In this document: one piece after another, positions 1 to 6,858 of the stretch
How the letters are laid out: the number at the start of each line of letters is the position of its first letter
Position numbering within the stretch: position 1 is the stretch's first letter
Origin: a virus
Taxonomy: Duplodnaviria; Heunggongvirae; Uroviricota; Caudoviricetes
IMG/VR virus record: IMGVR_UViG_2713896785_000014
Strand: one strand, 5' to 3'
Length of the DNA stretch: 6,858 bases
Notes under the pieces: generated by a model
What the model saw: the letters and a program-made list of their open reading frames with translations, nothing else
The model's database searches: none
What the model was told of the DNA's origin: nothing
Translations under genes and position numbers: made by a program

Positions 1-254
1 GTGCGGGACGGACGCGGTGGGCGTTCGGAGTAAGGAAGCCTGACGGAGATTATCCAGTGACGATAATCGAGACTGAGGGCTTTCTTAACCTCGTATCCGC
101 GCCTGCGGTAATACTGAATCAGCCATTCAGCCTGTTCTTCGGTGCAGGGGTCGTGCTGATACCAGTCAGATTTGAATGCATGAGAACGCCGCCCGTGCCT
201 GCTGGCAGGGGCGGCAGAGTTATCCGAATTGTAAAATTTGGTATCGTGCGCCAT
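1..254 (-). CDS. hypothetical prophage protein, N-terminal part only (gene runs off the left edge of the window)
   Basis: Minus-strand ATG at 254..252 followed by an open frame to position 1 (84 codons: MAHDTKFYNSDNSAAPASRHGRRSHAFKSDWYQHDPCTEEQAEWLIQYYRRRGYEVKKALSLDYRHWIISVRLPYSERPP...). Composition is protein-like, whereas the listed plus-strand ORF 57..380 is Pro/Gly/Arg-rich and looks like its antisense shadow. Absent from the ORF track because no stop lies inside the window. Start codon uncertain; family not recognised. Confidence 0.4.
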   Translation of the reverse strand, partial: MAHDTKFYNSDNSAAPASRHGRRSHAFKSDWYQHDPCTEEQAEWLIQYYRRRGYEVKKALSLDYRHWIISVRLPYSERPPRPSR

Positions 255-321
255 CTGTTTTCTCTGCTGGCGCAGCAGGTGCCAGTTGTTCAGGCTGACG
301 GATGGATTGTAAACCAGAACG

Positions 322-353
322 ACCAGAAAAAACAAAACCCGCCGAAGCGGGTT
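322..353 (-). terminator. rho-independent terminator (minus-strand transcription)
   Basis: Minus-strand RNA reads AACCCGC-UUCG-GCGGGUU (7-bp GC-rich stem, UUCG loop; plus coords 336..353) followed directly by UUUUGUUUUUUCUGG (plus 322..335). Confidence 0.6.
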
Positions 354-451
354 AAGTGCGGGTGCGTTGAGGATGCCTGACACATCAGCGGTGGCGAGGG
401 ATTTCTCCCCCGCCTGGTCTCTTACTCCTCAGGTTCGTAAGCTGTGAAGAC

Positions 452-521
452 NNNNNNNNNNNNNNNNNNNNNNNNNNNNNNNNNNNNNNNNNNNNNNNNN
501 NNNNNNNNNNNNNNNNNNNNN
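452..521. other. run of 70 N (masked or unresolved sequence)
   Basis: Literal n characters in the sequence; content unknowable from this window. Confidence 0.95.
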
Positions 522-628
522 TGGCATGCCCGAGGCAGACAGCCTCAAGCACCCGCAGCAATTCTACTTAACTCTCGCTTTACAGCAAACCGTTTTGCCC
601 GATATGGGAATTCCCATACGGAATGAAT

Positions 629-733
629 TCAGTTCCCCAGGCGCTCCATCAAAAACACAACCAGGCAGTAAACACCCACAACAGCAATAACAGCCAGAGC
701 GCCTTCCATTACCAGTGAAATATCATCCGACAT
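629..733 (-). CDS. small hydrophobic peptide (34 aa, one predicted transmembrane helix)
   Basis: ATG 733..731, TGA 631..629; protein MSDDISLVMEGALAVIAVVGVYCLVVFLMERLGN. Shine-Dalgarno AAGGGAGGGAAT immediately before the ATG. Candidate minus-strand promoter: -35 TTGCTA (plus 813..818), 18-bp spacer, -10 TATATG (plus 789..794). Below the 60-aa cutoff of the ORF track. Confidence 0.4.
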   Translation of the reverse strand: MSDDISLVMEGALAVIAVVGVYCLVVFLMERLGN

Positions 734-842
734 ATTCCCTCCCTTGGTGTGAATCCCGGCGAACGTTTTTACCCCCACCGACAAATAACATATACTAGAA
801 AAGCAATAGCTATAGCAACGCCTGCAAATGCATCTGGCCGGC

Positions 843-1427
843 TCATTGGTTCTCCCCCTGTGTCGCTTCTACTGCGATCTGACTGGCGTATTCGTTAATG
901 GTAACGATAAGTTCTTGCTCGGCCTCATCCAGACAACTACCGATACCTCGCCTGTCCACTTCAGAAGCATCGAAATCTGCACGAAGCCTGGCGACCTTCA
1001 GGATTGCGGACAACACCTCATCAGGGATTGCCGGAGAGTTGGTTGACGTTTCCGAGATTATCCGAAAATTATTGGTTGACGAACCCTTATTTTCCCGAAA
1101 GTTTCCAGCCTGAAGCATGGCGGNNNNNNNNNNNNNNNNNNNNNNNNNNNNNNNNNNNNNNNNNNNNNNNNNNGCCATATCCCATGCCATGTATTCTCTA
1201 TCGCCATTTTTTGCTCTGCGGCGATCTACAGATTCCCCGAAACGCTTCTCCATAAATAATTCATAGGCTGCCCGTTCATCCGATACTGATGCCAGTGATG
1301 CCAGTGCAATTTTTAATGCGGTAAGCATGTTGTTTTGATCTTCATCGAGTCCGAACGGTATTTCATCCCGTGATGACTCAATTCCGGTAATCGTGTACTG
1401 TAGCCATTCTTTGGTTAATTCAGTCAT
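843..1427 (-). CDS. hypothetical protein; reading frame passes through the masked N-run 1124..1173
   Basis: ORF track 843..1427, ATG at 1427..1425 (MTELTKEWLQYTITGIESSRDEIPFGLDEDQNNMLTALKIALASLASVSDERAAYELFMEKRFGESVDRRRAKNGDREYMAWDM...). Both flanks of the gap look protein-like, but continuity across the 50 N cannot be verified, so this could be one gene or two. No conventional Shine-Dalgarno; the start overlaps the stop of a 28-codon upstream ORF (ATGA). Confidence 0.45.
   Translation of the reverse strand: MTELTKEWLQYTITGIESSRDEIPFGLDEDQNNMLTALKIALASLASVSDERAAYELFMEKRFGESVDRRRAKNGDREYMAWDMXXXXXXXXXXXXXXXXXXAMLQAGNFRENKGSSTNNFRIISETSTNSPAIPDEVLSAILKVARLRADFDASEVDRRGIGSCLDEAEQELIVTINEYASQIAVEATQGENQ
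1124..1173. other. run of 50 N (masked or unresolved sequence) inside an ORF
   Basis: Literal n characters; 50 is not a multiple of 3, so the frame relation across it is only nominal. Confidence 0.95.
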
Positions 1428-1553
1428 TTTTCACTACCGCCCTTTCGGGCGGTCTCCTGATGTTCTGAGGGTGCAGGAATCCCTCCGGTTAAGGATTTAA
1501 TAAAAATCATTTCTGATTTAAATTTTCAGTGTTTAGTTGTTGGTTTATAGCCT

Positions 1554-1865
1554 TTATGCTTCGGCCTTATTTCTCAGCCATACACAAACAGGACCATCTT
1601 CGGTGTCATGTATCGAACCGATAAACCATCCCTCACCTTCTGGTCGCTCAGGTTCCCATGCTGAAATATCAGGGCCATCTGCGTCCAGATTAAAATCATC
1701 TTCATCCATACTACGGATAGCCCACTGAAGATTATTTTTCTCCATCCAGGCGTTAAACTCTTCCGTTGAAATATATTCCCGACCATCACAGAATTTTTCA
1801 TATTCAGGATGCGTCCAGCAGCCATATTCATTACGTTCCACTGGCATTTCTTTAATTGCGCTCAT
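1554..1865 (-). CDS. hypothetical protein, 103 aa, acidic, Trp-rich
   Basis: ORF track; ATG 1865..1863 preceded by AAGGGGGGTAA; the ATG overlaps the TGA of the upstream gene (ATGA at 1865..1862); TAA at 1556..1554. Family not recognised. Confidence 0.6.
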   Translation of the reverse strand: MSAIKEMPVERNEYGCWTHPEYEKFCDGREYISTEEFNAWMEKNNLQWAIRSMDEDDFNLDADGPDISAWEPERPEGEGWFIGSIHDTEDGPVCVWLRNKAEA

Positions 1866-2050
1866 TTACCCCCCTTATTTAATTTTCTACGACACTTTTT
1901 ACAATCATCTGGACTTTCGAATGTATCCGGCTCACGCTCATTGCCAAAATACATCCACCCACCGCAAGTACTTGTTATTTCACCTTCAGCAAAATAATGA
2001 TGCTTTTTCGCCATAAGTGGCCTTGCCCAGCCCGGATTCGTTTTACTCAC
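1862..2050 (-). CDS. hypothetical small protein, 62 aa, with Cys cluster (possible zinc ribbon); GTG start
   Basis: ORF track; start codon at 2050..2048 is GTG, preceded by AAAGGAGGCAACAA (AGGAGG, 6-nt spacer); GTGA overlap with the upstream stop (2050..2047). Protein MSKTNPGWARPLMAKKHHYFAEGEITSTCGGWMYFGNEREPDTFESPDDCKKCRRKLNKGGK with C29 and a C-x2-C pair near a basic C-terminus. Confidence 0.5.
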   Translation of the reverse strand: MSKTNPGWARPLMAKKHHYFAEGEITSTCGGWMYFGNEREPDTFESPDDCKKCRRKLNKGGK

Positions 2051-2403
2051 TTGTTGCCTCCTTTGCGAAGCTCTGCGACTAACTCGTCACATATGTGCGT
2101 CAAAGAGCAAAGTTTGATTGCTGGATGTTCGCGCACCATCTCCACACCCTGCGCCCGCAATTCTGCCAGAAAAGCGTAGGGGTCAGTTTTTTCACTGTGG
2201 TACATGGCATCATAGATAATCATTGCAGCGACACCTGCCTGTCCTGCATCTGTGACGGATATATGCTCAAGGGCTACGGCCATTGCGTGTTTCAACCTCT
2301 CATTTTCCACCTCAAGCACCACACGATTAGCCTCCAGCTCTTCTATGCGTTTTTTTGCTGCTCCCAGCTCAACACGCAGCTCCTGATAGTTAATCTCGCT
2401 CAT
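2047..2403 (-). CDS. hypothetical protein, 118 aa, N-terminal coiled-coil-like segment
   Basis: ORF track; ATG 2403..2401 preceded by GGGAGGAAGGAGA; ATGA overlap with the upstream stop (2403..2400). N-terminus ELRVELGAAKKRIEELEANRVVLEVENERLKH has heptad-like E/L/K periodicity. Confidence 0.6.
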   Translation of the reverse strand: MSEINYQELRVELGAAKKRIEELEANRVVLEVENERLKHAMAVALEHISVTDAGQAGVAAMIIYDAMYHSEKTDPYAFLAELRAQGVEMVREHPAIKLCSLTHICDELVAELRKGGNK

Positions 2404-2624
2404 TCTCCTTCCTCCCGCACTGCTGTTTTATATGCCCGAAGCACATGCGATGTTTTTCCTGACACAGTGCTTCTCAGAAAGAAAATTCCACTGGTGTTTA
2501 TTACCAGATACGGGTCAGCAAGACGCAGCATATCCAGTATGTGATTATGTTTTCTTGTTTCCAGCACCGTACTGGAAATAAGCATATGTGACACGGGGCC
2601 GAAATCATGATATCTGATTTTCAT
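2400..2624 (-). CDS. hypothetical protein, 74 aa
   Basis: ORF track; ATG 2624..2622 preceded by CAGGGTGATGAT; 21-bp gap after the stop of the upstream gene (2648..2646). Family not recognised. Confidence 0.55.
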   Translation of the reverse strand: MKIRYHDFGPVSHMLISSTVLETRKHNHILDMLRLADPYLVINTSGIFFLRSTVSGKTSHVLRAYKTAVREEGE

Positions 2625-2645
2625 ATCATCACCCTGCTGTAAAAA

Positions 2646-3344
2646 TTACCCGTTATCTCCTGTCGTTATTTTCTGTATGACATCACGATGCTTATTAATT
2701 TCCCGCAGCGCGGCGCATAAGCGCTCCCACTTCTGAACCTGACCTTTTGCCCGGCGCAGCTCGCGGTTAGCCACATGCAGCGATGGTAAAATCAGACCAT
2801 CCGGATGCTTTCTGATGAACGACGACTGTGACTGCACTGTGACCGCCACACTTTCAGTTTTAATTTCTTCCTGTGTTTCCGCTTCCCGGACTGGTAACGC
2901 AACACCTGCCGGCTGAGGAAAGGCTTTACCATCGGTTTCCGTTACCGATGCAGCTTTCGGCTCTGCCGGTAAATTATCGCCCGGTATGCAGTAACGATAT
3001 TGACCGTCCTGATTTACGCGAATCAGACGACCTTTGCTGACAGCCATCGCCAGTGATGAATTCGCCCGGCGGGAGGTAATCCCGAACATTAACGCCAGTT
3101 CGTCAGCCGACTGAGGACCATGCTGTTCAATCGCGTTAATCAGCATCTCTGCAGTGGTTTTTGGGGCCGCTTCAGTTGCCTCACTCGTCAGCCACCACAT
3201 CGACCCCTTGTTATCAGCTTCGCCACGACGCTTCAGCTTCCAGAGTTCGGTAACAGCATCGTCACGGCTGATTTCAAGACGGGCTGCAATCTCGTGCGAC
3301 GAGGCTTTTTTCAGTGCTTTCAGTGCGTCAAAAACGGTTTCCAT
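2646..3344 (-). CDS. prophage protein with two winged-helix-like segments (possibly DUF1627-like)
   Basis: ORF track gives 2646..3410, but the ATG at 3344..3342 has a strong Shine-Dalgarno (CCGGGAGGAAAATTTA-ATG) and does not overlap the P-like gene, whereas the 3410 ATG has a poor one. Protein [43 protein letters not shown]... followed by a second similar helix-turn segment ([43 protein letters not shown]). The DUF1627 assignment is from memory only. Confidence 0.6.
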
Positions 3345-3378
3345 TAAATTTTCCTCCCGGTAAAAATTACTTCTCAAC

Positions 3379-4041
3379 TCAGACAAAACCGGCCGCCTTC
3401 CGGCGCTCATATTCCTGTTTCAGCAATTCAATTGGCGTTGGCCCTGGCGGGCGTTTGGGTGCTGCCAGTTGTCGCCGGACTGGCGGAACACTGAGGCCAT
3501 TACCAACATGCTTTGCCCATTTCGTCAGCTGCCTTTCCACAAGCCGTTTTAACTCCCCTTCGGTCATCTGGCGCTCAATCCCCTTTGAACGCATCTCGAG
3601 GCAAATGTGGTACAGCACCGGCTGTGGCCACGGGTATTTATCACTCCCGTCGTACCGCCAGGATTCATTCCTCCAGCGACGGTATTCCTCCATCACGGCA
3701 TCCACCGTCAGGCCAAATGGATTTGCCCCGCTCTCCGAAATCAACGCCACAAACTCAGCCAGATCCGGAGGCCACGTTTCACCCGCCCGGCAGCGGTCCA
3801 TGCACCGACGGCAGATCTGCCGGATTTGCTGTTCAGTCATCGCGCCAATCTGAGCAATCCAGAGTTTCGACGGCGCAGCCCCGTTCTTCTGAGTCCAGCG
3901 GTTCGAATACACCTCCCCCATAAGCTCCCACAGCTTCCAGGCCGTTTCCGTTGCTGATAAATCCGTTTTCACGTTCCCACTGTTCGCGTGCAGCCCGGAT
4001 TTCCTGAACTGCCCGTGATGCGGTGCCACCTGGTGCTGCAT
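3379..4041 (-). CDS. P: replication protein P-like (DnaB helicase loader)
   Basis: ORF track. By eye the protein aligns with lambda P as recalled: EFVALISES vs [29 protein letters not shown] vs ESYPWKSNAHYWLVTNLYQNM, and a basic C-terminal tail. Lies directly downstream of the initiator gene. The ATG at 4041 has the best Shine-Dalgarno (AAGGGGGTAAGCC-ATG) and gives a lambda-P-like length, but overlaps the initiator ORF by 209 nt; alternative starts are at 3921 and 3840. Confidence 0.7.
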
Positions 4042-4870
4042 GGCTTACCCCCTTGCTGACTGGTTTTACCTGTGCCCTGACGTGCTGCACGTGGCGGGCA
4101 AATTTCTGCTCCCACTGAACCTGCGTGAAAACCTTCCCCTCCGCCATCCAGTAATCCCGGAATGCGGCAAGCTCAGCAGGTGTAAACTCAGGCTCAGGCA
4201 GAGCCATACCCCACACTGCTGCCCGCTGTCGAAAATCCGGCGACGGTTGCCAGACTCCAGTCATCGGAAATTTCCCGATCGGTTCGCTCAGGCCGTCCAG
4301 GTATTCAGGTTCGGCTGTCTGCAACGACGCGTCATTCAACTCACCGGTCGTAGCACTCTCGCGCATGCGCGCGTTATGTGTGGGGTTTAATTCTTTATCT
4401 GTATCTGTATCTGTCGTGATTTGTCGTGACATATGCGTGACGCGTCGTGACTCATCGTGACAATCAGTGTTCTGCTTCCGCAGTCTTTCCCGCTCCCGCT
4501 GCGCTCTCTTGCGCTCTGCCGGGGATTTTGCGGTTTGCGAAACATTACCGTTATCCTCCTTCATCACCTGGCGTTTTTCCCATCCGGAAATAAGATCACC
4601 ATCCAGAACTCGCCCCTGCATTGCATGCAAAATTGAATCAATCACGTCTTCCGTCACATCAAGCGCACTTGCTAAATCTTCCGTCGTGACATCAATGTGA
4701 CCACGTAGTGACACGCCGTGACATGTCGTGACATTTCGTGACGCACTCACCAGAAGGTGGATATACACCGCCATCACTGTTGCGATTGGCTGTCCTGAGA
4801 CCCTGGCAATGGTTCGCCATTTGGGATCATTTGGCATGTCATGCCACAATCTGAGCCAGGCATTAGCCAT
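3833..4870 (-). CDS. phage replication initiation protein (O-like; N-terminal DNA-binding domain, DnaT-like C-terminal region)
   Basis: ORF track gives 3833..4876 with a GTG start; the ATG at 4870..4868 is preceded by GAGGTGAGT and is preferred. The gene contains two internal direct-repeat (iteron) arrays and lies between the cII-position gene and the P-like gene. C-terminal half (WQPSPDFRQRAAVWGMALPEPEFTPAELAAFRDYWMAEGKVFTQVQWEQKFARHV) recalls DnaT / replisome-organiser domains; not lambda O sensu stricto. Confidence 0.7.
   Translation of the reverse strand: MANAWLRLWHDMPNDPKWRTIARVSGQPIATVMAVYIHLLVSASRNVTTCHGVSLRGHIDVTTEDLASALDVTEDVIDSILHAMQGRVLDGDLISGWEKRQVMKEDNGNVSQTAKSPAERKRAQRERERLRKQNTDCHDESRRVTHMSRQITTDTDTDKELNPTHNARMRESATTGELNDASLQTAEPEYLDGLSEPIGKFPMTGVWQPSPDFRQRAAVWGMALPEPEFTPAELAAFRDYWMAEGKVFTQVQWEQKFARHVQHVRAQVKPVSKGVSHAAPGGTASRAVQEIRAAREQWERENGFISNGNGLEAVGAYGGGVFEPLDSEERGCAVETLDCSDWRDD
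4397..4461. repeat. iteron array A: (ATCTGT)x3 then five direct CGTGA(C) repeats at 10-11 bp spacing; putative ori core
   Basis: CGTGA copies start at 4415, 4425, 4436, 4446, 4456; (ATCTGT)3 at 4397..4414; A+T-rich stretch 4384..4400 adjacent. Entirely inside the initiator ORF. Confidence 0.6.
4682..4742. repeat. iteron array B: six direct GTGAC repeats at 10-11 bp spacing
   Basis: GTGAC copies start at 4686, 4697, 4708, 4718, 4728, 4738, all in the same orientation as array A; inside the N-terminal coding part of the initiator gene. Confidence 0.55.
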
Positions 4871-4938
4871 ACTCACCTCATCTGATACCGAACTTTACCC
4901 TCGAACATCCGGAATAAATCCGGCATGAATATTGTTGG

Positions 4939-5364
4939 TCAATGCACGACAACAGCATTACCAGGCTGACCACCACTGTTAGTCAGGGTGCCCCAGGCGA
5001 TCGCCGCTGCGACAAAATCATCCACATCTTTCACCAGCCGATCCCTCCGTTCGACGATCTCACGGTAATATTCAGAGCTGTGACTGCGCATACGGGCCAC
5101 CAGCAGAGGCGGCATTGCCTTTTCGATCGCCGGTAACAGAGCCTGAATTTTTTCAACAGCATCAGGGGTGTCTTTATCCAGCCAACGGAAAATTTTCTGG
5201 GTATTACGAGCCAGGGCTTCCGGATGGCTGTCGTCGTACAGTTCCGGGAACGTCATCCCCAGCTCGAAATAAGTCCGGGCTATTTCAGCTGCAGGAACTT
5301 TCTCACCGTCCGGATAGGCCCAGGCATTGATCGCCATGCGGATGTGCTCATGTTTGATTTTCAT
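4939..5364 (-). CDS. ydaT: YdaT-like protein (occupies the cII position; DNA-binding regulator or toxic factor)
   Basis: ORF track; ATG 5364..5362 preceded by AAGGAAAGGGGGATTC; ATGA overlap with the stop of the Cro/YdaS-like gene. N-terminus MKIKHEHI... and ~140-aa size match my recollection of the YdaT family of Rac/CP-933P prophages. Assignment is from memory, not a search. Confidence 0.55.
   Translation of the reverse strand: MKIKHEHIRMAINAWAYPDGEKVPAAEIARTYFELGMTFPELYDDSHPEALARNTQKIFRWLDKDTPDAVEKIQALLPAIEKAMPPLLVARMRSHSSEYYREIVERRDRLVKDVDDFVAAAIAWGTLTNSGGQPGNAVVVH

Positions 5365-6858: not shown

Follow-up and report, generated by a model that had tools for sequence, protein, structure and literature searches.

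A single-helix membrane microprotein gene, usually adjacent to hok, in Escherichia and Shigella prophages

The stretch of DNA analysed here (6,858 nt of a Caudoviricetes genome, IMG/VR record IMGVR_UViG_2713896785_000014; referred to as the window) carries a gene, ORF2, for a 34-residue peptide with a single hydrophobic helix. The substitution patterns among its copies show that ORF2 does encode a protein and that purifying selection acts on it in each of two subfamilies, and efficient translation of a paralog of almost identical sequence has been shown in ordinary lysogen cultures. The favoured reading of its function, to which a probability of about one half is assigned, is that of a single-pass inner-membrane microprotein of a lambdoid prophage which acts as a non-lethal modulator of a larger membrane protein. 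The existence of ORF2 was already known, since the gene is annotated and the paralog was found by ribosome profiling in 2017 (PMC5597208). New are the definition of the family, its two subfamilies under purifying selection, an upstream micro-ORF (ORF1), the hok-proximal pattern and a large unannotated subfamily.

The gene, its product and its prophage setting

The window matches chromosomes of Shiga toxin-producing E. coli (STEC), with identities of 100% for E. coli 2013C-3264 and 99.6% for O157:H7 PV15-279, and represents the part of a lambdoid prophage that holds the immunity and early-right genes. Its plus strand carries the gene for a repressor of the LexA/CI type, while the minus strand encodes Cro, a YdaT-like protein, O/DnaT-like and P replication proteins, DUF1627 and several hypothetical proteins. 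Downstream of the ORF2 region follow hokD, DUF968, RusA and Q, and the genes for a class II holin and YdfR are located past Q, more than 6 kb downstream of ORF2. The early-right (replication/nin) operon thus has ORF2 at its 3′ end, oriented like the rest of the operon. The gene immediately upstream encodes a hypothetical protein of 187 aa (positions 843..1406, minus strand, with the start assigned by PGAP) and is partly masked by N at 1124-1173. This is one of two runs of N in the window, both of which mask real DNA. The other, 70 N at 452-521, replaces 262 nt containing most of hokD and the sok/mok leader, as follows from the alignment of the flanking segments to an unmasked homolog, L001 (window 1-451 to L001 6288-6738, and window 522-1123 to L001 7001-7602).

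ORF2 covers positions 629..733 of the minus strand, stop codon included, with its ATG at 733-731 and its TGA at 631-629. It is preceded by a strong Shine-Dalgarno sequence, AAGGGAGGG (745-737), the GGAGG core of which is 4 nt from the ATG and which is kept as AA[AG]GGAGGG in all copies of subfamily A. The product, MSDDISLVMEGALAVIAVVGVYCLVVFLMERLGN, has a hydrophobic segment at residues 13-29 (summed Hessa dG of -3.0 kcal/mol, mean Kyte-Doolittle value of 2.95), an N-terminal tail with a net charge of -3 (Asp3, Asp4 and Glu10) and the C-terminal tail ERLGN. AlphaFold2, run with an alignment of 11 sequences, predicts one helix spanning residues 3-33 with a mean pLDDT of 88. The reading frame, the ribosome-binding site and the peptide layout of acidic N-terminus, hydrophobic core and basic/polar C-terminus are therefore as given in the preliminary description. 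Searches with both ORF2 subfamilies and ORF1 against Pfam, NCBIfam, PHROGs and PADLOC revealed no match at curated cutoffs, and the best sub-cutoff profile matches, to ATP synthase subunit c (E = 0.053) and Cmr5 (E = 0.027), are noise. The Pfam family HOK_GEF (PF01848) does not match ORF2 of either subfamily at E <= 1, whereas the neighbouring HokD is matched at E = 1.2e-23.

The suggestion that ORF callers overlook genes of this kind is not borne out for ORF2 itself, which PGAP calls exactly as described (WP_001278460.1, hypothetical protein), but it does hold for ORF1, which is rarely annotated, and to the short subfamily discussed below. PGAP also annotates variants of ORF2 in other prophages (WP_001278450, WP_001278454 and WP_001278459). 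In UniRef and NCBI the variants occur on about 1000 contigs each, every one named 'hypothetical protein', and a full-text literature search by accessions and peptide strings found no mention in the main text of an article.

Family, selection and translation

Homologs were sought with three kinds of query, the 51-aa extended frame, a naturally occurring fusion of 74 aa (P0008) and degenerate patterns at the DNA level. A phmmer search of 1.84 billion representative sequences returned only 6 close relatives. The family is characterized by a core of the form ALA[VI]xAVxx[VI]YCLxx[VF]LM[DE]R[LF][GS][ND], which is present in the window peptide, by a length of 29-34 aa and by a strong Shine-Dalgarno sequence. 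The window peptide belongs to subfamily A and is 91-97% identical to the relatives P0012 and P0013, compared with about 50% to a second, shorter subfamily, B, which was found by tblastn. Subfamily B peptides have 29-30 residues, (M/V)VLVLK[CG]ALAI[AT]AV[MV]AIYCLA[VI]VLM[DE]R[LF]SD, start with GTG or ATG and are preceded by the Shine-Dalgarno sequence CAGGAGG. They are carried by the phages mEp460_ev081, Tritos and Evi, by Shigella pINV plasmids (137 records) and by some E. coli plasmids. The two subfamilies are bridged by P0014, from locus L247, which combines an A-type N-terminus with a B-like core. Their flanks are oppositely charged, with a net charge of -3 for the N-tail in A, and of +1 for the N-tail and -1 for the C-tail in B; the membrane topology may therefore not be conserved, which would be awkward for a specific helix-helix partner.

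A 201-nt probe for subfamily B, matched over at least 80% of its length, was found in 1847 of the 5426 complete genomes of E. coli, BL21(DE3) being one of them, and among the matches listed no CDS is annotated for the peptide. The module containing subfamily A is found in 673 genomes, at up to 6 places per genome. A scan of the GTDB species representatives with P0008 confirmed nothing, and a degenerate pattern gave 33 matches against a chance estimate of ~35, of which only those in E. albertii, E. ruysiae and S. flexneri are real. The family is confined to Escherichia/Shigella prophages and pINV plasmids, where it usually lies just 5′ of hok.

Within subfamily A the frame is intact at 34 aa in 84 of 84 loci and in all 139 close copies examined. 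The 11 haplotypes show 11 synonymous and 7 nonsynonymous segregating changes, and the latter are all conservative (I/L, A/V, M/I, I/V, A/S, D/E and L/M). This corresponds to a pN/pS of 0.23 (binomial p = 0.002), with the same outcome for the 139 copies, in which the five alternative frames are all interrupted by stop codons; no frame other than that of ORF2 is both stop-free and constrained. Subfamily B shows 17 synonymous against 8 nonsynonymous changes, with 18 of the 25 at the third codon position, and a pN/pS of 0.17 (p = 1.3e-5). Between the subfamilies dN amounts to 0.33-0.40, with dS at or beyond saturation. No stop codon interrupts the frame in about 200 copies of A and B together, and variants that are frameshifted, truncated or fused are rare. 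The reading frame is accordingly conserved in relatives, with an excess of synonymous over nonsynonymous change, contrary to the condition under which the preliminary description would have been refuted.

Translation was detected for a near-identical paralog. Ribosome profiling of E. coli O157:H7 Sakai identified XECs145 as a translated novel small gene (Huecker 2017, PLoS One, PMC5597208). The published product, MCYLSVGVKTFAGIHTKGGN-MSDDISLAMEGALAVIAVVGVYCLVVFLMDRLGN, comprises 54 aa (PMC5597208), and its last 34 residues equal the ORF2 peptide with two substitutions (V8A and E30D; 32/34 identical). The longer, upstream start is mis-assigned, and the authors found no Shine-Dalgarno sequence there (PMC5597208); in the current Sakai RefSeq annotation the 34-aa form is ECs_5710, a hypothetical protein of prophage Sp6 encoded between a DUF551 gene and mok/hok. 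In LB, the transcriptome and translatome values of XECs145 are 79 and 346 RPKM, giving a ribosome coverage value (RCV) of 4.35 at a coverage of 0.99 (PMC5597208); these figures apply to a paralog in another strain, in a multi-copy prophage region and with the longer start, and spontaneous prophage induction could contribute to them. The corresponding values are 121 and 150 RPKM, with an RCV of 1.14 and a coverage of 0.84, in the BHI control, and 73.3 and 1.1 RPKM, with an RCV of 0.01 and a coverage of 0.37, in BHI under cold/osmotic stress (PMC5597208). For comparison, short annotated genes have a mean RCV of 1.55 in LB and 0.55 in BHI, and the authors' pipeline classed the ORF as 'real' and predicted an inner-membrane location for its product (PMC5597208). 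That paper gives no account of a function or a family for XECs145, nor of ORF1 or a link to hok. XECs145 belongs to the same family and has the same position as ORF2; the window copy is located in another prophage, behind a different upstream gene.

The upstream micro-ORF and the downstream hok cassette

The preliminary description presented ORF2 as a stand-alone gene with its own promoter, a picture that is not supported. ORF2 is the second of two tandem micro-ORFs, is followed by a hok/sok cassette and shares the orientation of the entire early-right operon. The first micro-ORF, ORF1 (846-769, minus strand), encodes a hydrophobic peptide of 25 aa, MSRPDAFAGVAIAIAFLVYVICRWG, and precedes the Shine-Dalgarno region of ORF2 at a distance given as 36 nt. 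Its ATG overlaps the stop codon of the upstream gene (ATGA), to which it is translationally coupled, and an SD-like GGGGGAG (852..858, minus strand) is located within the end of that gene. The homology between prophages starts exactly at the junction of the upstream gene and ORF1. The gene 5′ of ORF1 may be that for the 187-aa protein, a DUF551 gene or, in the divergent gut-metagenome lineage L247, a third gene, and yet CCAATGA and ORF1 are kept in all cases, so that the ATGA overlap is retained with three different upstream genes. Where DUF551 genes take the place of that for the 187-aa protein, the order ORF1-ORF2-hok is constant. ORF1 exists in forms of 25 and 27 aa, which differ by an in-frame 6-nt indel, and is intact in 80 of 84 loci. 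Measured against its L247 counterpart (MTLPDAFAIVGITIAIAIIVYSICRWL), as the diversity among STEC is too low for a test, dN/dS is 0.12-0.24 at a pS of 0.60-0.73. The conserved junction, the intact frames and the low dN/dS value indicate that ORF1 is probably also a real gene.

The resemblance between ORF1 and ORF2 reflects merely hydrophobic low complexity, and a paralogous relationship was rejected. A programmed -1 frameshift from ORF1 into ORF2 at a run of five G was also considered and discarded, as neither the G run nor the frame relationship is kept in L247, where ORF1 and ORF2 share one frame with a TAA between them. Fused ORF1-ORF2 variants of 74 aa are known (P0008 and P0009), for which mutation or errors in homopolymer runs are the best explanation.

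The putative promoter proposed for ORF2, TTGCTA (818-813) and TATATG (794-789) with an 18-nt spacer (789..818, minus strand), is weak and lies inside ORF1. It matches the consensus at 8 of 12 positions, has no conserved final T in its -10 hexamer and is absent from L247. A promoter scan of the region did not call it, and the total number of calls, 3, is at the chance level found in shuffled sequences (2.0 +/- 1.4). For subfamily B a private promoter (TTGAAT-17-CATATT) was likewise rejected, since it scores under the scan threshold and its hexamers are conserved no better than the spacer. Subfamily-A ORF2 is most likely transcribed together with ORF1 and the upstream genes, without a private promoter. 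Some transcription of the paralog does exist in the lysogen, as is evident from its RNA level of 79-121 RPKM and its translation in uninduced cultures.

The hokD/sok type I toxin cassette, most of which is masked in the window, begins 74 nt past the ORF2 stop codon. The Rfam sok model RF01794 matches L001 7033-6859 with 114.9 bits, which places the +1 of the hok mRNA at about window position 554. From the 5′ end of this match the hokD promoter, TTGCTG-16-TAGAAT, is positioned at 561..588; of the hok mRNA leader only the 5′ end can be seen, at 522..554, with the remainder under the N run, and of the hokD coding sequence only the 3′ end (...VFTAYEPEE*), at 422..451, all on the minus strand. The HOK_GEF match was obtained with the unmasked homolog. 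An intrinsic terminator of the hok transcript at 336..353 (minus strand) is the sole one in the region and the first downstream of ORF2. The scan found no intrinsic terminator between ORF2 and hok, and transcripts of ORF2 should therefore run into hok.

The 16-bp perfect palindrome reported behind ORF2, TATGGGAATTCCCATA, is indeed present at 603-618 and is the only one of its kind in the window (chance expectation 0.11), but it belongs to the hok cassette and not to ORF2. It is kept with hok even at loci without ORF2, while the loci of the short subfamily have the ORF and lack the palindrome. At hokD loci where paa replaces ORF1 and ORF2, homology resumes at the last two ORF2 codons and includes the palindrome. 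The palindrome therefore marks the upstream edge of the hok cassette. A role as terminator of ORF2 was rejected, as a U-tract is absent and the element travels with hok.

All subfamily-A loci with enough sequence lead straight into hok at a constant distance, irrespective of the gene that precedes them. The stop codon of subfamily-B ORFs lies 8 nt from the -35 hexamer of hok (TTGGCG-17-TAGAAT), and the hok leader is found at +50 in 50 of 59 loci. Conversely, among about 120 hokD-type IMG/VR loci fetched via the hok leader alone, roughly 58 have ORF2, a count deduced in part from locus numbering. Another 19 encode just an ORF1-type peptide (M[TS]WPEAF.TVGIAMAVALVVYSICRWG), the frame of which stops at a distance of 8 nt from the -35 hexamer of hok; 14 have the palindrome only, 27 have neither feature and 2 are too short. 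The near-constant position adjacent to hok could also point to a hok-related role. The association is nevertheless not obligatory, and the two elements are separable both ways. ORF2 is absent from Stx phages with hokW, and hokW/sokW of Sp5 is likewise without the ORF. In at least 7 subfamily-B loci with at least 448 nt of downstream sequence the ORF is intact and hok is absent, and on pINV plasmids the ORF is kept next to a mere remnant of the hok leader, of about 60 nt in pWR100. Since ORF2 is separable from hok, its function is probably not strictly Hok-dependent.

Possible functions

ORF2 was compared with known classes of small membrane proteins. AcrZ, MgrB, MgtS, KdpF, PmrR and CydX are growth-expressed, non-toxic proteins of 29-49 aa with one helix, which bind larger membrane proteins. 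They share no homology with ORF2 and may serve as its functional model by analogy, with the difference that they are encoded in the core genome or beside the operon of their target, whereas ORF2 is prophage- or plasmid-borne. The ORF2 peptide would be made from its strong Shine-Dalgarno sequence, would insert in the inner membrane via residues ~11-29 and would then bind a larger membrane protein helix-to-helix, non-lethally, in the manner of AcrZ, MgrB, MgtS and KdpF. In a prophage the likeliest targets would be envelope proteins with a part in the entry of phages or in the timing of lysis, and expression would be expected in the lysogen and, after induction, via read-through from pR. The site of ORF2 is a cargo hot-spot between the replication genes and Q, which elsewhere holds paa, ImmA/HTH, YgiW or relBE. 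A classical moron is equipped with a promoter and a terminator of its own; for ORF2 neither is demonstrable, the first terminator being that of hok. Prophage morons and superinfection-exclusion proteins, such as HK97 gp15 and DicB, which acts on ManYZ (PMC6832061), are also lysogen-expressed accessory products at the inner membrane.

The preliminary description had proposed a small toxic or regulatory membrane peptide. Of the two, a regulatory peptide is possible and is preferred, whereas the case for a type I toxin is weakened. In its size, single hydrophobic helix and prophage location ORF2 resembles Hok, Ldr, TisB, Ibs, ShoB and ZorO, and it falls within the range of the type I toxins as a membrane peptide of <60 aa. 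It also adjoins a real type I toxin locus, and the charges of subfamily B, with its basic N-tail, are arranged as in Hok. With Ibs, ShoB, Ldr, TisB, DinQ and ZorO it shares a narrow taxonomic range, a size within 19-35 aa and a single helix of very high hydrophobicity. Type I toxins, however, are normally translationally silent, whereas the ORF2 paralog shows efficient translation in healthy cultures, in LB as well as in BHI, and appears to be tolerated by the cell. In contrast to the long structured 5′ UTRs of such toxins, the strong ribosome-binding site of ORF2 is exposed, and folding of the ORF1-ORF2 mRNA does not differ from that of shuffled sequences (z = 0.35). No antisense or divergent small RNA was detected over ORF2: the sole Rfam match at a permissive threshold is sok, the pairing partner of the downstream hok leader, and the lone opposite-strand promoter site (768-796) points away, with a scan total at chance. 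The high RCV of the paralog in LB, the unremarkable folding and the missing antisense partner or promoter together make a classical type I toxin unlikely. The Hok/Gef toxins (hokD/sokD, hokW/sokW) are likewise small single-helix inner-membrane peptides of lambdoid prophages, but have no sequence homology to ORF2, which furthermore lacks a mok-like overlapping frame, a structured leader and a Sok-like antisense RNA, and matches no other toxin family. A lysis- or holin-like membrane-damaging peptide would be expected at a late location together with endolysin and spanin, whereas ORF2 resides in the early operon, far upstream of the lysis cassette. Taken together, a toxic peptide of either kind is improbable.

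The proximity to hok lends itself to an alternative in which the hokD/sok cassettes of prophages have a third component that acts at the protein level, namely ORF2 and perhaps also ORF1. Such an accessory would dampen leaky Hok in the lysogen, or cooperate with it to time Hok-assisted lysis after induction. The fixed spacing in subfamily A, the 8-nt distance in subfamily B, the frequent presence of ORF2 or an ORF1-like peptide at hokD-type loci and the possibility of a shared ORF2-hok transcript are all consistent with this, and the prophage-encoded hokW/sokW has been reported to assist lysis and phage release (PMC8621323). Against it, the adjacency may be inherited and not functional, hok without ORF2 and intact subfamily-B ORF2 without hok both occur, characterised hok/sok systems, e.g., hokW/sokW of Sp5, work without such a peptide, and type I systems are not known to include a protein antitoxin. 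A function as accessory to Hok is the main rival of the favoured reading and is held to be unlikely, though by no means negligible. In its most developed form, which must be considered speculative and improbable, hokD-type cassettes would be three- or four-part modules with one or two dedicated micro-transmembrane peptides (ORF2 and/or ORF1-type) acting on the Hok protein; their frames immediately precede the hok promoter and can be transcribed together with hok, and the peptides may serve as a membrane-embedded antagonist in the lysogen or as a co-factor of lysis timing. In a further alternative the peptide would be irrelevant and the ORF a translated leader or spacer, whose translation or whose DNA or RNA sequence serves the hok promoter or transcript, or else a decaying remnant. 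The short distance between the subfamily-B stop codon and the hok -35 hexamer fits this, as do the hok-cassette homology that begins in the last ORF2 codons at loci without ORF2 and the rare disrupted variants. Yet selection is seen at the amino-acid level, in conservative hydrophobic replacements, third-position changes and the absence of stop codons, and the ORF is kept where hok is gone, and an irrelevant peptide is thus very improbable.

The short subfamily lacks annotation in roughly one third of the complete genomes of E. coli, BL21(DE3) included, and on Shigella virulence plasmids. If the peptides do nothing measurable, they would represent another conserved small ORF without an assigned role. 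Should they act on Hok as parts of a module, a protein partner would for the first time be described for a toxin of type I. An effect on Hok, on phage entry or on the timing of lysis would make the peptides a cheap, testable case of prophage microproteins that shape the membrane physiology of their host.

The masked toxin cassette 3' of ORF2

Two runs of N interrupt the window and differ in length from the DNA that they replace: 70 N at 452-521 stand for 262 nt, and 50 N at 1124-1173 stand for 29 nt. The first run hides most of hokD and of the sok/mok leader, so that the key neighbour of ORF2, the gene for the 34-aa single-helix membrane peptide, is invisible in the window. In L001, the unmasked homolog of this locus, Rfam gives a match to IsrK, an sRNA of Salmonella prophages, at 6619-6700 (minus strand; window 332-413), where the hok transcript has its 3' end and its terminator; with 27 bits the match is below the gathering score of 50. 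The same sub-threshold match was found again in mEp460 and BL21.

ORF1 and its junction with ORF2

Upstream of ORF2 lies ORF1 (window 769-846, minus strand), a hydrophobic micro-ORF of 25 aa, the ATG of which overlaps the stop codon of the upstream gene (ATGA). ORF1 is almost always missing from annotations, occurs in two conserved forms of 25 and 27 aa, and gives a dN/dS of 0.12-0.24 in comparison with the divergent gut-metagenome relative L247. On the opposite strand a promoter-like TTTACC-17-TATACT is present (window 768-796, plus strand), antisense to the start of ORF1 and directed away from ORF2; the promoter scan of the region including this site gave a total not above chance.

At the ORF1 stop a run of five G residues is found (TGGGGGTAA; window 771-783, minus strand), where one additional G brings ORF1 in frame with ORF2. 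The resulting 74-aa two-helix fusion proteins (P0008 and P0009) are present in a few assemblies, and the two ORFs of L247 lie in one frame, with a TAA between them. Recoding was considered as the origin of the fusions and set aside, since no conserved recoding signal is present at the ORF1-ORF2 junction; the fusions are thus probably mutations or homopolymer errors.

A short direct repeat stands on either side of the segment comprising ORF2 and the palindrome, with one copy at the ORF1 stop (GGGGTAAAAACGT; window 762-772, minus strand) and the other just 5' of the hok -35 element (GGGCAAAACGGT; window 590-600, minus strand). Of 79 additional hok loci, 19 have an ORF1-type peptide without ORF2 directly 5' of the hok promoter, and the sequence in such ORF1-only loci reads ...TGGGGATAAAAACGGTTTGC. 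By this arrangement, the ORF2 segment appears to have been either inserted between the two copies or deleted from between them.

Subfamily B with and without hok

Homologs of the peptide that belong to subfamily B, 29-30 aa in length (L089 2495-2587; L093 3024-3113; L092 3058-3147), have a GTG or ATG start and the Shine-Dalgarno sequence AGGAGG, and are under purifying selection (pN/pS 0.17). They lack annotation in phage mEp460_ev081, BL21(DE3) and roughly one in three complete E. coli genomes. In L169 (5145-5234) and six similar loci, what follows the subfamily-B ORF is not hok but a GC-rich hairpin, together with a gene of 120 aa in convergent orientation; these loci show that the peptide gene persists in the absence of the toxin cassette.

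An intact subfamily-B ORF (MLVLKGTLAIAAVMTIYCLIVVLMERFSD) is also found on pWR100 (L090 2498-2624), the virulence plasmid of Shigella flexneri M90T. Behind it come a promoter of the hok type (TTGGCG-18-TAGAAT) and degenerate hok leader sequence over ∼60 nt. The icsP start codon lies ∼220-250 nt downstream of this remnant region, and a hok cassette may have been the source of part of the icsP upstream region.

Follow-up and report, generated by a model that had tools for sequence, protein, structure and literature searches.

Two arrays of short direct repeats lie within the replication initiator gene of a lambdoid prophage of E. coli O157:H7, and we consider it probable, from their sequence, position, and conservation, that they are iterons for the N-terminal domain (N-domain) of the gene's own product and that, together with an adjoining A-rich run, they form the putative replication origin of the prophage. 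A two-part iteron layout is not described for phage lambda, and the searchable literature (subscription-only papers were not covered) yielded neither a published account of a GTCAC two-array origin nor an experimental demonstration, for this family, of initiator binding, DNA unwinding, or origin function. The following features were located in the window, by which we mean the whole 6,858-bp stretch of DNA that was analyzed.

3379 to 3840, minus strand: lambda-P-like helicase-loader gene, with an 8-nt overlap with the end of the initiator gene (Pfam PF06992, E = 4e-16)
3833 to 4870, minus strand: replication initiator (replisome organiser) gene, an open reading frame of 345 aa with its RefSeq start at 4870
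[quoted passage not shown]
4357 to 4385: G+C-rich alternating purine-pyrimidine palindrome, with CGCGCATGCGCGCG at 4360 to 4373 (stem-loop find, sequence read)
4386 to 4415: candidate DNA-unwinding element; no other 30-mer of the gene is less stable (nearest-neighbour stability, z = 3.6)
4415 to 4461, minus strand: array A, four GTCACG units and one ATCACG unit, spaced by 10, 10, 11, and 10 bp (sequence read, motif scan)
4463 to 4522, minus strand: basic helix, aa 117 to 136, AERKRAQRERERLRKQN, after the winged-helix core and before array A (AF2 helix)
4653 to 4657, plus strand: lone inverted unit that reads GTGAC on the gene strand and follows array B at a distance of 33 bp (motif scan)
4685 to 4742, minus strand: array B, six GTCAC(G) units, spaced by 10, 10, 10, 11, and 11 bp (sequence read, motif scan)

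Organization of the arrays

All array copies share one orientation and recur every 10 to 11 bp, equivalent to one copy per helical turn, and array B is situated about 230 bp upstream of array A within the initiator gene. On the plus strand, array A reads CGTGAT at 4415 and CGTGAC at 4425, 4436, 4446, and 4456; in array B, GTGAC starts at 4686, 4697, 4708, 4718, 4728, and 4738, and the full CGTGAC is found at 4685, 4717, 4727, and 4737. An initial annotation of this DNA had listed five CGTGA(C) copies in array A and six GTGAC copies in array B, with a common orientation and a spacing of 10 to 11 bp, and the motif scan, supplemented for array A by reading of the sequence, recovered every one of them, the fifth copy of array A being the CGTGAT. 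The three ATCTGT repeats that it had placed beside array A, at 4397 to 4414, were also confirmed by reading of the sequence, and Tandem Repeats Finder reported 4392 to 4414 (period 6) in addition to 4424 to 4461 (period 10) and 4708 to 4742 (period 10). The initiator frame stays open through both arrays, as had been claimed, and the peptides quoted for them are encoded by the minus-strand gene at 3833 to 4870. Within the 6,858-bp window, eight of the nine plus-strand copies of CGTGAC are inside the arrays; counted on both strands, the motif occurs 10 times against an expectation of 2.5 (standard deviation, 1.8), a number reached by 1 of 200 shuffles. No Rfam family was matched in the window.

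The inverted copy at 4653 to 4657, which was absent from the initial list, also occurs, at an unchanged offset, in the majority of GTCAC-class relatives; its significance at the DNA level is uncertain because the conserved residues D-V-T are encoded there too.

Initiator gene and its neighbors

The gene had been taken for a replication initiator; database names from several sources agree, and they mark it as an initiator or replisome organiser that is followed by a lambda-P-like loader gene. The initiator matches PHROG 3729 and PHROG 1408, both named "replication initiation protein"; RefSeq calls it "DnaT-like ssDNA-binding domain-containing protein," and "phage replisome organizer" is the NCBI name for members of its protein cluster. 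The loader belongs to PHROG 109 ("P-like helicase loader") and appears in RefSeq as "replication protein P." In the initiator, a putative DNA-binding domain at the N terminus is followed by a basic helix, then by a linker, and, at the C terminus, by a DnaT-like domain. A Pfam scan of the whole protein returned the DnaT domain only, with no match to the lambda O family, and the two PHROGs are likewise families other than lambda O. Residues 197 to 266 align to residues 84 to 153 of the solved DnaT chains 6aep and 4ou6 (E = 3e-20), and the DnaT-like domain is of a type that binds ssDNA (PMC4132743). The likeness falls short of full-length DnaT equivalence, with a score of 93 bits for NF002770 against a cutoff of 201 bits and profile positions 80 to 156 only, and the N-terminal 190 aa of the initiator are unrelated to DnaT.

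The N-domain aligns with TIGR01714 (phage_rep_org_N) over positions 1 to 118 of the 119 in the profile, a weak match (E = 0.0026; 17.9 bits against a cutoff of 49.8). The AF2 model has a mean pLDDT of 71, and a Foldseek search of the N-domain against the PDB gave weak matches of the winged-helix type (CRP, MepR, and a plasmid initiator), all with E > 0.1, so that we use "winged-helix-like" as a label for the order helix-helix-hairpin only. In the same model, array A codes for a disordered interdomain linker (aa 137 to 152) and array B for a low-confidence loop before the helix-turn-helix (aa 43 to 62), a loop predicted to be permissive.

Repeats and coding requirements

The repeats exceed the coding needs of the protein. 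In a codon-preserving control comprising 20,000 permutations of the synonymous codons of the initiator gene, GTCAC occurred 3.5 times on average against 10 times in the gene, and 1 of the 20,000 permutations reached 10; the eight GTCAC pairs at 10 to 11 bp compare with a maximum of five in the permutations, none of which attained the observed phasing. The motif rotates through codon frames 1, 2, and 3 in both arrays and is therefore not a peptide repeat. Across 26 homologues from many genera, the conservation of third-codon positions was 0.97 inside the motif and 0.56 outside it. The initial annotation had named shuffling of this kind and comparison of related initiator genes as checks on its proposal; the first placed the repeats beyond the controls, and the second found the synonymous sites of the motif kept across distant homologues.

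Candidate unwinding element and palindrome

An A+T-rich segment had been noted beside array A, and this is where the least stable DNA of the gene is found. The candidate unwinding element contains the three ATCTGT repeats, is A and purine rich on the gene strand, and codes for DTDTDKEL. In the window, the A+T-rich run is short and modest, at only about 63 to 65% A+T, and the G+C fraction dips to 0.35 to 0.375 at 4370 to 4429 (about 35 to 37% over 40 bp); family-wide, the run is strongly conserved. In 39 of 42 homologues, representing three iteron classes, the least stable 30-mer starts between -1 and +22 nt past array A, with z values for this 30-mer that range from 2.5 to 4.6 across homologues and with a run of the form (AGATAA)n. 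The palindrome adjoins the end of the A+T-rich run that is farther from array A, a position reminiscent of the palindrome that borders the A+T-rich region in the lambda origin.

Conservation and variation of the arrays

Both arrays are found at matching gene positions in Escherichia, Shigella, Aeromonas, Pseudomonas, Bordetella, Serratia, Aquitalea, Acidovorax, and Chromobacterium, among other genera, and neither their position nor their orientation varies among the gamma- and betaproteobacterial elements. Among 50 diverse relatives, 43 carry at least three phased copies at the position of array A and 35 retain array B, in 33 of these 35 with the same 5-mer as array A, which upholds the original description of array B as a second cluster of sites. 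Array A is present at all 35 loci with array B, and relatives designated L122, L131, and L135 keep array A and have no array B. The repeat unit is GTCACG, GTAACG, CGAACGC, or, in TL-2011b, a 28-nt dyad unit; switches of unit affect both arrays in concert, and the two-array layout is a trait of the family.

An ACG core is common to all unit classes and matches the invariant parts of the N-domain, and within the N-terminal 160 aa the class-specific residues are few. Of those that separate the classes, aa 46, 47, 48, and 58 are in the array B loop, and aa 117, 122, and 124 are in the basic helix before array A; the recognition helix contributes a conservative I/V change at aa 77 and is otherwise conserved across iteron classes, as is the wing.

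Copy number varies. Array B has four copies at the same gene position in relatives from Escherichia, Aeromonas, Pseudomonas, Bordetella, and other genera, and the two extra units in the window amount to a 21-bp, 7-codon insertion relative to them. Array A varies from three to six copies among close relatives; in-frame alleles differ by 21 bp (two units), and one-unit alleles are frameshifted, which truncates the gene. Alleles L038 and L074 combine a unit change in array A with a truncated protein, and it is conceivable, although improbable, that whole-unit slippage in array A acts as a switch to a truncated, N-domain-only product.

The arrays track the N-domain and not the neighboring genes: at least 15 unrelated genes were found upstream of GTCAC arrays, and differing C-terminal domains and helicase systems were found after them. 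Similarity to other phages stops at window positions 4397 to 4410 for the C-terminal module and at about aa 153 for the N-module, and array A and the A-rich run thus lie at the junction of the N and C mosaic modules. In viral contigs, 185 of 196 matches to the array pattern were inside the family gene at the offset of array A or array B. The complete 40-kb genome of phage Evi contains these two phased GTGAC chains only, with no distant phased array of the kind that would suggest a second origin like oriR of SPP1.

Proposed origin and mechanism

We suggest that array A and the A-rich run make up the origin core, because they are nearly universal in the family, and that array B may best be read as a co-evolving accessory array, since many lineages have it, with the same unit as array A, and some lineages are without it. 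Its absence from relatives that keep array A indicates that array B is not essential to the basic mechanism. In the scheme that we envisage, monomers of the winged-helix-like N-domain would line up head to tail along a single face of the helix at both arrays. The array A complex would then destabilize the (AGATAC/AGATAA)n run at 4386 to 4415, with help from the array B complex, which it would touch as the intervening stretch of roughly 230 bp loops or wraps. The exposed single strand would then be held by the DnaT-like C-terminal domain, and the P-like loader would bring in host DnaB. The distance between the arrays, 250 to 281 bp from first copy to first copy, is not locked to helical phase and so lends no support to a rigid in-phase loop. 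The integrase of the prophage is truncated; the prophage may therefore be defective, and the origin may no longer fire here. The proposal offers a testable origin map consisting of a core array, an unwinding element, and an accessory array.

A different division of labor, which we regard as possible but rather unlikely, is one in which array A and the A-rich run constitute the whole origin and array B is a negative-control element and not a helper. Such an element might titrate the initiator, handcuff array A on the same or a sister molecule in the manner of P1 incA, or form a roadblock inside the gene, so that the initiator and P genes are transcribed less when the initiator accumulates. This alternative fits the existence of lineages in which array A is kept and array B is dispensed with, as control arrays are in iteron plasmids. 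It also fits the match of array B to array A in unit and orientation, which titration or handcuffing would require, the location of array B near the start of the transcription unit that contains the initiator and P genes, the presence of up to four module copies in one E. coli genome, where control through shared iterons would matter, and the lack of phase lock between the arrays. However, a lytic or induced phage would gain little by limiting its own replication. In P1 and F, neither the minimal origin nor coding DNA includes the control arrays; array B, in contrast, is built into the codons of a structured domain, with three to four copies kept over very long evolutionary distances.

It is also very unlikely that the arrays bind another protein for regulatory purposes, for example, at an antisense promoter, be it the upstream CII/YdaT-like regulator, CI, Cro, or a host factor. 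A YdaT/CII-like gene lies directly upstream of the initiator gene in the window and also in Evi, pAEv1818, and Marin, and lambda CII likewise binds direct repeats 10 bp apart, but the arrays follow the N-domain, their only constant partner, whichever of the at least 15 unrelated genes lies upstream, the YdaT-like cluster is itself found with four iteron classes, and four to six copies in two arrays exceed the known architecture of CII sites; the upstream regulator was rejected on these grounds as an unlikely ligand. A host factor would not explain switches of unit between lineages that have hosts in common, and the window contains no IHF consensus and only chance-level matches to the DnaA box, with no sigma-70-like promoter on either strand at 3700 to 5700. 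Least credible of all is that the repeats lack a DNA-level function and are peptide repeats or a residue of replication slippage in a low-complexity linker: the disordered linker and the low-confidence loop would tolerate the products of slippage, and copy number does differ between close relatives, but a unit that appears in all three codon frames with no repeated peptide, together with the near invariance of its synonymous positions across genera, contradicts this, the concerted change of unit in two separate arrays and their fixed position and orientation from gamma- to betaproteobacterial elements also oppose it, and protein identities of 46 to 70% argue against very recent horizontal spread as the source of the conservation.

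If the arrays are iterons for the N-domain, it is conceivable, although improbable, that the specificity determinant of the initiator is encoded by its own binding sites. Should the array B loop contact the bases that vary between units (GTC, GTA, or CGA, ahead of the common ACG), the DNA of the sites would also spell the residues that read them. Neither the site nor the specificity could then be physically separated from the other, and a single block of about 460 bp would carry both from phage to phage.

Comparison with known origins

The lambda origin is located inside gene O, where iterons are followed by an A+T-rich, easily unwound region, and it has one cluster of four iterons, each with an 18-bp inverted repeat that is bound by an O dimer (PMC6022878). 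The prophage resembles lambda in the placement of repeats in the initiator gene at the junction of the N- and C-terminal domains, in the A+T-rich segment directly downstream of array A and the G+C-rich palindrome beyond it, and in the P-type loader gene that follows the initiator gene; as in lambdoid phages, the N-domain and the putative origin travel as one mosaic module. In contrast to the four 18- to 19-bp dyad-symmetric iterons of lambda, the units here are direct repeats of 10 to 11 bp with a 6-bp core and no dyad, distributed over two arrays, a difference that was already evident to the first annotator, and the initiator differs from lambda O in Pfam family and in its DnaT-like C-terminal domain. 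Six-base-pair cores at every helical turn, with a second array in the codons of the DNA-binding domain, would extend the lambda model.

In SPP1, oriL lies inside gene 38 and has direct repeats ("AB boxes") and an adjacent A+T-rich unwinding element (PMC5737612, PMC6316719), and a second binding region, oriR, is kilobases away (PMC6316719). The prophage initiator shares with SPP1 G38P the location of repeats and a candidate unwinding element in the organiser's own gene, and NCBI gives members of its cluster the name "phage replisome organizer"; its full-length alignment to TIGR01714 is weak, with a score far below the cutoff. Unlike in SPP1, the second array is inside the same gene, with no distant array in Evi; the repeat units are different, and a P-like loader and a DnaT-like domain are found instead of G39P and G40P.

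The satellite phage P4 has a two-part origin comprising ori and crr, about 4.5 kb apart, both of which act in cis, and its initiator, the primase-helicase alpha protein, binds the same short repeat in both clusters. The use of one short repeat in two separate clusters is thus common to P4 and the prophage, but the initiators are unrelated and the P4 clusters are not in the coding sequence of a DNA-binding domain. Plasmid iterons are 17 to 22 bp long and lie outside coding DNA, flanking the rep gene. A separate control array and a winged-helix-type initiator are features of iteron plasmids such as P1 (incC/incA) and F (incB/incC) (reviewed in PMC4980987). Like P1 and F, the prophage has two arrays of one iteron tied to the initiator gene, and these plasmids offer a precedent for reading array B as an element of control or pairing; the 10- to 11-bp units and the location of both arrays inside the gene set the prophage apart.

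At E. coli oriC, helically phased arrays of DnaA sites guide a head-to-tail oligomer towards the unwinding element; the two arrays run in opposite directions and lie outside genes, and DnaA, an AAA+ protein, binds both double-stranded DNA and ssDNA. By analogy, short sites about one helical turn apart beside an unwinding element may serve here an initiator that would likewise combine binding of double-stranded DNA and ssDNA, but the protein is not DnaA and both arrays point in the same direction inside the gene.

Distribution of the initiator module

The module is also present in phages and prophages of many gamma- and betaproteobacteria, with roughly 600 protein clusters found, and its specificity classes (GTCACG, GTAACG, CGAACGC, and others) provide a natural series for the study of co-change between initiator and site. 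Plasmid records with the module number only 11 and are mostly large E. coli plasmids or misfiled chromosomes, together with two 51-kb circular Pseudomonas aeruginosa records that are phage genomes; these records are uninformative on autonomous replication. Among 5,426 complete E. coli genomes, 644 contain the initiator module, with no more than four copies per genome, and several of the sampled O157:H7 chromosomes have three. Coresident prophages of one iteron class could cross-activate or titrate each other upon induction, which would be relevant to Shiga-toxin-producing strains with many lambdoid prophages.

Results

A lambdoid (Rac-like) prophage region of E. coli O157:H7 matches the window at 100% identity, with the following genes.

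5671-6330, + strand, CI-like LexA-family repressor
5361-5588, - strand, Cro
4939-5364, - strand, CII/YdaT-like gene
3833-4870, - strand, initiator gene, with both arrays inside
3379-3840, - strand, lambda-P-like loader
after the lambda-P-like loader in the gene order, DUF1627 gene

The order CI-like, Cro, CII/YdaT-like, initiator, P-like thus puts the arrays in the usual replication-gene place of lambdoid phages. The initiator gene shares its last 8 nt (3833-3840) with the P-like gene; its RefSeq start is ATG 4870, the longest ORF beginning two codons earlier at GTG 4876. Masked N runs occupy 452-521 (70 bases) and 1124-1173 (50 bases), and ORFs crossing them show X runs. In the wider prophage (locus L001), hokD, dicB, a RusA-family gene and Q lie outside the window and the integrase is truncated, so the prophage may be defective and the origin no longer used.

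The iteron feature is real. On the + strand, array A comprises CGTGAC starting at 4425, 4436, 4446 and 4456 and CGTGAT at 4415, with (ATCTGT)x3 at 4397-4414, and array B comprises GTGAC starting at 4686, 4697, 4708, 4718, 4728 and 4738; on the gene strand the unit reads GTCACG. Spacings of 10, 10, 11 and 10 bp in array A and 10, 10, 10, 11 and 11 bp in array B correspond to about one helical turn. Sequence reading and a motif scan confirmed the starts, orientation and spacing listed in the initial annotation, and Tandem Repeats Finder independently reported all three repeat tracts. Eight of the nine + strand copies of CGTGAC in the window fall inside the arrays; on both strands, 10 copies were observed against 2.5 expected, a count reached in 1 of 200 shuffles. 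A single inverted unit (4653-4657) follows array B, 33 bp further downstream, and overlaps conserved D-V-T codons; its offset is identical in most GTCAC-class relatives, and the corresponding sequence in L109, a locus of the GTAAC class, is GTTAC.

Protein coding alone does not account for the repeats, as both the codon-shuffling and the DNA-conservation checks proposed initially show. In 20,000 permutations of the initiator gene's synonymous codons, GTCAC occurred 3.5 times on average and reached the observed 10 once, and none attained the observed 8 pairs at 10-11 bp (maximum, 5). The unit occupies shifting codon frames (3, 1, 2, 3, 2, 1 in array B; 2, 3, 1, 3, 1 in array A), and one DNA word is therefore spelt via different amino acids (SR, VT, CH). 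When 26 GTCAC-class homologues from many genera were aligned by codon, conservation of third positions was 0.97 in the motif versus 0.56 at other third positions (0.82 at first and second positions).

Comparison of relatives indicates that a layout of two arrays characterizes the family and that the arrays change in concert. GTCAC(G) arrays occupy both gene positions in phages Evi and Tritos (86% amino acid identity), Aeromonas phage pAEv1818 (56%) and Pseudomonas phages Marin and phi1 (61%), and in prophages of Shigella, E. albertii, Aquitalea, Entomomonas, Rahnella, Bordetella, Serratia, Gilvimarinus, Acidovorax, Chromobacterium, Pseudothauera and Castellaniella. More distant relatives carry another unit, GTAACG or CGAACGC, identical in arrays A and B, and in TL-2011b (41% identity) each position holds a single 28-nt unit with an internal 19-nt dyad; all unit classes keep an ACG core. 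A phased chain of at least three copies was present at position A in 43 of 50 diverse loci and at position B in 35, which upholds array B as a second cluster; all 35 loci with array B also have array A, with 5-mer matches between the two in 33. Some relatives (L122, L131 and L135) have array A alone.

Among 80 close relatives, array B has six copies in 77 loci and four in 3, and array A has three to six. The window's array B differs from the four-copy form by a 21-bp insertion (two units, seven codons), and the three- and five-copy forms of array A also differ by 21 bp; the arrays evidently evolve by whole units. Alleles of array A altered by one unit (10 bp) in L038 and L074 are frameshifted, with a stop at aa 157 that leaves only the N-terminal part of the initiator (N-domain). 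These carry six copies (one more) or four (one fewer), at about 448-560 of L038 and 1700-1810 of L074, and could represent decay or a slippage switch.

The A+T-rich stretch initially noted beside array A (A-rich run), a candidate unwinding element, was substantiated by nearest-neighbour stabilities. The gene's lowest G+C is at 4370-4429, and the least stable 30-mer of its first 900 nt is gene nt 456-485 (window 4386-4415). Among 42 homologues of three iteron classes, this 30-mer began -1 to +22 nt after the last array A unit in 39 (z, 2.5-4.6). The run after array A is (AGATAA/AGATAC)n, purine-rich on the gene strand and encoding DKDKD or DTDTD; it is conserved between iteron classes, whereas the iterons themselves are not. 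Directly after it lies a G+C-rich alternating purine-pyrimidine palindrome (4357-4385, with CGCGCATGCGCGCG at 4360-4373), whose position recalls that of the palindrome beside the lambda origin's A+T-rich region; TL-2011b has a related (CG)n stretch after its A-rich run.

The gene's identification as a replication initiator stood: the N-terminal 153 aa fall in PHROG families annotated "replication initiation protein", and NCBI names cluster members "phage replisome organizer". The N-domain aligns weakly, but over the full length, with TIGR01714. Residues 197-266 form a DnaT-like three-helix bundle (Pfam E = 1.4e-17; E = 3e-20 versus solved DnaT chains), a domain with which DnaT binds single-stranded DNA and assembles into filaments (PMC4132743). 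The AF2 model (mean pLDDT, 71; core, >89) runs from three helices through a low-confidence loop/hairpin (aa 46-62), a helix-turn-helix (63-70 and 74-84) and a beta-hairpin wing to a basic helix (117-136), which is preceded by a disordered stretch and followed by a disordered tail; because Foldseek gave only weak winged-helix-type matches, that name is descriptive only. On this layout array B (gene nt 129-186) encodes a permissive loop and array A (nt 410-456) a disordered interdomain linker, both of them protein sites tolerant of DNA-imposed sequence. Residues specific to the GTCAC versus the CGAACGC class are aa 46, 47, 48 and 58 (encoded by array B), 77 (I/V) and, in the basic helix, 117, 122 and 124.

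Sequence searches indicate that the arrays travel with the N-domain. The C-terminal half (3833 to about 4400) shares 85-88% nucleotide identity with phages of a different N-domain, DNA and protein searches found the N-terminal 153 aa in phages with a different C-terminal half, and the junction of this mosaic is array A plus the A-rich run. As downstream partner, the window has a P-like loader, pAEv1818 a "replicative helicase", and the D3-like Pseudomonas phages a primase-helicase. In the D3-like cases (L005, 1501-2401; L006, 1501-2396; L139, 4001-4890) the gene's homologue is split, unannotated or reduced to the N-domain (186 aa), and the primase-helicase comes next, with no P-like loader.

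Discussion

Comparative evidence supports the initial interpretation of the arrays as a putative origin. Beside the observed array anatomy, conservation, concerted change, position of the unstable DNA, domain content and gene context, we propose a model in which N-domain monomers would bind head to tail on one helix face at each array; the array A complex, with help or control from that at array B, would open the A-rich run; and the DnaT-like domain would hold the single strand, with DnaB loading left to the P-like protein.

Least certain in this model is what array B does. We favor cooperation with array A, because three to four copies are held over long evolutionary distances, always with the unit and orientation of array A. 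A serious rival, drawn by analogy with P1 and F and the control role of their second iteron arrays, is that array B is a control element; the A-to-B distance is without helical-phase locking. Binding of the arrays by the upstream CII/YdaT-like regulator is argued against by the varied upstream genes, since at least 15 unrelated ORF clusters lie upstream of GTCAC-class arrays and four iteron classes are found with the YdaT/CII-like cluster.

As in the lambda origin (PMC6022878) and SPP1 oriL (PMC5737612, PMC6316719), the putative origin lies in the initiator gene and its repeats adjoin the unwinding element. In contrast to lambda, the initiator is outside the O family, and the difference from lambda iterons drawn initially holds: the units are direct, 10-11 bp and not of lambda type, and a second array lies within the gene. 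No description of this origin was found in the searchable literature outside subscription-only papers.

The complete genome of phage Evi has, on both strands, no phased GTGAC chain besides arrays A and B. The pattern GTCACn5GTCACn5GTCACn6GTCAC, run against IMG/VR, matched 196 times in 120 contigs, and 185 of the matches fall in a family gene at the offset of array A or array B; outside these, 5 had no gene start (contig end near) and L222 was array A in a disrupted family gene. A single four-copy GTCAC array (spacing 10, 10, 11) occurs in E. coli prophage-like islands (L152, 2003-2038; L228; L254; L260, about 4800-6600). It sits in about 1.8 kb of unannotated sequence; PerC-family and DUF1441 genes are nearby, whereas the 600 nt around the array hold no family initiator. 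Some of this sequence matches 1,174 of 5,426 genomes, but at least 80% of it is covered in only 23. The same initiators might also target this array, or it could serve as another element's origin. Intergenic-looking arrays of four to five GTCAC at 10- to 12-bp spacing in unrelated viral contigs (L220, at about 1100 counted from the minus-strand end; L225, 8822-8870) have no family N-domain motif upstream. The N-domain-plus-arrays module occurs in 644 of 5,426 complete E. coli genomes, at 1,207 places and up to 4 per genome, so that co-resident prophages may share or compete for one iteron class; several O157:H7 chromosomes have three places matching a 601-bp query around the arrays.
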